A stretch of 64,000 nt of DNA from a virus. The stretch covers positions 32,001 to 96,000 of the IMG/VR virus record IMGVR_UViG_3300023174_000077; one strand, written 5' to 3'. Below, piece by piece: positions 1 to 64,000 of the stretch (the stretch's first letter is position 1; every line of letters begins with the position of its first letter). A model generated the notes under the pieces. That model ran no database searches and was not told the DNA's origin. It was given only the letters and a program-made list of their open reading frames with translations. The position numbers were made by a program, and so were the translations under genes.

Positions 1-200
1 TCTTTTAGAAATAATCTATGTACTCGCAATTGCTTAAGTTCATCATCGGTATAAACTTCATTTGTTTCTATTCTAGAAATTGATTTATTAACTGAATGAT
101 ATTCGTCAAATAATTTTTTGAAATGGTTATTGCTCATTTTAAGTTCATGAATCAATTCGTCATATTCAGGAAATTCGTGGTGTAAATCGTGTTTTTCCAT
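1..200 (-). CDS. DUF465/YdcH-like small coiled-coil protein (runs off window edge)
   Basis: Manual translation from ATG at 200: MEKHDLHHEFPEYDELIHELKMSNNHFKKLFDEYHSVNKSISRIE..., typical of YdcH/DUF465; absent from the ORF track. Confidence 0.7.
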   Translation of the reverse strand, partial: MEKHDLHHEFPEYDELIHELKMSNNHFKKLFDEYHSVNKSISRIETNEVYTDDELKQLRVHRLFLK

Positions 201-240
201 ATTTTAGTTTTTATTTTATATTAATAAATAATTAATTGGT

Positions 241-447
241 TTATTCGTTTATAAAGTTGTTATTTTTGTCAAAAAATTTTTCAAATTCTAGTTCAATTAA
301 TTCTAATGCTTTTGATGTTGTATCTACATACCAAAGTAATTTTGTTTTAAAATTAACTGCGAATGTTAAATTGCTTCCGTCATAAATGTTTTTAATCGTT
401 AGATAATTTAATTCTTGTTTTCGTTCCGTTTCCGAATCTGATTTCAT
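241..447 (-). CDS. hypothetical protein
   Basis: 68-aa ORF overlapping the upstream gene by 4 nt (ATGA). Confidence 0.55.
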   Translation of the reverse strand: MKSDSETERKQELNYLTIKNIYDGSNLTFAVNFKTKLLWYVDTTSKALELIELEFEKFFDKNNNFINE

Positions 448-1268
448 ATATTTTTTATATTTTTTGTCGGTAAATTATCCCAATTTATTTTGGTACAAGC
501 ATTACATAATTTTTCCAAAAATGTAATGTTTTGATATTCATGAGTCGTATGCTCATTAAAATAACCTACCGATATATTAGTACATTCTTTAATTACACCC
601 ATAAAATTGGCTGAATCAGTAAATATACCAGTATCATCTTTTTTATATTTTAATCCTTGTTGTTTAAATGCTAAACATAAAGAATCTGCAAATTTATCGC
701 TACAGCAAGATTCAAACATTTGATGTGTTATAATTGAATTATAACCTCTTCTGTCAAATGATATACATCTTTGTATTTCATTTATATTTTGATGTCCATT
801 TATTGCTAAATCTGACGAACCAATTCCACCAATTTCTTCTCCTACAAAGAAATAATAAAGTCCAGGTACATTATGCTCAATCATATAAAGCATGATAGTC
901 ACACCTGCTTTATCATCAGCACCAAGTATAGAAGTTCCATCTGTTGAAACAAATAAATTATTATTTTCAATATATTTTACTAAATTGGTTTTTTGATGAT
1001 TTTTGGTAAAAGAGTCGAAATGTGAAGTGAACATGGTATTTGATTCTCCTATTTTTAAGAAATAATTACCATATTCATCTTCTTTTAAATCGTGATTAAT
1101 CCATTTTAATACTTCTGCTTCAGTTCCGTGTGGATATGTCTCTTGTGTAAGAGAGCAAAATGTATAAAATACATCTTTTGGATTATAACTAAAATTTTCG
1201 TAAATTTTTGTATTTACAGATTCTTTAATTAAAGGTTTATATTTACAAAAATTATTTAAATATTTCAT
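444..1268 (-). CDS. M28/M20-family zinc peptidase-like protein
   Basis: Metal-ligand motifs SHFDS, LGADDKAG, VGEE, FTDS, GYFNEH; late-type promoter motif upstream. Confidence 0.8.
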   Translation of the reverse strand: MKYLNNFCKYKPLIKESVNTKIYENFSYNPKDVFYTFCSLTQETYPHGTEAEVLKWINHDLKEDEYGNYFLKIGESNTMFTSHFDSFTKNHQKTNLVKYIENNNLFVSTDGTSILGADDKAGVTIMLYMIEHNVPGLYYFFVGEEIGGIGSSDLAINGHQNINEIQRCISFDRRGYNSIITHQMFESCCSDKFADSLCLAFKQQGLKYKKDDTGIFTDSANFMGVIKECTNISVGYFNEHTTHEYQNITFLEKLCNACTKINWDNLPTKNIKNI

Positions 1269-1293
1269 ATTATTTATATATTAATTCCATATA

Positions 1294-1557
1294 TTATAAC
1301 ATATCAGCATAAGATGCTTTAATTTCCAAGTATTCAACAAATAAATCAAACATATCTAAATAAATATCATAAATTTCATCTGCTAAATCTTCGCAAGATT
1401 GACCTGTTTTTTCTGATAATCTATCCAAATCATCTGATAATTCTTGTAATTCTTCATAGCATTCATATATTTTTTCTGGTAAATTTCGATTATATATAAC
1501 CATTTGTGATAATTCACCTAAAATATTTTGAACCGTATAATGTAAATTTCTAGACAT
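1294..1557 (-). CDS. hypothetical acidic protein
   Basis: 87-aa ORF in a tightly packed operon. Confidence 0.55.
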   Translation of the reverse strand: MSRNLHYTVQNILGELSQMVIYNRNLPEKIYECYEELQELSDDLDRLSEKTGQSCEDLADEIYDIYLDMFDLFVEYLEIKASYADML

Positions 1558-1903
1558 TTAATAATTTATATTGATATTGTTGGTATTTATTATTTAATCT
1601 ATCATAAACAGAACTATCCCAGCATTCTAATTTAGACCATTCTTCTTTAGTAATTGATTTAATTGGATAGGGTTCTTTTGTTACTTCTACTAAAACTTTT
1701 TTTGAACCATTAAAAAATAAAATTACATCACCTACTTTAATATCTATTTTGTTATATTGTTTAGACATATCTCTACTTGTGCCAGTTCTATATCCTTCAA
1801 TAACTAGATCTATGCATGTTTTTCCTTTAAATTCTGGCAGCATTTGTCTACCACCATCTCCGTCTTGAAACCACATAGGTATTCGATGATTAATTATTTG
1901 CAT
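1550..1903 (-). CDS. ASCH/PUA-like domain protein
   Basis: GYRTGTSRD...IKVGDVILF resembles the ASCH GxKTxTxR...GD motif. Confidence 0.6.
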   Translation of the reverse strand: MQIINHRIPMWFQDGDGGRQMLPEFKGKTCIDLVIEGYRTGTSRDMSKQYNKIDIKVGDVILFFNGSKKVLVEVTKEPYPIKSITKEEWSKLECWDSSVYDRLNNKYQQYQYKLLNV

Positions 1904-2619
1904 AATTCAGAAAAATTAGTTAATTTTTCAAATTGATCCCAAGTTATTAATTCGTCTGAATATTCGTTTTGTAAGAGTGTGTTTTTAATTTTTTGTGTTT
2001 TATGTTTATCATCAACAAAAAATCTTGGTTCTTCAATCCATTCTTTTGTTGTTTTCATTTCACCTAAATATTCACCACAATTATCACATACATGACCTTG
2101 TTCAATATGACCTGGTGCCCACATATAATTTTTTATAGCATGATTTTTATGCGGACATTTTTTACGAATTTCTGCTAATTCATTTTTAGCATCTTCAATT
2201 TGTTTATACAATTCTTGAACTCTTTGATTAGGATTAGGTTGTTCCATTTCAATTTCAAGCAGTTCTTTAATTTTCGTTTTTAATTTACAATCTATATCAC
2301 CACCTTCTAAAAATTCTGGTAAGTTGATTTGTATAGAACCATCTTTTCTTATGATTATTGAAGATTCTTCTCTTTCTGTCATAAATGTTCCCCAATTATT
2401 ATACCATACTTTAAATGTTATTTTTATACCATCTTCGTATGTATCATATGGTTCTGTATAATTTTGTGACATATTTGTTTTTATGGAAACATCTTCAATG
2501 TAATCACCATTTCCATATTCATCACCTAATTCTTCGAATGTTTTAATTAACCATTCTGCTGTTATATTTTGCAAATTCATTATATTGTTTTTAGTTTGAA
2601 ATTTTACTTTCTTTAACAA
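1894..2619 (-). CDS. hypothetical protein with Zn-ribbon (CPH...CDNC)
   Basis: ORF track; C-terminal Cys/His pairs; true start may be the downstream MNLQN. Confidence 0.55.
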   Translation of the reverse strand: MLKKVKFQTKNNIMNLQNITAEWLIKTFEELGDEYGNGDYIEDVSIKTNMSQNYTEPYDTYEDGIKITFKVWYNNWGTFMTEREESSIIIRKDGSIQINLPEFLEGGDIDCKLKTKIKELLEIEMEQPNPNQRVQELYKQIEDAKNELAEIRKKCPHKNHAIKNYMWAPGHIEQGHVCDNCGEYLGEMKTTKEWIEEPRFFVDDKHKTQKIKNTLLQNEYSDELITWDQFEKLTNFSELCK

Positions 2620-3175
2620 TTACTTTATTATCCTCAACTATAATTACCCCGACATCATCACTCTCTTCTCCTTCCCATTCAATTTTTCCATTTAATAGAA
2701 TACCCCATGGTTGGAAAAAATGTTTAATCATATATTGCAACCATTCAGTATAGTAGTAAAATTTTTCACCACCATCCCATTCTAAAAAATTGCCATCTTC
2801 TGTAAGAACCCATTGACACCAAAGACCAGGTTGACAAAGACCTTCTCTGATTTGTTGTGTAAGCTTTTTCCAATCATCGAAATTTTGACCTGGTGCAGAA
2901 TTGTAATCAATAATAGATGTATCATTGGTTTGACCACTTTTTCCATCATCCATAGCAAAATACTCTCCTTCATTTCCGTATATTTGTTCTGGTGTAAGAC
3001 TATCTATTGAATCATTATGTGGATATCCATGTTTACCATTATATAGTTCCATTAATTTAGATACATCTCTTCGCATTTTTCTCGTTCCGGAAAATGTATT
3101 GATATATTGTTTTTCTATTTCGGTAGCTGTTCTACTTAATTCTAATTTACCGTGAAAATCTGTTGTATAGCCCAT
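2591..3175 (-). CDS. conserved phage hypothetical protein
   Basis: MGYTTDF...WCQW...LEWDGGEKFY...LNGxIxWxGEE pattern; first gene after a host-type promoter. Confidence 0.7.
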   Translation of the reverse strand: MGYTTDFHGKLELSRTATEIEKQYINTFSGTRKMRRDVSKLMELYNGKHGYPHNDSIDSLTPEQIYGNEGEYFAMDDGKSGQTNDTSIIDYNSAPGQNFDDWKKLTQQIREGLCQPGLWCQWVLTEDGNFLEWDGGEKFYYYTEWLQYMIKHFFQPWGILLNGKIEWEGEESDDVGVIIVEDNKVIVKESKISN

Positions 3176-3192
3176 AATTTTTTTTATTTATA

Positions 3193-3224
3193 CAAATATA
3201 CGAAAAAAAGTTGACATTAACAAA
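3193..3224 (-). promoter_or_regulatory. Bacteroidota sigma70-type (-33/-7) promoter
   Basis: Minus strand TTTG-N20-TATATTTG matches the TTTG/TAnnTTTG consensus. Confidence 0.75.
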
Positions 3225-3255
3225 AAGAAATAAATTATTTTTTTGTTAATGTCAA
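3211..3255. repeat. 16-bp inverted repeat overlapping the -33 element
   Basis: TTGACATTAACAAAAA (3211-3226) / TTTTTGTTAATGTCAA (3240-3255). Confidence 0.8.
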
Positions 3256-3312
3256 TTTAGATAATAATCTTATCGAAGATCGGCAACATCATGATATATA
3301 TAATACTTATTA

Positions 3313-3714
3313 TTAATATACTAAATCTCGCCAGTATGAATCTGATATATCTATTACTTTTACATTTGGATTATATTTTTGTATACTTTCTGCTTCTTGT
3401 GGTGTATTTTCAAAATGAACTTGAATTCCTAATTCCGCTATTTTAGCATGTTTAAATAACCTATCTGTAAAATATATTTTATCAACACCAAGATAGTTAG
3501 CTAATTTGAAAACAGGTATTTCTTCACCCATACCTGAATTTGGTGCATATCTTTTCGTAATAATACAAACATCTTTTCCTTGTTGAATTAAATACTTACA
3601 AATTGCTTGTATTTCTTCTTTATCTGGATTTGGTGTATTATCATATTCATCGGTTAAAGTTCCGTCAAAATCAAATGATATTTTATTTTGATTAATCTGT
3701 GGTTTATATTTCAT
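3313..3714 (-). CDS. HAD-superfamily hydrolase
   Basis: Motif I SFDFDGTL and motif II ITKR; start revised to ATG 3714, just downstream of TTAATATATA (3719-3728). Confidence 0.7.
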   Translation of the reverse strand: MKYKPQINQNKISFDFDGTLTDEYDNTPNPDKEEIQAICKYLIQQGKDVCIITKRYAPNSGMGEEIPVFKLANYLGVDKIYFTDRLFKHAKIAELGIQVHFENTPQEAESIQKYNPNVKVIDISDSYWRDLVY

Positions 3715-3724
3715 GAAATATATA

Positions 3725-4933
3725 TTAAACATATTGTAGTTTTAGGGAGGATTCTTTAAATTCGCCTTCTTTAATTCCTAATTTAAAATTAGTAATACTT
3801 GTTAATTTACTTAAATTAGATTTTAATTCAGTTATATCAGATTCATATAATTTTTGATCAATTGTATATTTTATATTACCTTCTATTTGATCTAAACAAG
3901 TTATTACTATTGTATGTTTTTTATAAACATCATTTCCGTCTGGTATTCTATAAAAATTTCTATCACATTCAATTGCATAATTTATTAAATCTAAATCTAA
4001 AATAGATTTTCTAAAAATGCCCTGAAAGGAAGTATCAATATTTATTTCATGTTCATTATTTATTAATTTTGGCTCTGGTAAATCTCTATTAGACATAAAA
4101 CCTAAACCATGTCTTGTCTGATAAGCTCTTGTAATATAATAAACATTTGCTTCTGCCATATCTAAACCTAATTTATTAATTAAATTAAAAACATTTTTAG
4201 AAGTTGTATTTGATCTTGTAACATTTGGAAAGAAACCAAAATCCATATCTAAAAGAATACCTTGTGCTCCTTCGAATATAAAATGATCGTATTTATCATA
4301 ATCACAACTTGTTAAAAAATCATAATAATTAAATGTTAATTTATCTTTAGATAAAATACCATCTACAATTAATGTATCGATTGCATTGAACCAATCATCT
4401 AATATACCATTAGGTAATTCTATATTTCTATAATAATTTTTTATATTAGATAATTTTGCCTTCAAAATAGTTTTGTTAAAAATATCTTGAATGTATAATT
4501 TGTAATATGCTTCTTGTCTTTTTAAGGTTGTTCCAAATCCTACTCCAACTGAACCATGTTTATTTGCATTTTCTAAATCTATGTTAGCAAATACATCATA
4601 AGGAGTTGTTATTGGACAAAGTGGATCAAAATAAATATCAGGTTTTATGTTTAATTCTTTTAATTTATTCCATTCGTTTAACATAGCGATTGGATAAACT
4701 GTGCAGTATTCAGACCACAATGTAGTTACTCCTTGTAATGTTCCTGAGCCAAAAGAAGAAAATACATGGCGATTACCATTATGTAATACGGTATGTCCAG
4801 CCTGATGGCCGCCATTAAAACGGATTACTAATGGGGTTTCTTTATTATTTATTGATTGTGAGCAAAGCCAGTTCGTAAAAGAACCTTTACCTTCATCGCC
4901 AAATTGAAGACCCAATACGATTGAATATTTCAT
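3725..4933 (-). CDS. purA: divergent adenylosuccinate synthetase (PurA-like)
   Basis: GLQFGDEGKG P-loop, RFNGGHQAGHT, FEGAQGILLD, FPNVTRSNT, TRAYQTRHG. Confidence 0.85.
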   Translation of the reverse strand: MKYSIVLGLQFGDEGKGSFTNWLCSQSINNKETPLVIRFNGGHQAGHTVLHNGNRHVFSSFGSGTLQGVTTLWSEYCTVYPIAMLNEWNKLKELNIKPDIYFDPLCPITTPYDVFANIDLENANKHGSVGVGFGTTLKRQEAYYKLYIQDIFNKTILKAKLSNIKNYYRNIELPNGILDDWFNAIDTLIVDGILSKDKLTFNYYDFLTSCDYDKYDHFIFEGAQGILLDMDFGFFPNVTRSNTTSKNVFNLINKLGLDMAEANVYYITRAYQTRHGLGFMSNRDLPEPKLINNEHEINIDTSFQGIFRKSILDLDLINYAIECDRNFYRIPDGNDVYKKHTIVITCLDQIEGNIKYTIDQKLYESDITELKSNLSKLTSITNFKLGIKEGEFKESSLKLQYV

Positions 4934-4937
4934 ATTT

Positions 4938-5123
4938 TTATAGTTTAATTATTTCGCAATCTATATTCCAATAAACATCTCTTATACCTTTATCAGAATA
5001 TGTTATTAATCCAAATCCATTTTCTCCATTTTCTGGTATTAAGTTTATCCCATATAAAATAGCAATGCCATCTGGTGTTTTTATCTCTTTTAATAAACTA
5101 TTTTTAGCTTCTTCTAATGTCAT
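4938..5123 (-). CDS. hypothetical protein
   Basis: 61-aa ORF coupled to its neighbours. Confidence 0.5.
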   Translation of the reverse strand: MTLEEAKNSLLKEIKTPDGIAILYGINLIPENGENGFGLITYSDKGIRDVYWNIDCEIIKL

Positions 5124-5755
5124 TATTTCAATGTTTCTAAATATTCGTATATATTATCTCTTACCACCGAATCTGATAATCCCCAATGGAAAGCATCTTC
5201 TTTTAAATCTGACGGTAGAGATCTAAACAAAGTTTCTAATTCTTTAATAGTCATTTGTTTATCCAAAACTTCATAAACTGCATCGTGTAAGGAGTCCCAT
5301 TCACCATCTTCGTGAAACTTTTTGATTAATAGATCTTCGGCTGTTAATTCAACTTTGTTTTCAAATAACATTTCTCTTATACGATTCCAATCTACATAAG
5401 GTCTATCATCTTCGCCTTTTTCATTTTTTGTATTTGGATAAATAAGAGGGCAGCCAAGCGCAGCATCATCGATATAAAGATTTGCATAACATTTGTTGGA
5501 TTTAGTCCAAAACTTTTGTGATGGGTTTATTCCAACAGAATATAATGTGATGTCATTATCTTTGAACCAATTAATTGCATCTTGTAATTGTTCTCCATCT
5601 CTCATAGTAAATAAAATTAATTTATGTCCTAAATTAACTAATTCTTTTAGAACTGGAACTGCTCCAATATCTTTACCGACATTTGGATATTCATGTGTAA
5701 CACAAGTGCCATCAAAATCGACAGCAATTGTTAAATAATTATTTTTTTTCTTCAT
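5123..5755 (-). CDS. HAD-superfamily hydrolase (BT0820-like) with C-terminal extension
   Basis: IAVDFDGTCV, LFTMR, K..ANLYIDD; start revised to ATG 5755 (MKKKNNY). Confidence 0.8.
   Translation of the reverse strand: MKKKNNYLTIAVDFDGTCVTHEYPNVGKDIGAVPVLKELVNLGHKLILFTMRDGEQLQDAINWFKDNDITLYSVGINPSQKFWTKSNKCYANLYIDDAALGCPLIYPNTKNEKGEDDRPYVDWNRIREMLFENKVELTAEDLLIKKFHEDGEWDSLHDAVYEVLDKQMTIKELETLFRSLPSDLKEDAFHWGLSDSVVRDNIYEYLETLK
5710..5753. repeat. 44-bp direct repeat, copy 1 (5' end of HAD gene)
   Basis: CATCAAAATCGACAGCAATTGTTAAATAATTATTTTTtTTCTTC; one mismatch to 7351-7394. Confidence 0.95.
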
Positions 5756-5870
5756 AATATTTCCATTTATAGTTTCTTTAGATTTTACCAAATGTGAATG
5801 TCTATTATTTAGCTCAGTTAATCTAACATTATAACCATATTAAAAATTATACAATAATCTTCTTTTAAAC
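5739..5870 (-). pseudogene. 3' remnant of a decayed GIY-YIG homing endonuclease
   Basis: Frameshifted fragments LKEDYCIIFN, YGYNVR...HSH..KSKE and YKWKYYEEKK* resemble the catalytic Glu/GYN region, NUMOD3 and NUMOD1 ends of GIY-YIG enzymes. Confidence 0.55.
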
Positions 5871-5907
5871 CCGAAGATTTACCTTTTTTTTTTTACATTT
5901 AAATATA

Positions 5908-7236
5908 TTAATATCTATACATTTCAGGCTTATATGGTCCGTATTTCGGAACGCCTAAATATGTTGATTGCTCATCTGTAAGTTCGTCAAGAGTTACACC
6001 GATTTTAGCCAAGTGAAGACGAGCTACTTTTTCATCCAAATGTTTTGGTAAAACATATACTTTATTCTCGTAATTGCTGTGGTTGTTCCACAATTCAATT
6101 TGAGCCAAAGTTTGGTTGGTGAAAGAATTACTCATTACAAATGAAGGGTGACCAGTTGCACAACCAAGGTTAACTAAGCGACCTTCAGCTAAAAGAATAA
6201 TATCATTTCCATCAATGTTGTAGATATCAACTTGTGGTTTGATAGTGTCTTTAGTGTGACCATAATTTTCATTCAACCAAGCAACGTCGATTTCAATATC
6301 AAAGTGTCCGATGTTACAAACAATAGCCTTGTCTTTCATCAAACGGAAATGCTTTTCAGTTATCAAATCGCGACAACCTGAAGCAGTCACAATGATATCA
6401 GCTTCTTTAACAGCATCCACCATTTTCTTCACTTCGAAGCCATCCATAGCAGCTTGTAATGCACAGATTGGATCAATTTCAGTAACAATAACACGAGCAC
6501 CAGCACCACGTAATGACTCTGCAGAACCTTTTCCAACATCGCCATAACCACCAACAACAGCTACTTTACCAGCCATCATCACATCTGTTGCACGACGGAT
6601 TGAATCTACCAATGATTCTTTACAACCATATTTGTTGTCAAATTTAGATTTAGTAACAGAATCGTTTACGTTGATTGCAGGCATTGGTAAAGTGCCTTTT
6701 TGCATTCTTTCGTACAAACGGTGAACACCAGTTGTAGTTTCTTCGCTTAGACCTTTGATATGATGGATCAATTCAGTGTAATTGTCAAGAACCATGTTGG
6801 TCAAATCGCCACCATCATCCAAAATCATGTTCAACGGACGATCTTCAGAACCGAAGAAAAGTGTTTGTTCGATGCACCAATCTGCTTCAGCTTGAGTTTG
6901 TCCTTTCCAAGCGAAAACACCAATACCAGCAGCAGCAGTTGCAGCAGCAGCGTGGTCTTGAGTAGAAAAAATGTTGCAAGAACTCCAACGAACTTCAGCG
7001 CCAAGAGCCACTAAAGTTTCAATTAACACAGCAGTTTGGATTGTCATGTGCAAACAACCTGCAATTCGTGCACCTTTCAAAGGTTGTTGAGTGCCATATT
7101 CTTCACGAATAGCCATAAGACCTGGCATTTCTGCTTCGGCCAATTTGATTTCTTTGCGTCCCCATTCAGCAAGGCTCATATCTTTTACCTTATAAGGCAA
7201 TTGGATGTCAATTTGATTGCGAGTGATTGTATTCAT
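5908..7236 (-). CDS. ahcY: S-adenosylhomocysteine hydrolase (adenosylhomocysteinase)
   Basis: [55 protein letters not shown]; visibly higher GC than the flanks. Confidence 0.98.
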
Positions 7237-7269
7237 TTTGATTTATTTATGTTTTATTTAAAAGTTTGG

Positions 7270-7320
7270 TAAATAGAAATTGCTTGTCCTATGTATATTA
7301 ATATATATTCCAGTATACAT
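7270..7320 (-). pseudogene. 5' remnant of a decayed GIY-YIG homing endonuclease
   Basis: ATG TAT ACT GGA ATA TAT ATT (MYTGIYI) at 7320, then in a shifted frame TAC ATA GGA CAA GCA (YIGQA) at 7295; preceded by ATATATA. Confidence 0.6.
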
Positions 7321-7350
7321 ATAATATATATCAAAAATGTACATGTTATA

Positions 7351-7394
7351 CATCAAAATCGACAGCAATTGTTAAATAATTATTTTTCTTCTTC
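7351..7394. repeat. 44-bp direct repeat, copy 2
   Basis: Duplicate of the HAD 5' end; the start codon position reads ACG instead of ATG in this copy. Confidence 0.95.
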
Positions 7395-7625
7395 GTATAA
7401 TTTAAAATGTTTTAAAAATGTTCCGCCTTTATCTGTATCTAATCCAAATCCAACAATTCTATATTCGTCAAACTTGACAGAATAACTATCACCAAATACA
7501 TTTCTAAAAAAAGTGCAGTCATATTTTTCCCCTTCCACGAACTCAAATGGACCACCATTTAAATTTTGTTCGACAGAATCGTCGATATGATACCATTTGG
7601 ATGATTTTATGCAAATAAATTTCAT
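7380..7625 (-). CDS. hypothetical protein
   Basis: 81-aa ORF whose 3' end overlaps direct-repeat copy 2. Confidence 0.6.
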   Translation of the reverse strand: MKFICIKSSKWYHIDDSVEQNLNGGPFEFVEGEKYDCTFFRNVFGDSYSVKFDEYRIVGFGLDTDKGGTFLKHFKLYEEEK

Positions 7626-7640
7626 ATAAAATAAATAGTT

Positions 7641-7670
7641 CCAAGAATACCCCTTTCGAAGTATTCTTGG
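7641..7670 (-). terminator. stem-loop downstream of vWA gene
   Basis: CCAAGAATAC-N10-GTATTCTTGG, perfect 10-bp stem; weak U tract. Confidence 0.55.
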
Positions 7671-7679
7671 ATGAGTTAA

Positions 7680-8618
7680 TTAAAGTGCAACTACACCTGT
7701 GTTTTGAGAAAAAGTAGTTACTGAAGTATCAACTTTTGCAAGTGCTGTTTTCACTCTACCCGCTGTAATAGGATCAAAAGAAGAAGTAACTGTATCGATA
7801 TTCACGCCATTCATTACTGCAACTGTTGAAGCAATAATTTCAGCAACGTCATTATAATCATCCATAATGATTAATCTTTCGCCTAAAAGATTTTTCCAAT
7901 AGTTCATTACTCCTGGATCATCTTTATATGATGTTTGATTTGCGTGTATATGAAATACATGATACATTTTTTGTGCCATTTCAAGCATTTCTTTATCGCT
8001 CATATCTTGACCCGCTTCATAACCAAATATTTTAATTTGTTCATCAGCAGTGAATAAGCGATGATTTTTTTCATCACCGATTGTAAATAAGAAGCCTTTT
8101 TTACCTCTTTTTTCATAACAATCAATTGAGGTATGTTTTCCGGCAAAATAGTGTGCAAGACAATAAGATTCGCAACTATTTCCTCCTCCACCACCTTCTA
8201 AATAAACAGAAGAAAGGCATTTAATCAATTCATCAGTGCCACTTTCAAATTGTCCAACTTGAAGAGGGTATTTATCTGAATATCTACCAGTGTTGTGATC
8301 GCCAATTGCTCCAAAGAAAACAGCAGCATCTTTAACACCATGATTGATTAAGGTGCTCATGATTTTGTCTAATTTTTCTTTAACAATTATTTCAGGTATT
8401 TTACCCATAGAGCCTGTAACATCTAACCATATCATTATTGCTAATGATTCTGGATGGTTTGCTGAATCTCTCGCTTCACGGTAAGCAATACCTGTTGGGT
8501 TCATTGTGTCAGCAATGGTTCTAGTTTTATTTTGTGTAAAAATGTCGTCAGCCGCTTTGGTTTTAGCGGAACTGGAAAAGTACGAATAAGCATCGTGGCT
8601 ATAAGATGAACTTCCCAT
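7680..8618 (-). CDS. vWA-domain protein
   Basis: MIDAS-like LDVTGSMG, EGGGGGN..ESY, FTIGDE. Confidence 0.85.
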   Translation of the reverse strand: MGSSSYSHDAYSYFSSSAKTKAADDIFTQNKTRTIADTMNPTGIAYREARDSANHPESLAIMIWLDVTGSMGKIPEIIVKEKLDKIMSTLINHGVKDAAVFFGAIGDHNTGRYSDKYPLQVGQFESGTDELIKCLSSVYLEGGGGGNSCESYCLAHYFAGKHTSIDCYEKRGKKGFLFTIGDEKNHRLFTADEQIKIFGYEAGQDMSDKEMLEMAQKMYHVFHIHANQTSYKDDPGVMNYWKNLLGERLIIMDDYNDVAEIIASTVAVMNGVNIDTVTSSFDPITAGRVKTALAKVDTSVTTFSQNTGVVAL

Positions 8619-8635
8619 AATTTTTTTTTTTAATA

Positions 8636-8860
8636 TTAGTTAATTGAAATTTCTTTAATAATTTCTTTTAATGAATCGATTTTATCTTTTGCATCTGTGT
8701 ATTGTGCAACTAATTTATCCATTTCTTCGGTGTGTTGAGGATGTTCTCCGATGGCAACCGGATTTTTAACATAAACTTCGAATCTGGCTATTGCATCATC
8801 CATTTCGGCGTTATATTTTGATAATAATGATTTTACTAATCTGTTTTTAATTTTTTCCAT
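8636..8860 (-). CDS. conserved small phage protein
   Basis: NPVAIGEHP motif between two helices, a pattern common in T4-like phages. Confidence 0.65.
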   Translation of the reverse strand: MEKIKNRLVKSLLSKYNAEMDDAIARFEVYVKNPVAIGEHPQHTEEMDKLVAQYTDAKDKIDSLKEIIKEISIN

Positions 8861-8883
8861 AATTATTATTTTTTTTGTTTTAA

Positions 8884-9774
8884 TTAAATGTGTAAAGGAA
8901 TAAACTTTTTTTCAAAATTCTTTTCTAACATAGTCCTATAATCAAAAAATGCTTTTACAGGATCAGTATGTTTTTGTTGGCAAAAATCCAAAAATGGGAT
9001 AGAATGTGTTTTTCTTAATGAATTTCCAATTCCAGATTTATCACCTAATAACCATAATGCTGTCCTTTTACATAAATCTATATCTATATCAGGTTTAGCA
9101 ATTTTATCTTTTTTAATATGCTCTGGATACATATAAAGCCATTTACCTGAAGCAGTTGATAATTTTTTATTAAGTTCTGTCATATGATAAAACGACATAA
9201 CATTTATACCATGATTTATTGGTTCGATAAAAACCGAATCAGGATTTATACCAGCATGTACATATCCTTTTTTATGAATATATGCTATAAATTCTAACAT
9301 TCTTGAAAGAATCCAATTTACATGTGCTTGTGGTAAAGTATCTATTGAGGACAATGGTAGTGTTCTAAGATTCGTTGTAAATTCTAAATTAGAATTTAAG
9401 ATTGCTGATTTTGGAATATATCTTTGAAAATCTATGTCCATTTTTTCTTTGAAGGACATTAATTTTGTATAATTATTCAAAGAAGTTTCCAAAATAGGTT
9501 TCATACCTTCGATTGAAATTGAATTAATTTTATAGGTAATTTGACCAGCATCGTCTTTATATGTTTTACCTTTTTCTAATTCGTCTTTATATTGGTTTAA
9601 TATAGTTAGTGCTTCTTTGGCTCCTAATTCTTTACAGATGTCTGGATGAATTAATTTTGCCATTTTTTTATATTCAACAAGCCAATTATTTAAATCAGAA
9701 AAAGCATCAATATATGATTTGCCTGATTTAATTTTTTGTATCGTATCTTTGGCTGATAATTCAGAAGTTGTCAT
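8884..9774 (-). CDS. J-domain-like + protein-kinase-like (probable pseudokinase) protein
   Basis: YKKMAKLIHPD (HPD motif); kinase C-lobe AYIHKKGYVHAGINPDSVFI lacks the catalytic Asp; no DFG. Confidence 0.7.
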   Translation of the reverse strand: MTTSELSAKDTIQKIKSGKSYIDAFSDLNNWLVEYKKMAKLIHPDICKELGAKEALTILNQYKDELEKGKTYKDDAGQITYKINSISIEGMKPILETSLNNYTKLMSFKEKMDIDFQRYIPKSAILNSNLEFTTNLRTLPLSSIDTLPQAHVNWILSRMLEFIAYIHKKGYVHAGINPDSVFIEPINHGINVMSFYHMTELNKKLSTASGKWLYMYPEHIKKDKIAKPDIDIDLCKRTALWLLGDKSGIGNSLRKTHSIPFLDFCQQKHTDPVKAFFDYRTMLEKNFEKKFIPLHI

Positions 9775-9778
9775 ATTT

Positions 9779-10003
9779 TTATATTTGAGTGCAAGATACT
9801 AATAATTTTTGATTTTTGAAAAAATTAACCCATTTTTTCTCACATAAATAATTTGTTAATTCAATATCAAGAAAGTCATAATAAATAATAGAACATATGT
9901 TGCAATAGAATATAAATTCTTCTAATGAATTATATTTAGAAGGTTTAATTCCTTTTGAATTAATATGTCTAATATACTTTTCTTTAGTGTTGATCTCTTT
10001 CAT
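9779..10003 (-). CDS. hypothetical protein
   Basis: 74-aa ORF in operon. Confidence 0.45.
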   Translation of the reverse strand: MKEINTKEKYIRHINSKGIKPSKYNSLEEFIFYCNICSIIYYDFLDIELTNYLCEKKWVNFFKNQKLLVSCTQI

Positions 10004-11099
10004 TTATTTGATTATTATAGCCTTCTATTATATAACCTTGTGTATTTCTTAATTGGTATTTAAATTTAAATTCATTTGGTGGGTTTACATATAAAGTTTT
10101 TCTTTTAAAAGAAATTGTATAAAAACTATCCACATAAGGATAATCTTTAAATGAAATGTTATTTAAAGTTACACTAATTTTATCTTTGGTATTGTAAGCA
10201 TCTTTATATTCAAGTTGTTTACAAACATTTTGATAAGCACCTTCATACCAATCTTTTGTATAATAAATTCTATCATTGTATATTAAACCATCATTACATT
10301 TCCAAATTAAAGTTCTTCCGGCAATTTTTGTAGGATCTTCTTGATCGTAAAATACGAGCAAAGAAACTTGTTCTGGATTTTCTGTATAAAGTTTCAAATA
10401 GCTTTTATATTTTTCTCCTAATTTTTCATTGGTCATACATGAATTGTGTAATGTGCCATATCCTTCGGCATAATTTGAATAAGTATATCCTTTTAATATA
10501 TCTTTGCCAGTTAATAATTCATATTTAATTTCCGAGGGGTGTGTTGACATCCATTGGTTATGTAGTTTTTCAATATCTTTATCAAGGAATTGAAATGGTT
10601 TATTTTTAGGATTAGATATAATTTTTTCATTAAATGCTTCCACTATCTTTCTTGTGAGACGTCCAAGTTTAATAGATAATTTTTTATTTCTTTTAGATGA
10701 GTGTAATTCAACAAAACCTTGTTTATCTGAGTTTTTAAGTGTATCATAATTATCAATTACACCAAGTTTCAAATTAAAAAGTTGATATAAATTAGAAAAT
10801 TGTGCATAAAGAAAATTACGAACTGATTTATTTATATGGTCAGAAGGATATTTAAATAATCTTTCTATTTCAATATGGTGATAAATCATATGTTCAATTT
10901 CTTTACTTAATTTAAAATACCATGCATATTTATATTCAGTTTCAATAGGTACATCATCATAGTAATATGTACGATCGTTATGTAATAAATAGTATTCCTT
11001 TTCGCCTGATATATAAATTTCACCATGAAGAATATATTCATCATGAAATAATGTAATTTTGTCTCCGTCTTCAAATTTGTTATTATTAATTTCTATCAT
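9984..11099 (-). CDS. conserved phage protein (GxLxxSCM...GRxLxW...DRIY)
   Basis: 371-aa ORF directly after a host-type promoter. Confidence 0.65.
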   Translation of the reverse strand: MIEINNNKFEDGDKITLFHDEYILHGEIYISGEKEYYLLHNDRTYYYDDVPIETEYKYAWYFKLSKEIEHMIYHHIEIERLFKYPSDHINKSVRNFLYAQFSNLYQLFNLKLGVIDNYDTLKNSDKQGFVELHSSKRNKKLSIKLGRLTRKIVEAFNEKIISNPKNKPFQFLDKDIEKLHNQWMSTHPSEIKYELLTGKDILKGYTYSNYAEGYGTLHNSCMTNEKLGEKYKSYLKLYTENPEQVSLLVFYDQEDPTKIAGRTLIWKCNDGLIYNDRIYYTKDWYEGAYQNVCKQLEYKDAYNTKDKISVTLNNISFKDYPYVDSFYTISFKRKTLYVNPPNEFKFKYQLRNTQGYIIEGYNNQINERDQH

Positions 11100-11120
11100 C
11101 TGTTAAATAATTTGTTATTG

Positions 11121-11150
11121 CAAATATAATAAAAAAATTTTAGAAACAAA
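11121..11150 (-). promoter_or_regulatory. Bacteroidota sigma70-type promoter
   Basis: Minus strand TTTG-N18-TATATTTG. Confidence 0.7.
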
Positions 11151-11180
11151 AAAATTAACACATTTTTATAAGACATATAT

Positions 11181-11190
11181 TTAATATATA
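11181..11190 (+). promoter_or_regulatory. putative phage late promoter TTAATATATA (representative copy)
   Basis: Exact copies also at 17541, 21396, 27523, 30063, 44317, 45375, 49227, 59001 (+) and 1275, 3719, 17073, 44297 (-), each 4-20 nt upstream of an ATG. Confidence 0.7.
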
Positions 11191-11196
11191 AAATAT

Positions 11197-11934
11197 ATGC
11201 GCAAATATACAGAGGAATTTTCAGAAAAAATATTTATTTACACATTATCTAATCCAGATACATTTGAAGTTAGATATGTTGGTATTTCTAAAAATATTAA
11301 AAGAAGATATAAGGAACATATAAAAGAATCAAAAAAAGGAAATAATTACAAATCGTGTTGGATAAGAAGCTTAAATAAAATGCCTATTATTGATATCATC
11401 GATGAGTGTAGCATTTTTGATTACACATTTTGGGAAAAATATTATATAACATTATTTAAATCTTGGGGGTTTAAATTAACTAATCTTACAGATGGTGGCG
11501 AAGGAGCTAATGGTTATCGTTTCAATCAAGAAAGCAAAAATAAAATGTCCGAAAACAGAAAGGGCGATAAAAATGGATTTTATGGCAAAAAACATTCCGA
11601 AGAAAATAAAATATTAATGAGTTATTTAAAAGCTGAAAAATATGATGGTGATAAAAATCCAATGTATGGTAAGAAACATAAAGATTTATCTAAAATTATA
11701 ATGAGTCAAAAAAAGAAAAATCTATATAATGGCGAAAATAACCCAAGAGCTAAAAAACTATATCAATATACTTTGGAAGATAAATTAATTAAAATATGGA
11801 ATACTGCAAAAGAATGTGCTGATTTTTATTTTATATCAAGAGGTAATATATCTGCTTTTGCTAAACATAACACAAATAAGAATAACAATATATCCTATAA
11901 AATATTAAACGGATATATATTCAAATTTACTTAA
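11197..11934 (+). CDS. GIY-YIG homing endonuclease with NUMOD3 repeats and C-terminal HTH
   Basis: FIYTL...RYVGIS...RRYKEH, WEKYYI, LTNLTDGGEG, repeated NPMYGKKH/NGFYGKKHS. Confidence 0.9.
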   Translation: MRKYTEEFSEKIFIYTLSNPDTFEVRYVGISKNIKRRYKEHIKESKKGNNYKSCWIRSLNKMPIIDIIDECSIFDYTFWEKYYITLFKSWGFKLTNLTDGGEGANGYRFNQESKNKMSENRKGDKNGFYGKKHSEENKILMSYLKAEKYDGDKNPMYGKKHKDLSKIIMSQKKKNLYNGENNPRAKKLYQYTLEDKLIKIWNTAKECADFYFISRGNISAFAKHNTNKNNNISYKILNGYIFKFT

Positions 11935-11935
11935 T

Positions 11936-13300
11936 ATGAGAAAATATACAGAACATTTCGTCAATGATATAAATATATTAAAGACAGCGATAGTCGGCCT
12001 AGAATTTGAGTTTTATCTAAAAGATTTATCTTTTTATAAAACACTTGAGTTGTTAAATAAACTTTTAAGTCCTGTTGGGGTTCAAGGTTTTAGGCATTAT
12101 CACCCTGATGTTAAACCAACAGATAAATTATTTATATTAACACCAGATTTATCGGGTGGTTCAAATATGATTGAAGTTATTACTGGTCCACTTCCTTATT
12201 TTGAAGCGAAATATTATATGGTTAAAATTTTGAAATTTATTCAAGATTATGGTTATACAAATGAAAAAGCTTCAATACATTTTAATATATCTTTTAATGA
12301 TAAAGATTTAAAAGATTTGAATATATTAAAAATGATTTTAGGCATGGATGAAGAAGAAATTTATACATCTTTTCCAACCAGAAAAAATAATGTGTATGCA
12401 AAATCTATTAAGAGAATAATTCCATTTAGAGATTATGATTTCAAAGATATACCAATTGGAGTTATTAAAAATAATATAAGAATACCAGAAGATAAGTATT
12501 ATGGAGTTAATCTACTGCATATGAATAAAGATAAAGGCGAACAAAGATTAGAGTTTAGATATATTGGTGGTGCTAATTATGAAAAAAATATCGGTGAATT
12601 AATTTATTTTTTAGATAAATTTATTTTAGAAGTATATGGATGTATTGGTGTTGGATTTTCTCAAAAAGATCAAAAAGATTTAGAAAACTATTTAGATAAA
12701 AATATATCTAATTTTAAATCATTTTCGACTTATGATAATTTTTTGGTTTCATTTCCAAAAATTAGTTTACAAGTTGATCAAATATCTAATTATGAAAATG
12801 TAAATGCTTTTTATTATAGAATTTTTAGTAAGTTATATTCATTGATAGAAGCAACAGATGATTTAAAAGATTGTATTTTAAATTGGTTAACAGCGGAACA
12901 AAGATTAGAAGTAGTTGATGCAGATGTAAAATGTTTAATGAATGTTTCAAATATTGATTTTATTAATTGTAGATTAGAAGGTATATTTGATAATTGTAAA
13001 ATAATCAATTCGAAAGTAGATGATTCACAATTATTAAAATGTCAAATACATGGAACAGAAATAAATGGTTCAAAAATACTTAATTCAACTGTAGAAAAAT
13101 CGGAGGTTAAAGATTCATTTGTAATGAATGGTTATTTTGATTCTAATATGGAAGGTGGTGTATTTAGAAGTGGAAAACTTGGTCCTTATGCTAATATAAG
13201 TTCAACAACTAAAATAGTTACTGATGCCGACAATTTCTTTGATACAAAATTTGGAGATATAGATAAGAAATCTGATAAAGGAGTTAAAGCGTTTAAATGA
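11936..13300 (+). CDS. putative amidoligase (COOH-NH2 ligase) with C-terminal beta-helix
   Basis: VGLEFEF, IEVITGPL, SIHFNIS, KYYGVN, LEFRYIGG; C-terminal pentapeptide-like repeats. Confidence 0.7.
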   Translation: MRKYTEHFVNDINILKTAIVGLEFEFYLKDLSFYKTLELLNKLLSPVGVQGFRHYHPDVKPTDKLFILTPDLSGGSNMIEVITGPLPYFEAKYYMVKILKFIQDYGYTNEKASIHFNISFNDKDLKDLNILKMILGMDEEEIYTSFPTRKNNVYAKSIKRIIPFRDYDFKDIPIGVIKNNIRIPEDKYYGVNLLHMNKDKGEQRLEFRYIGGANYEKNIGELIYFLDKFILEVYGCIGVGFSQKDQKDLENYLDKNISNFKSFSTYDNFLVSFPKISLQVDQISNYENVNAFYYRIFSKLYSLIEATDDLKDCILNWLTAEQRLEVVDADVKCLMNVSNIDFINCRLEGIFDNCKIINSKVDDSQLLKCQIHGTEINGSKILNSTVEKSEVKDSFVMNGYFDSNMEGGVFRSGKLGPYANISSTTKIVTDADNFFDTKFGDIDKKSDKGVKAFK

Positions 13301-13352
13301 GATATTTAATTAAAGATTTTTAAACTTCTGAAAAAATTTTAATTTAATATCA

Positions 13353-13658
13353 ATGGGACTTTTATTTAAATACTTCATGGTTTTTATTTTACAATTCTTA
13401 TACAACCTTTTAAGAATACATGAAATCAAACTTACATATGAAAACAAGTTAAGACAGGTATTAATGAATACCATATTTATGAACCTTGTAATTCTTGCCT
13501 CAACTTATTTTTCTCTTTCTATGTTATTAGCCGGTGATTTATTTATAGGCGTAGTTTATGTATTGGGTGCCGTTTTTGGTAAATGGTGGGGTTTAGTTCG
13601 TTCTACTAATTACCGTAATAAACTTCTTGAAGAATTAGACGAAATTAAACAAAAATAA
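13353..13658 (+). CDS. small membrane protein (DUF5698/DUF2179-like)
   Basis: Three hydrophobic segments, YVLGAVFG. Confidence 0.55.
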   Translation: MGLLFKYFMVFILQFLYNLLRIHEIKLTYENKLRQVLMNTIFMNLVILASTYFSLSMLLAGDLFIGVVYVLGAVFGKWWGLVRSTNYRNKLLEELDEIKQK

Positions 13659-13676
13659 ATTTTTTTTTCAAATTAT

Positions 13677-13707
13677 TTTGAAAATACAAATAGAATCTGT
13701 ATTTTTG
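13677..13707 (+). promoter_or_regulatory. Bacteroidota sigma70-type promoter
   Basis: TTTG-N19-TATTTTTG upstream of the DHH gene. Confidence 0.7.
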
Positions 13708-13728
13708 CTCAAATAATTTTTAAAAATA

Positions 13729-15330
13729 ATGTCAGGAATAAAAAATATCCGAAAGATTAGAAAATCTTATAGTCAAGCCGAGTTATATTTTCATCAAGAT
13801 TTAGATGGTGTTACTTCTTATTTAGCCATGAAATCTTTTTTAGAATCCAATAAAATCAAAGTTGTTGATTCTCATGTAATTCAATATGGTAGTTTAGAGT
13901 TTTGTGTTAAAAATACAAAAGAAGGCAGACTTCCTGTTTTAGTAGATTTTGCTCATGTTAAAGATATGTTTGTAATTGCTACGGACCATCACGAAAACCA
14001 ATCTGGTGCTAATTCTACTATGTCAACTAATTTTAAAAAATCAAGTTCAAATGTAGAAACAATTTCAGGTGAGATTTCGTCTAGTCCAGTATTTACTAGT
14101 CTTGATATAGAATTAATTAAAACAATTGATTCTGCAAATTTTATTAAATGGAATTTAAAACCCGAAGATATACAAAATTCTAATTTTAAATTGAATAAAG
14201 AACAATCTTCTGAAAGAAATCGTTTTAATTTAGGACTTGTTGTTAATAGATTATTACTTGCATTAAAAAATAAAAGAATTAAAGTAACTAGTTTAGACGG
14301 CAAAACTGCACACCATAATAGAAATCTTTTAGAGTGTTTAGTTATTGATTCAAATCCAAGTATATATTCTTTATATCTTAATTTGAAACATTATATAAAT
14401 AATGCTATTTGTTTTGAGTATAACCATGATATGCGAACATATCATTTGCCAACAAAATTGGCATCTTGTCAAGAATTGCAAGAAAATCTTTCAAATTATA
14501 TTGAGTTAAGAAAAGATTATATTTTTAATGGAGAAACATTTGTTAAAAATAATCAAATTGAATATGATAAGGAATATAAAATTGTAAAACAATTTGACAT
14601 TGGAGAAATATTTAAAACTGGATCATATGATAGATATGTAGTTTTTAAAAATTTCCCGGAATCTGAATTTGTTTGTAGTATTTATAAAATGGGGTTAATT
14701 CAAATTTCTTGTAATCCATTTAATTCGAATAAACAAAACATACATCTTGGTGAAATAACAAAAGAATTATTATCAAAATGGAAATCTGTTTTGATGAATT
14801 TTAGAATTCCAATTTCAGCAATTAAAAGAATTGCCGAAGAAGAATCTTTTAAATTAAAACAAAAATATGCTAACTATGTTCCAATTGGATTTTCTTGGAA
14901 TGATTTATTAACTTTTTATGGTGATTCAATTTATTATCAACCTAATCGCAAAGTAGGTGATTTTAAAACCATAGATAAATTAGATTTAAATGATTTATCA
15001 AACACAGATTCACAATATATTAAAACAACTATGAATAAATTATATAATGATTGGTGTTTTAATGAGAAGGAAGAAATGTCTAATTTTAAAATACCTGCAT
15101 ATAATTTATTGCAAATAATGTCTGGTGGGCATACTGCTATAACTAATTTACAAGGAATAAATTATTTAGAAGAAAGACCTGATGCTATAAAAAAGTTTTT
15201 TGGTGGTATAACAATTCCAAGATATACACAAAATGGAGAATTATATCATAAATATATTTCCAATTATGAAGATTTGATGATATTTTTTTCTTCAGAGTAT
15301 TTAGAGATATTGAAAAGCAAATTAGATTAG
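13729..15330 (+). CDS. DHH-family phosphoesterase
   Basis: FHQDLDG, VDFAH, TDHH, C-terminal SGGH. Confidence 0.8.
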   Translation: MSGIKNIRKIRKSYSQAELYFHQDLDGVTSYLAMKSFLESNKIKVVDSHVIQYGSLEFCVKNTKEGRLPVLVDFAHVKDMFVIATDHHENQSGANSTMSTNFKKSSSNVETISGEISSSPVFTSLDIELIKTIDSANFIKWNLKPEDIQNSNFKLNKEQSSERNRFNLGLVVNRLLLALKNKRIKVTSLDGKTAHHNRNLLECLVIDSNPSIYSLYLNLKHYINNAICFEYNHDMRTYHLPTKLASCQELQENLSNYIELRKDYIFNGETFVKNNQIEYDKEYKIVKQFDIGEIFKTGSYDRYVVFKNFPESEFVCSIYKMGLIQISCNPFNSNKQNIHLGEITKELLSKWKSVLMNFRIPISAIKRIAEEESFKLKQKYANYVPIGFSWNDLLTFYGDSIYYQPNRKVGDFKTIDKLDLNDLSNTDSQYIKTTMNKLYNDWCFNEKEEMSNFKIPAYNLLQIMSGGHTAITNLQGINYLEERPDAIKKFFGGITIPRYTQNGELYHKYISNYEDLMIFFSSEYLEILKSKLD

Positions 15331-17057
15331 AATGTACCGTTAGCACCACCGCCACCAAATTTCCCTCCATTAAACATTGTCTGATCAGAAACAGGTGCTT
15401 TACCTTGTGCTGTTTCTTTTTCGTAATTTTCATAAGCTCCATCAATTTGGTAATCAACATATACTGGATTTCCCTCACTATCTGTAACTGGTTTGCCATT
15501 ATTATCTGTAGCTTGTCTTATAGTATTTGAATTAGCTTGGTAAAAATCAGGAATTCTCTCATAAGAGCGAGTGCTAGTATTATTAAATCTTGCATATAAT
15601 TCATCAGCACCTAATGGTCTGGCGTTTTTGAGTGTAAATTCTGCTTTTATAGTTGAGGGTAAGTCATTCCAAGATAAAACTGGACCAAAGGAAATATCTA
15701 CTGAATCTACAATCATATCACCTGAGCTAAAAGTTGGTCTTTTTGGATTACCAACGGTTACATGAAAATAACCTGATGGTGAACCAGTTAGAGCATTTAT
15801 TACACCAAATATAGCAATTTTATATTTGCCTAAAATTGCTCCTAAACTGTTTCGTAAAGCAGATTCTAAATAATTTTTTAATTTATTTGCTGAGTCTACT
15901 TTTTCTGAATCTTCTCTATTTTTTTTATCCTCAGAAGATTCCTTTGATTGTTTTTCTGTGCCATTTATTATACTATCAAGTGCGCCACTTATACTTTTAG
16001 TTAACTCTGTTATAGTGCCTATCACAGCTTGTATTATTGCTTTAATTGCATCATATAATCCATTTAAATCACCATTTATTAAATTTTGAATTAAACTTTT
16101 TGATTTTTGTGAAAAATTTTGGTTCCACATAAATCTTGCATTTGAAGTACCAAAACTTAATATATTACTAATAATATCCATATAAACTATTGTTGGATCA
16201 ATGCCATCAATATATTTTTGCTCATATTCAACAATCATTTTAATTTCAACTTTAGCATCTAAGCCTGAACCAGGACTACCTTTTTCTAAGGTTACTCTTC
16301 TTTTTGCCTCTTTTATTAAATTTGGATCACCAATCGGAAGAAGTGGTCCACTAGATTTGTTAGCTAATCCAAGATTTATGGCAATTTGTTGTTGCAGACC
16401 TTCTGTTAAACCTGGTAATGGAACTACATTAAATGCTCCCGCTGCTTTTGCTCCTAATCCTGCCATGCCAGATTTATTATCACTACTTAAAGTTAAATCT
16501 TCTCCAATTTTATTTAAAATGTCAGTAAAAGAACCTGCAGCATCTGTCCATTTTTCGCCAAATGATAATTTTAAAAAATCTTCTCCTGGTGGGACCCATG
16601 AAATTAAAGTAGATAATGGTCGAGCTTTTTCTTTACTTAAAGCATTTAAATCATTTCCAACAGGAGTCGCATATCTTCTTGCTATAATAAGACGGTTATT
16701 AGGATAAACACCTAAATTTTTCAAATAAGCAAAATCAGCAAAAGTGAGTTTATATGCTGTACCACTACCATTTACTCCACCATTAGACCATGTTACTAAA
16801 TCTGTTACAGATATATCTTGAAAATTATTATCAGTAAACCTATTACCTGTTGTATTTGATTTATAGAGAAGATTGCCGGTTGCCATCCCATTTTCATTTG
16901 GTTTATTTGGGAATGGTGTGAATTTAGTTTTCCCAAATAAAGATTGTAAAGCTGTTGAATTTTCGGTTACAGTGCCATAACCACCTACCGTTATTGTAGA
17001 ATCATTTCTATCAGTATTTGAAGTGAAATTTAAAGGTGAACTAGTAATTTGCCCCAT
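15327..17057 (-). CDS. putative baseplate/tail-associated structural protein
   Basis: 576 aa, late promoter, adjacent to the baseplate module; HVTVGNP...DLPS..KAEFTLK..RP pattern. Confidence 0.5.
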   Translation of the reverse strand: MGQITSSPLNFTSNTDRNDSTITVGGYGTVTENSTALQSLFGKTKFTPFPNKPNENGMATGNLLYKSNTTGNRFTDNNFQDISVTDLVTWSNGGVNGSGTAYKLTFADFAYLKNLGVYPNNRLIIARRYATPVGNDLNALSKEKARPLSTLISWVPPGEDFLKLSFGEKWTDAAGSFTDILNKIGEDLTLSSDNKSGMAGLGAKAAGAFNVVPLPGLTEGLQQQIAINLGLANKSSGPLLPIGDPNLIKEAKRRVTLEKGSPGSGLDAKVEIKMIVEYEQKYIDGIDPTIVYMDIISNILSFGTSNARFMWNQNFSQKSKSLIQNLINGDLNGLYDAIKAIIQAVIGTITELTKSISGALDSIINGTEKQSKESSEDKKNREDSEKVDSANKLKNYLESALRNSLGAILGKYKIAIFGVINALTGSPSGYFHVTVGNPKRPTFSSGDMIVDSVDISFGPVLSWNDLPSTIKAEFTLKNARPLGADELYARFNNTSTRSYERIPDFYQANSNTIRQATDNNGKPVTDSEGNPVYVDYQIDGAYENYEKETAQGKAPVSDQTMFNGGKFGGGGANGTF

Positions 17058-17144
17058 TCGAAACTTTATTTTTATATATTAATTTAATGACAATTCATGA
17101 GGAGCAAATATTAATCTAATATATAATGAAAAAATTGGATATTA

Positions 17145-17537
17145 ATGAAATTTTTCTGTGTATATGTGAAATCAAGAAAAAAACTTGATAAAATGATAAA
17201 AGTTAATCATATTAAAAATAAATATATAATCGATCTTAAAAAAATACAAGAAGAAGAAGAAATTACCATCGATAAAGAAAAAACCTATCTTAAAATTATT
17301 ATTTTCCAAAAAATACAACAAGCACTTGAAAAAAATAAAGATATTTATTATATCCCCGATTTTGATACCGATTTTTCAATTGATAGACTACTTAACATCA
17401 AAAAAATACTTGGTGACGATAATGAATTTAATGTGTTAATTTTTTATAATGAATTTAGAAAAGATCAAGATATTTTAGACGATGTTTTAGGAAATTTAAG
17501 TAAATTTAGTAATTCTCAGATCATCCGTGATTATTAA
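17145..17537 (+). CDS. hypothetical protein
   Basis: 130-aa ORF with late-like promoter. Confidence 0.6.
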   Translation: MKFFCVYVKSRKKLDKMIKVNHIKNKYIIDLKKIQEEEEITIDKEKTYLKIIIFQKIQQALEKNKDIYYIPDFDTDFSIDRLLNIKKILGDDNEFNVLIFYNEFRKDQDILDDVLGNLSKFSNSQIIRDY

Positions 17538-17555
17538 TAATTAATATATAATTAT

Positions 17556-18026
17556 ATGAATAGTTTTTATGATCTCAATATTTTAAAAAAAGATACCAAT
17601 CAAAATGGACTTTATAACTTTTTTGATTCTACTTTTAAATACTTTTATGGTGTTATTTTAAATCAATATCAAGTTAATCCTTGGGAAGAAATGAGAATTG
17701 ATAGAATTAGTTATAATTTATATAGTAATACCGATTATTGTGATTTTTTATTAGATTTAAATGGAATTGATAATCCATTAAATATAATGTCTGGTGATGT
17801 TTTATTATATGTGAGCCAAGATCAAATTGATTATTTCCATGTTGATGAAACTACTGCAAAAAGTTTAAGAAATACATATTTAAATGCAAATAAAATATCT
17901 CAAATTGATAATAATAGACAAAATTATACAGGCAATAATTTAAGTTTACCACCAACATTTTTACAGATTCCTGCAAATGCAGTAAAAATAGTTGGAAATA
18001 AAATAGTTTTAGGAGGTAATAGTTAA
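17556..18026 (+). CDS. baseplate wedge protein, gp53-like (LysM-like)
   Basis: RIDRISYNLY....DFLLDLNGIDNPLNIMSGDVL. Confidence 0.75.
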   Translation: MNSFYDLNILKKDTNQNGLYNFFDSTFKYFYGVILNQYQVNPWEEMRIDRISYNLYSNTDYCDFLLDLNGIDNPLNIMSGDVLLYVSQDQIDYFHVDETTAKSLRNTYLNANKISQIDNNRQNYTGNNLSLPPTFLQIPANAVKIVGNKIVLGGNS

Positions 18027-19243
18027 TGAGTTCAAATGCTAATTATGGCAATTTTAATGCTACAATGTTTTCAAATGCTAATGATATTGATGCTTTATTT
18101 AAAAGCTTTGGTTTTGATGGGTTTGTTTCATGGTTTAATTCGAATATACAAAATACTTCTCCATGGAAACGAGATTATTTGAAACATACAACTATCTATA
18201 AAATCAATAAAGAAAATTGGAAAATTTTTTGGAGTAATATACCATTATTATTTCAAAAAAATTCAATAAATTTAATTGAATTTTTGTGTTTAAACTCAAT
18301 TGTTATCAATGAAACTGGGGGTTCTTTTTTATCAAAAGTTGAATCTGTTAATAGTGCTACAAATAAAACTGCTCCAGGTATAGCCTATGAATTTAATGGC
18401 GGAGGTGGTAAAGCTTCTTATAATACAATTGCTGGTAATTTAACAGCATATCAATGTTTTCGTGATCCAAATTATATACAAGCACATGGTACTAAAGGTT
18501 TAGCAAATATTTTAAAAAATACTACTAACACAGCTTGGAGTGGAACATCATTTCCAATTGGATTTTCAAAACTAAATATAGCTGATGAAGTTTCCGGAAA
18601 TGGAAAAGCAAATGGATTTTTGATTGAAGCAGATTTTTTTAAATTTAGAGGACGTGGGTATATACAATTAACTTCTCGTCCAAACTATAAAGAAATGGTT
18701 AAATTTATTTTATCTTATTCTGGAAATGATTCTTCTGTGATGAATGTTAAAAATAGTTGGAAAAAATATGGTTCTAATTTAGATACCATTTTAACATGTT
18801 CTCAAAATTCTGATTGGGATAGTTTATTTTTAAATAAAAATTATAGTTTAGCTCTTTGGTCAGTTGGTAATTATTTATCAAAACATTATAGGAAACCATT
18901 TCCAATAAATGCTGATGCAACACCAGCAAGTTTAAAATCAAGTATTGTTAATTTTGGTGCGAGTATTAGTGGCGGTGGAGTTAATGGTGCTTATCCACAA
19001 TTGTTTTACGAAAGAGTTATTATTCAATTAAATTTAATTAATAATTATAGTTCAGCACCTACTGCAATGCCATCATTTGCTGCAACCCCTACTCAACCTC
19101 AACAACAAGAAGAAAGTAGGTTAGAAAGAACAGGACAAGATCCGATGACACAAACTGCCGTAAGTGGACAATTAGCAAGTTTATCAAATCTTTTTCAACC
19201 AACAGGCAAACCAACTCCTATATCATTTGATGTGAATGCATAA
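18026..19243 (+). CDS. virion-associated GH19/lysozyme-like hydrolase
   Basis: INETGG (putative catalytic Glu) and FRGRGYIQLTSRPNY. Confidence 0.65.
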   Translation: MSSNANYGNFNATMFSNANDIDALFKSFGFDGFVSWFNSNIQNTSPWKRDYLKHTTIYKINKENWKIFWSNIPLLFQKNSINLIEFLCLNSIVINETGGSFLSKVESVNSATNKTAPGIAYEFNGGGGKASYNTIAGNLTAYQCFRDPNYIQAHGTKGLANILKNTTNTAWSGTSFPIGFSKLNIADEVSGNGKANGFLIEADFFKFRGRGYIQLTSRPNYKEMVKFILSYSGNDSSVMNVKNSWKKYGSNLDTILTCSQNSDWDSLFLNKNYSLALWSVGNYLSKHYRKPFPINADATPASLKSSIVNFGASISGGGVNGAYPQLFYERVIIQLNLINNYSSAPTAMPSFAATPTQPQQQEESRLERTGQDPMTQTAVSGQLASLSNLFQPTGKPTPISFDVNA

Positions 19244-19260
19244 AAATGAATATATAAGAT

Positions 19261-21378
19261 ATGGATACAAATACACCTATTATAAATAGTCAACCAAGTG
19301 CCTATCAAAAGGAAGTAGCTTCAAATCTCGGTAATATACCATTTGTGTATTATAATGGCATACAAATAGATGTAAATAATATACAGAATTTTAGATTATA
19401 TTATAAATCTGGATTACCTTATCTTTCGATTATATTTTATGATACACTTAATTTGATGAAAGATAAAGCTATGCCGCTTGATGATTCTAAAATTAAAGTA
19501 TTTATTAATCCAAAATCTACTCAATTAAAAGAAATTTTAATACAATTTAAAATAACCAGTTTTGATGTTAATGGTAGTGTTTATTTAATAACTGGTGTAT
19601 TAGATGTTGATTTATTACAAGTTAGTGTATATAAATCCTATTCTAATATGACATCGCACAAAGCACTTCAAACTATAGCACAAGAATGTGGTTTAGGTTT
19701 TAATACAAATATAGACGACACTGACGATAAAATGACTTGGATTAATCCTGGAAATCATGTATTCAATTTTATTGACGAAATAGTTGAAACGGCATATAGA
19801 TCTGACACAGCTTTTCTTTCATATTACATTGATTATTACTATAACTTAAACTTTGTGGATGTAGCAAAGGAGTTGGATAGAAATGTTGATAATCAAGTTG
19901 GTGTATCAGATAAATCTTTAGACGAAGCATTTAACACTGGTGGTGAAGAACGGTTAACAACATTATTATTTAGTAATGATTATTCAATGTCTGAAACAAA
20001 TAATTATTTCAATTCATATAGGATAATTAATAATTCAACTTTAGTTTCTTTGAATTCAGGTTATAAAAATATTATAAAGTATTATGATGAATTAGAAAAA
20101 GATTTTTTAATTTTTAATGTAGATTCGATAACATCGCAAACCCCTGGTAAAATAATTTTAAAAGGGCAACCACAAGATGATAATTTTTTTCAATTAAATA
20201 CAAACACTTATTATTTAGGTAAATTTGATTCGGACAATGTGCATAAAAACTACAATTACGCTATACTTCAAAATGATAAAAATCTTTTTGATTTACAAAA
20301 AATAGTTTTAGAAATCAATCTTAGCAATCCAAATTATGCAGTTTATAAATACCAAAAAGTAAAATTATTTATATCAAACCAAGTTAGCACACCATCTGCT
20401 GATTTGACTAATAACCGTTTAAGTGGAGATTGGTTAATAATAGATATTGAATATAATTATGAAAATAAAAGTTATAGTCAAAAAATTAAATTGATAAAAC
20501 GTGAACTTGAGTTATCACCAGAAGAATTAAATGCGGAACCACAAATTAATTTACAAACTCATACTGGTGAAAATACTACAAATCCAGAAGTTCCTGTAAA
20601 TAATAATCAATTATTGCCGCCTGGTCCAAATGAAACCGCTTCTAATGGCACAGCTTCTAATATTGATTCGATTTTAACAAAAAATATATGGAGATTAATT
20701 TATCAGGGAAGAGTTAAGCCAGCAATAATAGAAACTATGTATGGTCCAATTGTTAGCGCAATGGAACAATATGATATAAATACACCTAATAGAATAATTT
20801 CTTTTTTGTCACAAATTAATATAGAAACTGGATGGTTAAAATATGTGACAGAATTAGGAGATGGTTCGCAATATAACAATAATCAAAATTTAGGAAACGG
20901 CCCAAATGATGGTATAACATATAAAGGTAGAGGTTTGATACAATTAACTGGTAAAAAAAATTATAAAAAAGCGGGTGAATACTTAAATAAAAATTTGGTT
21001 AAGTATCCTACTACTGTTGCGGCGGATAAAGATACACATATAAAAGCAGCAGATACACAAGAACAATTAAGTAATTCAGCTTTAGTTAGTATTATTTACT
21101 GGTTAAAAATGTCTTCTTGGGGTGATTTAAATAAATATGCTGATTCTTTGAATGTTAAAAAAACATTAAGTTCAAATGGAACAAATCCACCTAATTCTCA
21201 AAAAGAAGCTTCTTCTTTAGGATATAAGCGAGAAAAAAGTAATAATTTTGCTACAAAAGTAAATGGTGATAGTAATTTATTAAACTTTACTTTAATTTGT
21301 TTCGGAGTAAATGGTGGTTATAATGGATACTCTGAAAGAATATCCGAATATAATAGAATAAGAAACTTTTTTGTTTAA
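19261..21378 (+). CDS. baseplate hub-like protein with C-terminal GH19 chitinase/lysozyme domain
   Basis: N-terminal hub-like region (LSGDWLIIDI); C-terminal FLSQINIETG, YKGRGLIQLTGKKNY, VNGGYNG..ER. Confidence 0.75.
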   Translation: MDTNTPIINSQPSAYQKEVASNLGNIPFVYYNGIQIDVNNIQNFRLYYKSGLPYLSIIFYDTLNLMKDKAMPLDDSKIKVFINPKSTQLKEILIQFKITSFDVNGSVYLITGVLDVDLLQVSVYKSYSNMTSHKALQTIAQECGLGFNTNIDDTDDKMTWINPGNHVFNFIDEIVETAYRSDTAFLSYYIDYYYNLNFVDVAKELDRNVDNQVGVSDKSLDEAFNTGGEERLTTLLFSNDYSMSETNNYFNSYRIINNSTLVSLNSGYKNIIKYYDELEKDFLIFNVDSITSQTPGKIILKGQPQDDNFFQLNTNTYYLGKFDSDNVHKNYNYAILQNDKNLFDLQKIVLEINLSNPNYAVYKYQKVKLFISNQVSTPSADLTNNRLSGDWLIIDIEYNYENKSYSQKIKLIKRELELSPEELNAEPQINLQTHTGENTTNPEVPVNNNQLLPPGPNETASNGTASNIDSILTKNIWRLIYQGRVKPAIIETMYGPIVSAMEQYDINTPNRIISFLSQINIETGWLKYVTELGDGSQYNNNQNLGNGPNDGITYKGRGLIQLTGKKNYKKAGEYLNKNLVKYPTTVAADKDTHIKAADTQEQLSNSALVSIIYWLKMSSWGDLNKYADSLNVKKTLSSNGTNPPNSQKEASSLGYKREKSNNFATKVNGDSNLLNFTLICFGVNGGYNGYSERISEYNRIRNFFV

Positions 21379-21409
21379 TTAGAACTTATTACTTATTAAT
21401 ATATAATTT

Positions 21410-23089
21410 ATGGCACAAGCATTCGAAAATCATAATAAACCACTTGATTTAATTTTAGGTGGAGATGATGGTCTTTTTAGTAATTTAGATGGTTATATAT
21501 CTGAAAATATGAAAAATGGAGCATTAAGTATATCAAATGCTATTAAAGATGACTATTCGTTGAGAGATAACCTTGAAGAATGGTTATTTAGACATTATTT
21601 AGAAGATTTAGGGATAACATATCCTTATGGTTATTTATCGAGTGATATTAATAAAACACCAGTTGAAAATGAAGATCCAATATCATTTGGTTATGATATT
21701 ATTATTGATTATACAAATTCGCCATTATTTAATGGATCAATTGAAAATTTTTGTCAAAATTTTACAGCTATAACAGAATTAAATTCGAGAATTGGTGTAA
21801 TTAAAGAATTTAAAAAACAATTTTTTAAATTCTTTAAAATTGATTCACCATCAAGTTTAGGAGATTCTCCTGATAAATATAGTAATATTGCTAGAAGTCA
21901 ACAAAGGGTTAGAAGTTATTATTTGAAAAAATTATCTGGACTTGATTCTTTAACTGAAAAAATTAATTCAGATACTGCAAAACAATTTGTAGATTATGGT
22001 AAAGATTATCTAACTTTAACTCTAAATGAAGATATTTCTGTTAGTATGGGTTATTTAGCATCTTTATATAAAATGTTAAGTTGGTCAAGATTAAATGGTA
22101 AAAATATGTTTCCGGAAAATCTTTTAAGATTTGATATGACTATTGTAGTAACAGAGGCGAGAAAATATAATAGAGTTTCATATACAACTGGAAAAAGTGT
22201 TGAATATACCGATATTATTTCAAGATATGTTTATCGTGTTTATGAATGTCAAATGTTTTTTGAAACTTTATCACACGGTGATACAATTGATATGACGAAA
22301 TTGGATATTTCAGAAGGGTTTGATATGAAAATAAATTATAAATATGCTACAATGGAATTTGATTGGTTGCGTAATTTTGATTTAGTAAATCAAAAAGTAT
22401 CAACTTTATATAATTCTAAATTAGCCATATTAAATAATGCATTAGCAGATTTTACAAAAATTCCTTCAAGTTTAACTGGAATCTCTGTGATAACAGATAA
22501 CAAAATTGAAACTTTTACCGATACACAAGACTTAAATAAAGTTCCAAATAGTGTAAATGTTGGTGATTCTACTATATTTGGTTATTATCATTCTGATTCT
22601 GGTTGGAGAGATACCGCAAGAAGTTCAACTGAAACATGGCAAGATGATAAAAACACATTAAAGTATCAATTATTAAATAAAACTTTAGAAAATATTAAAA
22701 ATAATTTTAATTTAAATGCTGGGACAATCGTATCTGGGTTTATGGATAATGGTGAGTGGATTTATAATATAGATGCTTATTCACAAAATGATTCTGAAAA
22801 TTTTGGTGATTCTATTTTATCTAATTTAATTAATTCTTTTATTGGTTCTATAAATTCTGGATTTACTGAAGATGGATGGTCATATAATCGAACTGCTTAT
22901 TATGTTAATAGAACTTTTAATTCTTTAAACAATAGTATATCAAGAGCATTAGGTATGAATTTTCAATTAAATACAACAAGAAGTGGTAGTTATCAAATGG
23001 GTTTAACAAATGACGGAATACAAATAGATTCGGTTGATTGGCTTAATTCACGATTAGCACATAATGTGACATCACATCCAAGAAGATAA
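21410..23089 (+). CDS. putative baseplate/tail structural protein
   Basis: 559 aa, late promoter, between hub and spike genes. Confidence 0.5.
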   Translation: MAQAFENHNKPLDLILGGDDGLFSNLDGYISENMKNGALSISNAIKDDYSLRDNLEEWLFRHYLEDLGITYPYGYLSSDINKTPVENEDPISFGYDIIIDYTNSPLFNGSIENFCQNFTAITELNSRIGVIKEFKKQFFKFFKIDSPSSLGDSPDKYSNIARSQQRVRSYYLKKLSGLDSLTEKINSDTAKQFVDYGKDYLTLTLNEDISVSMGYLASLYKMLSWSRLNGKNMFPENLLRFDMTIVVTEARKYNRVSYTTGKSVEYTDIISRYVYRVYECQMFFETLSHGDTIDMTKLDISEGFDMKINYKYATMEFDWLRNFDLVNQKVSTLYNSKLAILNNALADFTKIPSSLTGISVITDNKIETFTDTQDLNKVPNSVNVGDSTIFGYYHSDSGWRDTARSSTETWQDDKNTLKYQLLNKTLENIKNNFNLNAGTIVSGFMDNGEWIYNIDAYSQNDSENFGDSILSNLINSFIGSINSGFTEDGWSYNRTAYYVNRTFNSLNNSISRALGMNFQLNTTRSGSYQMGLTNDGIQIDSVDWLNSRLAHNVTSHPRR

Positions 23090-23097
23090 ATTAATTT

Positions 23098-24567
23098 ATG
23101 ATAGAAAGAATTGGTGATAAATTATATGTAGGTGTAGTAGAAGATAATAGTGATCCAAAACATCTTGGTAGAGTCAAAGTAAGGGTTCAAGCAATTTTTG
23201 ATAATATACCTACTGCTGACATACCTTGGGCTATGCCTTATAAAGATGTTAACGGTAATTCATTTAATACACCAGAAAAAGGTAAAGTAGTTGGTGTAGT
23301 GTTTAACAGTGGAACAATTTACAAACCTGAATATATTTATGCGGAACATTACAATATAAATCTTGAAAAAAAATTAAGTTCTTTATCAGATGATGATTAT
23401 TTAAGTTTCAAAGCAGTTTTATTTGATGGACCAACTCAAATATGGAGAACAAAAACAGATGGATTAAAAATTGATCATGAATTTTCGAATATAAATATCG
23501 ATGCTAATGCTAATATAAATTTAAATGCAAGAGATAATAATTCAAAAATTAATTTAGGTTCCAATGATGCAGCAGAGGCTGCAGTATTGGGTTCAAGTTT
23601 TTTTGGTTGGCTTGATAGAGTTATTGAGCTTATGAGTAGCAACACCGCTTTTATTGCAAATGGTTCTCCTGTTGCAAGTTCTCCTGCTTTAATTGATTTG
23701 TTAGTTGAATACAAATCATCAAAAGAACAAAAGTTTTTAAGTGATAATGTTTGGCTTAATAAAAATGGTGAAGTAATTGCACAACAAAGAGATTATATAA
23801 ATCAAATAGGAGATAGTTGGAAATCTACTGTTGAAACTAACAATTTATCTAGCATAGGTGATGCACCATATACACCACAAGAAAGGGATGAAACTGGACG
23901 ACCAATTAATAAAGATAGTTCATTACCGAATGATACTTTTGAACAAACCATAACTTCAGAAGCTTCTGGCGCATCTACAATTACTGGTATGGAAGGATTT
24001 ACTAATGGACAAATTCCTATTAATAATATGAAATTAAATAAAAATCTTTCTAAAAATTTAGATGGAGATGCTGCTTATTTAATGGCTGCTGCTTCTGATT
24101 CATTAGATGCTATGATAGCAGCATTTAATGCTTCTTCATTTAATGGAAAACAAAAATTGATTTTTACCGATGGTTATAGAAGCTTGAAAAGACAACAAGC
24201 ACTTTTTAATAAATATGGTTCTGGTAGAGCAGCTAAACCAGGAACTTCTAATCATGGTTGGGGCATTGCGATTGATATGTTTTGGGGTGTTAAAACAGGT
24301 ATGTATAAAGATACCAGTAAAAGACCTTCTGGGTATAAACATCCTAATTATGTTTGGTTTTTAAATAATGGATGGAAGTATGGTTGGATAAATCCTGCTA
24401 AATTAAGAGATAATTCTGGAACTGATGAATGGTGGCATTGGGAATATCATCCAGAGTATAAGGGAAAGAATCCTTTAGTAGATTCTCCAATAAACACGGC
24501 TTATCAGGGTAATTTTACTGCTGCTGATATAGCAAATATAAAAAATGCAGGAGGAACATTTACATAA
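23098..24567 (+). CDS. gp5-like baseplate spike (OB-fold) with M15 (VanY-like) peptidase
   Basis: YVGVVEDNSDPKHLGRVKVRV...IPWA; GYRS...Q, PGTSNHGWGIAID, EWWHWEY. Confidence 0.85.
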   Translation: MIERIGDKLYVGVVEDNSDPKHLGRVKVRVQAIFDNIPTADIPWAMPYKDVNGNSFNTPEKGKVVGVVFNSGTIYKPEYIYAEHYNINLEKKLSSLSDDDYLSFKAVLFDGPTQIWRTKTDGLKIDHEFSNINIDANANINLNARDNNSKINLGSNDAAEAAVLGSSFFGWLDRVIELMSSNTAFIANGSPVASSPALIDLLVEYKSSKEQKFLSDNVWLNKNGEVIAQQRDYINQIGDSWKSTVETNNLSSIGDAPYTPQERDETGRPINKDSSLPNDTFEQTITSEASGASTITGMEGFTNGQIPINNMKLNKNLSKNLDGDAAYLMAAASDSLDAMIAAFNASSFNGKQKLIFTDGYRSLKRQQALFNKYGSGRAAKPGTSNHGWGIAIDMFWGVKTGMYKDTSKRPSGYKHPNYVWFLNNGWKYGWINPAKLRDNSGTDEWWHWEYHPEYKGKNPLVDSPINTAYQGNFTAADIANIKNAGGTFT

Positions 24568-24592
24568 GATATATAAATAAACTTTAATAATT

Positions 24593-25924
24593 ATGGGTGA
24601 ATTACAAGATAAAGTTAAATTGTCTGACGAAAAAATTAATCAAATTTTAGAAATTTTAGCACAAGATCAAATTATTAATATGTTTGATGAAGAAGCTATT
24701 GGTTTATTGAAATTTATTGAATTAAATATGCTTACTCATCGTCAAATAGTTAAAAAGATTTTTTCATATAACCCACAATTAACAGATAGAGTTTTAAATT
24801 TAATGTTATGGGGACAAGATTTGGAAGAAATTCAAGGTTCAAATTACAAAGCATATTGGAGCGAAACAGAAGATTTTGTTAATTTTAACACTGATTTCCC
24901 ACCAATGGATATAAGAGGAATTGTAAAAGAGAAAGTTCATGATTTAATAATTGAAATTAGAAAAGAAATTAGAACAATAGAAAGTGGCATTATTCAATTA
25001 ATTGATAAATTACCAAAAGCAGTCACCGAAGCTATTACTGGCATTTCTGCAGTTGTTATTCCACAAGGACAAATGCCTCCAGCACCAATGGTAGGAACAA
25101 ATCCTTTGGCCGCTTCTCAAATCTCATTAAAATTACATAATACATCACATGTATTAAATAATGTTATTAAAAGTATTTTAGATGCAACTAGAGTTTTGAC
25201 ATCTGCTAATAAATTAACAATTGGTGTATCTGGAAATGCAGTAGCTCCAATTGCTTTTCCAAAAATAGTTCAACCAGCTATAAATGGAGCACCCGCTATA
25301 AGTATACCGGAATTTATAACTATACCACCTATACCAAAATTACATTTATTGTTACCTGATGAAGTATTGATCACATTATATGATAAATTGATTAATCCTA
25401 TATTAGATTTAACTGTTAAATTAGCTGAAATTGTTGTTGGTTTGGATACCGCTGCTTTAGCATTAGATGCGATTGCATTAGGTCCAGCAAATGCTATTTT
25501 ATTAGGATTACAAAATACATTAAAAAAACAATTATTTGTTTTAGCATCTACTGCTTTAAATGCAGTTAAAACAGCAGTTCCTGCTGGTGGCTCATTTGGT
25601 GCTTCGATTAATGATGCAAATGCTTCAGCAACTGCAATGAAACAAGCACAAGATCAATATAATAAAAATTTAGAAGAATATAAAAAGCAAAATACACAGG
25701 ATTCCGAAAACCAATATGTTCAAGATTATCAATCAAAAAATGGAAATTCAATATTTGACATAACGAATGCTAAAAAAGCATGGAATAGTTATATAATTGG
25801 ATTGTATGATAAACTGAAACTTGATATTGATAATATAAATAACGCAAGCAAAAAATTGCCTGGTGGTGAAAATTCTAAAATGGATTATTCTTTGATTCCT
25901 CAACCATATTTGGTATCTCTATAA
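24593..25924 (+). CDS. hypothetical protein, probably virion-associated
   Basis: 443 aa, hydrophobic Pro/Ala-rich core, follows the spike gene. Confidence 0.5.
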   Translation: MGELQDKVKLSDEKINQILEILAQDQIINMFDEEAIGLLKFIELNMLTHRQIVKKIFSYNPQLTDRVLNLMLWGQDLEEIQGSNYKAYWSETEDFVNFNTDFPPMDIRGIVKEKVHDLIIEIRKEIRTIESGIIQLIDKLPKAVTEAITGISAVVIPQGQMPPAPMVGTNPLAASQISLKLHNTSHVLNNVIKSILDATRVLTSANKLTIGVSGNAVAPIAFPKIVQPAINGAPAISIPEFITIPPIPKLHLLLPDEVLITLYDKLINPILDLTVKLAEIVVGLDTAALALDAIALGPANAILLGLQNTLKKQLFVLASTALNAVKTAVPAGGSFGASINDANASATAMKQAQDQYNKNLEEYKKQNTQDSENQYVQDYQSKNGNSIFDITNAKKAWNSYIIGLYDKLKLDIDNINNASKKLPGGENSKMDYSLIPQPYLVSL

Positions 25925-27493
25925 ATTAATTTTTATTATTTTATATGGATATTTTCTTTTAACATAAAATGTTTCTCTTTCTAAAAATTGTTTAAAGAAT
26001 ATATTTTTTGGATCTTTTTCAAAAACATCAACTAAATCAAAAACATTAGCAGTATTTTTACCACTAAATAATCTTAATATACGACCGATAGATTGTATAA
26101 TAATTTGTTCAGACTTAAATGAATCTGCAAAAACCACATTAAAAAGATTTTTAATTGATACACCTGTTGATAAAGTTCCATAAGATGCTATAAGTATTCT
26201 TACTTTACCATCATTTAATTCCATTTGTTTTTTGATTTCTTCTCTTTGTTTTGTTCCAATTTCACCATCAATATAATAAAATTCTTTATCGCTAATATCT
26301 TTTTGTAATTTTTCTAAAATTTTTTGACCATATTCAATAGTATGAAATAATACCAAAGTATTATTGGTGCATTTTTCAACTATTTTTTTAATAAAATCTA
26401 ATCTTTTATCAGAAACATGTATATATTCTTTTTCAATCAAGTATGCTGCTTGCCCAGCTCCTTGTTTTTTGACATAATTTATTTTATCATTAAATTCTTT
26501 ATCATTATGATTCAAAATTAATACTTTTATATCCATAGGAGTAATAATTCCCTTTTCAATTAAAGTTTTTGCTTCTACATTTGAAATTATAGGTCCCAAA
26601 ACAGATTGTATATAAAGTATTTCCATTGTTTCTTCAGTTGGAAATGTTCCAGATACACCATAACGATTATATGCAAAGCCAAATGTTTTTGATAAAATTG
26701 TTTTTAATGATTTTGCCTTACAAGTATGTGCCTCATCACATGCTACTGTATGAAATTGCTCAAAAAATTCCTTTGGATAATTTACTAATGATTGATATGT
26801 GCCGATACAAATATTAGGATTTTCAGAATTAGAATGTTTTCGTGGTCTATCAGACATAATTTCTTCAATATTTAATTGCAGAGGATTAAGATTTCCACCA
26901 TCTAATTCTTTATTTCCACCAATGTTGTAATCAATAATGTCATCAAAAAATTGTGTTACGAGTGATATAGATGGAACAATTAAAAGCATTTTTGCATCTG
27001 GATTGATATGTAAAAGTGTATAAAAAAATACAATTGATATAATTAATGATTTGCCACCAGAGGTTGCTACTTCGGCTAAACAATAACGATTTTTTAAAAT
27101 TTTAAAAGCAGTTTCTATTTGATGATCATAAGGCATAAAAGGAACCCATTGTCCATCTTTTTTAACTTTATGATTTTTAAAAAAATCTTTACAAAATGCT
27201 TGCACTTGCTCTAATGTAACATTTCTATTAATTGGGAAATCTTCTTTATTGGTGATTGTAAATTTAGTATCAATAATTTGGCATGCTTTTAAGCATTCTC
27301 TCCAAAGTCCTAAATTAATTTTCCCATTATGGAAAACAGTATCTTTTCCGTTCCAATATCCCGCTTTAAAAGCAGGAGTGAAGCGGTAGCCTTTAGGGTT
27401 ACGAGTTAACCATATTTCTAATTGGTGATATTCTGTTCGTGTTGCTTGTGAAACAATAAACTTTTCGGTTTGAGGATCGTATGTAAGTTCCAT
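25919..27493 (-). CDS. uvsW: UvsW-like SF2 DNA helicase
   Basis: ATSGGKS, DEAH, SGT, STGVSIKNL, QSIGRILR. Confidence 0.9.
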   Translation of the reverse strand: MELTYDPQTEKFIVSQATRTEYHQLEIWLTRNPKGYRFTPAFKAGYWNGKDTVFHNGKINLGLWRECLKACQIIDTKFTITNKEDFPINRNVTLEQVQAFCKDFFKNHKVKKDGQWVPFMPYDHQIETAFKILKNRYCLAEVATSGGKSLIISIVFFYTLLHINPDAKMLLIVPSISLVTQFFDDIIDYNIGGNKELDGGNLNPLQLNIEEIMSDRPRKHSNSENPNICIGTYQSLVNYPKEFFEQFHTVACDEAHTCKAKSLKTILSKTFGFAYNRYGVSGTFPTEETMEILYIQSVLGPIISNVEAKTLIEKGIITPMDIKVLILNHNDKEFNDKINYVKKQGAGQAAYLIEKEYIHVSDKRLDFIKKIVEKCTNNTLVLFHTIEYGQKILEKLQKDISDKEFYYIDGEIGTKQREEIKKQMELNDGKVRILIASYGTLSTGVSIKNLFNVVFADSFKSEQIIIQSIGRILRLFSGKNTANVFDLVDVFEKDPKNIFFKQFLERETFYVKRKYPYKIIKINL

Positions 27494-27536
27494 AAAAGTT
27501 ATATTAAAATAAATAAGAAGGTTTAATATATAGTGT

Positions 27537-28457
27537 ATGAAATATTTAAAGTATTTTGAATCAAAGGTAATACCTTTTAAAAAAATATATTCTGATTATA
27601 GAACTATAGATATAGAAAATTTGAAACCATTGAAGGATTCTGATACAATTATAGTATATCATGGATTTTATAGTTTATCTGATGCTAAAATTGCATTAAC
27701 ACAAGGTTTATCAGGACAAGATATTGCTAAAAGAGTTTATAGTTATGAATCTGGTAATAATAAAAAAGGGCTATTTGTCTCAATTGATTTCAATGTGGTT
27801 AAAAGACGATTTTCATCTTCTGGTATAATAATTGAATTTGCAGCAAAAGTTGCTGATTTAGAAGCACCAATATGGGTGGAGGGTAGATATTATACACAAG
27901 GAGAATATACCAAATCATTTACTGATTGGAATCATGAAACTGGAACTTCAAAACAGAGAGAAGAACAAAGATTAAAACAAAGAAAGCAATTAGCAAATAG
28001 CGAGTATGATTTTATAAGATTAAGCGATAGACCTGAATTGGCCGAATCTTTATATTTAAATTCTGAAAATCAAGCACTTTTTGTTGGGAATTTAAATCCA
28101 AATATGATTAAAGCGGTATGGTATAATTCAAAAGAAAAATATAATGACCCTTGGAAAAGATTTACAACCAAGGAATTTACAAAAAAATTTAGTTTGAAAA
28201 AGGATAAATACAAATATCCACACCGTCAATATTTACCAAATGATGAATTCACAATTGAAGATTTTAAAAGAAGAGTTTTTAAATTCTCAAAAACACCACA
28301 AGAAGCTGAAGAAATGTTCCAAAACTATTTGGAACATTATTTAAACGATAAGTACGCTAATAGATATGAATTGAGACAAATGGGATTTTTTCCAAAACAA
28401 ATTGCTGAAATTTTGCGTTTAAGAGATACTAATGATTTTGACAAATGGATTAAATAA
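27537..28457 (+). CDS. putative internal head protein, ADP-ribosyltransferase-like
   Basis: MKYLKYFES N-terminus; VYHG...GLFVS...ENQALF resembles ART core strands. Confidence 0.45.
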   Translation: MKYLKYFESKVIPFKKIYSDYRTIDIENLKPLKDSDTIIVYHGFYSLSDAKIALTQGLSGQDIAKRVYSYESGNNKKGLFVSIDFNVVKRRFSSSGIIIEFAAKVADLEAPIWVEGRYYTQGEYTKSFTDWNHETGTSKQREEQRLKQRKQLANSEYDFIRLSDRPELAESLYLNSENQALFVGNLNPNMIKAVWYNSKEKYNDPWKRFTTKEFTKKFSLKKDKYKYPHRQYLPNDEFTIEDFKRRVFKFSKTPQEAEEMFQNYLEHYLNDKYANRYELRQMGFFPKQIAEILRLRDTNDFDKWIK

Positions 28458-28467
28458 ACTCATCTAA

Positions 28468-29346
28468 TTAGATGAGTTTATTTTTATTTAAGAAACCATA
28501 TTTTTTAAATAATTTATATGTTAATATTTTATACCACGGCAAATCACTAACAAAATTAATATTAAGCTTATCATAAGCATATTTAGCATTTTCCGAACAA
28601 TTGTCTATTTTACCAGACCATTTTATAACTTCCTGATTGATGTTGATATTTGATTCGACTAAGAATACCCCATTTCCATTTAATTCTGCTGAACGTCCTA
28701 CTAATATAGTATTATCAGATTGATTGGTATTGACGAAAACTTTAAAATTATTTAATGTGCCTACCTGAAATATTTTTTGTTCAAGTTGGAAGGTGTCACT
28801 GACTCTGCTTAGTGTTGTGTAACAAAAATTTGCCGAATCTTGAATTATTGGTAAAAATTTTGGACTTATTACTATAAATGTTGCAGCTCCAAGACGAGAA
28901 TTTACAGCTATAAGATTTGAAAGAATTGTAATTCTTGTTATTAAGCTTCTAAATTCTGTTGCATCATCTTTATTTGTATCATTTATTAAAATATCGGCAT
29001 CTCCTTTAATCCATTTTGTAAATTTAGTCCAAATGTTAGTTTGTTCTGTTCGTGTATTTTTATATGATTTATCATTTTTATCTGCTAATTCTACATATTT
29101 ATCATATAATTGTTGTGATAAATTATTAATTAAAATTGATTTACTAGATTTAACAAAAGTATATTGCTCACATTTAAAAGTTTTTTTATTAATACCTAAA
29201 CTAATAGTTGAATAAGAAGTAGTTTCATCTTTTGTGATTGATTGATCAATATAACTGATTTGAAATTCCGGTTTATCTGTTTTATAAATAGCTGCTGTAT
29301 TTAAAAATGACGAATTTAGATAATTTGTTTCATTATTTTTATTCAT
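28468..29346 (-). CDS. degenerate major-capsid (gp23/gp24)-like paralog
   Basis: SNLIAVNSRLGAATFIVISP...VGTLNNFKVFVN...ILVG resembles gp23 IARQTGRGxGNFII...AGVLGGxYxVYID...TVG. Confidence 0.6.
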   Translation of the reverse strand: MNKNNETNYLNSSFLNTAAIYKTDKPEFQISYIDQSITKDETTSYSTISLGINKKTFKCEQYTFVKSSKSILINNLSQQLYDKYVELADKNDKSYKNTRTEQTNIWTKFTKWIKGDADILINDTNKDDATEFRSLITRITILSNLIAVNSRLGAATFIVISPKFLPIIQDSANFCYTTLSRVSDTFQLEQKIFQVGTLNNFKVFVNTNQSDNTILVGRSAELNGNGVFLVESNININQEVIKWSGKIDNCSENAKYAYDKLNINFVSDLPWYKILTYKLFKKYGFLNKNKLI

Positions 29347-29353
29347 TTTATAT

Positions 29354-30013
29354 TTATTTTTTTCGTGGTTTAATTATTTCATCGATAATACCATATAATT
29401 TAGCTTCGGAAGAAGTCATCCAATAATCTCTATCAGAATCTTTTTCAACTTTTTCAAATTTTTGTCCAGTATTTTCAGAAATAATTTCATATAATTCTTT
29501 TTTAAGAGAATTTATTTCTTTTGCATCAATTTCTATATCTGATGCCTGAGCGTATCCAGTATATCCAATCGGTTGATGTATCATTGTTCTCGCTCTTTTT
29601 AATGATTTTCTTTTTCCTTTTGTTCCCGCACATAATATAACAGCTGCCATTGACGCTGCTAATCCAGTATTTATTGTTATTACGTCTGGACGTATAAATT
29701 CCATTGTATCTAATATACCAAGTCCATCATATACAGAACCACCTGGTGAATTAATATACATTTTTATATCTTTTTTATGATCCAATTGTTCTAAATAAAG
29801 TAATTGGTTTTTAATTAATTCGGATGTATAATTATCAATTTCGTCATTGAGAAATACAATTCTATCATTAAGTAATTTGGTATAAATATCTAACATAAAT
29901 CCTTTTTCATTATCAATAATAAAATGGGAATTATTGTGAATTGTTTGTCTAATGACACTTTCAGGAACTTTTGAATAAAGAAATTTTTGATAATCTGATG
30001 CTAATTTTTTCAT
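29354..30013 (-). CDS. clpP: ATP-dependent Clp protease proteolytic subunit
   Basis: YINSPGGSV, AASMAA (Ser), MIHQP (His), DRDYWM (Asp). Confidence 0.95.
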   Translation of the reverse strand: MKKLASDYQKFLYSKVPESVIRQTIHNNSHFIIDNEKGFMLDIYTKLLNDRIVFLNDEIDNYTSELIKNQLLYLEQLDHKKDIKMYINSPGGSVYDGLGILDTMEFIRPDVITINTGLAASMAAVILCAGTKGKRKSLKRARTMIHQPIGYTGYAQASDIEIDAKEINSLKKELYEIISENTGQKFEKVEKDSDRDYWMTSSEAKLYGIIDEIIKPRKK

Positions 30014-30087
30014 AAGAGTTATATATAAGAATTGCGAAAAGATTAAAATCCAAAATTATTTTTTAATATATAAAAGAAAAAATTAAT

Positions 30088-30387
30088 ATGAAATTAACAT
30101 TTGATATGCATGGTTATACAATCGTTATTGAAGAAACGGAAGAAAATTTAATTAGAGTTTCTGCAACAAAAGACGATGAAGTAGTTGAAGAATTTGAACT
30201 TGAAGGTGGTGAAGATCATCCCGATATGGAAGACGAATCTTTACCAGAAGTAGGTGAAGAAGAAGGCGAAGAAATTGAGGGTGAAACACCAGAAGGAGAT
30301 TTCGAAGAAACAGAAGAAGTAAATCCAGAAGAAAAACTTGGCGAGTCTAAATTATACAATTTTGCTGCTTTTTTAAATAGAAAATAA
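30088..30387 (+). CDS. acidic hypothetical protein, possibly head scaffold/internal
   Basis: Glu-rich, late promoter, C-terminal ESKLYNFAAFLN. Confidence 0.55.
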   Translation: MKLTFDMHGYTIVIEETEENLIRVSATKDDEVVEEFELEGGEDHPDMEDESLPEVGEEEGEEIEGETPEGDFEETEEVNPEEKLGESKLYNFAAFLNRK

Positions 30388-30407
30388 TTTTATTATCTTT
30401 AACTTAA

Positions 30408-30436
30408 AATACCTGCATGATTTCCGTGTAGGTATT
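30408..30436 (+). terminator. stem-loop
   Basis: AATACCTGCATG-N5-CGTGTAGGTATT. Confidence 0.55.
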
Positions 30437-30470
30437 CTTGTTTAATAATAAATTAATATATACATTAAAA

Positions 30471-30502
30471 TTTGTTTATTCAATAAATTTTAATTATCTT
30501 TG
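30471..30502 (+). promoter_or_regulatory. Bacteroidota sigma70-type promoter
   Basis: TTTG-N20-TATCTTTG. Confidence 0.75.
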
Positions 30503-30516
30503 CACAAAGAAATATA

Positions 30517-31638
30517 ATGAGAAAATTAAGTAATTACAATTCTTTTTTAGAAACTAACAGGTTAAGCTATTATAGTTTTGACTGGGATGACAATATATTA
30601 CATATGTCAACTCCTATTCACATGGATAAATTAGTTGAAGGTATTTGGCAACCTTTATCTGTATCACCTGCAGAATTTGCCATAGTTCGTAATGATGTAA
30701 ATTATCGGAATAGAGATAATAACCCCTATAAAGCTTATGAAGAATTTAGAGATATGGGTCCAAGAGGCAATCAATCTTTTTTATTAGATGTGAAAACCGC
30801 TATTCAAGATTCTAAATTCGGCCCTTCATGGGATAAATTTATTCAATGTTTAGTTGAAGGTTCTATATTTGCTTTAGTAACGGCAAGAGGACATGAATAT
30901 CAAACACTTAAAAATGGTGTTAAATATATTATTGATAATTGTTTAACAAAAGAACAAGGTGACTTAATGTATAAAAATTGCCATAAGTTTTTAACTTATT
31001 TTGAGAATAAAACTATGGTAAGAGAAAATAATACCAATTTATCAAATACTAATTTAATAAACTATTATTTAGACAAATGTAAGTTTTATGGAGTTGGGTT
31101 TCCATTTTCTGCATCATTTAATAATGAATTTAAATTAGATCCTTCAATTAAAATCGAAGAAGCAAAGAAAATAGCATTAGAAAAGTTTTTGAATATTTGT
31201 AATAATTATGGATTAAAATCTAAAAAATATGTTTCGGTCGGATTTTCTGATGATGATAAGAAAAATGTAGAACATGTTAAAAAGTTTTTTGAATTTAAAT
31301 CTACTATTTATGAACATATGAAATTAAATGTGTATGATACATCTAATAAAGTATCACATAAAACAAGATTTGAAAATGGTATAACAGAAGATATGGGTCC
31401 TTCAATATCAGGAAAAGAAAATTCTCTTTTAAGATTTATGGGTCCGAATTCGATGCCAAATACTTTGCAAAATGCAACTAATGATTGGAGTCAACCAAAT
31501 TACACTTTATTACAAAAATCGAAAGTAGCAAACCTTTTAACAAAAGATTCTATAAAAAAGAAAGTAAAAAAGTTAAAAAAGAAAAATGCAAAACCTAAAG
31601 ATAACCTTAATACAACCAAACATAATTTGGGAAAATAA
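30517..31638 (+). CDS. HAD-like phage protein
   Basis: FDWDDNI, VTARGH, K, GFSDDD (HAD motifs I-IV). Confidence 0.7.
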   Translation: MRKLSNYNSFLETNRLSYYSFDWDDNILHMSTPIHMDKLVEGIWQPLSVSPAEFAIVRNDVNYRNRDNNPYKAYEEFRDMGPRGNQSFLLDVKTAIQDSKFGPSWDKFIQCLVEGSIFALVTARGHEYQTLKNGVKYIIDNCLTKEQGDLMYKNCHKFLTYFENKTMVRENNTNLSNTNLINYYLDKCKFYGVGFPFSASFNNEFKLDPSIKIEEAKKIALEKFLNICNNYGLKSKKYVSVGFSDDDKKNVEHVKKFFEFKSTIYEHMKLNVYDTSNKVSHKTRFENGITEDMGPSISGKENSLLRFMGPNSMPNTLQNATNDWSQPNYTLLQKSKVANLLTKDSIKKKVKKLKKKNAKPKDNLNTTKHNLGK

Positions 31639-32350
31639 AAAAGTTAATTTAACTAATTATGAAACTTATATAAATAATATAACATCCAAACCGGATGTTA
31701 TTATTTTGCCTGAAATGTTTTCAACAGGTTTTATAATGAAGCCAGAATTGGTAGAAAATATGAATGGTGATACTATTAATTGGATGAAAAATATAACCAA
31801 TAATAGTAATTCATATTTGATGGGTAGTTTAATTATTAAAGAATTAGATAATATATTTAATCGCTTTTTATGTATTAAAGGAGAATTAATTGAATTTTAT
31901 GATAAAAAACATTTATTTGCTTATGCTGGTGAAGATAAATGTTATACTGCTGGTAATCAGAGAAAAATAATTAATATAAATGGTTGGCGTATCTTATTAC
32001 AAATATGTTATGATTTAAGATTTCCTGTATTTTCAAGAAATCAAGATGACTATGATGTAATTGTATATGTTGCTAATTGGCCAGCTAAAAGAAGTTTAGC
32101 TTGGAAAACACTTTTACAAGCCAGAGCAATTGAAAATCAATCTTATGTCATTGGCGTTAATAGAGTTGGAATAGATGGTAATAATTTAGAATATACAGGT
32201 GATAGTAGTTTGATTTCACCCATAGGTGAAATCATTTGGACTTCTGAAGAAGAAGAAGTTATAGATTTAGAATTAGATGCAAATTTATTGCAACAAGTAA
32301 GAAATCAATTACCATTTTTAAAAGATAGAGATAATTTTGAAATAAAATAA
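31586..32350 (+). CDS. carbon-nitrogen hydrolase (YafV/Nit2-like omega-amidase)
   Basis: E-K-C triad: LPEMF, YDKKHLF, ICYDLRFP; ARAIENQ. Confidence 0.9.
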   Translation: MQNLKITLIQPNIIWENKKVNLTNYETYINNITSKPDVIILPEMFSTGFIMKPELVENMNGDTINWMKNITNNSNSYLMGSLIIKELDNIFNRFLCIKGELIEFYDKKHLFAYAGEDKCYTAGNQRKIININGWRILLQICYDLRFPVFSRNQDDYDVIVYVANWPAKRSLAWKTLLQARAIENQSYVIGVNRVGIDGNNLEYTGDSSLISPIGEIIWTSEEEEVIDLELDANLLQQVRNQLPFLKDRDNFEIK

Positions 32351-32371
32351 CCACTTATAATGTGGTTATTT
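32345..32371. terminator. bidirectional terminator between convergent genes
   Basis: AAATAACCAC-N7-GTGGTTATTT. Confidence 0.65.
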
Positions 32372-32372
32372 A

Positions 32373-32660
32373 TTAATCAATTTTATCATTATCTTCTTTT
32401 GCAACTTCATTTCCACTTGAAGCTATTTTATCGTCGGATTTTTTAAAAATACTTTCAGCCATATTAAATCCAAATAAACCAGCTACTACTAAAAGTAAGC
32501 CATCGAACATTGAATCAGGACATATCCATTTGCTATTACCAGCGGCTATAAATGCTAATGCAATGCAACTAAAAAGTGTGACTAAGCCAGCAAATCTCTT
32601 TGAACTAAGAGGACTATTTGCGCTTAATAGATCAAGAAAAAACTTTTTCATGTTAAACAA
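32373..32660 (-). CDS. two-TM membrane protein (holin-like)
   Basis: SSKR followed by two hydrophobic helices and a charged tail. Confidence 0.5.
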   Translation of the reverse strand: MFNMKKFFLDLLSANSPLSSKRFAGLVTLFSCIALAFIAAGNSKWICPDSMFDGLLLVVAGLFGFNMAESIFKKSDDKIASSGNEVAKEDNDKID

Positions 32661-32724
32661 TAATTTTTTATATGATATATATTATATAAAAAAATAAATT
32701 CATGGTAAGTGGATTAGTCAATAG

Positions 32725-33213
32725 ATGTTTAACAGAATTAAAGAAGATTTTTTAAAATTAAAGAAAATTTTTAAAGCAAAGAATGAACATTTTCTAAAAA
32801 CAGATTTTGTTTTTTATAAAAGGTGGAAATTATTAATAAAAATTTTAATTTTTTTTAATAAAAATTATGTGGCTTGTGAAATAGCTCGTAAAAAATTTAA
32901 AGTTCATAGAAATTTTATAGTTATCGGTTTAAAATGGAATGGTAAAAATGTTAAAAGAAGAGCCATTGGTTATGCAAAAGACTTTGTTAATTCAAATAGA
33001 GATGCAAAGTGCATTTATTGCGAAACAAAATTAACAGAGGAAAATGCCACAACTGATCATATAATACCAATTGCTTCCGGTGGTAATAATTGCAAAGTTA
33101 ATTTAATAGTATGTTGCCAGCCTTGCAATTCCGATAGAGGAACAACACCGTTTAAAAAATATCTAAAACAAAAAAATATAAAATATAAAAAAAGTAAATA
33201 TACTTTTATATAA
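32725..33213 (+). CDS. HNH endonuclease
   Basis: CIYC...TTDHIIPIASGG...NLIVCCQPCNSDRG. Confidence 0.85.
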   Translation: MFNRIKEDFLKLKKIFKAKNEHFLKTDFVFYKRWKLLIKILIFFNKNYVACEIARKKFKVHRNFIVIGLKWNGKNVKRRAIGYAKDFVNSNRDAKCIYCETKLTEENATTDHIIPIASGGNNCKVNLIVCCQPCNSDRGTTPFKKYLKQKNIKYKKSKYTFI

Positions 33214-33221
33214 AAAATGGA

Positions 33222-34379
33222 TTAATTTTTAATCCATTTTTTCTTTTCTCTTTTTGGAATCCATTTTAAATCATATATATCTTTGCTAAAAAAATTATCT
33301 AATTCTAATTTATTATACGGATTTTGGACTAAACCAGCCAATTTATTTAAATCTTTAACTTGCGATATTCTATACATTAATGAATATGGATCAGAAGATT
33401 TCTTTTTATCAACAATTTCTTCGAATAATTTTTTCCATAAGAATACTCTATAACCTGCTTTAATTTTTTCTTCTGATTTAGAAAATCCTGCTTCGTCATT
33501 ATCAAAAAAGTATTGTATATCTACATTATTATTTTCCAATAAACTCATATTTGTATTTACACCAACAACACCCACAGAATTTGGATAAAATAATGAATCT
33601 AAATAACCTTCAAATATAGTTATAGTTGATTCAAAATCAATATTTAATATATTAAAAAAAGAACTTAATTTATTGTAAATTAATAATTGATTTAAGTCAA
33701 CACCTTCAATTTCATCTTCTGTTATATTATTTACCCAACGATAAAGTGTTTCAAAATTATAAATTTTAAAACTTCTATATCTTCCTGATTTTAAATTTCT
33801 GGTTTGTATTCCTAGTATTTTATCATCTTTTCTATTTAATAAAACTATTACCCACTCATATTTATCTTCATTTAACCAATGTTTTGCTTGATAAATATTT
33901 TTTGACATGTTATCTGTGATGCCTCTATCTAATAGATAAGTATGTGCAAAACCGCCTTTAATGATAGGTTTAAACTCTGTCAATACTGAATTTCCAGAAT
34001 TAAATAATTTTTCTAAATCTGTAAGATTTAATAATTCGTCAAAATTAACTTCGGACATATCAGATTTATAATCTGATATGTTTACTGCATTTTTTAGGTA
34101 TTCAATCATTTCTAATTTCTTACCTGGATCTATCATTATTTGAAATCTTTTGCATAAAGAGTTTAATGATGATTTATGACCACAATTAAAACATTCAAAA
34201 TGTAATGAATTAAAAAATACATTACCTCTTTTCTTAGAAGCGGAACGGGCTGAGTCTCCACATATTGGACATGAAAAATTAAATCTATTATCATACACGA
34301 TAATATTTTTTCGGTTTGCTGAAGCGAAAGATTTATTTAGTATTTCTTGAACTAAAGTTTTTACATAATTTGTGTCCAT
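33222..34379 (-). CDS. DNA primase (T4 gp61-like)
   Basis: CPICGDS...CFNCG zinc finger; TOPRIM FEGYLDS, FFDNDEAG, KDLN. Confidence 0.9.
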   Translation of the reverse strand: MDTNYVKTLVQEILNKSFASANRKNIIVYDNRFNFSCPICGDSARSASKKRGNVFFNSLHFECFNCGHKSSLNSLCKRFQIMIDPGKKLEMIEYLKNAVNISDYKSDMSEVNFDELLNLTDLEKLFNSGNSVLTEFKPIIKGGFAHTYLLDRGITDNMSKNIYQAKHWLNEDKYEWVIVLLNRKDDKILGIQTRNLKSGRYRSFKIYNFETLYRWVNNITEDEIEGVDLNQLLIYNKLSSFFNILNIDFESTITIFEGYLDSLFYPNSVGVVGVNTNMSLLENNNVDIQYFFDNDEAGFSKSEEKIKAGYRVFLWKKLFEEIVDKKKSSDPYSLMYRISQVKDLNKLAGLVQNPYNKLELDNFFSKDIYDLKWIPKREKKKWIKN

Positions 34380-34431
34380 AGAAAATTATATAAGTAAATA
34401 AATCTAAGTTGAATAAAATATATATAGTTAT

Positions 34432-35682
34432 ATGAAATACTTAATAGATTTTACTGAAATAAATGAATTAAAAAAATCATTTACTTATATAGATAGAACT
34501 TCTACACCATATACTGAAAAGGGTGATTTAACACATTCTCGTTTTTCTGAATTTTCGTCAAAAAATAGTCAAGGATGGGAATTAATGGGTATGCAAGAAA
34601 TAGATAAAGACGGATATGAAATTAGTGACAAATATATAAAATTTGATAAATTCAGTTATGAATATAATTTATCCGAACCAGAAGTCAATATAGTTAAGCA
34701 TGTTATAACGGCTGCATTAGGTGAAATAGCAAATCAAAATTGGATAGATGCTTTTAAATTTGAATCTAATAAAGCTTATGCTACAATTTTATTGGGTAAA
34801 ATAGGATTTGTATTTATAAAAGATAATCAAAGTAAGTATTTCACACCAATTTTAAGATATCCTAAGGGCAGAGAAGGAAATACATTTTGGTTAAATGCTG
34901 AATTTGAAAAAGGTGAACAATGGGCTAAAACCGTTATTGTCACAAAACCAGATGTTTCCGATAATGAATTGGAACATAATGGTATAGCATTATTACAAGC
35001 AACTTATAGAAAATTATGGGAAACTGAAAACGAAAAAAGAAGAAGGGAAGAAAGACCTTTATTGCCTGAAACTGCAATTAAAAAAGTGAATGCAGCTGCT
35101 TTTGTTAAATCAAATACAATAATTAGAAATACAGGTGAAAAACAATTTTTTATAGTATACGTTCAAGGTTCAAAATATAACCCAATTGATTTTGCTAGAA
35201 AAGCTTGTGGTGCTAATATTGAATTAACTTCATATACAAGAATTCCAACCACATTACCAGCATCAACTAAAAAAGAAAAAGATTCAAAAAAGATAAATTA
35301 TTTTTATTTTGATCCAAATGATGATCCAAAAAATCAATATTTGTTAAATAAATATAAGAATGATCCAGCACAATTAAAAATAGTTAAAGCAAGTATTGAT
35401 AGATTAAAACTTATCTTATATAAGGATAACAAGACAGAAAAATTTAAATATGCAGTTTTAAAACGTCCTTTAATTACTAAAAAAAGTTATCCTTATAAAG
35501 AAATTGAAATAAGTGATCCTATGATAAAAGGAAAAGAAGTTAAATCAATCATTGAATTAAAATCTGGTGATAAATTAAGAATACCTGTTATTGATGAAAA
35601 AAATCCTGGTAGAATTACATTTAATGAAGTGACTATCGGGCCAATAGATTCTAAAGATAATAAAAGAGTATCTGTATATTAA
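34432..35682 (+). CDS. hypothetical protein, putative internal head protein
   Basis: MKYLIDFTEINE N-terminus, ATATATA upstream. Confidence 0.55.
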   Translation: MKYLIDFTEINELKKSFTYIDRTSTPYTEKGDLTHSRFSEFSSKNSQGWELMGMQEIDKDGYEISDKYIKFDKFSYEYNLSEPEVNIVKHVITAALGEIANQNWIDAFKFESNKAYATILLGKIGFVFIKDNQSKYFTPILRYPKGREGNTFWLNAEFEKGEQWAKTVIVTKPDVSDNELEHNGIALLQATYRKLWETENEKRRREERPLLPETAIKKVNAAAFVKSNTIIRNTGEKQFFIVYVQGSKYNPIDFARKACGANIELTSYTRIPTTLPASTKKEKDSKKINYFYFDPNDDPKNQYLLNKYKNDPAQLKIVKASIDRLKLILYKDNKTEKFKYAVLKRPLITKKSYPYKEIEISDPMIKGKEVKSIIELKSGDKLRIPVIDEKNPGRITFNEVTIGPIDSKDNKRVSVY

Positions 35683-36209
35683 TCCTTTAATATATCATTA
35701 ATTTTTTTATCACGCATATAAGCTGTTAAATTAAAATCAGGAAAATCATTAGCATATCTATTTTTATCTATTTTCATTACATTTTTGTAAATTGAGGCAT
35801 GAAAATCGCTTAATGAAATTAATTCAAAATTATATTTGTAAAATTTTTGTGTTCTAGTTAATTCAGTTTGATAAAAAAAATCTTTGATTATAACAGAATT
35901 ACCGTTGTTTAAACAAAAAGAGAATAATTCTCTAAATTTTTTATTATGAGAGTTTCTATCAAAAGATGCCGAATTTTTTTGTAAAAAAGTATTTAATTCT
36001 ATACAAAATATGCTATTTTGAAAATCAAAATTATTATATTCTCTAATAAATGGTTTAATGTTATGTTTAAGTATATCTTCTAATAAAAAATCAAACAATA
36101 ATTCATCAGTAAATGACATATTAAACATATATATACCACTATGTTTATCTAAATAATTTGCTATTTCTTTTGCTATATCCATAGTTAATTTTTCTTTTCT
36201 GTAAACCAA
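35679..36209 (-). CDS. hypothetical protein with C-terminal RDKKINDIL motif
   Basis: ORF track; motif shared with neighbouring mini-genes. Confidence 0.55.
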   Translation of the reverse strand: MVYRKEKLTMDIAKEIANYLDKHSGIYMFNMSFTDELLFDFLLEDILKHNIKPFIREYNNFDFQNSIFCIELNTFLQKNSASFDRNSHNKKFRELFSFCLNNGNSVIIKDFFYQTELTRTQKFYKYNFELISLSDFHASIYKNVMKIDKNRYANDFPDFNLTAYMRDKKINDILKD

Positions 36210-36469
36210 ATATCATTTGTATAATAATTCGAATATGTTGCTCCAAAATTAATATTTTCTTTCATACAAGTTTTATCCAAAAGTTTTTGAAGAGGGATAT
36301 CTTCTTTATAATTGAATATTAATTTTGATAATTCTTTCTCTGCATTTTTTGCACTTATATTACCAACTGGTATTGTAAATTTTATAATTTTTGGATTTTC
36401 TGAAATTATTTCAGATTTAATTTTCTTCTTCCAAAAAAAGTTTTTTAATTTTGTTAATAGTTTTTTCAT
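36185..36469 (-). CDS. mini-protein resembling a portal (gp20) fragment
   Basis: KFTIPVGNISAKNAEKELSKLIFNYKEDI...NDIWF vs gp20 VxYxDxGNxPxxKAxxxxxxxMxxxK...EDYW. Confidence 0.5.
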   Translation of the reverse strand: MKKLLTKLKNFFWKKKIKSEIISENPKIIKFTIPVGNISAKNAEKELSKLIFNYKEDIPLQKLLDKTCMKENINFGATYSNYYTNDIWFTEKKN

Positions 36470-36471
36470 AG

Positions 36472-36807
36472 TTATTTATACAATTGTTCCACAATATATT
36501 CAGAATACTCTATAGATGTATCTATTTGATTGCTAATATAGTTTATATAATACATACTATATTCAAAAGTTTTATATGCCTCTGTTTCTTCCATTTCTAA
36601 TGGTATATATTCTGTGTCGTTTAATATAGCATCAATTTTCCTATCTCTATTTATGATAGTCATTTCTCTTTCAACCTCACCCATAGTGGCTGGGTCTATG
36701 CTCATACTATATTTCCCAGTCATCCCATTTTTGGTTGTTAAAGTCTTCATCGGAATAGTCTTCTTCTTCATTTTCTTTTTGTTTTTTCTTTTGTAAAGAA
36801 CTACCAA
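36472..36807 (-). CDS. mini-protein with INRDRKIDAIL motif
   Basis: True start probably inside the overlap with the polymerase 3' end (for example MTGKY). Confidence 0.55.
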   Translation of the reverse strand: MVVLYKRKNKKKMKKKTIPMKTLTTKNGMTGKYSMSIDPATMGEVEREMTIINRDRKIDAILNDTEYIPLEMEETEAYKTFEYSMYYINYISNQIDTSIEYSEYIVEQLYK

Positions 36808-38255
36808 ATATATCTAATACAACAGAAAGTCGTTTTGTTATTTCTGGAAGTCCCAATGGTTCGATAATAGAATTAATTGGTGATAAAATACACTTATCAA
36901 ATTGTTCATCTAAATCAATTTCAGGAGCAAATTCAATAGGATAAGAACCACGATTAAATGCAAATACAGAATTCATTTTTTTATCTTTGCAGTAATAATA
37001 CTTAATTTTAGAACCTGATTTTAAAAATTCATATTTAAATTGTAAATCTTTATTTCTATGTAATAACCAATTATAATACGCTGATGCTTTTACTGCAAAA
37101 TGTGCTCCATTTACAAATACTAATTTATTTTTATCATCTAAAACTTTTTCATTATAATTAGAACAAGAAGATTGCATACTGATTTCATCAATCCGATCAG
37201 GTACACATAAATCAAATTCTTTTTTAAGATTTTTAACCAATTTGAGCAATTCACGAATGTTAAATGTATCTGGATGACTAAATAAATATTTAATGATGTC
37301 CACAATTTTATCTCTTGCAAAAGATGGAGTTGATCTTCTAACAAGTTCAACACCTTTTGGATAAATATAATTTAATCTTTCATATGGGATGCCATCTTCA
37401 AATACAATATGTTGAATATATTTCTTTTTAGCAATATAAATAACTGATTCGCTAATTCTTTCTAATTCAAAATCTTCTTTATTTGAAACGCCATAACTTT
37501 CAGCATATTCTTCTAAACATTTTTTGAAATATCCAGCATATCTATAATAGTCAAGACCATGTATAAAATCTAATTCATGAGCCCAATTCCATTTAAGTTT
37601 TTCTTCTAAATTATTATCTTTAATAAAAGTTTCAAAATTACGATTTTTAATCCATTTACCATCAACGATAAACATATCTATATCTTCAATATTTTGTATA
37701 TCTTCTAATTTAGAATAAACACCTAAACAATTTGGATTATCTGATGCAATTTCTTCTCTACCATGTAGAATTATATGAGCTTTTGTTATTTTATTTAAAT
37801 TGGAAAAGAAAAGATTTTTCCAATCTGAATGTGTAATAGCTGGTTTGAATGATACGAATAAACTATCAGTATCTGCATAAATACTAACTGGTTCTTTTTT
37901 TTCGTTAATTTGTTTTATATTTCTAATACAAATCTTTTTATGTAATTCGGTATCATTATGCCATTGATTATACCAATAATCTTCATTAACACGATTCATA
38001 GTTTTTGTTAAATCTCTACCTTGAGCCGTAATTGAAGAAGCCACATGATTATTAAACAAGACGAAATAGGACGCAGCGAAGGCGCCATATGATCCATTCA
38101 ATACTAATTTTAGTTTTATTACCCCCAACTAATTTTTTAGTTGGGGGTTAAAAAAGAGCGAGCTGTAAGGCATTATAATAATCTGCCTCTTTTTTCAACT
38201 CGCTCGCTTTATTTTTTAGTGACTCTAATTCAATTAATTTTTCTTCTTTTGTCAT
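36707..38255 (-). CDS. family B DNA polymerase, C-terminal subunit (gp43B-like), interrupted by a 43-nt coding gap
   Basis: 38255-38154 encodes MTKEEK...YYNALQLAL; 38110-36707 encodes KLVLNGSYG...ITAQGR...YADTDS...KKKY...KGVE..RRST; joining them restores motif B QxALKxxxNxxYG (predicted 501 aa). Confidence 0.85.
38111..38153 (-). other. 43-nt coding gap, candidate translational bypass element
   Basis: mRNA: CUU [UUU UAA CCCCCAACUAA AAAA UUAGUUGGGGG UAAUAAAA CUA] AAA; in-frame stop, 11-12 bp hairpin, Leu codons on both sides. Confidence 0.7.
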
Positions 38256-38329
38256 AGATATTGTATAGATTTTTGTTAAAAAGTTGTTAAAAAAGTCGTA
38301 GGGCGTTATGATAATTTTATATATAATAT

Positions 38330-39094
38330 ATGAAAGAAAATAAATATTATATTTATGCCTATTTAGATCCTTCTAAACCAATTCAAAAAACTTATGAAGA
38401 TTTTTCATTAATATATGAACCTTTTTATATAGGTAAAGGTAAAGAAGGTAGAAAATTAGTTCATTTAAAAGATTATAAATTAAAAAATAAAACGCATTTG
38501 TCTAATAAAATTTTAAGCATAAGGAATAATGGTTTAGAACCATTTATAGTGGAATTATATGATAATTTATCAGAAGAAGAGTCTTTAATTATTGAAAAAA
38601 ACTTAATTTCTATTATAGGTAGAAGAATACTAAAATCAGGTCCTCTTGTAAATATAACTGATGGTGGTGAGGGTGTTTCTGGGCTTAAACATACATTCGA
38701 ATCTAGAATTAAAATGTCAAATAAAGGCGAAAATCATCCAAATTGGAATAAGAAACTATCAGAAACAACTTGTAAGAAAATATCAGAAAAATTAAAATTA
38801 AATAATCCTATGAAAAATCCAGAAATTTCTGAAAAAGTAAGATTAAAAAATATAGGAAGAACTCCTTGGAATAAAGGTTTATCCACACCAAAAGATATTT
38901 GTAAAAAATTAAGCGATAAAAAAATAAAATATTTTAATATACAATTAATATCAAAGAAAGATAATACAATACAAACATTTTATAGTATATATGATGTTAT
39001 GTCTTTTTTAGGAAAATGCTATCGTTCAGTCTATTTATACCTTCAAAAAAACGAATCCAAAGATTATTTTATCAAATATGAAATAAAAAACTGA
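38330..39094 (+). CDS. GIY-YIG homing endonuclease, free-standing
   Basis: YYIYAYLDP...FYIGKGK..R, IEKNLI, LVNITDGGEG, NUMOD3-like NHPNWNKK, TPWNKG. Confidence 0.9.
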   Translation: MKENKYYIYAYLDPSKPIQKTYEDFSLIYEPFYIGKGKEGRKLVHLKDYKLKNKTHLSNKILSIRNNGLEPFIVELYDNLSEEESLIIEKNLISIIGRRILKSGPLVNITDGGEGVSGLKHTFESRIKMSNKGENHPNWNKKLSETTCKKISEKLKLNNPMKNPEISEKVRLKNIGRTPWNKGLSTPKDICKKLSDKKIKYFNIQLISKKDNTIQTFYSIYDVMSFLGKCYRSVYLYLQKNESKDYFIKYEIKN

Positions 39095-39097
39095 AAA

Positions 39098-39598
39098 TTA
39101 TTCGTGAAGATTGACTGGAGTTCTCATTTCAGTAATAGGTATTTCAACATTTTCAATTTCAAATAAGTCTTTTAAGGCAGATTGATAGTTGGTAAATAAA
39201 TTTAATTTTGTAAATTTGGATGAAATTTGCCATAATGGAGTTTTATTGTTATTTAATACTAAAGAATCAGAAGTCATATTTAAATTTTTGAATTTACCTT
39301 TTGGTGAAATATAACCTATTTTTTCTGGCATAATTAAATCTCCTAAATGTTGTTTTAAAATATAATAATTTCCAGTAAATAATACTTCATATTGATTATT
39401 TTCCCCAATTCTAATTTTTTCTATTATAGCCATGTAGATTTTTCTTTTACCATCTTCAAAAGGATTGCTTAAAATAAAAACACAACCACCTTTAATTGGA
39501 TCACTTGAAGCGATGTGCATTGGTTTAAATGGATGTTTTGATTTATAAAGATGTTTATAATTTTCGTTAAATATGTCGTAATTAATTAAATAATACAT
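39098..39598 (-). CDS. hypothetical protein, putative internal head protein
   Basis: MYYLINYDIFNE N-terminus, late-like promoter. Confidence 0.55.
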   Translation of the reverse strand: MYYLINYDIFNENYKHLYKSKHPFKPMHIASSDPIKGGCVFILSNPFEDGKRKIYMAIIEKIRIGENNQYEVLFTGNYYILKQHLGDLIMPEKIGYISPKGKFKNLNMTSDSLVLNNNKTPLWQISSKFTKLNLFTNYQSALKDLFEIENVEIPITEMRTPVNLHE

Positions 39599-39621
39599 AA
39601 AGTATATATTATAGATGAAAA

Positions 39622-39951
39622 TTAATCTTCTTTAGTTTTATCATCGTATTTAAAATCTAAATAAAATAATTTACCACTTGGGCCTGACATTGGTTTTTTT
39701 ATTGAGTTTAAATACTCTTTATATTCTTCTGTATCTTCTATTTTTAATTCTTCATAAGGATCATCAAATAGAATTGAATCTATTTTTCTATCCCTATTTA
39801 TTGCTATAACTTTATTTTTAGCAATTTCTAATAATTTGGAATCACCATCTGCAATTGTTGATGCTGCAACTTTCCTAACAATAGGTAATATACTTGAAAA
39901 TGAGCTATTTGTTGCGGTAAGTGTATTTGTCGGAGTATTTGATATTAGCAT
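39622..39951 (-). CDS. mini-protein: major-capsid N-terminal fragment with inserted NRDRKIDSIL module
   Basis: LPIVRKVAASTIAD-[insert]-PMSGPSGKLFYLDFKY vs gp23 VRRxxPxLIAxD..VQPMxxPTGxxFxLxxxY. Confidence 0.65.
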   Translation of the reverse strand: MLISNTPTNTLTATNSSFSSILPIVRKVAASTIADGDSKLLEIAKNKVIAINRDRKIDSILFDDPYEELKIEDTEEYKEYLNSIKKPMSGPSGKLFYLDFKYDDKTKED

Positions 39952-39967
39952 ATTCTGTTATACAATT

Positions 39968-40291
39968 TTACAAGCTTCTTCCATCTTTTTTCCATTTTTT
40001 TTGATTTTCCTCCGATAATCTCTTATATTCATCAGTATCTTCTATATTTGTTGCTGTAAAATCTTTATCATATAATATAGAATCAATTTTCCCTTCTCTA
40101 TTTTTAGCAGTTATACTTGCAGCAAAATTATCAAACATTATAGTATTTAGGATATCTTTATCAATTTCTTCTTGAAATATTCTTGCGAGTTCCGTTTCAA
40201 CATCTATACCACAATTTTGTTTTATATCATCTATTTCTTCTCTTGTAATCGAAGCTGTTATTCCTAAAATATTATTCATCGTCATCATCAA
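39968..40291 (-). CDS. mini-protein: major-capsid internal fragment fused to NREGKIDSIL module
   Basis: ITASITREEIDDIKQNCGIDVETELARIFQEEIDKDIL vs gp23 KAxxSxELAQDLxAxHGxDAxAELxxILxxEIxxEI. Confidence 0.6.
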   Translation of the reverse strand: MMMTMNNILGITASITREEIDDIKQNCGIDVETELARIFQEEIDKDILNTIMFDNFAASITAKNREGKIDSILYDKDFTATNIEDTDEYKRLSEENQKKWKKDGRSL

Positions 40292-41060
40292 ATGTTTGTT
40301 CGAAAGATAACATCAAATTAGATATATTATCTTTTACTAAAATAAATGTTTCAAACATATAGAAATCAATTAAATCCATATCATCATTTATGTTTGAAAG
40401 GTATTTTTTATTAAATACTATTTTTTGATTAATTGAAGAATCAATTTCCCCAACCAAAAGTTCCCATTTAGAAGTTTCGCTTGCTGTTATTTTTCCATCT
40501 TCGATATCAATAGATAAAATCTTTTCTTCTGAATCAATTGCCGATAGTTTCTTAATATCATGAAAATCTCTTTTTGTAATTTGAAAATTATAATTAGCAT
40601 TATCTATATCTGTCCTAGCTTCAATTGCATCTGAATTTAAATCTCTAATTAAAGAATCTTCACCACCAATAGAATTTATTTTTAATTTACCATTTGTGAA
40701 TTGAGAAGAACGAATTTGCATTACATCGGCATTATCATTATGTGGTTTATATATGATATCCATTTTAACTTGTGTATCAATGTTAAAAAATTTGAGACTT
40801 TTAATTAATTTTGGAGCATTGACTATGATAAAATCAAATATAGATTCTTCATTAAAATTATCAAAATAATTTATAGTTGGTAATATATAAGATTTTAAAG
40901 CCAAAACTGCTGAATCATTGGCTTTCATGGAATACATTAAAATTTTATCAGATTCTATTTTAAGTTTTACAACAGGATTTATATTTGATAAATCTTGAAT
41001 TTTATTTATAAAATCTGGAAAATAACGCTTATTTAAGTTAATTGACATTTTTTTACTCAT
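40272..41060 (-). CDS. probable DNA polymerase sliding clamp (gp45-like)
   Basis: 262-aa acidic protein with a two-repeat alpha/beta pattern in the replication cluster; inference from size and context. Confidence 0.5.
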   Translation of the reverse strand: MSKKMSINLNKRYFPDFINKIQDLSNINPVVKLKIESDKILMYSMKANDSAVLALKSYILPTINYFDNFNEESIFDFIIVNAPKLIKSLKFFNIDTQVKMDIIYKPHNDNADVMQIRSSQFTNGKLKINSIGGEDSLIRDLNSDAIEARTDIDNANYNFQITKRDFHDIKKLSAIDSEEKILSIDIEDGKITASETSKWELLVGEIDSSINQKIVFNKKYLSNINDDMDLIDFYMFETFILVKDNISNLMLSFEQTFDDDDE

Positions 41061-41089
41061 GCAATTTATATTATTAAGTAATTAAATGT

Positions 41090-41605
41090 TTAATTCTTTG
41101 ATAGAAAATTGTATAACTCAATTGTATTCTTTACTTGATAGCCAATATCACTTAATAATTTAACTAATGATCTTAAATGTTCTATATGTGTTTCGATTAA
41201 TTCGGTTGCTCTTTTAGCTTCTACTAAGTGTCCGTCTATTATAGATGTCATATGACTATTTGAAACTTTACCATTAACATTTAATGCTGATTTACCAAGA
41301 GCATACCAAACAATTTTATCTTGTTCTTGTCTTTTATATTTAACTTTTTCTTTGGAAAGTTTTTGTAAAAAAACTGCAATTTCATTTTGTAATCTTTCTC
41401 TATGAACTAATGCATCAACCTGTAAATCAACTATTTTTTGTGCATTTTCTGAATTATATTGCAATTTAGCAATTTCTAAAATTGGTTGTATATCCCTTGT
41501 CCATTCTTCTCTTTTAACAGTGAAAAATTCCTCCATTCGATTATTAGATTCCTCTTTTTTGGCAATAGCTTCTAATTCTTCTTTTTCGTATAGGGTAAAT
41601 GACAT
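41090..41605 (-). CDS. helical protein, possibly UvsY-like recombination mediator
   Basis: Coiled-coil ending ..DIGYQVKNTIEL, similar to the UvsY C-terminus. Confidence 0.4.
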   Translation of the reverse strand: MSFTLYEKEELEAIAKKEESNNRMEEFFTVKREEWTRDIQPILEIAKLQYNSENAQKIVDLQVDALVHRERLQNEIAVFLQKLSKEKVKYKRQEQDKIVWYALGKSALNVNGKVSNSHMTSIIDGHLVEAKRATELIETHIEHLRSLVKLLSDIGYQVKNTIELYNFLSKN

Positions 41606-41651
41606 AAAATTTTTATTTTTATATATTTAAATTATTTATTGTTGCGGAAAA

Positions 41652-42383
41652 TTAATGTTTATTAATAAAAATTAATTCAAAATTACCTTCTAAATCTTCA
41701 ATTATATAAGAACAAGATTCTACAAAATCTCCTGTGTTGTAGTATTCGCCTTCTATAATTTCTGGACTATGCGTATGACCTATCATTATAGAATCACATT
41801 TTTTATCTTTTACAAGTTCAATAGATGCTTTTTTATATTCAGTTAAAAATTTAATTATATTTTTGACTTTACTTTTTATATAAGCTGAAAAGCTCCAATA
41901 ATTTAGACCAAATAATTTTCTTATCTTATTATATATCAAATTAATTTTCATTGATAATTCATAACCAAAATCACCAATTAAATAAAGTATTTTATGCGTG
42001 GCTACAAATCCGTCAAAACAATCACCATGAACTAATAAAATATTTTCACCTTTAAGAGAAGTGTAAATAAATTCGTCACAAATTAAAATAGTACCAAGAT
42101 TTATATTTCCGTCTTTAATTAAATCTCTAACATAAAAATCATGATTTCCAATCAAATAAACTACATTAACATTATGTCTGGATAATTTAAGAATCTTTTG
42201 AATAACAGTTGAATAATTTTGATTCCAATAAAACTTCCTTTTTAAGGCTGTCATATCAATAAAGTCTCCAATAATAAAAAGATTTTCGAATTCGTATTGT
42301 TTGAGAACCTCTAATAATTTATCTGGTTGAGAGTTTTTATTACCGAGGTGAATATCGCTTATAAATAAACTTTTAATTTTCAT
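41652..42383 (-). CDS. metallophosphoesterase (LpxH/YbbF-like)
   Basis: SDIHLG, GDFID, GNHD, HGD, GHTH, NTGD. Confidence 0.9.
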   Translation of the reverse strand: MKIKSLFISDIHLGNKNSQPDKLLEVLKQYEFENLFIIGDFIDMTALKRKFYWNQNYSTVIQKILKLSRHNVNVVYLIGNHDFYVRDLIKDGNINLGTILICDEFIYTSLKGENILLVHGDCFDGFVATHKILYLIGDFGYELSMKINLIYNKIRKLFGLNYWSFSAYIKSKVKNIIKFLTEYKKASIELVKDKKCDSIMIGHTHSPEIIEGEYYNTGDFVESCSYIIEDLEGNFELIFINKH

Positions 42384-42428
42384 AAATAAATATTTATTAT
42401 ATATAATAAATATTTATTTATGAAAATT
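42375..42428. repeat. perfect 54-bp palindrome spanning two divergent start codons
   Basis: AATTTTCATAAATAAATATTTATTATA|TATAATAAATATTTATTTATGAAAATT equals its own reverse complement. Confidence 0.95.
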
Positions 42429-43376
42429 TTATACGGAATACAAACTACGGGAAATGGACATCTAACGAGATCACTTAAAATTATCAATAAATTAAAATTA
42501 CTCGGTCATGAAGTAGATATTTTAGTATCTGGTAAAAACTATAATACCATTTTTCCATTTGAAGTTAAATATAGATTTCAAGGGTTTACTTTTTATTATA
42601 CTTCTAATTCCAAAATAGATTATTTGAAAACTATTTCAAATCTTAATTTATTAGATTTTATTAAAAATATACAATTATCTTTAAAAAAATATGATAAAGT
42701 TATATCTGATTTTGAACCTATTACTGCTTGGGCTTGTAAATTACAAAATAAACTATGTTATGGCATTTCAAATCAATGTTCATTTACAAGTAAAAAAACA
42801 CCAAGAGCAGGTAAAGATTTTTTAGGTGAAAATATTTTAAAATGGATGGCACCAGTTACTATTCCTATAGGATTGCATTACGAAAAATATGATAATTTTA
42901 TTTTTAAACCGATAATTAGTGATGATGTTATTAAAACAAATACATTAGATGCCGGACATTATACCGTTTATTTACCTTCTTATAGTTTAGTAAATCTAAT
43001 TGAAGAATTATCTAGTCTTAATAATATATTTCATATATTTCATTCTGATATAAAAACAGTTTATCGTTTTAAAAACTGTGTTATTTATCCAATTGATAAA
43101 CCAAGTTTTGTTACAAGTTTTATTAATTCACATGGAATCATTACTAATGCTGGGTTTCAAACTTCTTCGGAAGCACTTTATATGTCAAAAAAATTAATGG
43201 TAATTCCAGTAATAGGGCAGTATGAACAAGAATGTAATGCAAAGGCATTAAAAAATATGGGAATAATGACTGGAAAATTAGAAGATATTGAATTTTTTTT
43301 ACAAACCGATAAAATTGAAATTGATAAATGGGATGATCAACTTGATGAAATTTTAAAAATTATACTTTCCTCATAA
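42420..43376 (+). CDS. GT-B glycosyltransferase (MJ1255/GT28-like)
   Basis: MKILYGIQTTGNGHLTR, ISDFEP, NAGFQTSSEAL, GQYEQECNA. Confidence 0.9.
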   Translation: MKILYGIQTTGNGHLTRSLKIINKLKLLGHEVDILVSGKNYNTIFPFEVKYRFQGFTFYYTSNSKIDYLKTISNLNLLDFIKNIQLSLKKYDKVISDFEPITAWACKLQNKLCYGISNQCSFTSKKTPRAGKDFLGENILKWMAPVTIPIGLHYEKYDNFIFKPIISDDVIKTNTLDAGHYTVYLPSYSLVNLIEELSSLNNIFHIFHSDIKTVYRFKNCVIYPIDKPSFVTSFINSHGIITNAGFQTSSEALYMSKKLMVIPVIGQYEQECNAKALKNMGIMTGKLEDIEFFLQTDKIEIDKWDDQLDEILKIILSS

Positions 43377-44292
43377 ATGTATAAAGTTTGAAAATTTTAT
43401 TTCCTTTTACTATATCTGGATTTTCAGCCACTTCTTTTAATTCTTTACCAGTAATAGTTTGTAATACTTTAAATTGTCCAACATTTTCTACTGATACTTG
43501 ATTTCCTTTTTCTCCTTCAGTTCCAAGTATTGCTATATAATTTTCGCCATAAATAGATTTTAAGAAAGTAATTCTTAAATTAGCAGCATTTTGTTCGTTT
43601 TTAAGATATTGATTTTCATAAGGATTATCTAAATCAAGTTCCGTATTAGTATTAATAACTTTTATTTTAATAGGTTGTGTTTTAACTTCTGGTTGTAATT
43701 GTATATCTTTTCTACTTTGTATTTCCTCATCTTTTAATAAAGTTTCTTGATTTCTTCTAATTTCATTAAAATCTGCTCTAGCAATAATACCACCACGCAT
43801 ACCTTTATCATACATATTATATCCAGCTGGTGCAAGACGGTAAAATGAACCAGTAAATATAATAGATTTAATTTTATCATAACGAAACATTCTCCATATT
43901 TTTTCTATGTTTCTATTATTTGAAACAGACCAACCTTTTAAGTGATAACCTCTTATTAATAATTTACCAACAGAAGAGCGTCCAAAAACCATAGGATAAA
44001 TAACTCTTTCATGTCCTACTGTATGATTATCTTTCGCTCCTTTATATGTTATTAAAAAAATCATACCATATTTAATTGCTTTAATTATTAAATCTTCTGT
44101 AGGTGCAATTGGTTTATTAATCGGTATATTTTGGAAACCTTCTACATTACCGAGTGAAAATCTTGGCGCACTGGCACCACCAGATGGTATATATTCATTA
44201 TCTTCGTTTAAAAGATAATTAGTTTTTGTAATAAATTCAACTGGTTCCGAATTTTCGTGGAGTAATATGTTAGATAGTTTTTCCAATATCAT
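43360..44292 (-). CDS. WYL-like domain protein
   Basis: ITYKG...ERVIYP..FG...LIRGY...WRMFRYDKIKSI. Confidence 0.55.
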   Translation of the reverse strand: MILEKLSNILLHENSEPVEFITKTNYLLNEDNEYIPSGGASAPRFSLGNVEGFQNIPINKPIAPTEDLIIKAIKYGMIFLITYKGAKDNHTVGHERVIYPMVFGRSSVGKLLIRGYHLKGWSVSNNRNIEKIWRMFRYDKIKSIIFTGSFYRLAPAGYNMYDKGMRGGIIARADFNEIRRNQETLLKDEEIQSRKDIQLQPEVKTQPIKIKVINTNTELDLDNPYENQYLKNEQNAANLRITFLKSIYGENYIAILGTEGEKGNQVSVENVGQFKVLQTITGKELKEVAENPDIVKGNKIFKLYTFMRKV

Positions 44293-44331
44293 AGTTTATA
44301 TATTAAAAATTAAGATTTAATATATAGTAAT

Positions 44332-45084
44332 ATGAAAAAGAAAATATCTAATTCACAGGAATTAAACCATTATTACAATTTAATTAATTTAAAACTAAAA
44401 AAATATTCTGATATGAATATACCAGAAGATAAGATTGCTAAATATTTATCACCTGGAACTATTAATTTTAATAATTTCATCAGCGAGGATGATGATTTAA
44501 AAGATGTTGATGGCATTGAAGTTGTATTAAAAGATATTATACAAGATACTTATGCTGCTTTTAAAGACGGTTTATTTAGAAAAATAAAATCTGGTGAAAT
44601 AACAAAATTTGAAAATTATTCTATTAATGAGAATATTTTTAATTTTGATACCAATGATGATGATATTAAACAACACCAAAAAGCCTTAGCTGATATTTAT
44701 AAATCAAGTCTTTCATATATAAATTTATTAAAAAAAGATATACATTTATATTCCGTAAATGATGAAGGGGTTGTAAAACATGTAATGGTTTTTACTTCAA
44801 CAGAACTAGAAAAAGTAAAAAATAATATTTTGAATAAATTAATTGATTCTACAAAAAATAAATCTTATTCATTTAACGATAGTGCAATTGATAAAAAAAT
44901 TATGATAAAAGATATAATCAATTATGATAAGTTAAAAGAGTTATTAGATAAAGAAATAACTGAAGATGATGTTGTTGAAACAATTGCTGCCGCTAATACT
45001 GGATTAAATGTTGAAGTTAAATTCAACAAGAAATTAGAATTAAATGGCGAAACATATTTTTTATTTGAAATAGTATCAGCATAA
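44332..45084 (+). CDS. hypothetical protein
   Basis: 250 aa, late promoter; internal ITKFENYSINE. Confidence 0.6.
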   Translation: MKKKISNSQELNHYYNLINLKLKKYSDMNIPEDKIAKYLSPGTINFNNFISEDDDLKDVDGIEVVLKDIIQDTYAAFKDGLFRKIKSGEITKFENYSINENIFNFDTNDDDIKQHQKALADIYKSSLSYINLLKKDIHLYSVNDEGVVKHVMVFTSTELEKVKNNILNKLIDSTKNKSYSFNDSAIDKKIMIKDIINYDKLKELLDKEITEDDVVETIAAANTGLNVEVKFNKKLELNGETYFLFEIVSA

Positions 45085-45318
45085 TTTTTTCATATAATTA
45101 TTTTCATGATCTAAAATATTGTTTTTAAACTCTATGAGAATTTGACATTTTTCATATTCTTCATTATCTTCAAAATAGGATATCATTTTATCAACTATAT
45201 TTACATTATATGGCTTTTTATTTATATCTAAAAATTTGCCAGATTTAATTCTTTTATAATTGGTTTCCATTTGGAAATTAAATGCTGTATTTACAAGTTT
45301 ATCTAAAAAATTTTTCAT
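45076..45318 (-). CDS. small protein with UVR-like motif
   Basis: YFEDNEEYEKCQIL. Confidence 0.5.
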   Translation of the reverse strand: MKNFLDKLVNTAFNFQMETNYKRIKSGKFLDINKKPYNVNIVDKMISYFEDNEEYEKCQILIEFKNNILDHENNYMKKLC

Positions 45319-45399
45319 TTGTTATAATTTTATTAAAGATACGAAAAATTTCATTTAAAAAAGAATATGTTTTTTTAATATATAAAAATAAAACTATTT

Positions 45400-46419
45400 A
45401 TGTCAACATATAGCACACCAGGAACACTCACATATTCAGTTAGCTATTCTAGTTTAGATGCTATGATGGCTGACTTAAAAGATAATACCAGTGGGTCTAT
45501 ACGTGCTATACAATTAAGAAATTCTGTATTAACATTATGGGATCGCGGTGGGGCTGGAAGTTCAGCATCAATAAGCACAATAAATTATATTAGCAATACC
45601 GCTAGCACAGCAACTATAGGTGGCTTACCAATTGGAACAAATTTTTCTACTGGTTTATCTTTACAACAGATATTCGATGCTATGTTTCATCCATATGTTG
45701 CACCAACAATTACACGATTAAGTTTAGGCACTTCAATAGTTGGAAGTTGGTATAATACTTTATATTTAGAAAATGGTTCTAATTTATATAATAATATTTA
45801 TATTAATTGGAATATAAATCAAGGTAGTGTTAATTTAATAGGAAATCTTGTTTTATCTAATAATAATATACGTCAATATGGCAGTTCTGGTTTTATATAT
45901 AATTTGGCTGGCGAACAATATTATAATTTATTAGCAACTCAAAGTGGTATAATTACTGTTGCTTCTCAATCTAATTCAACACAATATGTTAATTTAAGCG
46001 TTAATGATGGTATAAATACAATTGTTGCTACAACAAGTGTTGTTTTCTTAAATAAATTTTATTGGGGTAATTTTGCAACTAATCCTGCAACTTATTCATT
46101 TACAAATGCAGATATCTCTACTCTAAATGGAGCAAGTGTTAGCTTAACTGGAATAGATGGCTCAATTGGAAATGGAAATATATTAACTAATACAAAAACA
46201 CAGACATTAAATGGTATAAATGGTGCTGGAAAATATTTAGTATTTGCTTTTCCAACTTCATTTGGAACACCTGTGTTTGTAACAAATGGATTAGTAAATA
46301 CCGCTTTTAGTTATACTAATTCAGTTTATACAAATATAAATAGTGTAACACAATCATATAGTATTTGGTATTCTAATACAATACAAACATCACCAATTAC
46401 TTATTTTCAAATAAATTAA
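45400..46419 (+). CDS. virion structural protein (fibre/appendage)
   Basis: Ser/Thr/Asn/Gly-rich beta composition, late promoter. Confidence 0.6.
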   Translation: MSTYSTPGTLTYSVSYSSLDAMMADLKDNTSGSIRAIQLRNSVLTLWDRGGAGSSASISTINYISNTASTATIGGLPIGTNFSTGLSLQQIFDAMFHPYVAPTITRLSLGTSIVGSWYNTLYLENGSNLYNNIYINWNINQGSVNLIGNLVLSNNNIRQYGSSGFIYNLAGEQYYNLLATQSGIITVASQSNSTQYVNLSVNDGINTIVATTSVVFLNKFYWGNFATNPATYSFTNADISTLNGASVSLTGIDGSIGNGNILTNTKTQTLNGINGAGKYLVFAFPTSFGTPVFVTNGLVNTAFSYTNSVYTNINSVTQSYSIWYSNTIQTSPITYFQIN

Positions 46420-46429
46420 ATTAATTAAT

Positions 46430-49207
46430 ATGTCTCAAAATATAGGAACACTTGTAACATCACCATTAAGACCAAACGATTCTTTAGATCCAATTGCTAT
46501 AATTTTTTCAAGTGAAGCAAAAGGCGGACACCACTCTTATGCTACATATGCCGACATGTTAAATGCGCAAGTTTCATATCCGACTCGTTTTGAATTTGGT
46601 ATGTTAGCAACAATTTATGCTGATCCCACCGCATCATATAATAATACATATCAATTACAATATAATTATAATAGCACATCTTCTTCAGATGCTAATAACT
46701 GGATTCAATATAATGGAATTCCGCAAACAAAACCTATGGAATGGCAAGATTCAGTTTTGTCAAGAACTAGTTCTATTCCGTCATCTAATAAAGATGGTGA
46801 TAGATATTTAATAATAGGAACTATTTCAGGTTCTTCTTCTGCTGTTAGAAGTAATAATTGGAATGGACATGTTGATAAAATTGCTACATATGACGCAAGA
46901 GTTAATTTTTGGAATTTTACCTTTCCTATGGAAGGTATGAGTGTTCGTGCTGACAATGAAAAAGATGTTATTTATAAATATAGTGGAATATATGCTTCTG
47001 GTGGCTCTTGGGCTAAAGAATATTTAAATCAAGTTTATTCTTTAACTGCTTCTTCAAGTGATGGCATTAATTTTACAGCTATAGCTAATTTATATAGTTA
47101 TTATAAACCATCAGTTTTTTATACAAGGTTTTTAACTGCAAGTAAAGGACCTAATTTATATTTTAATATAAATAATGTTGGTTCTGCTTCTGTTGTTAAA
47201 ATTGTTGGTTCTGGAATACAAGCAGCAATTGCAGCCGGTGATTTTAATACAGATTTAGAGTATCAATTAATTTGGGATGGAACACAATTTCAAGTTCCGT
47301 ATAACTCATCTGTAACAACTATTGGAAATCCTGAAACTGGAACAACTTATTCTGGTGGTGTGTACAATTGGAATACAACGCCAAGTTTTGTAACTACAAC
47401 GCCAATTGGAACGGCAATTGATAGATTTAATAAAATCTTAGCTGCTTTGGTTCCTTCAGCTTCGCCAGCTTTATCAAATATGGCGCCTTTTTATGGATAT
47501 AATGGTAGACTATCTTTTCCATTTTCTGATCCAAGTGTAAGTAATTTTAATTCAGCAACTCCATCAGTTACTTCTGGATATGGTGCTGTTGGTTTAAATG
47601 GATTATTTGCAACATCTTCAAATCGTTTAGGCGTTTTTGCAGCTACCACAAGTAGCAATCGCAATTTAACTATGTCGGGTATAATTAATTTAAATAGTGG
47701 TGGCTCAAATACAGGCATACCTTATTATAATAATTCGTTTGCTGATGGAAATCAAGGATATTTATATTTGGTAGTAAATGGTTTGACTGTATCAACTGCA
47801 ACTTTATCTAATATAGCAGCAATAGATACTACTAATGGAAGAACTAGGCCTGGATTTATATTAGGAGCTGCTACTGCTTCAAAATTTGCAACAGGTGCGG
47901 CGTTTGAATTATTTTGGGGTAGAACTGGTTCTTATTTTATTCCAAGTGGTTCTTATTTAGGGCCATATACATATACTGCATCAATTGGTTTAACAGCAAA
48001 TTCTTATGGATTTACAAGAGGATATAATTATGTAAAAATAGTGCAAAATACAACAACAAATATAATAAATGTGTCAGGTATAGATTTTATTTTAGATGAT
48101 AATCCAACAACTGTGACTGTTACGGGTCCTTCTTTAAATGTTAACACTTATTATTTGGATACAAACTATTTATCAGGCATAATATATTATAATAAACTTC
48201 AAATTACATTTTACGCAAATATTATTTCACCATATGCGAATGTTTATGCTGATGGTAATGCAATAACTATTTCTGATTATTCGTCAACTAATGCAAGTCC
48301 GTATCCAAATATTCCTGATCAACTATTACCATTACCTTCTTTAACACAAAGTTCAAATTTCAATTCTTTAAGTGTTCAAACCACAACTATAACTATAGGA
48401 CCTGGAGAACAAAGTCTAAGAAGAATTGATGATTCTATTGGTTTGTATGTAAAACAAGTTAATAAACCAGCAGCAAATAATGGTTGTTTTACTTTTTCAA
48501 CTGCTGCTGGCTATTCTATAAATAGAATTGTTTTTGATAACTTTATTACTGTTCCATCAATAGGTAGTACTGAATATTTTAGAGAAGAAAGTTATAGAAT
48601 AAAATCAGGACTTGCTTATGATACTATTGCTTCTATAACTAATAACCCTTATTCATCAACTGCATCTTTGGCTACAACCAATACATCTGATTTACAAATT
48701 TATAATGGTGGATTAAGATATCCAACTATAAACTTTCAAACTATTGGTGTTAGTAGTGATACTAACCGAAATATAATATATCCAGAAACTAATTATTCTG
48801 TCTGCACTGGAACTAGATATTATAATAGATACTTTTATTATTCTACACTACTTGCTGCATATTATCAATTTAATATAAAATTTAGTGGTTCAGCTAGTAT
48901 TATAAGTACAACAAATTCATTCACTAACGGTACTAATCAAATAAAAGTAGAAGTAAAATTACCAGGTGTTACGGGATGGTTAGATACGGCTACTAAATTA
49001 AATACATTAACATATCCAAGTCCTATTGATGGCGCTGGCTGTTTGGATCCAAGTAGTAGTACAATTATTGGTGGTTCTGGTTATAATATACAAACAGGTT
49101 GGCCAGGAGTAAATTTAAATACAAGTAGTGGCTATATTGTGATGAGAATAACAGCTCCGCAAGGTTGGACTGGTTATCTTACACAAAGTGTAGTAACTCC
49201 TTATTAA
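46430..49207 (+). CDS. large tail fibre-like protein with DUF2793-like segment
   Basis: WQDSVL...GDRYLI...WNGHVDKIA...W.FTFP.EG; S/T/G-rich. Confidence 0.65.
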   Translation: MSQNIGTLVTSPLRPNDSLDPIAIIFSSEAKGGHHSYATYADMLNAQVSYPTRFEFGMLATIYADPTASYNNTYQLQYNYNSTSSSDANNWIQYNGIPQTKPMEWQDSVLSRTSSIPSSNKDGDRYLIIGTISGSSSAVRSNNWNGHVDKIATYDARVNFWNFTFPMEGMSVRADNEKDVIYKYSGIYASGGSWAKEYLNQVYSLTASSSDGINFTAIANLYSYYKPSVFYTRFLTASKGPNLYFNINNVGSASVVKIVGSGIQAAIAAGDFNTDLEYQLIWDGTQFQVPYNSSVTTIGNPETGTTYSGGVYNWNTTPSFVTTTPIGTAIDRFNKILAALVPSASPALSNMAPFYGYNGRLSFPFSDPSVSNFNSATPSVTSGYGAVGLNGLFATSSNRLGVFAATTSSNRNLTMSGIINLNSGGSNTGIPYYNNSFADGNQGYLYLVVNGLTVSTATLSNIAAIDTTNGRTRPGFILGAATASKFATGAAFELFWGRTGSYFIPSGSYLGPYTYTASIGLTANSYGFTRGYNYVKIVQNTTTNIINVSGIDFILDDNPTTVTVTGPSLNVNTYYLDTNYLSGIIYYNKLQITFYANIISPYANVYADGNAITISDYSSTNASPYPNIPDQLLPLPSLTQSSNFNSLSVQTTTITIGPGEQSLRRIDDSIGLYVKQVNKPAANNGCFTFSTAAGYSINRIVFDNFITVPSIGSTEYFREESYRIKSGLAYDTIASITNNPYSSTASLATTNTSDLQIYNGGLRYPTINFQTIGVSSDTNRNIIYPETNYSVCTGTRYYNRYFYYSTLLAAYYQFNIKFSGSASIISTTNSFTNGTNQIKVEVKLPGVTGWLDTATKLNTLTYPSPIDGAGCLDPSSSTIIGGSGYNIQTGWPGVNLNTSSGYIVMRITAPQGWTGYLTQSVVTPY

Positions 49208-49256
49208 TAAGTAAGACATTTAAAATTTAATATATAAAATAAATAATAAATTTTAA

Positions 49257-50603
49257 ATGGGTTTAACTCCACTTACACAGACAAATATTGCATTTAAAAA
49301 TATAATCGGTCAAGCACTAGGCGCAACCGCTAATGACTGGTATGTTGAGACTAAACCTATAAGTTTTAATATAGGTTCTGATACAGTTTGGTTAGATACA
49401 ATTAGTTCAACGCCTTCTATTGCTGTTGCTGCTAATGTAGCATTAAATGTCGTGGCTGGTATGACAGGTATAAGCGAAACTATAACAGCAGGTCAATACC
49501 ATGCTTATTTATTAATTTGGCCTCCAACGGCACCAAGTGGAACTGATTCTGTAACAGGAAACAGTTACTCTTATGGGAATGGTTCTTTAAGTGGTATCTA
49601 TGCTGGTAGCACAGTTAGAAATATAATTCCCGATAAATATGGAGTTGGCTATCGTCCTGCTATTACATTGACGGATAATACAACTTTAAATCCAAATGAT
49701 TCTCGTTCTTGGTATTTACAATATAATGCGGGTGTTTATTACCAAGATATTATTGCTTCACCAAATCCAGCAACAGCTTCGGTCTATGTTTATGTTGGCA
49801 ATACATTAAAATCTCGTCCTAATACACCATATACAAATACTAATTTATCACAAGTATCAGTAGGTGGTATAACACCATATACTTCATTTAATACGGTTAC
49901 TAATAATAGCATTTTTGATATGTTATTATATCCATCATTACAACCAAGTTTTAGTTCATTTACTATACAAAATGTTTCTTCGCCTTATGAAGTTGGGTAT
50001 AATCAACTTTTAGGTAGTTATACTATGAGTTGGACTATAGCAAATTCTGCAAGTATTACTTCTAATAGTATTTATATTTATGGTATAACTGGTTCAAGAT
50101 TATATGGACCAACAAGTAATAGTGGGATATTATCAAATACTTTTTCTGCCGTAGTTTATTCAATCCCTACAACTATAACTTATAGTATAACAGCACAAAC
50201 TACTGCTGGAATTATAATTCAATCATATTATAATATAAAGTGGAACTATGGTGTATATTATGGTGCCTCTACACAATCTTTATTAACAACTTATGGTGGA
50301 TTTTATTCATATCAAAAAAATTTAACTGGTGTAATAAATGGTAGTTATATATTACCGGGTGGAACATTTTCTACATATAAATATATTTTAGTTCCAGATT
50401 CATTTTCTGCAATTAATAATATAACTTGGAATAATATACCATTAGCTATGGCTGATAATACAGATGGATATACTTCAAGTGCAAATAATTTATATTATAA
50501 TTATGTAAATTTTAATAATTTTCAAGGAATTTCATCTAATTATAAAATATATAGAACTAAGAACATGATGGCAGCAACGATGTCAAATGTAATTATTTCA
50601 TAA
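49257..50603 (+). CDS. virion structural protein
   Basis: C-terminal half is paralogous in pattern to 45400-46419 (FDxxxxPxxxP, YxG, YxIY). Confidence 0.6.
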   Translation: MGLTPLTQTNIAFKNIIGQALGATANDWYVETKPISFNIGSDTVWLDTISSTPSIAVAANVALNVVAGMTGISETITAGQYHAYLLIWPPTAPSGTDSVTGNSYSYGNGSLSGIYAGSTVRNIIPDKYGVGYRPAITLTDNTTLNPNDSRSWYLQYNAGVYYQDIIASPNPATASVYVYVGNTLKSRPNTPYTNTNLSQVSVGGITPYTSFNTVTNNSIFDMLLYPSLQPSFSSFTIQNVSSPYEVGYNQLLGSYTMSWTIANSASITSNSIYIYGITGSRLYGPTSNSGILSNTFSAVVYSIPTTITYSITAQTTAGIIIQSYYNIKWNYGVYYGASTQSLLTTYGGFYSYQKNLTGVINGSYILPGGTFSTYKYILVPDSFSAINNITWNNIPLAMADNTDGYTSSANNLYYNYVNFNNFQGISSNYKIYRTKNMMAATMSNVIIS

Positions 50604-50622
50604 AATAAAATAAATAATAAAA

Positions 50623-51354
50623 ATGCCAGGATATACAGGGTCAATACCACTTACAGGATTTATAGCACCAAGCGATACAGCAGATACTTATGCAGTATTG
50701 GATCCTTTATTTGGAATAGACGGATTGAGAAATGTAAATTCATTAGCTGAAATGTATGCTATACCTGCTGGTAGAAGAAGACAAGGTATGGTAGTTGGTG
50801 CTGGTGGTAACTATTATAAATTAAGAAGTAGTCCTTGGAATTACGATTCAACTGATTGGGATTTATTTATAACACCACCTTCAACAGGAACTACTACAAC
50901 AACTCAGAATTTAATAACATCTGGTACCGTTAGTGTGCCAGCTAATTATCAATATTTAGTATATGGTGGATTGCAAATAGGAGCTGGTGGTGCATTACAA
51001 AATAGTGGTAGTGTTGTTATAATAAATGGAACTTTATCATTTACAGGTAATGGAACCTATTCTGGTGCTGGAAAACTTATTTATTTAACTGAATTAAGTA
51101 GAAATACAGAATTACTTGGACCAAATCCAAATTGGAATACAACACCACCAAGTGTTAAATATTCTGCTAGTTTTAGTAGTACAGCTACAGTTCCTTTAAC
51201 TATAACACATAGTTTAGGAACTACTGATATTGTTTATTCAGTAAGGGAAAATAATAATTTTATCACAGCTAATGTTGAAATAAATGATAGTAATTCAATA
51301 AAACTTACTACAAATTCTTCTGTCGCTAATGGACGCATAAATATAATAGGTTAA
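50623..51354 (+). CDS. virion structural protein
   Basis: IPAGRRRQGMVV and TITHSLGT motifs typical of fibre-associated proteins. Confidence 0.6.
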   Translation: MPGYTGSIPLTGFIAPSDTADTYAVLDPLFGIDGLRNVNSLAEMYAIPAGRRRQGMVVGAGGNYYKLRSSPWNYDSTDWDLFITPPSTGTTTTTQNLITSGTVSVPANYQYLVYGGLQIGAGGALQNSGSVVIINGTLSFTGNGTYSGAGKLIYLTELSRNTELLGPNPNWNTTPPSVKYSASFSSTATVPLTITHSLGTTDIVYSVRENNNFITANVEINDSNSIKLTTNSSVANGRINIIG

Positions 51355-51356
51355 AA

Positions 51357-54149
51357 ATGAGTGTTAATAAAATATATAATATACAAGAATGGCAGCAAAT
51401 TGTAACAGCAGTTACACCAAGTGCATCTGCTAGTATTATTTACCCAAAAACAGATGGTAAATGGTATTATATGAATAATGATGGTGTTGAAAAAATAACA
51501 TCATTGTCTTATAATGTTGGAAATGGTTTAACTTCTAGTACTGCTTCTGGATTATATAATTTTAATTTATCTGTTAATATTGACGGATCTAGTTTGACTT
51601 TTTCTAATTCAAAAATATCAGTAGGTTATTTAACATCTTCCGTTTTTTCTAAATTTGGTCCAGCAACAGCAAGTTATATATTATCTGTGAATAGCTCTGG
51701 AAATCCAATTTGGATTCCTAATGTTAGTGGTGGTATAAATGGTACAGCAGGATGGATTGCTAAATTTAATGATGTTAATTCTGTAACAAATTCTAATATT
51801 TATGACAGTAATACATATATAAGTATGTTTACATCATCTAACAGTGCAACATCTCCTAAATTATTCGTAAATGGCTCAATTGATGCTTCTACATATTATA
51901 TAAATTCTAATTTAACAAATGGTATTTCTATTACAACTACAAATCCAGCAAGTGGTAATATATTACAAATAACTACACCTAATTTTGTTATTACAGACGG
52001 CTCTGCTAATTTAATTAGTGGTTCTGGAAGTAGCACAACTGGTAATACACTTAATTTATTAAATGTTGTTACAGTAAAAGCTACAGCTTCAAATAATGCA
52101 ACATCTTCAGTTATACTTCCTTTTGTTAAATTAGTAGGTATTGGTACAGCAAGTCCTTCACATTTATTTACTATATTTGCCACACAATCAGCTTTTAGAT
52201 TAGTTGACGGATCTCAAGGTGCTAATAAATATTTAGTTTCTGATGCAAATGGTGTTGCGACATGGCAATCATTAGTAATAAGTGGAAGTGTTTCGTTAAA
52301 TTTAGCTACTGCATCTGGTTTAACAGTTAGTAATTATGTATATTCTATTTTACTTAGTCCAAATTCTGGATTAACTTTAAGTAATTCTGGATTAGCAATA
52401 AATCCTTCTGCTGCTGGTTATGGTTTAACATTCAGTAACGGAAGTTTTAGTTTTATAGGAAATATAAGTATAAATACAGGTAATGGTTTAACATATTCTG
52501 GAAATACTTACTCTGTAAATCTTGGGATAAATAGTGGTTTAACATTTAGTGGCTCCTCTGTTTTATTACAGCTTGGTAGTGGACTTGCTATAGTAAATGG
52601 TGCTCTTGCTTCTTCCGGTGCAACCATACAAAATGGTATTACGAATTCAATTCCATATTATGATACAACTACTACTTTAGGTAATTCTGTTATGTCGCAA
52701 ATTGGAACTAATATATTAATTGGCACAACATCAAATATCGGTGGTAAATTATATATTGCTGGTTCATTTAGTTCAACAGGAAATGCAATTATCAATAATA
52801 TCAATATTGGTAGAGGCGTTGGAACTACTAATTTAATTTTTGGAAACACTCGTTTAGCAACTTATGGAACACCTGGTATATATAATATAGCTATTGGTGA
52901 TAATTCTTTGAATTCGAATAATCTTGGCTCAAATAATAATATAGCAATTGGTTTAACAGCTTTAGCTAATTTAACAAGTGGAAATAATAATATTGCAATA
53001 GGTAATTATGCTGCAATTAATTCAAATTCAAGAGATTCTGTAGCTATAGGTTATAATGTTGCTAAAAATTTGGGAGATGAAAGTGTTGCAATAGGTGCCT
53101 CTGCAGGTAAAGCCGGTAATCAAAATATATCAATAGGTTATTATAGTGGTGCTAGTGTACTAAGTTCTTATAATGTATTTTTGGGTTATAGATCTGGTAT
53201 TAGTTTTCTTGGTAGTTATAGTATTTTTATTGGTGGGTATGATTCAAATGTTTCAACATCAAATAATATATTTATTTCTGATGGTGCTGGAAATTTAAGA
53301 ATTTACTCTCCTGCTTCGGGTAATGTTTTAGTTGGAACAACATCTGAAACAGGAAGCAAATTAGTAATAAATGGTAGTGCATCATTTTTTGGTAATTTAC
53401 AAATTATTGACGGAACACAAAATGCCGGAAAAATACTCATATCTGATATAAATGGTAATACAAGTTGGTTTATACCAGTTGGTTTGGGTATGACAATTTC
53501 TGGTTATACATTCTCAGTTAATTTACAATCTAATTCAGGTTTAATGGTTGATATGACTGGATTAGCTGTTAATTCAAATATCGCTAATATAGGTTTGTTA
53601 TATTCAGCAGGTAGTATGTCTGTTAATCCAAATATTGCTGGTTATGGTTTAACATTTGGTGGTGGTAGTATGTCATTTACTACAAATATAAATGCTTTAG
53701 AAGGATATTTACCATATTTCAATACTACTACTTCATTAACTAGTTCGGTTATTTATCAAACAGCATCGAATATATTAATTGGTACAACATCAAATATAGG
53801 AGCAAAATTAGTAGTTAATGGTTCAGCTTCTTTTTATGGTGGATTAAGAATTGCTGATTCTACTTATGGTATTAATAGGGTTTTAACTTCTGATTCACAA
53901 GGTTATGCTACTTGGCAATCTTTGACCGCTTCTGGTGGTTCATTAAAATACTCAATGACGCAATCTTTTGTTGCAAATACACCGGCTACTATAACACATA
54001 ATTTGAATACAATGTTTTATATAATTCAATTATTTGATTATAATACAGGTGAAGAAATAATGGGTGGATATTCAAGTCGTACTTCAACACAAGTTACAAT
54101 AACATTAAATACAAGTGTAGCAAATTGTGGAATAGTAATTATTGGGTAA
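51357..54149 (+). CDS. tail fibre with YadA-head-like repeats
   Basis: GxGL repeats, NIAIG/SVAIG repeats, duplicated NILIGTTSNIG segments, TITHNLNT. Confidence 0.7.
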   Translation: MSVNKIYNIQEWQQIVTAVTPSASASIIYPKTDGKWYYMNNDGVEKITSLSYNVGNGLTSSTASGLYNFNLSVNIDGSSLTFSNSKISVGYLTSSVFSKFGPATASYILSVNSSGNPIWIPNVSGGINGTAGWIAKFNDVNSVTNSNIYDSNTYISMFTSSNSATSPKLFVNGSIDASTYYINSNLTNGISITTTNPASGNILQITTPNFVITDGSANLISGSGSSTTGNTLNLLNVVTVKATASNNATSSVILPFVKLVGIGTASPSHLFTIFATQSAFRLVDGSQGANKYLVSDANGVATWQSLVISGSVSLNLATASGLTVSNYVYSILLSPNSGLTLSNSGLAINPSAAGYGLTFSNGSFSFIGNISINTGNGLTYSGNTYSVNLGINSGLTFSGSSVLLQLGSGLAIVNGALASSGATIQNGITNSIPYYDTTTTLGNSVMSQIGTNILIGTTSNIGGKLYIAGSFSSTGNAIINNINIGRGVGTTNLIFGNTRLATYGTPGIYNIAIGDNSLNSNNLGSNNNIAIGLTALANLTSGNNNIAIGNYAAINSNSRDSVAIGYNVAKNLGDESVAIGASAGKAGNQNISIGYYSGASVLSSYNVFLGYRSGISFLGSYSIFIGGYDSNVSTSNNIFISDGAGNLRIYSPASGNVLVGTTSETGSKLVINGSASFFGNLQIIDGTQNAGKILISDINGNTSWFIPVGLGMTISGYTFSVNLQSNSGLMVDMTGLAVNSNIANIGLLYSAGSMSVNPNIAGYGLTFGGGSMSFTTNINALEGYLPYFNTTTSLTSSVIYQTASNILIGTTSNIGAKLVVNGSASFYGGLRIADSTYGINRVLTSDSQGYATWQSLTASGGSLKYSMTQSFVANTPATITHNLNTMFYIIQLFDYNTGEEIMGGYSSRTSTQVTITLNTSVANCGIVIIG

Positions 54150-54227
54150 TTAAACAAATATAATATTTTTTAATATAGATAGGAGAACAAAAATAACTTA
54201 TATATATTAAAAAATAATTATATTTTT

Positions 54228-55163
54228 ATGGAACAAGAACAAAAGAATATGACCGAAGAAGATTACCTTAGAAGGCATCTTGAAAAATTTGAGAAAAATA
54301 AAACAACAATTGAACCTTCTAATCTTCCTAAGCAACAAAAAGACAATTCCCGCTTTACAGATTTACAATATCAATCTTTTGATTGTGGACTTTTTCCTTG
54401 CGGAATGTTTTATCCAATAGGAACAACTATTAAAATAAGACCAGCATCAGTTAAAGAAATTCAAGCATATTCTATGGTTGATGACAATAATTTTCCTGAT
54501 ATTATTGATAAAATGAATGATATGCTTATGGCATGTGTTCGTGTTCAATATCCTAATGGTGATATGGCTTCTTATTTAGACATCAAAGAACAAGATAGAA
54601 TCTATATTTTATTCTTGATAAGAGATTTAACATTTCAACAAGGCATGTATTTAACGGTAAATAAAGAATGTAGTTGTAAAAACGAAGTTTCGGTAGAATT
54701 AAAACCTTCTAATTTTGTATATTTTGATTTAAATTCAACTATGGAAAAATATTTTGATTCTTATACAAGATGTTTTATTTTTGATTACAAAGGACAAGAA
54801 TTTAGTTTAACAATGCCAAATATAGGAATACAAAAATCTTTTACCGAATATATTACAGAAGAAGTTAATCAAAAGAAAGATCCAAATTTAAGTTTCTTGA
54901 AAATTATGCCTTTTTTACTTGGTGATAGAAATAGTATTGATAAAAAAGAGATTAAAGAACAATTAAAAACATTCCAATCACTTTCCGTTGATTCATTTCA
55001 ATTTTTAAATTCCGCAATAAATCATATGAAATTTGGCATTGAAAAATTAAGAAAAAATTGTGATATGTGTGGCAAAGAGGTCCATACTGAAATGGTATTT
55101 CCCGACGGAGCGTCAGGTATTTTCGTTATTCATGATGCCTTTGAGAGATATTTTGAAGAATAA
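54228..55163 (+). CDS. baseplate hub assembly protein (gp26-like)
   Basis: IKIRPASVKE, DRIYILFLIR, CxC and CxxC. Confidence 0.7.
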   Translation: MEQEQKNMTEEDYLRRHLEKFEKNKTTIEPSNLPKQQKDNSRFTDLQYQSFDCGLFPCGMFYPIGTTIKIRPASVKEIQAYSMVDDNNFPDIIDKMNDMLMACVRVQYPNGDMASYLDIKEQDRIYILFLIRDLTFQQGMYLTVNKECSCKNEVSVELKPSNFVYFDLNSTMEKYFDSYTRCFIFDYKGQEFSLTMPNIGIQKSFTEYITEEVNQKKDPNLSFLKIMPFLLGDRNSIDKKEIKEQLKTFQSLSVDSFQFLNSAINHMKFGIEKLRKNCDMCGKEVHTEMVFPDGASGIFVIHDAFERYFEE

Positions 55164-55389
55164 ACTTTTGCTTCAAGAAAACTTTCATACTAGTGAAATA
55201 AGTATGGATGATTGGGCATTTTGGCAATTTGAAGAAAATATAAAAGTTGCAAATTCAATTATAGAAGAAAAAGACAAAGCAAGGAAAAAGGACGAAGAAG
55301 AACAAAGAAAAAATATGCCAGGTATGCCAAATATGAATATGAATGGCTTTAATAATATGTCAAGTATGATGAATAAATTTAAAAAGTAA
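55132..55389 (+). CDS. small baseplate assembly protein (gp51-like)
   Basis: Start revised to MMPLRDIL; SEISMDDWAFWQFEE pattern; follows the gp26-like gene. Confidence 0.55.
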   Translation: MMPLRDILKNKLLLQENFHTSEISMDDWAFWQFEENIKVANSIIEEKDKARKKDEEEQRKNMPGMPNMNMNGFNNMSSMMNKFKK

Positions 55390-55412
55390 CCAATTGGTTA
55401 CTTTTTAAATTT
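55375..55412. terminator. perfect 38-bp palindrome / intrinsic terminator
   Basis: AAATTTAAAAAGTAACCAATTGGTTACTTTTTAAATTT. Confidence 0.75.
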
Positions 55413-55523
55413 TAAAATTATTTTATATTAATAAATTTTAAAAAGTTGATAATACAGAGGTTTTTATTTTTTATATATAACATATAACTAGAGATATCTA
55501 GTATTAAAAATAATATAAAAATT

Positions 55524-56138
55524 ATGCCATTACCACATTATAATCAACTTTTAATGACAGGCGCTCCAGGTGGTCCTGGAACTACTCCACAAGAACCTGT
55601 ATTTTTAAACCTGTTTGAAATTAATTTTGTTTTACCAACAATTTTAGCCAATCAAGGTCGTGATACTATGTTGTTACTTGAACAAGCTACTAATGTTACA
55701 TTTGATTTATCACCAGATATCGAAAGAGCAGAACAAAGATTCAAATATTCAACTAGAAAGTTTATTAAAACTCCGCAAAAAACTGATGTTGAGTTTGATA
55801 TAAATTTCAATGTGAATGTAAATAATTCAGGTGCTATGGAAACTTGGAATACTTTAAAAGCATGGTATGATTTAGCATGGAACTCACAAACAGGCGCTTT
55901 ACATTATAAAGCTGATACTATTGGAACCGTTATTGTCAATCAACATGATAAAAAAGGTTTAGTTTTAAGACGAGTTACTTTCCAAAATGCTCAAATTTAT
56001 GGTTTAGGAACAACTGAACTTAAATGGGATGCAACAGATATTTGGAGCTGCACTGCTAAATTTGTTGCAGATTACTGGTTTGATGATTATATTGATAATG
56101 GTATTATTTTAACAGATCCTTATATAAGTGGTTATTAA
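55524..56138 (+). CDS. tail tube protein (gp19-like)
   Basis: EPVFLNLFE, LKAWYDLAWNSQTG..HYKAD, FVADYW. Confidence 0.8.
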   Translation: MPLPHYNQLLMTGAPGGPGTTPQEPVFLNLFEINFVLPTILANQGRDTMLLLEQATNVTFDLSPDIERAEQRFKYSTRKFIKTPQKTDVEFDINFNVNVNNSGAMETWNTLKAWYDLAWNSQTGALHYKADTIGTVIVNQHDKKGLVLRRVTFQNAQIYGLGTTELKWDATDIWSCTAKFVADYWFDDYIDNGIILTDPYISGY

Positions 56139-56139
56139 T

Positions 56140-56170
56140 AAAAAGACGAACTAAATTAGTTCGTCTTTTT
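56140..56170 (+). terminator. intrinsic terminator
   Basis: AAAAAGACGAACTAA-A-TTAGTTCGTCTTTTT followed by T run. Confidence 0.8.
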
Positions 56171-56183
56171 TTATATATACAAT

Positions 56184-56939
56184 ATGAAATTTTTAGAAAG
56201 TTTTACATCTTTTTTCAAAAAAGATAAACCAGAAGAATTTAAAGGTAAAACTCAAACTTATCGCTTTTCTGATATTACTGATGAAAGTGGTAATAGAATG
56301 GGCACCTGCAAAGAATGTGGCAAAAGAGTAGATATAACAGAACATTCTGAAGAAGTATGTTTGAAAGAGCAAGAACAAGAATTAAATGAATCAGCCAACT
56401 CGGAAGATTTAAAATTAAGTATTCTATCTGGAATACCTGATACAGATTTATTACATTCGCATCAAAATTATTATAATACTATAATATATCCACCAGTTGA
56501 GGCGGAAGAACAATCAGGAATAAATGGTTTATCAAAAACTTATAAAATGCCTTTTAATTTAACAGATATAGAAGTAGAAAATATTGCTATTATTTTTAGA
56601 TATGACGAAGAAGTTATTAGACATTTATATGTAGGGTTGATTAAATTAAATCCAGAACTTCCTAAATCAGAAGATATTAACAATATGTATCATATAATTC
56701 TTGGTGCATGTTCAAAATTTTTACCAATTGATATAAAAGATTATATAAATCATTCAATAGAAATTGAAAGAATGCCAACTAAACTTGATTCTAATTATAT
56801 CTTTAAAAGAAAAGATAGTCATTCTGTAGCATATGAATTATTATATAATAGTGTAATAAATATGGGATTAAAACTTAAATGGTTTCCTTCTATTGAAACA
56901 CTTAATTTTATTTATAAAAAATTGAAGCAAACTATTTGA
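56184..56939 (+). CDS. hypothetical protein, putative internal head protein
   Basis: MKFLESF N-terminus, CKECG..H..C, LNES. Confidence 0.55.
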   Translation: MKFLESFTSFFKKDKPEEFKGKTQTYRFSDITDESGNRMGTCKECGKRVDITEHSEEVCLKEQEQELNESANSEDLKLSILSGIPDTDLLHSHQNYYNTIIYPPVEAEEQSGINGLSKTYKMPFNLTDIEVENIAIIFRYDEEVIRHLYVGLIKLNPELPKSEDINNMYHIILGACSKFLPIDIKDYINHSIEIERMPTKLDSNYIFKRKDSHSVAYELLYNSVINMGLKLKWFPSIETLNFIYKKLKQTI

Positions 56940-56963
56940 TTTTATTACACTATAAGTAGTAAT

Positions 56964-58058
56964 ATGTCAAAAATTTTACTTATAGGCGACACGCATTTAG
57001 GACTTGGATATCCTAATAAATTAGATCATTATTTTAAAGTTTCACAAGAGTATTTTGAAAAATTCCTTTTTCCAATACTTAATAAATTAACTAAAGATGA
57101 CATTATTGTTCATCTTGGAGATTTATTTGATAACAGAAACATTGTTCCAATTAACATTCTAAATTATGCACAATCTATTTTAGAAAAAATGGCACAAATC
57201 TGTCCTGTGCATATTATTATTGGGAACCATGATATTTACAATAAATCGATTAACGATGTTAATTCATTAAAACCATATAATTATATTCCAAATGTTTATA
57301 TTTATGAAACAACTACAAAAATAAATTTTAATGGTAAAACAATTTTATTAATGCCTTGGGTTGAATCAAAAAAAGAACAAATAAAATTATTACAAGAAAA
57401 TTCTGGTTGTGATTATCTTTTCTGTCACTCCGATTTAAATGGTGCTAAAATGCATTTAACTTCGGTAGCACATAGAAATTCTGATAAAATTGATGTTGAA
57501 GAATTTGGTGGATATAAACATGTTTATTCTGGTCATATTCATTTAGTGCAAAAAAATAAAAACTTTACTTTTGTAGGTTCAATTCATGAAATGGATCGTA
57601 ATGATATTGATAATCAAAAAGGCATATTTGTTTTAGACACTAACAAAAATGCTGAATTATTTATTCCAAATAATATATCCCCAAAGTTTAAAAAGATTTA
57701 TATAAATAAAGAAGAAGATGTTGAATTGTTAAATGAAGATATGACTAAAAATTGGGTAGATTTATTCGTATCAAATAGTTTATTAGTTAATAATAGGAAA
57801 TTAAGAAGAAAAATGGAAACTATTTTGCAAACAGGTTCATTTGCTTCTGTTGAATATGTTGATGATATTTCTGTTGAAGAAAAAATAAAAGAAGATGAAA
57901 AAGTAGAATCTTTATCAATTAATTTAGATTATAGTGAATATATTAAAAATTATATAAATGCTAATAATTATGAAACTGATAAAATAAAAAATGGTATTTT
58001 AAATGAATTTGATACTATTGTTGAAATATATAAAGAATCAAAAAAGAAATTAGATTAA
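56964..58058 (+). CDS. recombination endonuclease subunit (T4 gp47/Mre11/SbcD-like)
   Basis: GDTHLG, GDLFDNR, GNHD, SGHIH. Confidence 0.9.
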   Translation: MSKILLIGDTHLGLGYPNKLDHYFKVSQEYFEKFLFPILNKLTKDDIIVHLGDLFDNRNIVPINILNYAQSILEKMAQICPVHIIIGNHDIYNKSINDVNSLKPYNYIPNVYIYETTTKINFNGKTILLMPWVESKKEQIKLLQENSGCDYLFCHSDLNGAKMHLTSVAHRNSDKIDVEEFGGYKHVYSGHIHLVQKNKNFTFVGSIHEMDRNDIDNQKGIFVLDTNKNAELFIPNNISPKFKKIYINKEEDVELLNEDMTKNWVDLFVSNSLLVNNRKLRRKMETILQTGSFASVEYVDDISVEEKIKEDEKVESLSINLDYSEYIKNYINANNYETDKIKNGILNEFDTIVEIYKESKKKLD

Positions 58059-58564
58059 TGGGAATAAAATCAAACTTGAAAAAAGTAAAAAGAGATAATT
58101 CGAAATCAAATAATATATCATCTAATTTAGTGGTTTATCTATATGAAAAAGGACATTCTCCTATAACTACAAGATTTAAAGGTTATGGATTAGCAGAATG
58201 TGATACTTTATCAATTAGTAATTCGGAGTATATATATGAATATGAAATAAAAATTAGTAAGGCTGATTTTAAAAAAGATTTCATAAAAGAAAAACATTCA
58301 TATATAAAAAGCGGCAATTATGTAGTTGAAAATAAAAAAGGCATATGGTATAATACTGCAAATTATTTTTATTTTGTTGTTCCAGAAAATTTAATCTCAG
58401 TCGAAGATATTCCGGAATATGCTGGATTAATGTATTCAATTGGAAATACATTTGTTACAATAAAAAAAGCACCATTATTACACAAAACAAAAGCAACAAC
58501 TGAATTGATAAGAGCAATTTGTCATCAATTGACAACTAAATTGGTTTTTAATAAGATTATATAA
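58058..58564 (+). CDS. PD-(D/E)xK nuclease-like protein (MmcB-like)
   Basis: ECD...YEYEIKISKADFKKD..K...YFYFVVP...IPEYAGL. Confidence 0.75.
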   Translation: MGIKSNLKKVKRDNSKSNNISSNLVVYLYEKGHSPITTRFKGYGLAECDTLSISNSEYIYEYEIKISKADFKKDFIKEKHSYIKSGNYVVENKKGIWYNTANYFYFVVPENLISVEDIPEYAGLMYSIGNTFVTIKKAPLLHKTKATTELIRAICHQLTTKLVFNKII

Positions 58565-58964
58565 TTTGAATTTGATTTGAGTAAAATACTGCAATTACAT
58601 CTGGTGTTTTAACATTTTGTCCTGCAAATATATCTTTTTTGCCTTTTATATAAAACGCATCATATCCTTTTTCAATTAATTTTTTACGCAAATTAATGAA
58701 ATAATTTGCGTTTTTCGCATGCTTCATACGCATATCATCCCATTTATTAAGAGAAATTATATATGGATTATGATAATTTAGTTTAACTGATATAATATTT
58801 TTGCCAAAAATGTTGGAAAAATCTTTTTCTTTTGAAAACCAAATTCCTAATTTAGATGTTGGTTTTGTTATATTACTAGGTTCATTAAATTCTAAAAATT
58901 CAGCATCAGTTCCATGATACCATATTTCTTCACTTAATTCTTCAAATAATTTTAGATATTTCAT
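58557..58964 (-). CDS. ADP-ribosyltransferase-like protein (ART-PolyVal-like)
   Basis: WYHGT..F.EF...GIWFS...FG...V.L...NP...GYD...IAVF..NQI; MKYLKLFEE N-terminus. Confidence 0.65.
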   Translation of the reverse strand: MKYLKLFEELSEEIWYHGTDAEFLEFNEPSNITKPTSKLGIWFSKEKDFSNIFGKNIISVKLNYHNPYIISLNKWDDMRMKHAKNANYFINLRKKLIEKGYDAFYIKGKKDIFAGQNVKTPDVIAVFYSNQIQII

Positions 58965-59014
58965 AATTTATATATTTAATTCTAACAAATATAATTTAGT
59001 TTAATATATACCTT

Positions 59015-62000
59015 ATGAATAATTTGATATGGTTTAACAAAGAAGGCGATGCTTTAAATATACCAAAAGATCCAACTACCGGTGTTTATACCGGAACATT
59101 ATTTTTTGATGAAAATAGTTCTGATACCTATAAAACAATTGGTTTATATCTATTCGAATCTGTTCCTACGATTGATTTGCAATCAATAAGTGGTGATTTA
59201 ACTACCGAAAAATTTCAATTATTCAATGAAAATCGTTTCACTATTACAGGTAATTCTTATTTTACTCAAAGTGTGACTGAAATAAAAACATCAAATCAAC
59301 GTCCAGATTTTTATTCAAAATGGATTTATGGAGAAAATTTTGACACAAAATTTCCAGTTGGTTCTTCTATTGTATTCAATTCAAGTATATTTGAATTTAC
59401 TAATCCATTACAAACTTATACCGTAACAAGTGTTCAAAAAAATGCTATTATGGTTGTAACACCAACAGATAATAGAACATTCAATTTATTATATTCAGGT
59501 TTAACTTTTTCAGACATTACGATAAGTGGTGTTAATTCAATTGGTATTTATGATTATAGAAGAGGTTTTATAGACGAATTATCATCTTGGAATGAACCTA
59601 AGTTTTATAATGAAGTCTATAATGGTAAAAAATTAACTATAATAAATGCTACATCAAGTTCAAACGCTACTATAAAAAGTAGTGCAGCAAATTATGTAGT
59701 AACTATACAAAATAGCGATTTGCTTGATAGAAAATACTGGAAATATAACATTAATAATTTATCATATACACAATCACAAGATTTATTAGTTACATTAACT
59801 TTGACAGGTGATTTACCAGCAGTATATACTGGTGGATTAAATATAAATGGTAAAAATATTTATTTTACAAACCCAATTCCTCAAAGTGTTTTTAAACCTG
59901 GAACACAATTTACGATAGCTGATAGTGTTTCAAATACGAATGAAATTACGGTTGATGTTATACAACCATTTATTACAAGTAATAAATTGAAATATTATGC
60001 AACACAATCACAAGTTATTTGGAATAATTTAATTTATGAGTGTTTACAATCTTATACATGGACAGCCACATCAAGTATAACACCTGATGTAGGTGATTAT
60101 TGGACAAGTTCAATTTCTTATTTACCTTCGCAAAATAATTTAACAACAGAAACTATATTAAATACGACAATTCATTTGGTTTCAAATAAATTTAATTTTA
60201 CACAGGTATATACTCAAAGTAATTCTGTAACTATGGCATCATTTGCTGATAGTTATGCTGATTTCTTTAATTTATTTAATATAGATTTATATTATGAAAA
60301 TAATTCATTAAATGCAGATTTAATTTGGAGTTCTAACTATGCTTCTGTTGATTATAGTTTAGGTTTAAATTCAATAACAAATACAGAAATAGTATCGGAA
60401 TTTTTAATTTCAACAGAAGATATATTGGCACCTCAAATAAATTTAAATACTTCGGAAAATTTTAATTATTCAATTGTAATTACTGATATTGATGATTTTG
60501 GTATTAAATTTAATATAAACGGTCAAATTTATTCTGAAAGTGTTGATTACATTTATAATGGTTTAAATATAGATCAAAGAAAAACTATTGATAGAAGTTT
60601 AAGAAATTTTGTATTCAATAACTTTGCTCGTTTAGCAACATTAGGTATAAATGTTGTGTTAGAAACAAGTAGTTATACATCTGAATTTGATTTTTATAGA
60701 GATACTATTTCATTTCAAACAGTTTATCCAAATGTCCCATTTAAAATATCGGTTCAAATGGGTTCATTAGCTGCTTATTATGTTAAAAATAAAGAGATAT
60801 ATTTTAATGATTTAGGAAATTATTTAACTATAACTATCAATAATAAAACATATGCGCAAGCAATTTCCTCCGCAACTACAAGTTATTTTAGTCCAGATAT
60901 TTCTACTTCAATTAGTAATTGGGTAAAAAATTATGCAACTATTTTACGAGGTTATGGTATTTATGCTTCTAATATAAGAAATATATTATTTTTAAATACA
61001 GTAGATGCAACAACATTAAATCTTTCAATAAAAACAAATAAATCTGCTACACCAGGTATTGATCAATGGATAATTAAAGATTTTACTTATGGTAATTTTG
61101 GAATGTTAATTGCTGGCAATCAAGTTGTTTTATCTGCAACCAGCAGTCAAAGTTTTGAAACTTCTGGATTTGCTACAGGTATGATTATGTCTATTAATAA
61201 TACTCAATTTCCTTATAATAATCAAGAATATAATTTATTATATGTTGACTCTAATCAATTAGGTTTAAGTTATCAAGGTCCATTTTTCCAAGAAGAATTA
61301 AATGAGTGTACTTTATCTGCTTTTACAACATTAGCATTTTCGCCATTAGCTTATGAAGTCGAAGATTGTATAGCCTCAACCGAATCTGGTAGTGGGGGTT
61401 CATATAACCCAAATGAATATAGCAATAGTTTTGATATTAGTTATATCGCACCAAATACATATGATTTATTTACTTATGATAGCAATAATAGTAATTTAAA
61501 AGATTTATTATATTTACCAAATTATGATGCAATTTTTACAGGTGGAACTACTATAACAAATATAGGTGCAACTGATTTATTATTTAATAATAGTATAAGT
61601 ATTCCCACTTCTGGTGTGAAAAAATTAGTTTATAATAATTTTAACAATTATATTTATGCTGTTACAAATACGAATATTTTAATAATTGATCCAGCATCCA
61701 ATACATATATAGCTACTATGGCTATATCACCATTTGATATATTAATTAATCAAACAAACGGTGATGTTTATATAACAGATGGTTCAACATCATTAACAAT
61801 ATTTTATTATAATAATTTTACAACAACACCTAATTATACATTAAGTTTAAGTGGCGCTGGTAAGATGGAATATAATTTAATTGATAATTATGTTTACGTA
61901 ATTGGCAATTCATTATATCAAATTAATACTCAATATAGAACTTTACAATCAACTATAACTATTAATAATCCAGATAATCGTTATATTTTTACAGAACCAA

Positions 62001-64000
62001 TTTATGGTTCAATATATATTTGGGGTGATACAACTGCTGGAACAAGTAATACTTTCTATAAATATACTGCTGGTGTTATTACTTCTATTAGTATAACTAA
62101 TACTGATGATAATAAATTATTATATGATAATTTTACAGGTGATTTATATTTAAATCAACAATCGGGAAATAAATTTAGTAGAATAACTTCTGATAATATA
62201 ATAGTTTGGTCACAGGTAACAGATTATGGAGATTTTGTCATTAGTCAATATGATGCTGATATTTATTTAATTTCTAACTCTGGGACATTATATGTTATAG
62301 ATCCTGAAACTGGTTATATAAAATATAATAATAATTTAAGTCCTTTGGGAGTTACATCTTATAAAATTATTTATGATCAAAAGAGAGAATCTATTATAGT
62401 TGGTGAATATAACGGAAAATTAGTAGAAATACAAGTAACAATTAATTCAGAGATAACAATTTCGTCGACACATTCTACTGTTTCTTCTGTTGGTGATGCT
62501 TATTATGGTACATTAGATTCTTCATATCAACCGATGTCTGGTTTATGGGTAAAAACACGAGAGTATTTAAGAGGACCTCGTTATAATTATAGCGATTCTA
62601 ATGAAAAACAAGCACAATTTGTTTATAAATTTATTGATGATCAAACACCTGAAATTTTTATGTATGATATTTCGGGAAATCAATTATCAACTGGAACTTC
62701 ATTTTCATACATAGGTCCAAAACCTTTAGAGAATGCTGTGTTAAATAGTTCTCCTAATTTAGATTTAAATAGAATAAGTGACCCTACTGCACAACAAACT
62801 ATATTTGAGGAAATTAATTATACATTAGATTATTTAGATTCAAATAATGGTATATCAATTTTTCCAACACCGTTAGAATTATTTTTAGGCTATAATACTA
62901 TTTATGAAGGCTATAATTCTACAACATTAAAAATGTATATGAGATGGAATGTATCATTAACTATGTCATACAATTCAGCATATAATAATGATATAACATT
63001 TACAGATAAAGGAACATCTTCTGTATATCCAAATGGTTATGGTTATATAACATTAAATACAAATTCAACTAAATCATTTCTTTATTATGATGATATGAGT
63101 GTAACTGGATTACAAGCAGGACAAACTATTAAATTAATAGTTACAGATATAACTAATTTAAATAATAAATATTTATCATATAATAATGGACAAGAATTTT
63201 TAATTGATGCAATTTCAAATAATCAAATTGTGGTTAAATATATGACCACAAGTCATGGATTTGTATCAAGTTTAACAAATGAAAATACTATTATATCAAA
63301 TTATCCGGAAATAGGTAGTAATACATATCTTCAAATAGTTTTTCAAACTATAGATAAAGAAGTTGCTTCAATTAATTTATATGGACAGACTGAAATAGAA
63401 GATGTTAGGTATGCTGTTGAATTATATAATTCAGGTGGGCATGTTGTGAACCCAGAGGATGCATTTATTTTTAAAACATATGATATAAATGAAGGTGGTG
63501 TTGATTGGAAATTCTTAAATAATAAAAGAAAAGAAATGCTTATTGTAAGAGATCAAATTTTTCCTTATGTGGGTTCATATAAAGCAATTATAAATGCAAT
63601 TAATTATTTTGGTTATAATGATTTAGTATTATATGAATATTATAGAAATATAGATTTAAATTCGCCAGATTTTTATAAATTATTTAAGGTTGAGATTCCA
63701 GATATATTTGATAATAGTGTAAAAGGTTGGACAACATATGATTATTTGTCATCTACGATGCCAAATCCTAATTTTGAAGAAACTAATTTATTTAATTTAA
63801 GTTATAGAATTACTGATAAACAAGGAAATTGGGTATTACTTTACTCTTTACAAGAAGTAATAATAAAATTACAAGGACTAAAAAATTGGTTAGAAACACA
63901 TGTTATACCTATTCAATTTAGAATTTTAGATATATCTGGTAGAGCTGATTTTCCTGCACCAAATTATATAGTTCATAAATCTTTTTCAAGGAAAAGTTAT
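59015..64000 (+). CDS. very large baseplate-wedge-like virion protein (partial, runs off window edge)
   Basis: ATG 59015 after TTAATATATA, MNNLIWFNKEGD...; YVGSYKAIINAINYFGY near the window end; presumably omitted from the track because no stop is reached. Confidence 0.7.
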   Translation, partial: MNNLIWFNKEGDALNIPKDPTTGVYTGTLFFDENSSDTYKTIGLYLFESVPTIDLQSISGDLTTEKFQLFNENRFTITGNSYFTQSVTEIKTSNQRPDFYSKWIYGENFDTKFPVGSSIVFNSSIFEFTNPLQTYTVTSVQKNAIMVVTPTDNRTFNLLYSGLTFSDITISGVNSIGIYDYRRGFIDELSSWNEPKFYNEVYNGKKLTIINATSSSNATIKSSAANYVVTIQNSDLLDRKYWKYNINNLSYTQSQDLLVTLTLTGDLPAVYTGGLNINGKNIYFTNPIPQSVFKPGTQFTIADSVSNTNEITVDVIQPFITSNKLKYYATQSQVIWNNLIYECLQSYTWTATSSITPDVGDYWTSSISYLPSQNNLTTETILNTTIHLVSNKFNFTQVYTQSNSVTMASFADSYADFFNLFNIDLYYENNSLNADLIWSSNYASVDYSLGLNSITNTEIVSEFLISTEDILAPQINLNTSENFNYSIVITDIDDFGIKFNINGQIYSESVDYIYNGLNIDQRKTIDRSLRNFVFNNFARLATLGINVVLETSSYTSEFDFYRDTISFQTVYPNVPFKISVQMGSLAAYYVKNKEIYFNDLGNYLTITINNKTYAQAISSATTSYFSPDISTSISNWVKNYATILRGYGIYASNIRNILFLNTVDATTLNLSIKTNKSATPGIDQWIIKDFTYGNFGMLIAGNQVVLSATSSQSFETSGFATGMIMSINNTQFPYNNQEYNLLYVDSNQLGLSYQGPFFQEELNECTLSAFTTLAFSPLAYEVEDCIASTESGSGGSYNPNEYSNSFDISYIAPNTYDLFTYDSNNSNLKDLLYLPNYDAIFTGGTTITNIGATDLLFNNSISIPTSGVKKLVYNNFNNYIYAVTNTNILIIDPASNTYIATMAISPFDILINQTNGDVYITDGSTSLTIFYYNNFTTTPNYTLSLSGAGKMEYNLIDNYVYVIGNSLYQINTQYRTLQSTITINNPDNRYIFTEPIYGSIYIWGDTTAGTSNTFYKYTAGVITSISITNTDDNKLLYDNFTGDLYLNQQSGNKFSRITSDNIIVWSQVTDYGDFVISQYDADIYLISNSGTLYVIDPETGYIKYNNNLSPLGVTSYKIIYDQKRESIIVGEYNGKLVEIQVTINSEITISSTHSTVSSVGDAYYGTLDSSYQPMSGLWVKTREYLRGPRYNYSDSNEKQAQFVYKFIDDQTPEIFMYDISGNQLSTGTSFSYIGPKPLENAVLNSSPNLDLNRISDPTAQQTIFEEINYTLDYLDSNNGISIFPTPLELFLGYNTIYEGYNSTTLKMYMRWNVSLTMSYNSAYNNDITFTDKGTSSVYPNGYGYITLNTNSTKSFLYYDDMSVTGLQAGQTIKLIVTDITNLNNKYLSYNNGQEFLIDAISNNQIVVKYMTTSHGFVSSLTNENTIISNYPEIGSNTYLQIVFQTIDKEVASINLYGQTEIEDVRYAVELYNSGGHVVNPEDAFIFKTYDINEGGVDWKFLNNKRKEMLIVRDQIFPYVGSYKAIINAINYFGYNDLVLYEYYRNIDLNSPDFYKLFKVEIPDIFDNSVKGWTTYDYLSSTMPNPNFEETNLFNLSYRITDKQGNWVLLYSLQEVIIKLQGLKNWLETHVIPIQFRILDISGRADFPAPNYIVHKSFSRKSY

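Follow-up and report, generated by a model that had tools for sequence, protein, structure and literature searches.

P4 Sid, SaPI CpmB and PICI Ccm are small or truncated capsid-binding proteins that alter assembly, and Ccm is itself homologous to the major capsid protein (MCP). All three are satellite products that act on the helper phage, and none consists of conserved-motif fragments joined to a common module. In T4, gp24 is an MCP paralogue encoded in the same genome, and it is a complete HK97-fold vertex subunit. For the T4 portal protein gp20, where the clip alone covers residues 279-358 of 524, excerpts of PMC4493910 state that a 24-residue peptide (residues 288-311) binds the large terminase, gp17, and inhibits DNA packaging. 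A free copy of such a segment can thus act as a competitor. In T4 gp23, the 29-residue Gol region or, more stably, about 100 residues of the first quarter bind EF-Tu and trigger the Lit protease, and Gol is described as the most conserved part of the protein (PMC3014915, in part). According to sections of PMC9958956, the T4 prohead core contains several small proteins, for whose entry a targeting sequence of roughly 10 residues is enough, and the N-terminal propeptide region of the MCP lies inside the prohead together with the scaffolding core. In literature searches, no paper was found that describes genes made from capsid, scaffold or portal fragments such as those reported here.

The mini-genes A-D are located on the minus strand of a 122-kb virus record at the positions given in Table 1; the window is the 64,000-nucleotide stretch of this record that was analysed. 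The source is a huge gp23-type phage from lake water, with the uncultured phages LR745206.1 and LR756502.1 (634-642 kb) as relatives. All four are intact accessory genes under selection. Their products have a size of about 85-110 aa, and each is built of one or two short stretches that copy a head-morphogenesis protein.

Table 1. Features of the mini-gene region, with positions counted from the first letter of the window.
Feature	Position	Strand	Description
ORF A	39968..40291	-	107 aa (106 from first ATG); MCP strand and start of the spine helix, then shared module
Module in A	40004..40141	-	core NREGKIDSIL ... EDTDEYK; module HMM E 1.3e-20
Remnant, out of frame, of B's ancestral 5' end	39944..39995	-	ATG-GAA-AAA start and TEYA-coding stretch; by eye against the long homologue P0003
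ORF B	39622..39951	-	109 aa; piece of MCP N-arm/first P-domain strand, module, piece of the next MCP strand
Module in B	39703..39846	-	core NRDRKIDSIL ... EDTEEYKEY; module HMM E 3.6e-23
GIY-YIG endonuclease gene	38330-39094		
ORF C	36472..36807	-	111 aa from first TTG; module and a tail copying the 14-residue repeat of the protease-scaffold
Module in C	36562..36696	-	module HMM E 4.3e-21
ORF D	36185..36469	-	94 aa; portal strand, clip tip with helix, return strand; module absent
ORF E	35679..36209	-	176 aa, no known family; tag RDKKINDIL at about 35688-35714, two residues before the stop
HNH endonuclease gene	32725-33213		

An MCP HMM was built from 7 full-length gp23-type capsid proteins, and a portal profile was built from two huge-phage portals. 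Among the 916 small ORFs of the 122-kb record, B (E 1.7e-10), A (E 2.7e-5) and D (E 1.1e-5) were the sole significant matches. An earlier note on this DNA had assigned gp23-like segments to B and A and a portal segment to D, and the profile comparison confirmed significant capsid and portal similarity for all three. With blastp against the 264 large ORFs of LR745206.1, the best match of A and B was the MCP, that of C was the protease-scaffold frame beside the MCP, and that of D was the portal. The copied pieces represent the motifs that are conserved best in gp23-type MCPs and portals.

The match of A to the MCP HMM covered positions 359-407. A also matched the PHROG major head protein (E 1.8e-4) and Pfam Gp23 (PF07068; E 1.6e-4, profile positions 150-199), where its 21.6 bits lie below the curated cut-off of 24.4 expected of a working Gp23 capsid subunit. 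No match to Pfam Gp23 was obtained for B, C or D. Six homologues of A were identified among 11 candidates, one of them with a precomputed PF07068 domain. The start of A overlaps the end of an upstream 262-aa ORF by 20 nt, A and B are separated by 16 nt, and no terminator-like site was found between 39600 and 41100.

B matched the MCP HMM in two pieces (positions 67-95 and 101-122). In full-length IMG/VR MCPs these flanks adjoin, with about 6 residues in place of the 48-residue module of B. Both B and its long relatives match the first quarter of a gp23-type MCP, including the most conserved N-terminal stretch. In a profile alignment, the flanks of B fall on this stretch of T4-type gp23, which, going by residue numbers, is probably Gol itself. 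The stretch is split by the module in B, and Gol in T4 is part of the full capsid protein rather than a gene of its own. The second segment of B, PMSGPSGKLFYLDFKY, shares 14/16 residues with the MCP of L058 and equally 14/16 with MCPs that IMG/VR lists for other gp23-type phages; only 8/16 are identical in the MCP of the closest relative, G001. For this segment, the nearest relative's MCP is a poorer match than the general gp23 consensus, and it does not simply track the resident capsid. Judged by its sequence, B is a 5'-truncated member of a mini-gp23 family with lengths of mostly 100-168 aa. The remnant of its 5' end, as read by eye, suggests that about 35-45 codons of a propeptide-like part were lost.

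The MCP profile matches the chains of both gp23 and gp24. Unlike gp24, A and B, each of which spans about 50 of the roughly 600 profile positions, are unable to form the HK97 fold, as the earlier note had argued from their length. A complete set of N-arm, E-loop, P and A domains is absent from both, and AF2 models of a long B homologue and of a 250-aa fused form show helices plus low-confidence strands.

C yielded a blastp match (E 4e-5) to a 727-residue reading frame upstream of the LR745206.1 MCP. Its database gene has 83 aa (P0036 form) with a start near 36723. The portal profile was matched by D at positions 268-336, and the next best small ORF reached an E value of 0.43. D is 37% identical over 62 residues to the LR745206.1 portal, aligns with the G001 portal at 277-332 and resembles huge-phage portals closely (KFTIP ... 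WFPE). No match was found for D in Pfam and PHROGs, nor for the T4-type portal family PF07230 anywhere in the record at E<=10. The D family comprises 4 members among 12 candidates, all of which match the portal profile, and D differs from its three homologues by a 15-residue insert. D, at 94 residues, has none of the wing, stem and crown domains that a dodecamer requires; that it is too short for a portal subunit had been stated in the earlier note.

Aligned via the LR745206.1 portal, with the gp20 numbering anchored on N291, M292, R295 and K296, residues 34-57 of D correspond to exactly the range 288-311 of T4 gp20, for which terminase binding and packaging inhibition are stated in the excerpts cited above. 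The T4 peptide is a laboratory reagent, whereas D is a natural 94-aa protein with flanking strands. Only N291 of the four T4 contact residues is kept (N37, I38, K41 and N42 in D), and binding by D is putative.

A module of about 45 residues is common to A, B and C (core NRDRKIDSIL ... EDTEEYK) and is missing in D. It is centred on NR-[DE]-x-K-I-[DE]-S-I ... E-D-x-E-E-Y-K, and the family is absent from the libraries. The module HMM detected at least 265 clusters (50% identity) at E<=0.001 among 1.84 billion representatives. Because A, B and C are seed members of the alignment, independent support comes from the 265 other clusters. The MCP HMM was also matched by 117 of the best 150 module clusters (103 with an N-terminal piece, 11 with a C-terminal piece, 2 with both and 1 with a spine piece). 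From the remaining 33 of the 150, 17 sequences were inspected, and scaffold-type repeats were visible in six or so of them. Among the best 150 of the at least 265 clusters, protein lengths ranged from 53 to 325 aa with a median of 116, and 4/150 exceeded 200 aa. The three module copies differ synonymously, with the same codon used for identical residues in 9/16, 9/12 and 10/17 cases. In AF2 models, the module forms a helix in a long homologue 76% identical to B (pLDDT 82-89) and in a 250-aa fused form (pLDDT 93-97); the MCP-derived strands were of low confidence, in contrast to the confident module helix. Across hundreds of clusters, the shared module links the mini-proteins to both MCP and scaffold pieces, and it speaks for head assembly no less than for immunity.

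A 9-residue C-terminal tag is carried by dozens of other small proteins in the relatives. Four short tags were seen in the 122-kb record, a count that is not significant since the maximum of 300 shuffles was also 4. For ORF E, which ends in such a tag, no noteworthy match was obtained in Pfam, PHROG or NCBIfam. The T4 capsid-targeting sequence, the internal proteins and the core proteins gp67 and gp68 likewise represent small proteins with a short shared peptide linked to the prohead core, and there too one label is found on small proteins that otherwise differ. However, the T4 label is N-terminal, comprises about 10 residues and is removed by the prohead protease, whereas the mini-proteins carry a 45-residue internal helix or the 9-residue C-terminal tag (PMC9958956, in part, for T4).

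LR745206.1, LR756502.1, G001, G003, G004 and G005 each contain one full MCP and 2-6 fragment-level matches, and a full portal gene is present in 6/6. In LR745206.1, a long family member and the phage's own MCP have 40-42% identity over 111-124 residues (E about 1e-19). By such alignments, long family members are copies of the propeptide-like MCP N-terminus of their own clade. At the position of D, G001 carries instead a 149-aa ORF that includes a further MCP N-arm piece, and a D-type gene was found in only 1/5 related IMG/VR records. Such turnover between close relatives is more in keeping with accessory genes of an arms race than with core factors of assembly.

The neighbouring genes encode a UvsW-like helicase, a GIY-YIG endonuclease and the C-terminal part of a family-B polymerase, together with weak UvsY-like and primase-like ORFs, in agreement with the earlier placement of the mini-genes among replication genes. 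A, B and C gave pN/pS values of 0.53, 0.38 and 0.47, respectively, compared with 0.16 for the neighbouring 262-aa ORF, and at most 0.25% of 2000 bootstraps reached 1 for A, B or C. The mini-genes evolve fast, yet under purifying selection, and the neutral decay of pseudogenes that the earlier note had considered was not borne out. Homologues occur in many contigs, and even in relatives with as little as about 40% identity the frames are unbroken. Among the variants of A-D from other lake samples, the two clearest preserve the reading frame (D is shortened by 45 nt in one, B is extended by 9 nt in the other), and one low-depth contig has a 2-nt insertion at 36227, in the overlap of D and E.

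As the leading but still tentative explanation, we propose that the mini-proteins mimic interfaces, by which head nucleation and DNA packaging are restrained or steered in the phage's own cycle. Since the genes are tightly packed on one strand together with replication genes, expression ahead of the late head proteins is probable. The copied segment would be disordered alone and would bind whatever it contacts in the full-length protein. A-C would have the scaffold or an adjoining capsid subunit as putative partner, D would have the large terminase or the neck, and the module may dock to a common putative partner. Assembly would be affected by such contacts, and the same chemistry could poison co-infecting relatives. 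Several observations count against this explanation: the propeptide-like part, the likeliest region for scaffold binding, is gone from B, whose second segment also departs from the nearest relative's MCP; D lacks the module and D-type genes are rare; the mini-genes turn over between close relatives; and in G001 the mini-genes lie roughly 55-80 kb from the portal and MCP genes. A role as immune decoys, the main idea of the earlier note and still a live rival although we regard it as unlikely, would have the early-made mini-proteins occupy host sensors or EF-Tu that recognise short conserved capsid or portal peptides, so that the sensors would be blinded or blocked by the time the real late proteins are made. 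The choice of the most conserved motifs would suit such a role, as would the correspondence of B to the MCP quarter that in T4 binds EF-Tu and triggers Lit, the fast evolution and swapping of the genes between close relatives, and their probable location in an early operon. According to parts of PMC13581612, core phage proteins, MCP and portal among them, are sensed by many bacterial receptors. The same source describes that the MCP sensor Avs7 recognises the HK97 fold by shape, envelops it whole and buries 3,700 square angstroms, which a largely disordered 100-aa fragment could hardly imitate; the decoy idea would suit only a sensor that works at the level of peptides, of the Lit/Gol type. 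Avs2, named in the earlier note as a portal sensor, is probably not one, since a published abstract gives terminase as its target and the portal sensor is Avs4 in the cited parts of PMC13581612. Moreover, Gol-type peptides activate Lit rather than block it, as stated in excerpts of PMC3014915. Decoys would also leave unexplained the link of the module with scaffold repeats and with the clade's own propeptide-like MCP region, and a decoy should copy the nearest relative's MCP, which the second segment of B does not match.

Use as weapons against co-infecting phages appears rather improbable. Here, the fragments would act as dominant-negative caps and poison capsid assembly or terminase docking of gp23-type competitors, and the diverged resident proteins would be spared. 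The packaging inhibition by the T4 portal peptide (excerpts of PMC4493910) is in line with this, as are the 14/16 identity of PMSGPSGKLFYLDFKY to other gp23-type MCPs and the higher score of B with an HMM of other phages' MCPs (24.6 bits) than with a huge-phage HMM (12.6 bits). Across the family, however, the reverse is found, with 63/92 mini-proteins scoring higher with the huge-phage MCP HMM, and D resembles huge-phage portals so closely that it would hit its own portal partners too. We likewise give little credence to packaged core or cargo proteins, in which the copied segment would serve as an address into the prohead core and the module, after later release or injection, as the working part. 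In long B-type proteins the N-terminus is still propeptide-like and close to the one of their own MCP, scaffold repeat units occur in C-type proteins, and the short targeting sequence of the T4 core proteins (parts of PMC9958956) offers a precedent; yet the genes lie among replication rather than late genes, and B of this phage lacks the propeptide-like part. Non-functional debris of recombination or homing-endonuclease traffic, with head-gene pieces at ectopic sites read as ORFs by chance, is very improbable. The two endonuclease genes nearby and the decayed 5' end of B would agree with it, as would a small GIY-YIG-like ORF that follows the pair in L003 and L004, as seen by eye. The debris reading is largely refuted by the intact frames in relatives, pN/pS below 1 in nearly all bootstraps for A, B and C, the in-frame state of the two clearest variants (set beside the one low-depth contig with its 2-nt insertion), the at least 265 clusters and the synonymous differences between module copies. 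A more speculative and unlikely reading is a display system, in which conserved virion-protein epitopes (capsid N-arm, spine helix, C-terminal strands, scaffold repeat and portal clip) would be presented on a common helical handle. The handle would dock to one hub that also reads the 9-residue C-terminal tag, and the hub would be either an organising centre that gathers head components for giant-capsid nucleation or a protease/unfoldase that removes what the epitopes capture, host sensors included. In both cases, self-mimicry would underlie a regulatory layer that has not been described so far.

Among the hundreds of uncharacterised small genes of huge phages, one sizeable class, spanning at least 265 clusters at 50% identity, has a recognisable building rule, a head-protein piece plus a shared helix. 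If they are interface mimics, the products would serve as naturally occurring competitive inhibitors, or else as adaptors, in capsid nucleation and DNA packaging, with a bearing on the sizing and timing of capsids for >500 kb, and they could supply peptide probes for capsid, scaffold and terminase contacts. As decoys, they would be the first counter-measure against peptide-level sensing of structural proteins, a sensing now known to be widespread in bacterial immunity.

In a genome-wide Gp23 search, matches were obtained only for A (18.3 bits) and for a 292-aa ORF at 28468-29346 (40.2 bits), which is a half-capsid paralogue.

Because the standard libraries detect little in the mini-genes, clade-level profiles were built. 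The sole capsid match in these libraries was that of ORF A, with Pfam Gp23 at E 1.6e-4, which is below the cut-off, and with the PHROG major head protein at E 1.8e-4. No family was found for ORFs B, C and D in the Pfam or PHROG searches; the matches of B to Flu_PB2 (E 0.019) and of D to phrog_14545 (E 0.086) were discarded as chance-level. A profile of the gp23-type major capsid protein (MCP HMM) was made from seven full-length sequences, two from huge phages and five other gp23-type sequences from IMG/VR, and a portal HMM from two huge-phage portals. Among the 916 small ORFs of the record, the MCP HMM matched B at E 1.7e-10 and A at E 2.7e-5, with the next best ORF at E 0.61. The portal HMM matched D at E 1.1e-5, with the next best at E 0.43. 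The profile comparison with capsid and portal was thus significant for all three ORFs, far beyond chance, and bears out the claim of an earlier note that they are mini-genes made from capsid and portal fragments.

When the 264 large ORFs of LR745206.1, a huge-phage relative, were searched by blastp, A and B had the MCP as top match, and D had the portal (37% identity over 62 residues). The top match of C was the frame that immediately precedes the MCP gene (E 4e-5). This frame, at 198486-200666 of LR745206.1, is 727 residues long, or about 707 aa if counted from its first Met. At the N-terminus there is a weak match to the T4 prohead protease family (Peptidase_S77, 17.4 bits; cut-off 27), after which come about twelve tandem 14-residue repeats and a long acidic tail region. 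The frame looks like a fusion of protease and scaffold. The C-terminal end of C is a copy of the 14-residue repeat unit. In five full-length IMG/VR MCPs both flanks of B occur next to each other, with about six residues between them; B is hence an MCP stretch with a 48-residue insert. A split capsid gene, intein or intron was rejected: A is first on the transcript yet copies the later part of the MCP, relatives also hold a complete MCP, and no splicing motifs were seen.

The B-family profile had no match to PDB sequences at E<=10. Searches with A, C and D by tblastn against 50,697 GenBank phage records gave nothing significant; the best matches were to the Pseudomonas phage pf16 head protein for A (E 0.7) and to uncultured huge phages for C (E 0.1) and D (E 0.02). 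A match of A in Cellulophaga phi4:1 (E 5) was dropped, as it covers two unrelated annotated genes. For D, a protein-atlas look-up gave no usable feature match. Literature searches, with supplementary files outside their scope, returned no description of such mini-genes. They are likewise not described in the available parts of PMC13728456 and PMC7162821, or of the context literature on phage heads and defence.

The source record has 122,094 bp, of which the window is bases 32001-96000, and its completeness is 22% by CheckV. The G+C content is about 25%. The DNA runs containing this stretch are labelled as lake water or freshwater; no RNA run was listed as containing it. The nearest named relatives are the "uncultured phage" genomes LR745206.1 (634,780 bp) and LR756502.1 (642,428 bp). 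According to the available part of PMC7162821, every genome larger than 634 kb in its data set falls in the Mahaphage clade and has a predicted Bacteroidetes host; LR745206.1 and LR756502.1 are presumably among them. ORFs A to E lie in a densely packed run on the minus strand. The placement of A, B and D among replication genes, also claimed in the earlier note, was confirmed, the neighbors being a weak UvsY-like ORF and a family-B DNA polymerase of which the C-terminal part alone is present. The polymerase reading frame contains, close to its 5' end, a G+C-rich, terminator-like hairpin (38070-38087). For the 262-aa ORF upstream of A, searches of Pfam, PHROGs, NCBIfam and PDB sequences gave no match; a "clamp" label for it, drawn from its position, gained no support from them. 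A sigma-70 promoter scan found 54 sites, with 53.8 expected.

Features of the region around ORFs A to E (window positions)
Feature	Position	Strand	Remark
Weak UvsY-like ORF	41090-41605	-	family searches
262-aa ORF, no family, upstream of A	40272-41060	-	synteny anchor
ORF A	39968-40291	-	capsid segment
ORF B	39622-39951	-	capsid segments
166-aa ORF, no family, after B		-	ORF run
GIY-YIG/NUMOD3 endonuclease gene	38330-39094	+	upstream of polymerase part
Family-B DNA polymerase, C-terminal part	36707-38128	-	phrog_262 positions 516-839
ORF C	36472-36807	-	module + scaffold repeat
ORF D	36185-36469	-	portal segment
ORF E	35679-36209	-	ends in 9-residue tag

Homologues were found for B (16 among 23 candidates, with 11 more in small ORFs of IMG/VR contigs), A (6 among 11) and D (4 among 12). 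Most B homologues have 146-168 aa, and their N-terminus matches the propeptide-like start of the MCP of the clade to which they belong. For the long B member of LR745206.1, identity to its own MCP was 40-42% over 111-124 residues (E about 1e-19). The B of this phage starts downstream of the propeptide-like region, with an out-of-frame remnant of the old start at about 39944-39995; the short form also occurs in a 91%-identical homologue. In the compared relatives, which are complete or near-complete genomes, one full-length MCP was accompanied by several fragment matches: three and two small-ORF matches by Pfam in LR745206.1 and LR756502.1, and four, six, six and three in the IMG/VR records G001, G003, G004 and G005, respectively. 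Further MCP-fragment ORFs of LR745206.1 were detected with the HMM built here and blastp. Each of these six genomes has one full-length portal. D-type ORFs adjoin a B-type gene in LR745206.1 and LR756502.1, and among the five IMG/VR records one (G005) has a D-type ORF. G005 is a complete 640-kb relative with terminal repeats; its D-type ORF (621351-621530; L093 about 1423-1695), a 91-residue frame, lies 48 nt upstream of the full portal gene and outside the replication genes.

Several ORFs of relatives combine the pieces differently. A 96-aa ORF (L066) has the spine helix fused straight onto the N-terminal strand, a natural 250-aa ORF consists of a C-terminal-strand unit plus a long B unit, and an 84-aa portal-type ORF of LR745206.1 has two portal strands in reversed order with a tag-like motif between them. 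Such variant fusions show that the pieces recombine freely. In G001, the closest record, the 262-aa anchor ORF is 85% identical and A, B and C are retained. The slot of D is occupied by another ORF of 149 aa (L046 15744-16193), and the MCP N-arm motif in it, IKIAAQTIGLDL, is found in identical form in the MCP of G001. This suggests that fragment genes may be replaced cassette-like between relatives.

Nei-Gojobori dN/dS against G001, at dS near saturation, was 0.42 for A, 0.21 for B and 0.34 for C, with values of 0.08-0.10 for the polymerase, the UvsY-like ORF and the 262-aa ORF. Uncorrected pN/pS, with 2000 codon bootstraps, was 0.53 (0.37-0.81), 0.38 (0.27-0.52) and 0.47 (0.32-0.69) for A, B and C, and at most 0.25% of the bootstraps reached 1. 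The mini-genes are fast-evolving yet constrained. In the dN/dS check proposed in the earlier note, A, B and C therefore proved to be under constraint, with no neutral decay. Variants were seen in short, low-depth contigs from four DNA runs. A contig of another lake-water run carries a 45-nt in-frame deletion in D (window 36251-36297), which removes a 15-residue insert distinguishing the D of this phage from three database homologues. A contig from another sample has a 9-nt in-frame insertion in B, and one low-depth contig has 2 nt inserted at 36227, where D and E overlap.

A central stretch, here called the module, can be aligned between ORFs A, B and C and is absent from all full-length MCPs. 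A module HMM of 48 positions, built from 16 copies, matched 265 of 1.84 billion representative proteins at E<=0.001, 86 of them at E<=1e-10. The best 150 of the 265 have lengths of 53-325 aa (median 116), and 117 of these 150 are also matched by the MCP HMM (E<=0.01): 103 by an N-terminal piece, 11 by C-terminal strands, 2 by both and 1 by the spine helix. Among 17 viewed of the 33 MCP-negative proteins in the best 150, about six had visible scaffold-type repeats, one was of the spine-helix type and a few were weak N-types. The module is thus specifically tied to head-protein pieces, as it was found beside capsid or scaffold pieces in most of the listed proteins. When a long B homologue was looked up in a protein atlas, the nearest clusters were viral proteins of 127-148 aa, and in two of them 42-58% of members had a Gp23 match. 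In AF2 models, both with mean pLDDT of about 62-63, the module was predicted as a long helix (pLDDT 82-89 in a 154-aa homologue, 93-97 in the natural 250-aa fusion) followed by a short second helix, and the MCP-derived strands were of low confidence. Complex prediction for A with B gave scores of 0.12 and 0.00, where the mark is 0.32.

A shorter relative of the module core, with the pattern R-[DKE]-x-K-[IL]-x-x-[IL]-[LF], forms a 9-residue tag. The six-frame ORFs of LR745206.1 contain 41 copies, compared with 4.6 +/- 2.0 in shuffles, and 35 of these copies lie within 10 residues of the stop (0.6 expected), in small, otherwise unrelated ORFs. The present record has four matches, in A, B, C and the C-terminus of E (window 35688-35714); this count is not significant alone, because 300 shuffles also reached 4. 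A recent DNA repeat or in-frame mobile element was rejected as the source of the module, the three window copies having 66-72% DNA identity with many synonymous differences, and as the source of the tag, since the tag codons of LR745206.1 vary. From this variation in codon choice, the tag was taken as a peptide-level signal. A clamp-binding peptide, a Clp degron and a membrane-targeting helix were considered as candidate meanings of the tag.

The copied segments were placed on T4 structures. The single MCP of LR745206.1 had no PDB match at E<=0.001; T4 gp23 was reached only with the seven-sequence MCP profile, which matches T4-type gp23 chains at E about 1e-36. This profile places the flanks of B on a conserved N-terminal stretch of mature T4-type gp23. 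These flanks may be the Gol stretch itself. According to the available part of PMC3014915, Gol is the most conserved part of gp23 and spans 29 residues within the first quarter of the protein, and EF-Tu binding is more stable with about 100 residues of this quarter. The T4 MCP propeptide-like region is located inside the prohead with the scaffolding core (PMC9958956, available part). The portal of LR745206.1 aligns with T4 gp20, with an offset that reproduces the published contacts N291, M292, R295 and K296. Through this alignment, residues 34-57 of D correspond to T4 gp20 288-311. In the accessible text of PMC4493910, the 24-residue gp20 peptide 288-311 binds the terminase gp17 and inhibits packaging, and the portal clip (279-358) is the attachment site of terminase and neck.

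Tentatively, and with less than even confidence, we favor the reading that A to D are interface mimics modulating head nucleation and packaging, with the module as a common handle. The mini-proteins would bind the partners of the segments that they copy, such binding would alter head nucleation and packaging, and the module may be recognized by some reader. This reading was adopted because the pieces derive from portal, scaffold and MCP, which co-assemble at head start, because the long B forms follow the propeptide-like region of their own MCP, because the module occurs almost only beside head-protein pieces and because the copied pieces are predicted to lack order in the unbound state. Against it stand the position of the genes, which lie amid replication genes and well away from the head module, the gene swaps between close relatives, the loss of the propeptide-like part from the B of this phage, the second segment of B, which is 14/16 identical to the general gp23 consensus versus 8/16 to the nearest relative's MCP, and D, which has no module.

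These same points keep alive the reading of A to D as immune decoys, which we nevertheless regard as unlikely. Gol provides a precedent within gp23 (PMC3014915, in part), and the available sections of PMC13581612 describe many receptors that sense core phage proteins, but also a fold-level recognition by Avs7. It is decidedly improbable that A to D act as weapons against co-infecting phages, and equally so that they are packaged core or cargo proteins. Mimicry of foreign instead of own MCP was considered and not adopted, as the result was mixed: the second segment of B is closer to the MCPs of other phages, whereas 63 of 92 family members score higher with the huge-phage MCP HMM. That A to D are mere debris is very improbable, A, B and C being under constraint.

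A larger capsid-related ORF was also observed in the window. This 292-aa ORF (28468-29346, minus strand) matches the C-terminal half only of a gp23-type capsid (Pfam Gp23 E 1.9e-10, above the cut-off, profile 212-306; MCP HMM built here, E 6.6e-15). Directly upstream is a ClpP-family gene (29354-30013, minus strand; Pfam E 2.3e-72; PHROGs head maturation protease E 4.6e-39). Relatives also have half-capsid ORFs, of about 240-280 aa, and in two database proteins of 323-325 aa the module is located at the N-terminus of such a half-capsid. An MKYL-type N-terminus (MKYLKYFES, MKYLIDFTE, MKYLRKYNE) is common to several unrelated ORFs (window 27537 and 34432; L003 5534 and L004 5462, in stretches of relatives' DNA).

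Follow-up and report, generated by a model that had tools for sequence, protein, structure and literature searches.

A PolB subunit gene interrupted within motif B

The window analysed here, a stretch of 64,000 nucleotides, is a piece of a 122-kb record from a huge freshwater phage whose genome is about 22% complete. Its minus strand carries a stand-alone gene for the PolB C-terminal subunit, which is interrupted by 43 nt after codon 34, inside motif B. The first segment (38154..38255, minus strand), taken from the list of open reading frames, runs over 34 codons from the ATG to a putative take-off codon CTT and is homologous to the initial 34 codons of the uninterrupted 474-codon genes at the related loci L003 and L004. 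The second segment (36707..38110, minus strand) extends from the motif-B lysine codon AAA to the stop and matches Pfam PF00136 with 63.6 bits; it shares about 66% identity with L003 and L004 and 91% with L005. The three elements from which a preliminary description of this DNA had started, namely a 35-codon ORF (38255-38148, minus strand), a hairpin and a continuation in the +1 frame, were all found exactly where they had been placed. The ORF ends with CTT (38156-38154), TTT (38153-38151) and TAA (38150-38148), with TTT standing between take-off codon and stop as described. Past the gap, the +1 frame reads AAA TTA GTA TTG AAT GGA TCA TAT GGC within a 473-codon frame (36707-38128). A skip of 43 nt had been said to restore the polymerase motif, and the resulting reading indeed equals that of the contiguous, gap-free homologues. 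The standard genetic code fits the record, in which long frames span 104 of the 122 kb; since TAA terminates 74 of 86 long frames, the TAA of the window is a real stop. PolB is also split in the relatives (4/4), where the C-subunit gene and a frame of 501-515 residues, which carries PF03104 and the N-terminal portion of PF00136, are over 100 kb apart. A search of this 22%-complete record for PF03104, which marks the N-terminal subunit, gave no match.

The coding gap itself (38111..38153, minus strand, as are all elements named in this paragraph) is absent from gap-free homologues and consists of TTT, TAA, a hairpin, a spacer and a landing triplet. It follows the putative take-off codon CTT for leucine (38154..38156), the last codon in common with gap-free homologues. 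Read from the sequence, the zero-frame stop TAA (38148..38150) is the second gap codon. Sequence and folding both reveal a 12-bp hairpin with a 4-nt loop (38122..38147), which begins 6 nt past the take-off codon; it is built from a C5 run, giving five C-G pairs at the base, and seven more pairs, and an extra A-U pair is possible at 38148/38121. Take-off codon and gap together have a folding energy of -20.1 kcal/mol. An A-rich spacer (38114..38121) leads from the hairpin to the putative landing codon CTA, again leucine (38111..38113), which was assigned by the comparison of clusters given below. Upstream of the gap lies a second stem-loop with its 5' arm at 38196..38205 and its 3' arm at 38156..38165, the latter stopping 2 nt short of the take-off codon's last base. 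This GC-rich stem and its inner helix had been drawn in the preliminary description, and folding of the 60 nt up to and including the take-off codon gives them as the minimum-free-energy structure (-22.4 kcal/mol).

The exact gap hairpin occurs once in the window, where none is expected from 100 shuffles, and it is the only C5...G5 hairpin of the 122-kb record. With one copy in 122 kb it does not have the distribution of a dispersed byp-, REP- or MITE-like repeat. It was absent from the viral_contigs scan, from which the record of the window itself was perhaps excluded. Searches of Rfam with the gap gave no family match up to E = 1, and a length of 43 nt, an internal stop and an out-of-frame position do not agree with a self-splicing intron, whose catalytic core takes hundreds of nt, or with an intein, which would be in frame.

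On the other side of the polymerase start, and divergent from it, lies a free-standing GIY-YIG/NUMOD3 homing-endonuclease-like gene (38330..39094, plus strand; Pfam PF22945, 40.2 bits, and PF07460, 31.9 bits), the start of which is 75 bp from the polymerase ATG. A tblastn search of the first 36 loci with its protein gave no match, and homologues were found only in the metagenome set. They occupy the same position at L059 and L042, where the gaps sit at other codons.

A family of gaps in related phages

Comparison with related phages revealed that 54 of 111 resolved loci are gap-bearing, with the window as an additional case. They comprise 41 distinct single gaps and one gene with two gaps, which fall into 36 sequence clusters at five motif-B codons; all these counts are taken over related sequences, so the events are not independent. 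L025, L039 and L087, where the sequence begins past the gap site, were excluded, and L040, which is intact, and L097, whose contig starts with a site-2 gap, were read by eye and stand outside the counts. The gaps are 36-49 nt long, and their length modulo 3 is 0, 1 or 2 in 7, 17 and 12 clusters, respectively. Gap-free relatives have one ORF with the same ATG, and alignments confirmed the expectation that they would be contiguous across the motif. The site of the gap does not track the host-gene tree, which was built without L021, L031 and L038, genes fractured by a split intein. The gene with two gaps, L067, would require two hops merely 8 codons apart.

Both parts of the interrupted ORF are under selection. 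For the short upstream ORF this selection is purifying: the leader has a dN/dS of 0.149 in the 41 distinct gap-bearing genes versus 0.125 in intact genes, and synonymous sites are saturated when the window is compared with L015. Downstream of the gap, the frames are open in all 35 genes examined (L003-L038). The gap-bearing L034, whose genome is 98% complete, has a single C-subunit gene and no second copy.

The triplets that flank the gap agree in their first two bases in 29/36 clusters (21/22 at sites 1-4), compared with 4 of 504 control triplets, and the take-off codon has a final T in 32/36 clusters. At site 2, 10 of the 11 clusters have CTT as take-off codon and the remaining one has CTC, and the landing triplet is CTA in 11/11; the same leucine is encoded by CTA in 8 of 52 intact genes. 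L019 and L035 carry near-identical hairpin and spacer cores at site 1 and site 2, with end triplets that are different yet matching. Seven of the 36 clusters have unmatched triplets, six of them among the 14 Tyr-site clusters, where AAC, AAT, AGC or GAC precedes the resume codon. Re-pairing cannot be the sole landing rule. A stop is the first gap codon in 4/36 clusters and the second in 25/36, and 7/36 have no stop among the first two; in the window and in 25/36 clusters alike, matched codon and stop are thus one sense codon apart. The spacers measure 5-16 nt with 58% A, and spacer triplets able to pair early are depleted (6 observed, 13.3 +/- 2.2 in shuffles). A near-copy of the landing site had been pointed out in the gap; it is present within the hairpin of the window and was not seen in other elements. 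In-frame ATG, GTG or TTG codons before the resume codon are absent from 13/16 site-1 and site-2 elements, and several of these elements have a stop immediately before the resume codon.

The position of the hairpin is fixed. The distance from the take-off codon to the start of its C-run is 6 nt in 32 of 41 elements and 7 nt in another 7, and the free energies of the gap hairpins range from -18.6 to -34.5 kcal/mol. Because MAFFT aligned the hairpins poorly, covariation was drawn from a separate comparison of 37 distinct hairpins. Pairs 5-9 each show 4-7 standard pair types; each of these positions is reached by 35-37 hairpins, of which 33-37 are paired there. The hairpin takes in the take-off codon in the long variants L023, L042, L046, L111 and L112, unlike in the other elements. 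The hairpin pattern was found at 0 places in the near-complete genomes of three intact relatives, and in a gap-bearing near-complete relative at the polymerase gap and at one terminator-like intergenic site. The 5' stem-loop is likewise conserved in the 11 site-2 elements, with compensatory changes at 4 pairs. Its mean energy is -24.6 kcal/mol at site 2 (n=11) and -21.6 kcal/mol at site 1 (n=6), and the stem is lacking in the 49 intact genes, with means of -7.3 kcal/mol (versus site 2, p = 1e-7) and -6.6 kcal/mol (versus site 1, p = 4e-5).

A divergent upstream endonuclease gene, either HNH-like DUF7487 or GIY-YIG, accompanies 38/46 gap-bearing and 0/41 intact loci under a 1000-nt rule; these rows were not deduplicated, and some metagenome loci seem identical to viral loci, having contigs of the same length and the same gaps (L081/L021, L099/L018). 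L110, a counter-example that falls outside this rule with a flank of only 396 nt, has an intact gene and an upstream endonuclease fragment. The DUF7487 protein gave no phmmer match in PDB sequences and no Foldseek match at E <= 0.001. Its C-terminal domain reached a best VIA-align Z of 7.8 to 4h9d_A (rmsd 4.4 A over 88 residues), and DUF7487 proteins share an invariant D-H...N...N pattern. Together, the structural comparison (Z <= 7.8) and the invariant pattern are suggestive of an HNH-like protein, but are not proof of it.

A candidate translational bypass and its rivals

We propose that the 43 nt are probably a programmed translational bypass linked to a homing endonuclease, which would be analogous to, and not homologous with, T4 mobA/gene 60. 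A bypass of this kind fits the comparative data better than any rival, and it is favoured because of the matched codons, the fixed and covarying hairpin, the 5' stem-loop, the selection on the leader, the scarcity of restart codons and the linkage to endonucleases. The ribosome would first translate the 34-codon leader. Once peptidyl-tRNA-Leu occupies CUU in the P site, decoding in the A site would be impeded by the GC-based hairpin 6 nt further on, and the UAA one codon past would terminate those ribosomes that continue reading. The tRNA would then release CUU and the mRNA would slide; both the hairpin and, in the wake of the ribosome, the 5' stem-loop would refold and thereby provide a forward bias. 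The same tRNA would re-pair at CUA, 43 nt downstream, and decoding would restart at AAA, the motif-B lysine, to give a single polypeptide collinear with the gap-free homologues. Such a hop from CUU to CUA would need one tRNA that decodes both codons; ARAGORN found no tRNA genes, be it in the window or in the whole 122-kb record. On the level of DNA, the insert probably disrupts the recognition site of the adjoining homing endonuclease, which would cleave the intact motif. It would hence serve as an immunity mark and be a passenger of a mobile cassette, as in T4 mobA/gene 60.

The preliminary description had treated the window as an independent bypass. The comparison of relatives supports the reading as a bypass and at the same time shows that the case is not isolated, being one of a large family at five codons. 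These elements may well form a second, independently evolved family of 36-49-nt bypasses, carried by HNH-like/GIY-YIG endonucleases at five neighbouring motif-B codons in huge freshwater phages. Its apparent rules would be a wobble-read NNU take-off codon, a hairpin 6-7 nt further on, an A-rich spacer and a landing on NNA or UAC by the same tRNA.

The exact homologous reading would equally result if the gap were removed from the RNA, either as a micro-intron or by hairpin-guided cleavage and ligation, so that the ribosome reads a contiguous message. A structure-guided enzyme might require just such a 5' boundary, fixed 6-7 nt from a conserved hairpin, and splicing needs no matched landing triplet, which 7/36 clusters do not have. 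However, 36-49 nt is far below the size of any self-splicing intron, there is no Rfam match, and the distance of the 3' boundary to the hairpin varies with the spacers of 5-16 nt. Both triplets moreover remain synonymous (CTT 10/11, CTA 11/11), even though an intron would include one of them and leave it free to change, and neither the zero-frame stop at the gap start (29/36 clusters) nor the 5' stem-loop would have a role in splicing. We know of no bacterial or phage system that splices such hairpins from mRNA, and we regard this reading as quite improbable. It is also unlikely, if slightly less so, that no joined protein is made, whether the gene is simply broken by a selfish insert or yields a 35-residue peptide and a separate product from TTG 38128. 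This in-frame TTG of the window, 18 nt before the resume codon, would retain the motif-B lysine, and PolB of this clade is already divided into two distant genes; a second copy of the C-subunit gene is possible because only 22% of the genome is in hand. Against this stand the conserved leader with its dN/dS of 0.149, the downstream frames, every one of which is open where examined, and the single C-subunit gene in the 98%-complete genome of L034. Furthermore, the 13/16 site-1 and site-2 elements without an in-frame start, several with a stop right before the resume codon, offer no place to restart, gaps at sites 3-5 would divide motif B itself between two peptides, and TTG 38128 sits within the 3' arm of the hairpin.

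Translation of the insert, by read-through or reassignment of the stop combined with a frameshift, would add a loop to the fingers. The gap length is a multiple of three in 7/36 clusters, and Lak phages, which are related huge phages, reassign TAG. Yet 29/36 clusters are out of frame, TAA, TAG or TGA all occur in gaps, the standard code suits the record, as judged by its TAA-terminated frames, and the +1 frame of the window meets TAG within the hairpin. An additional 12-16 residues inside the motif-B helix would also seem hard to square with function, and this reading appears highly improbable. The chance that assembly or sequencing errors created the insert, which the preliminary description had still allowed for, is practically negligible. 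Hairpins can upset assemblies, and nothing else speaks in its favour; contigs of two further studies match the insert with 0 differences (X2 over 37715-38158, X3 over 38046-38266), and 54 related loci have analogous gaps. The contig X1 spans the entire insert as well and may be the source sample. Among the contigs of other studies, none was found that joins across the insert.

Four narrower readings were dropped during the analysis. A -1/+1 slip on a T-run does not agree with L012 and L037, which have no T-run, or with the TAG in the +1 frame of the window. Take-off at the codon beside the stop would add or replace a residue of the motif-B helix and has no matching landing triplet. The G-run was considered as an internal Shine-Dalgarno site, but the two starts inspected, those of the polymerase and endonuclease genes, show no such motif upstream. 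An intrinsic terminator would call for a T-run after the hairpin, which is absent on both strands.

Comparison with known systems

To our knowledge, efficient long-range ribosome hopping in bacterial systems is in print for a single system, T4 gene 60 together with its topoisomerase-gene homologues. The mitochondria of Magnusiomyces capitatus reportedly contain 'byps', GC-rich hairpin inserts that are skipped between matching triplets. Byps are tens of nucleotides long and lie in an AT-rich genome, dispersed over many genes; the polymerase hairpin, in contrast, is single in 122 kb and linked to a homing endonuclease.

The proposed bypass resembles the 50-nt bypass of T4 gene 39/mobA/gene 60 (Manning & Atkins 2022; Bonocora et al. 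2011, cited there) in that a replication gene is split and its downstream piece is interrupted by a short gap after a few dozen codons. According to Manning & Atkins 2022 (bioRxiv 10.1101/2022.08.31.505936), gene-60 homologues have paired codons, wobble pairs among them, that shift by one codon between clades. They also have a stem-loop, a stop or rare codon, a gap whose 3' part is A/U-rich, and a cassette that is kept after loss of the endonuclease. The same applies here to the pairing of the putative take-off and landing codons including wobble, to their shift by one codon between clades, and to the stop at or near the gap start, the stable stem-loop, the A-rich 3' part and the 5' stem-loop. 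An adjacent homing endonuclease (HNH, in some cases GIY-YIG) that is sometimes lost while the gap stays is a further likeness to T4 mobA/gene 60. The preliminary description had seen a difference to gene 60 in the use of synonymous rather than identical codons; this contrast falls away, as the gene-60 homologues in Manning & Atkins 2022 likewise use wobble pairs.

Other differences are clear. The host gene is PolB, with the gap in its conserved catalytic motif B (PF00136), whereas gene 60 encodes a topoisomerase and its gap lies where a foreign N-terminal extension ends. Descent from a MobA cassette would imply a topoisomerase II large-subunit host with N- and C-terminal extensions, and the host here is PolB. 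The endonuclease gene is divergent and upstream, unlike in T4, where it is found between the two gene halves; insertions occupy five codons here and two in the gene-60 system. The hairpin begins 6-7 nt past the take-off codon, while the gene 60 hairpin contains this codon. Most gene-60 homologues have the stop immediately after the take-off codon (Manning & Atkins 2022, 10.1101/2022.08.31.505936), unlike most elements here, with their one sense codon in between. No sequence likeness between the polymerase gap and gene 60 was noticed when the two were compared by design. Stem-loops 11-12 nt from the P-site codon prevent binding of A-site tRNA (Bao et al. 2020), and the polymerase-gap hairpin begins 1-3 nt closer to the P site than the spacing tested there.

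Two further phage systems share single aspects. T4-like phages can have a split PolB, gp43A/gp43B, whose halves in some cases flank a GIY-YIG endonuclease gene (Petrov et al., as referred to by Dassa et al. 2009). There too, two genes make up PolB and the split falls in the fingers region, with homing endonucleases involved, but the halves are more than 100 kb apart in the complete relatives studied here, and the C-terminal gene is gapped in addition. In Streptomyces phages, terminase genes contain a candidate UUA-dependent bypass with a rare codon and a proposed regulatory role (Antonov et al. 2023, PMC10732093). A phage gene would in both cases require a hop for the full-length protein; neither a rare codon nor a regulatory link is evident here. 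Literature searches on polymerase bypass and on DUF7487 found no published polymerase bypass. The word "polymerase" is absent from the main text of Manning & Atkins 2022, and metagenomic cases in its Table S1 and File S1 might bear on the matter.

If our reading is true, an unrelated cassette resides inside the catalytic motif of an essential polymerase, and gene callers will label such polymerases broken or truncated. The family offers dozens of natural variants, with five take-off codons, varied stop positions and stem lengths, matched and unmatched landings and one double gap, and this series is a ready mutational set for the requirements of ribosome take-off, sliding and landing. Programmed bypass would then be a recurring evolutionary solution.

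The split polymerase gene and its insert

On the minus strand of the window, a short ORF of 35 codons (38255-38148) ends with CTT TTT TAA and is directly followed by a hairpin with five basal C-G pairs (38147-38122), an A-rich spacer of 8 nt and the triplet CTA (38113-38111). The downstream frame of 1404 nt opens at AAA; its product matches PF00136 from profile position 157 onward (63.6 bits) and corresponds to the C-terminal portion of a family-B polymerase. The preliminary description had proposed that a coding gap of 43 nt (38153-38111) is skipped from the take-off codon CTT (38156-38154) to the landing triplet CTA, and all its coordinates were correct when checked on the sequence. Likewise, the 5' stem that it had drawn (38205-38196 with 38165-38156) came out as the minimum-free-energy structure when the 60 nt up to and including CTT were folded. 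Contigs from two further studies span the gap with 0 differences, and no contig lacks it. Gap-free homologues had been expected to read motif B contiguously, and those of LR756502 and LR745206 indeed do so within an unbroken ORF of 474 codons from the homologous ATG. Since the exonuclease and motif-A half forms a separate frame of 501-515 codons more than 100 kb off in four near-complete relatives, PolB is split in this clade. Judged by its sequence, the window's polymerase gene is a stand-alone C-terminal subunit gene plus a 43-base insert. A related-strain contig (run X8, record 8) matches window 37811-38113 with 18 differences in 303 nt; the match ends exactly at the landing codon, 13 further letters are unmatched, and this strain probably has a different gap variant or none.

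The source record comprises 122,094 bases (the window being bases 32001-96000), with a CheckV completeness of 22% and a G+C content of 26.9%. Stop-to-stop frames of at least 150 codons span 104 of the 122 kb, TAA terminates 74 of the 86 such frames, and the record fits the standard code. Its nearest named records are the uncultured huge phages LR745206 and LR756502 (635-642 kb, about 66% protein identity); Lak megaphages and phages of Bacteroidota hosts are further off. Contigs containing the stretch originate from lake and freshwater metagenomes. Among the replication genes, an ORF of 107 residues (39968-40291) weakly resembles a segment of Gp23, the major capsid protein (21.6 bits, below the cut-off); another, of 171 residues (41090-41605), weakly matches UvsY (19.4 bits).

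The gap hairpin is single-copy in the window and in the whole record. The three complete relatives whose polymerase genes are intact contain no C5...G5 pattern; in a gap-bearing complete relative it occurs at the gap and at one site between convergent genes, nowhere else. With a single copy here and a pattern scarce or absent in these four relatives, we ruled out that the hairpin is a dispersed repeat. The other C5...G5 hairpin of the 465-kb relative (L133:1500-1520; G002:C1:147775-147794) is located where one gene ends, just ahead of the convergent gene's end, and looks like a two-way terminator, not a coding gap.

A family of gaps at five codons of motif B

Scans of viral contigs and, with query alignment A1, of metagenome contigs yielded 114 further loci. 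The site was resolvable in 111 loci, 57 intact and 54 gap-bearing, the window being an extra gap-bearing case. We obtained 41 distinct single gaps, 36-49 nt long, and in addition a double gap. The gaps form 36 clusters separated by more than 12% and follow one of five motif codons: Ala in 5 clusters, Leu (where the window's gap lies) in 11, Val in 5, Ser in 1 and Tyr in 14. In L005, the window's closest relative (91% identity downstream), the gap follows the Ser codon, and another endonuclease gene occupies the corresponding intergenic spot. The double-gap locus L067 (2280-2520) has gaps of 41 nt (Leu codon) and 37 nt (Tyr codon), 8 codons apart and with one hairpin each; no endonuclease gene was found in its 2296 nt upstream.

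The anatomy of the gaps is uniform. From the last shared codon to the hairpin's C-run the distance is 6 nt in 32 of 41 elements, 7 nt in seven and 5 nt in one; the remaining element, L033, was misparsed by the script and has 6 nt by eye. Every element contains a hairpin of 9-12 bp, or 18-19 bp in five long variants (-18.6 to -34.5 kcal/mol), frequently with tetraloops such as GAAA and UUCG. Among 37 distinct hairpins, the initial four or five pairs are C-G, while pairs 5-9 each use 4-7 standard pair types and are paired in 33-37 of the 35-37 hairpins reaching the position. Of the 36 clusters, 25 have a zero-frame stop as the second gap codon, 4 as the first and 5 further on; the 2 clusters without such a stop are both out of frame. 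The stop's third base pairs with the base following the G-run in 32 of 37 hairpins (G-C 15, A-U 10, U-A 6, U-G 1). The spacer is mostly 5-9 nt long with 58% A, and triplets that might pair too early are depleted in it (6 seen versus 13.3 +/- 2.2 in 2000 shuffles).

The landing triplet and the take-off codon agree at their first two bases in 29 of 36 clusters, versus 4 of 504 triplets at other offsets; six of the seven unmatched clusters are at the Tyr site. At the Ala, Leu, Val and Ser sites, 21 of the 22 clusters match in this way (CTT/CTA 10, CTC/CTA 1, GTT/GTA 4, GTT/GTT 1, GCT/GCT 2, GCC/GCT 1, GCT/GCA 1, TCT/TCA 1), the exception being GCT/TCT. Tyr-site gaps end in TAC (4 clusters), TAA (3), TAG (1), AAC (3), GAC (1), AAT (1) or AGC (1). 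Intact genes use varied synonymous codons at the gap sites (for Leu, n=52: CTT 19, TTG 10, TTA 9, CTA 8, CTC 6), and the near-fixed CTT...CTA is therefore not background codon usage. Although hairpin and spacer are nearly the same in L019 at the Ala site and L035 at the Leu site, their end triplets are GCA and CTA, respectively, which indicates that the end triplet depends on the insertion site. Since take-off codons mostly end in U (32 of 36 clusters) and landing triplets mostly in A (17 of 22 from Ala to Ser; UAC in 4 Tyr-site clusters), this pattern suggests that a wobble pair would be released at take-off and a Watson-Crick pair of the same tRNA would capture the message at landing.

In Ala- and Leu-site elements, the Gln-Leu-Ala codons just before take-off have their reverse complement in the Ser-Glu-Leu codons, which lie some 13 codons upstream. 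The 60 nt ending at take-off fold with a mean of -21.6 kcal/mol at the Ala site (n=6) and -24.6 at the Leu site (n=11), versus -6.6 and -7.3 in the corresponding stretches of 49 distinct intact genes (Mann-Whitney p = 4e-5 and 1e-7). RNAalifold recovered the stem from the 11 Leu-site elements, with four pairs changed on both sides; in L048 the changes also switch amino acids on both arms. Excess stability is small at the Val (-11.0 kcal/mol, p = 0.03) and Tyr sites (-9.6, p = 0.001).

Linked endonuclease genes

Divergent from the window's polymerase gene lies a GIY-YIG/NUMOD3 gene (38330-39094, plus strand). Most relatives have in this spot a Pfam DUF7487 protein of 270-390 residues that matches PHROGs annotated "homing endonuclease" and has an invariant D-H...N...N pattern in its C-terminal domain. 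In an AlphaFold model (pLDDT 82.9) the best structural alignments of this predicted domain were to HNH nucleases, with 4h9d_A first (Z 7.8, rmsd 4.4 A over 88 residues) and Cap5, a phage HNH and Cas9 HNH domains next; Foldseek alone gave no match for the model at E <= 0.001. Using a panel of eight endonuclease proteins and loci with at least 1000 nt of flank (rows not deduplicated), we found that 38 of 46 gap-bearing loci, versus 0 of 41 intact loci, have an endonuclease gene no more than 400 nt upstream, leaving eight gap-bearing loci without one.

Three loci are nearly identical downstream: L010 has neither gap nor endonuclease, L018 has both and L023 has the gap only. In this sub-clade a gene for a 177-residue protein lies upstream of the polymerase gene (L010:3317-3850, L018:2444-2977, L023:3317-3850), and in L018 the endonuclease gene between the two marks the cassette insertion point. 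The tree of the downstream part is not followed by the gap site, L022 (Ala) and L026 (Tyr) being identical downstream; this would fit an exchange of the gene's 5' end together with the endonuclease gene. At a contig end, a DUF7487-type endonuclease gene fragment (L110:1-400) lies directly upstream of an intact, gap-free polymerase gene with Ile replacing Val in the motif. This possible endonuclease without gap had too short a flank for the linkage count.

A proposed ribosomal bypass and its alternatives

We consider it likely, from sequence and analogy, that the 43 nt are a coding gap skipped by the ribosome, because the design repeats that of the T4 mobA/gene 60 element and its homologues in an unrelated gene. 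The published gene-60 elements have paired take-off and landing codons with wobble differences and one-codon moves between clades, a stop or rare codon, a stem-loop with covariation, A/U richness in the 3' part and a degree of 5' structure, as well as a homing endonuclease whose target is protected by the insert and which can later be lost (Manning & Atkins 2022). Several features fit a bypass poorly: the stop mostly does not adjoin the take-off codon, seven clusters lack a matched triplet and seven an early stop, and L067 would need two hops. With its spacing of 6-7 nt, the hairpin comes to lie around +10, counted from the first base of the P-site codon. Stem-loops at 11-12 nt lodge in the A site and prevent tRNA from binding (Bao et al. 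2020); the present spacing is close, but 1-3 nt short. A hairpin so near the blocking distance might block the A site, which would explain take-off despite a sense A-site codon, with the stop one codon later as a backstop.

That no joined product is made seems unlikely to us, as the genes appear to be alive by sequence. Downstream frames are open in all 35 examined (L003-L038), and median dN/dS of the 33-codon leader is 0.149 across 41 distinct gap-bearing genes (intact genes 0.125), with 0.185 for the first 100 codons past the motif; between the window and L015 leader dN is 0.078 with dS saturated. The 98%-complete genome of L034 (Tyr-site gap) has one C-subunit gene, and no second was found. 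Restart cannot be the rule: in 13 of the 16 Ala- and Leu-site elements, the stretch from the preceding stop to the resume codon lacks any in-frame ATG, GTG or TTG, several elements have a stop immediately before that codon, and at the other sites the break lies inside motif B. Removal of the gap at the RNA level, which we regard as slightly less probable still, would explain the exact restoration equally well and would not require a matched triplet; however, no machinery is known, a variable 3' cut would be required, and both conserved triplets, the stop and the 5' stem would be left unexplained. Translation of the insert is very improbable, and an artefact is practically out of the question given the identical gap in contigs of two further studies.

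Further breaks occur in this gene: in L038 (2146-5077), L021 and L031 it is interrupted at motif C, immediately past the aspartates. The L038 break holds an ORF of 371 codons with an intein half on either side (Pfam Intein_splicing, 33.7 and 23.1 bits, below the cut-off in both cases), an arrangement like that of the 'fractured genes' described by Dassa et al. (2009), and L029:4034-5830 has a contiguous intein (40.9 bits) at the motif-C position.

Full-text searches found no published bypass in a polymerase gene and no publication on DUF7487. The main text of the gene-60 survey places its cases in topoisomerase genes only, without the word "polymerase" (Manning & Atkins 2022).
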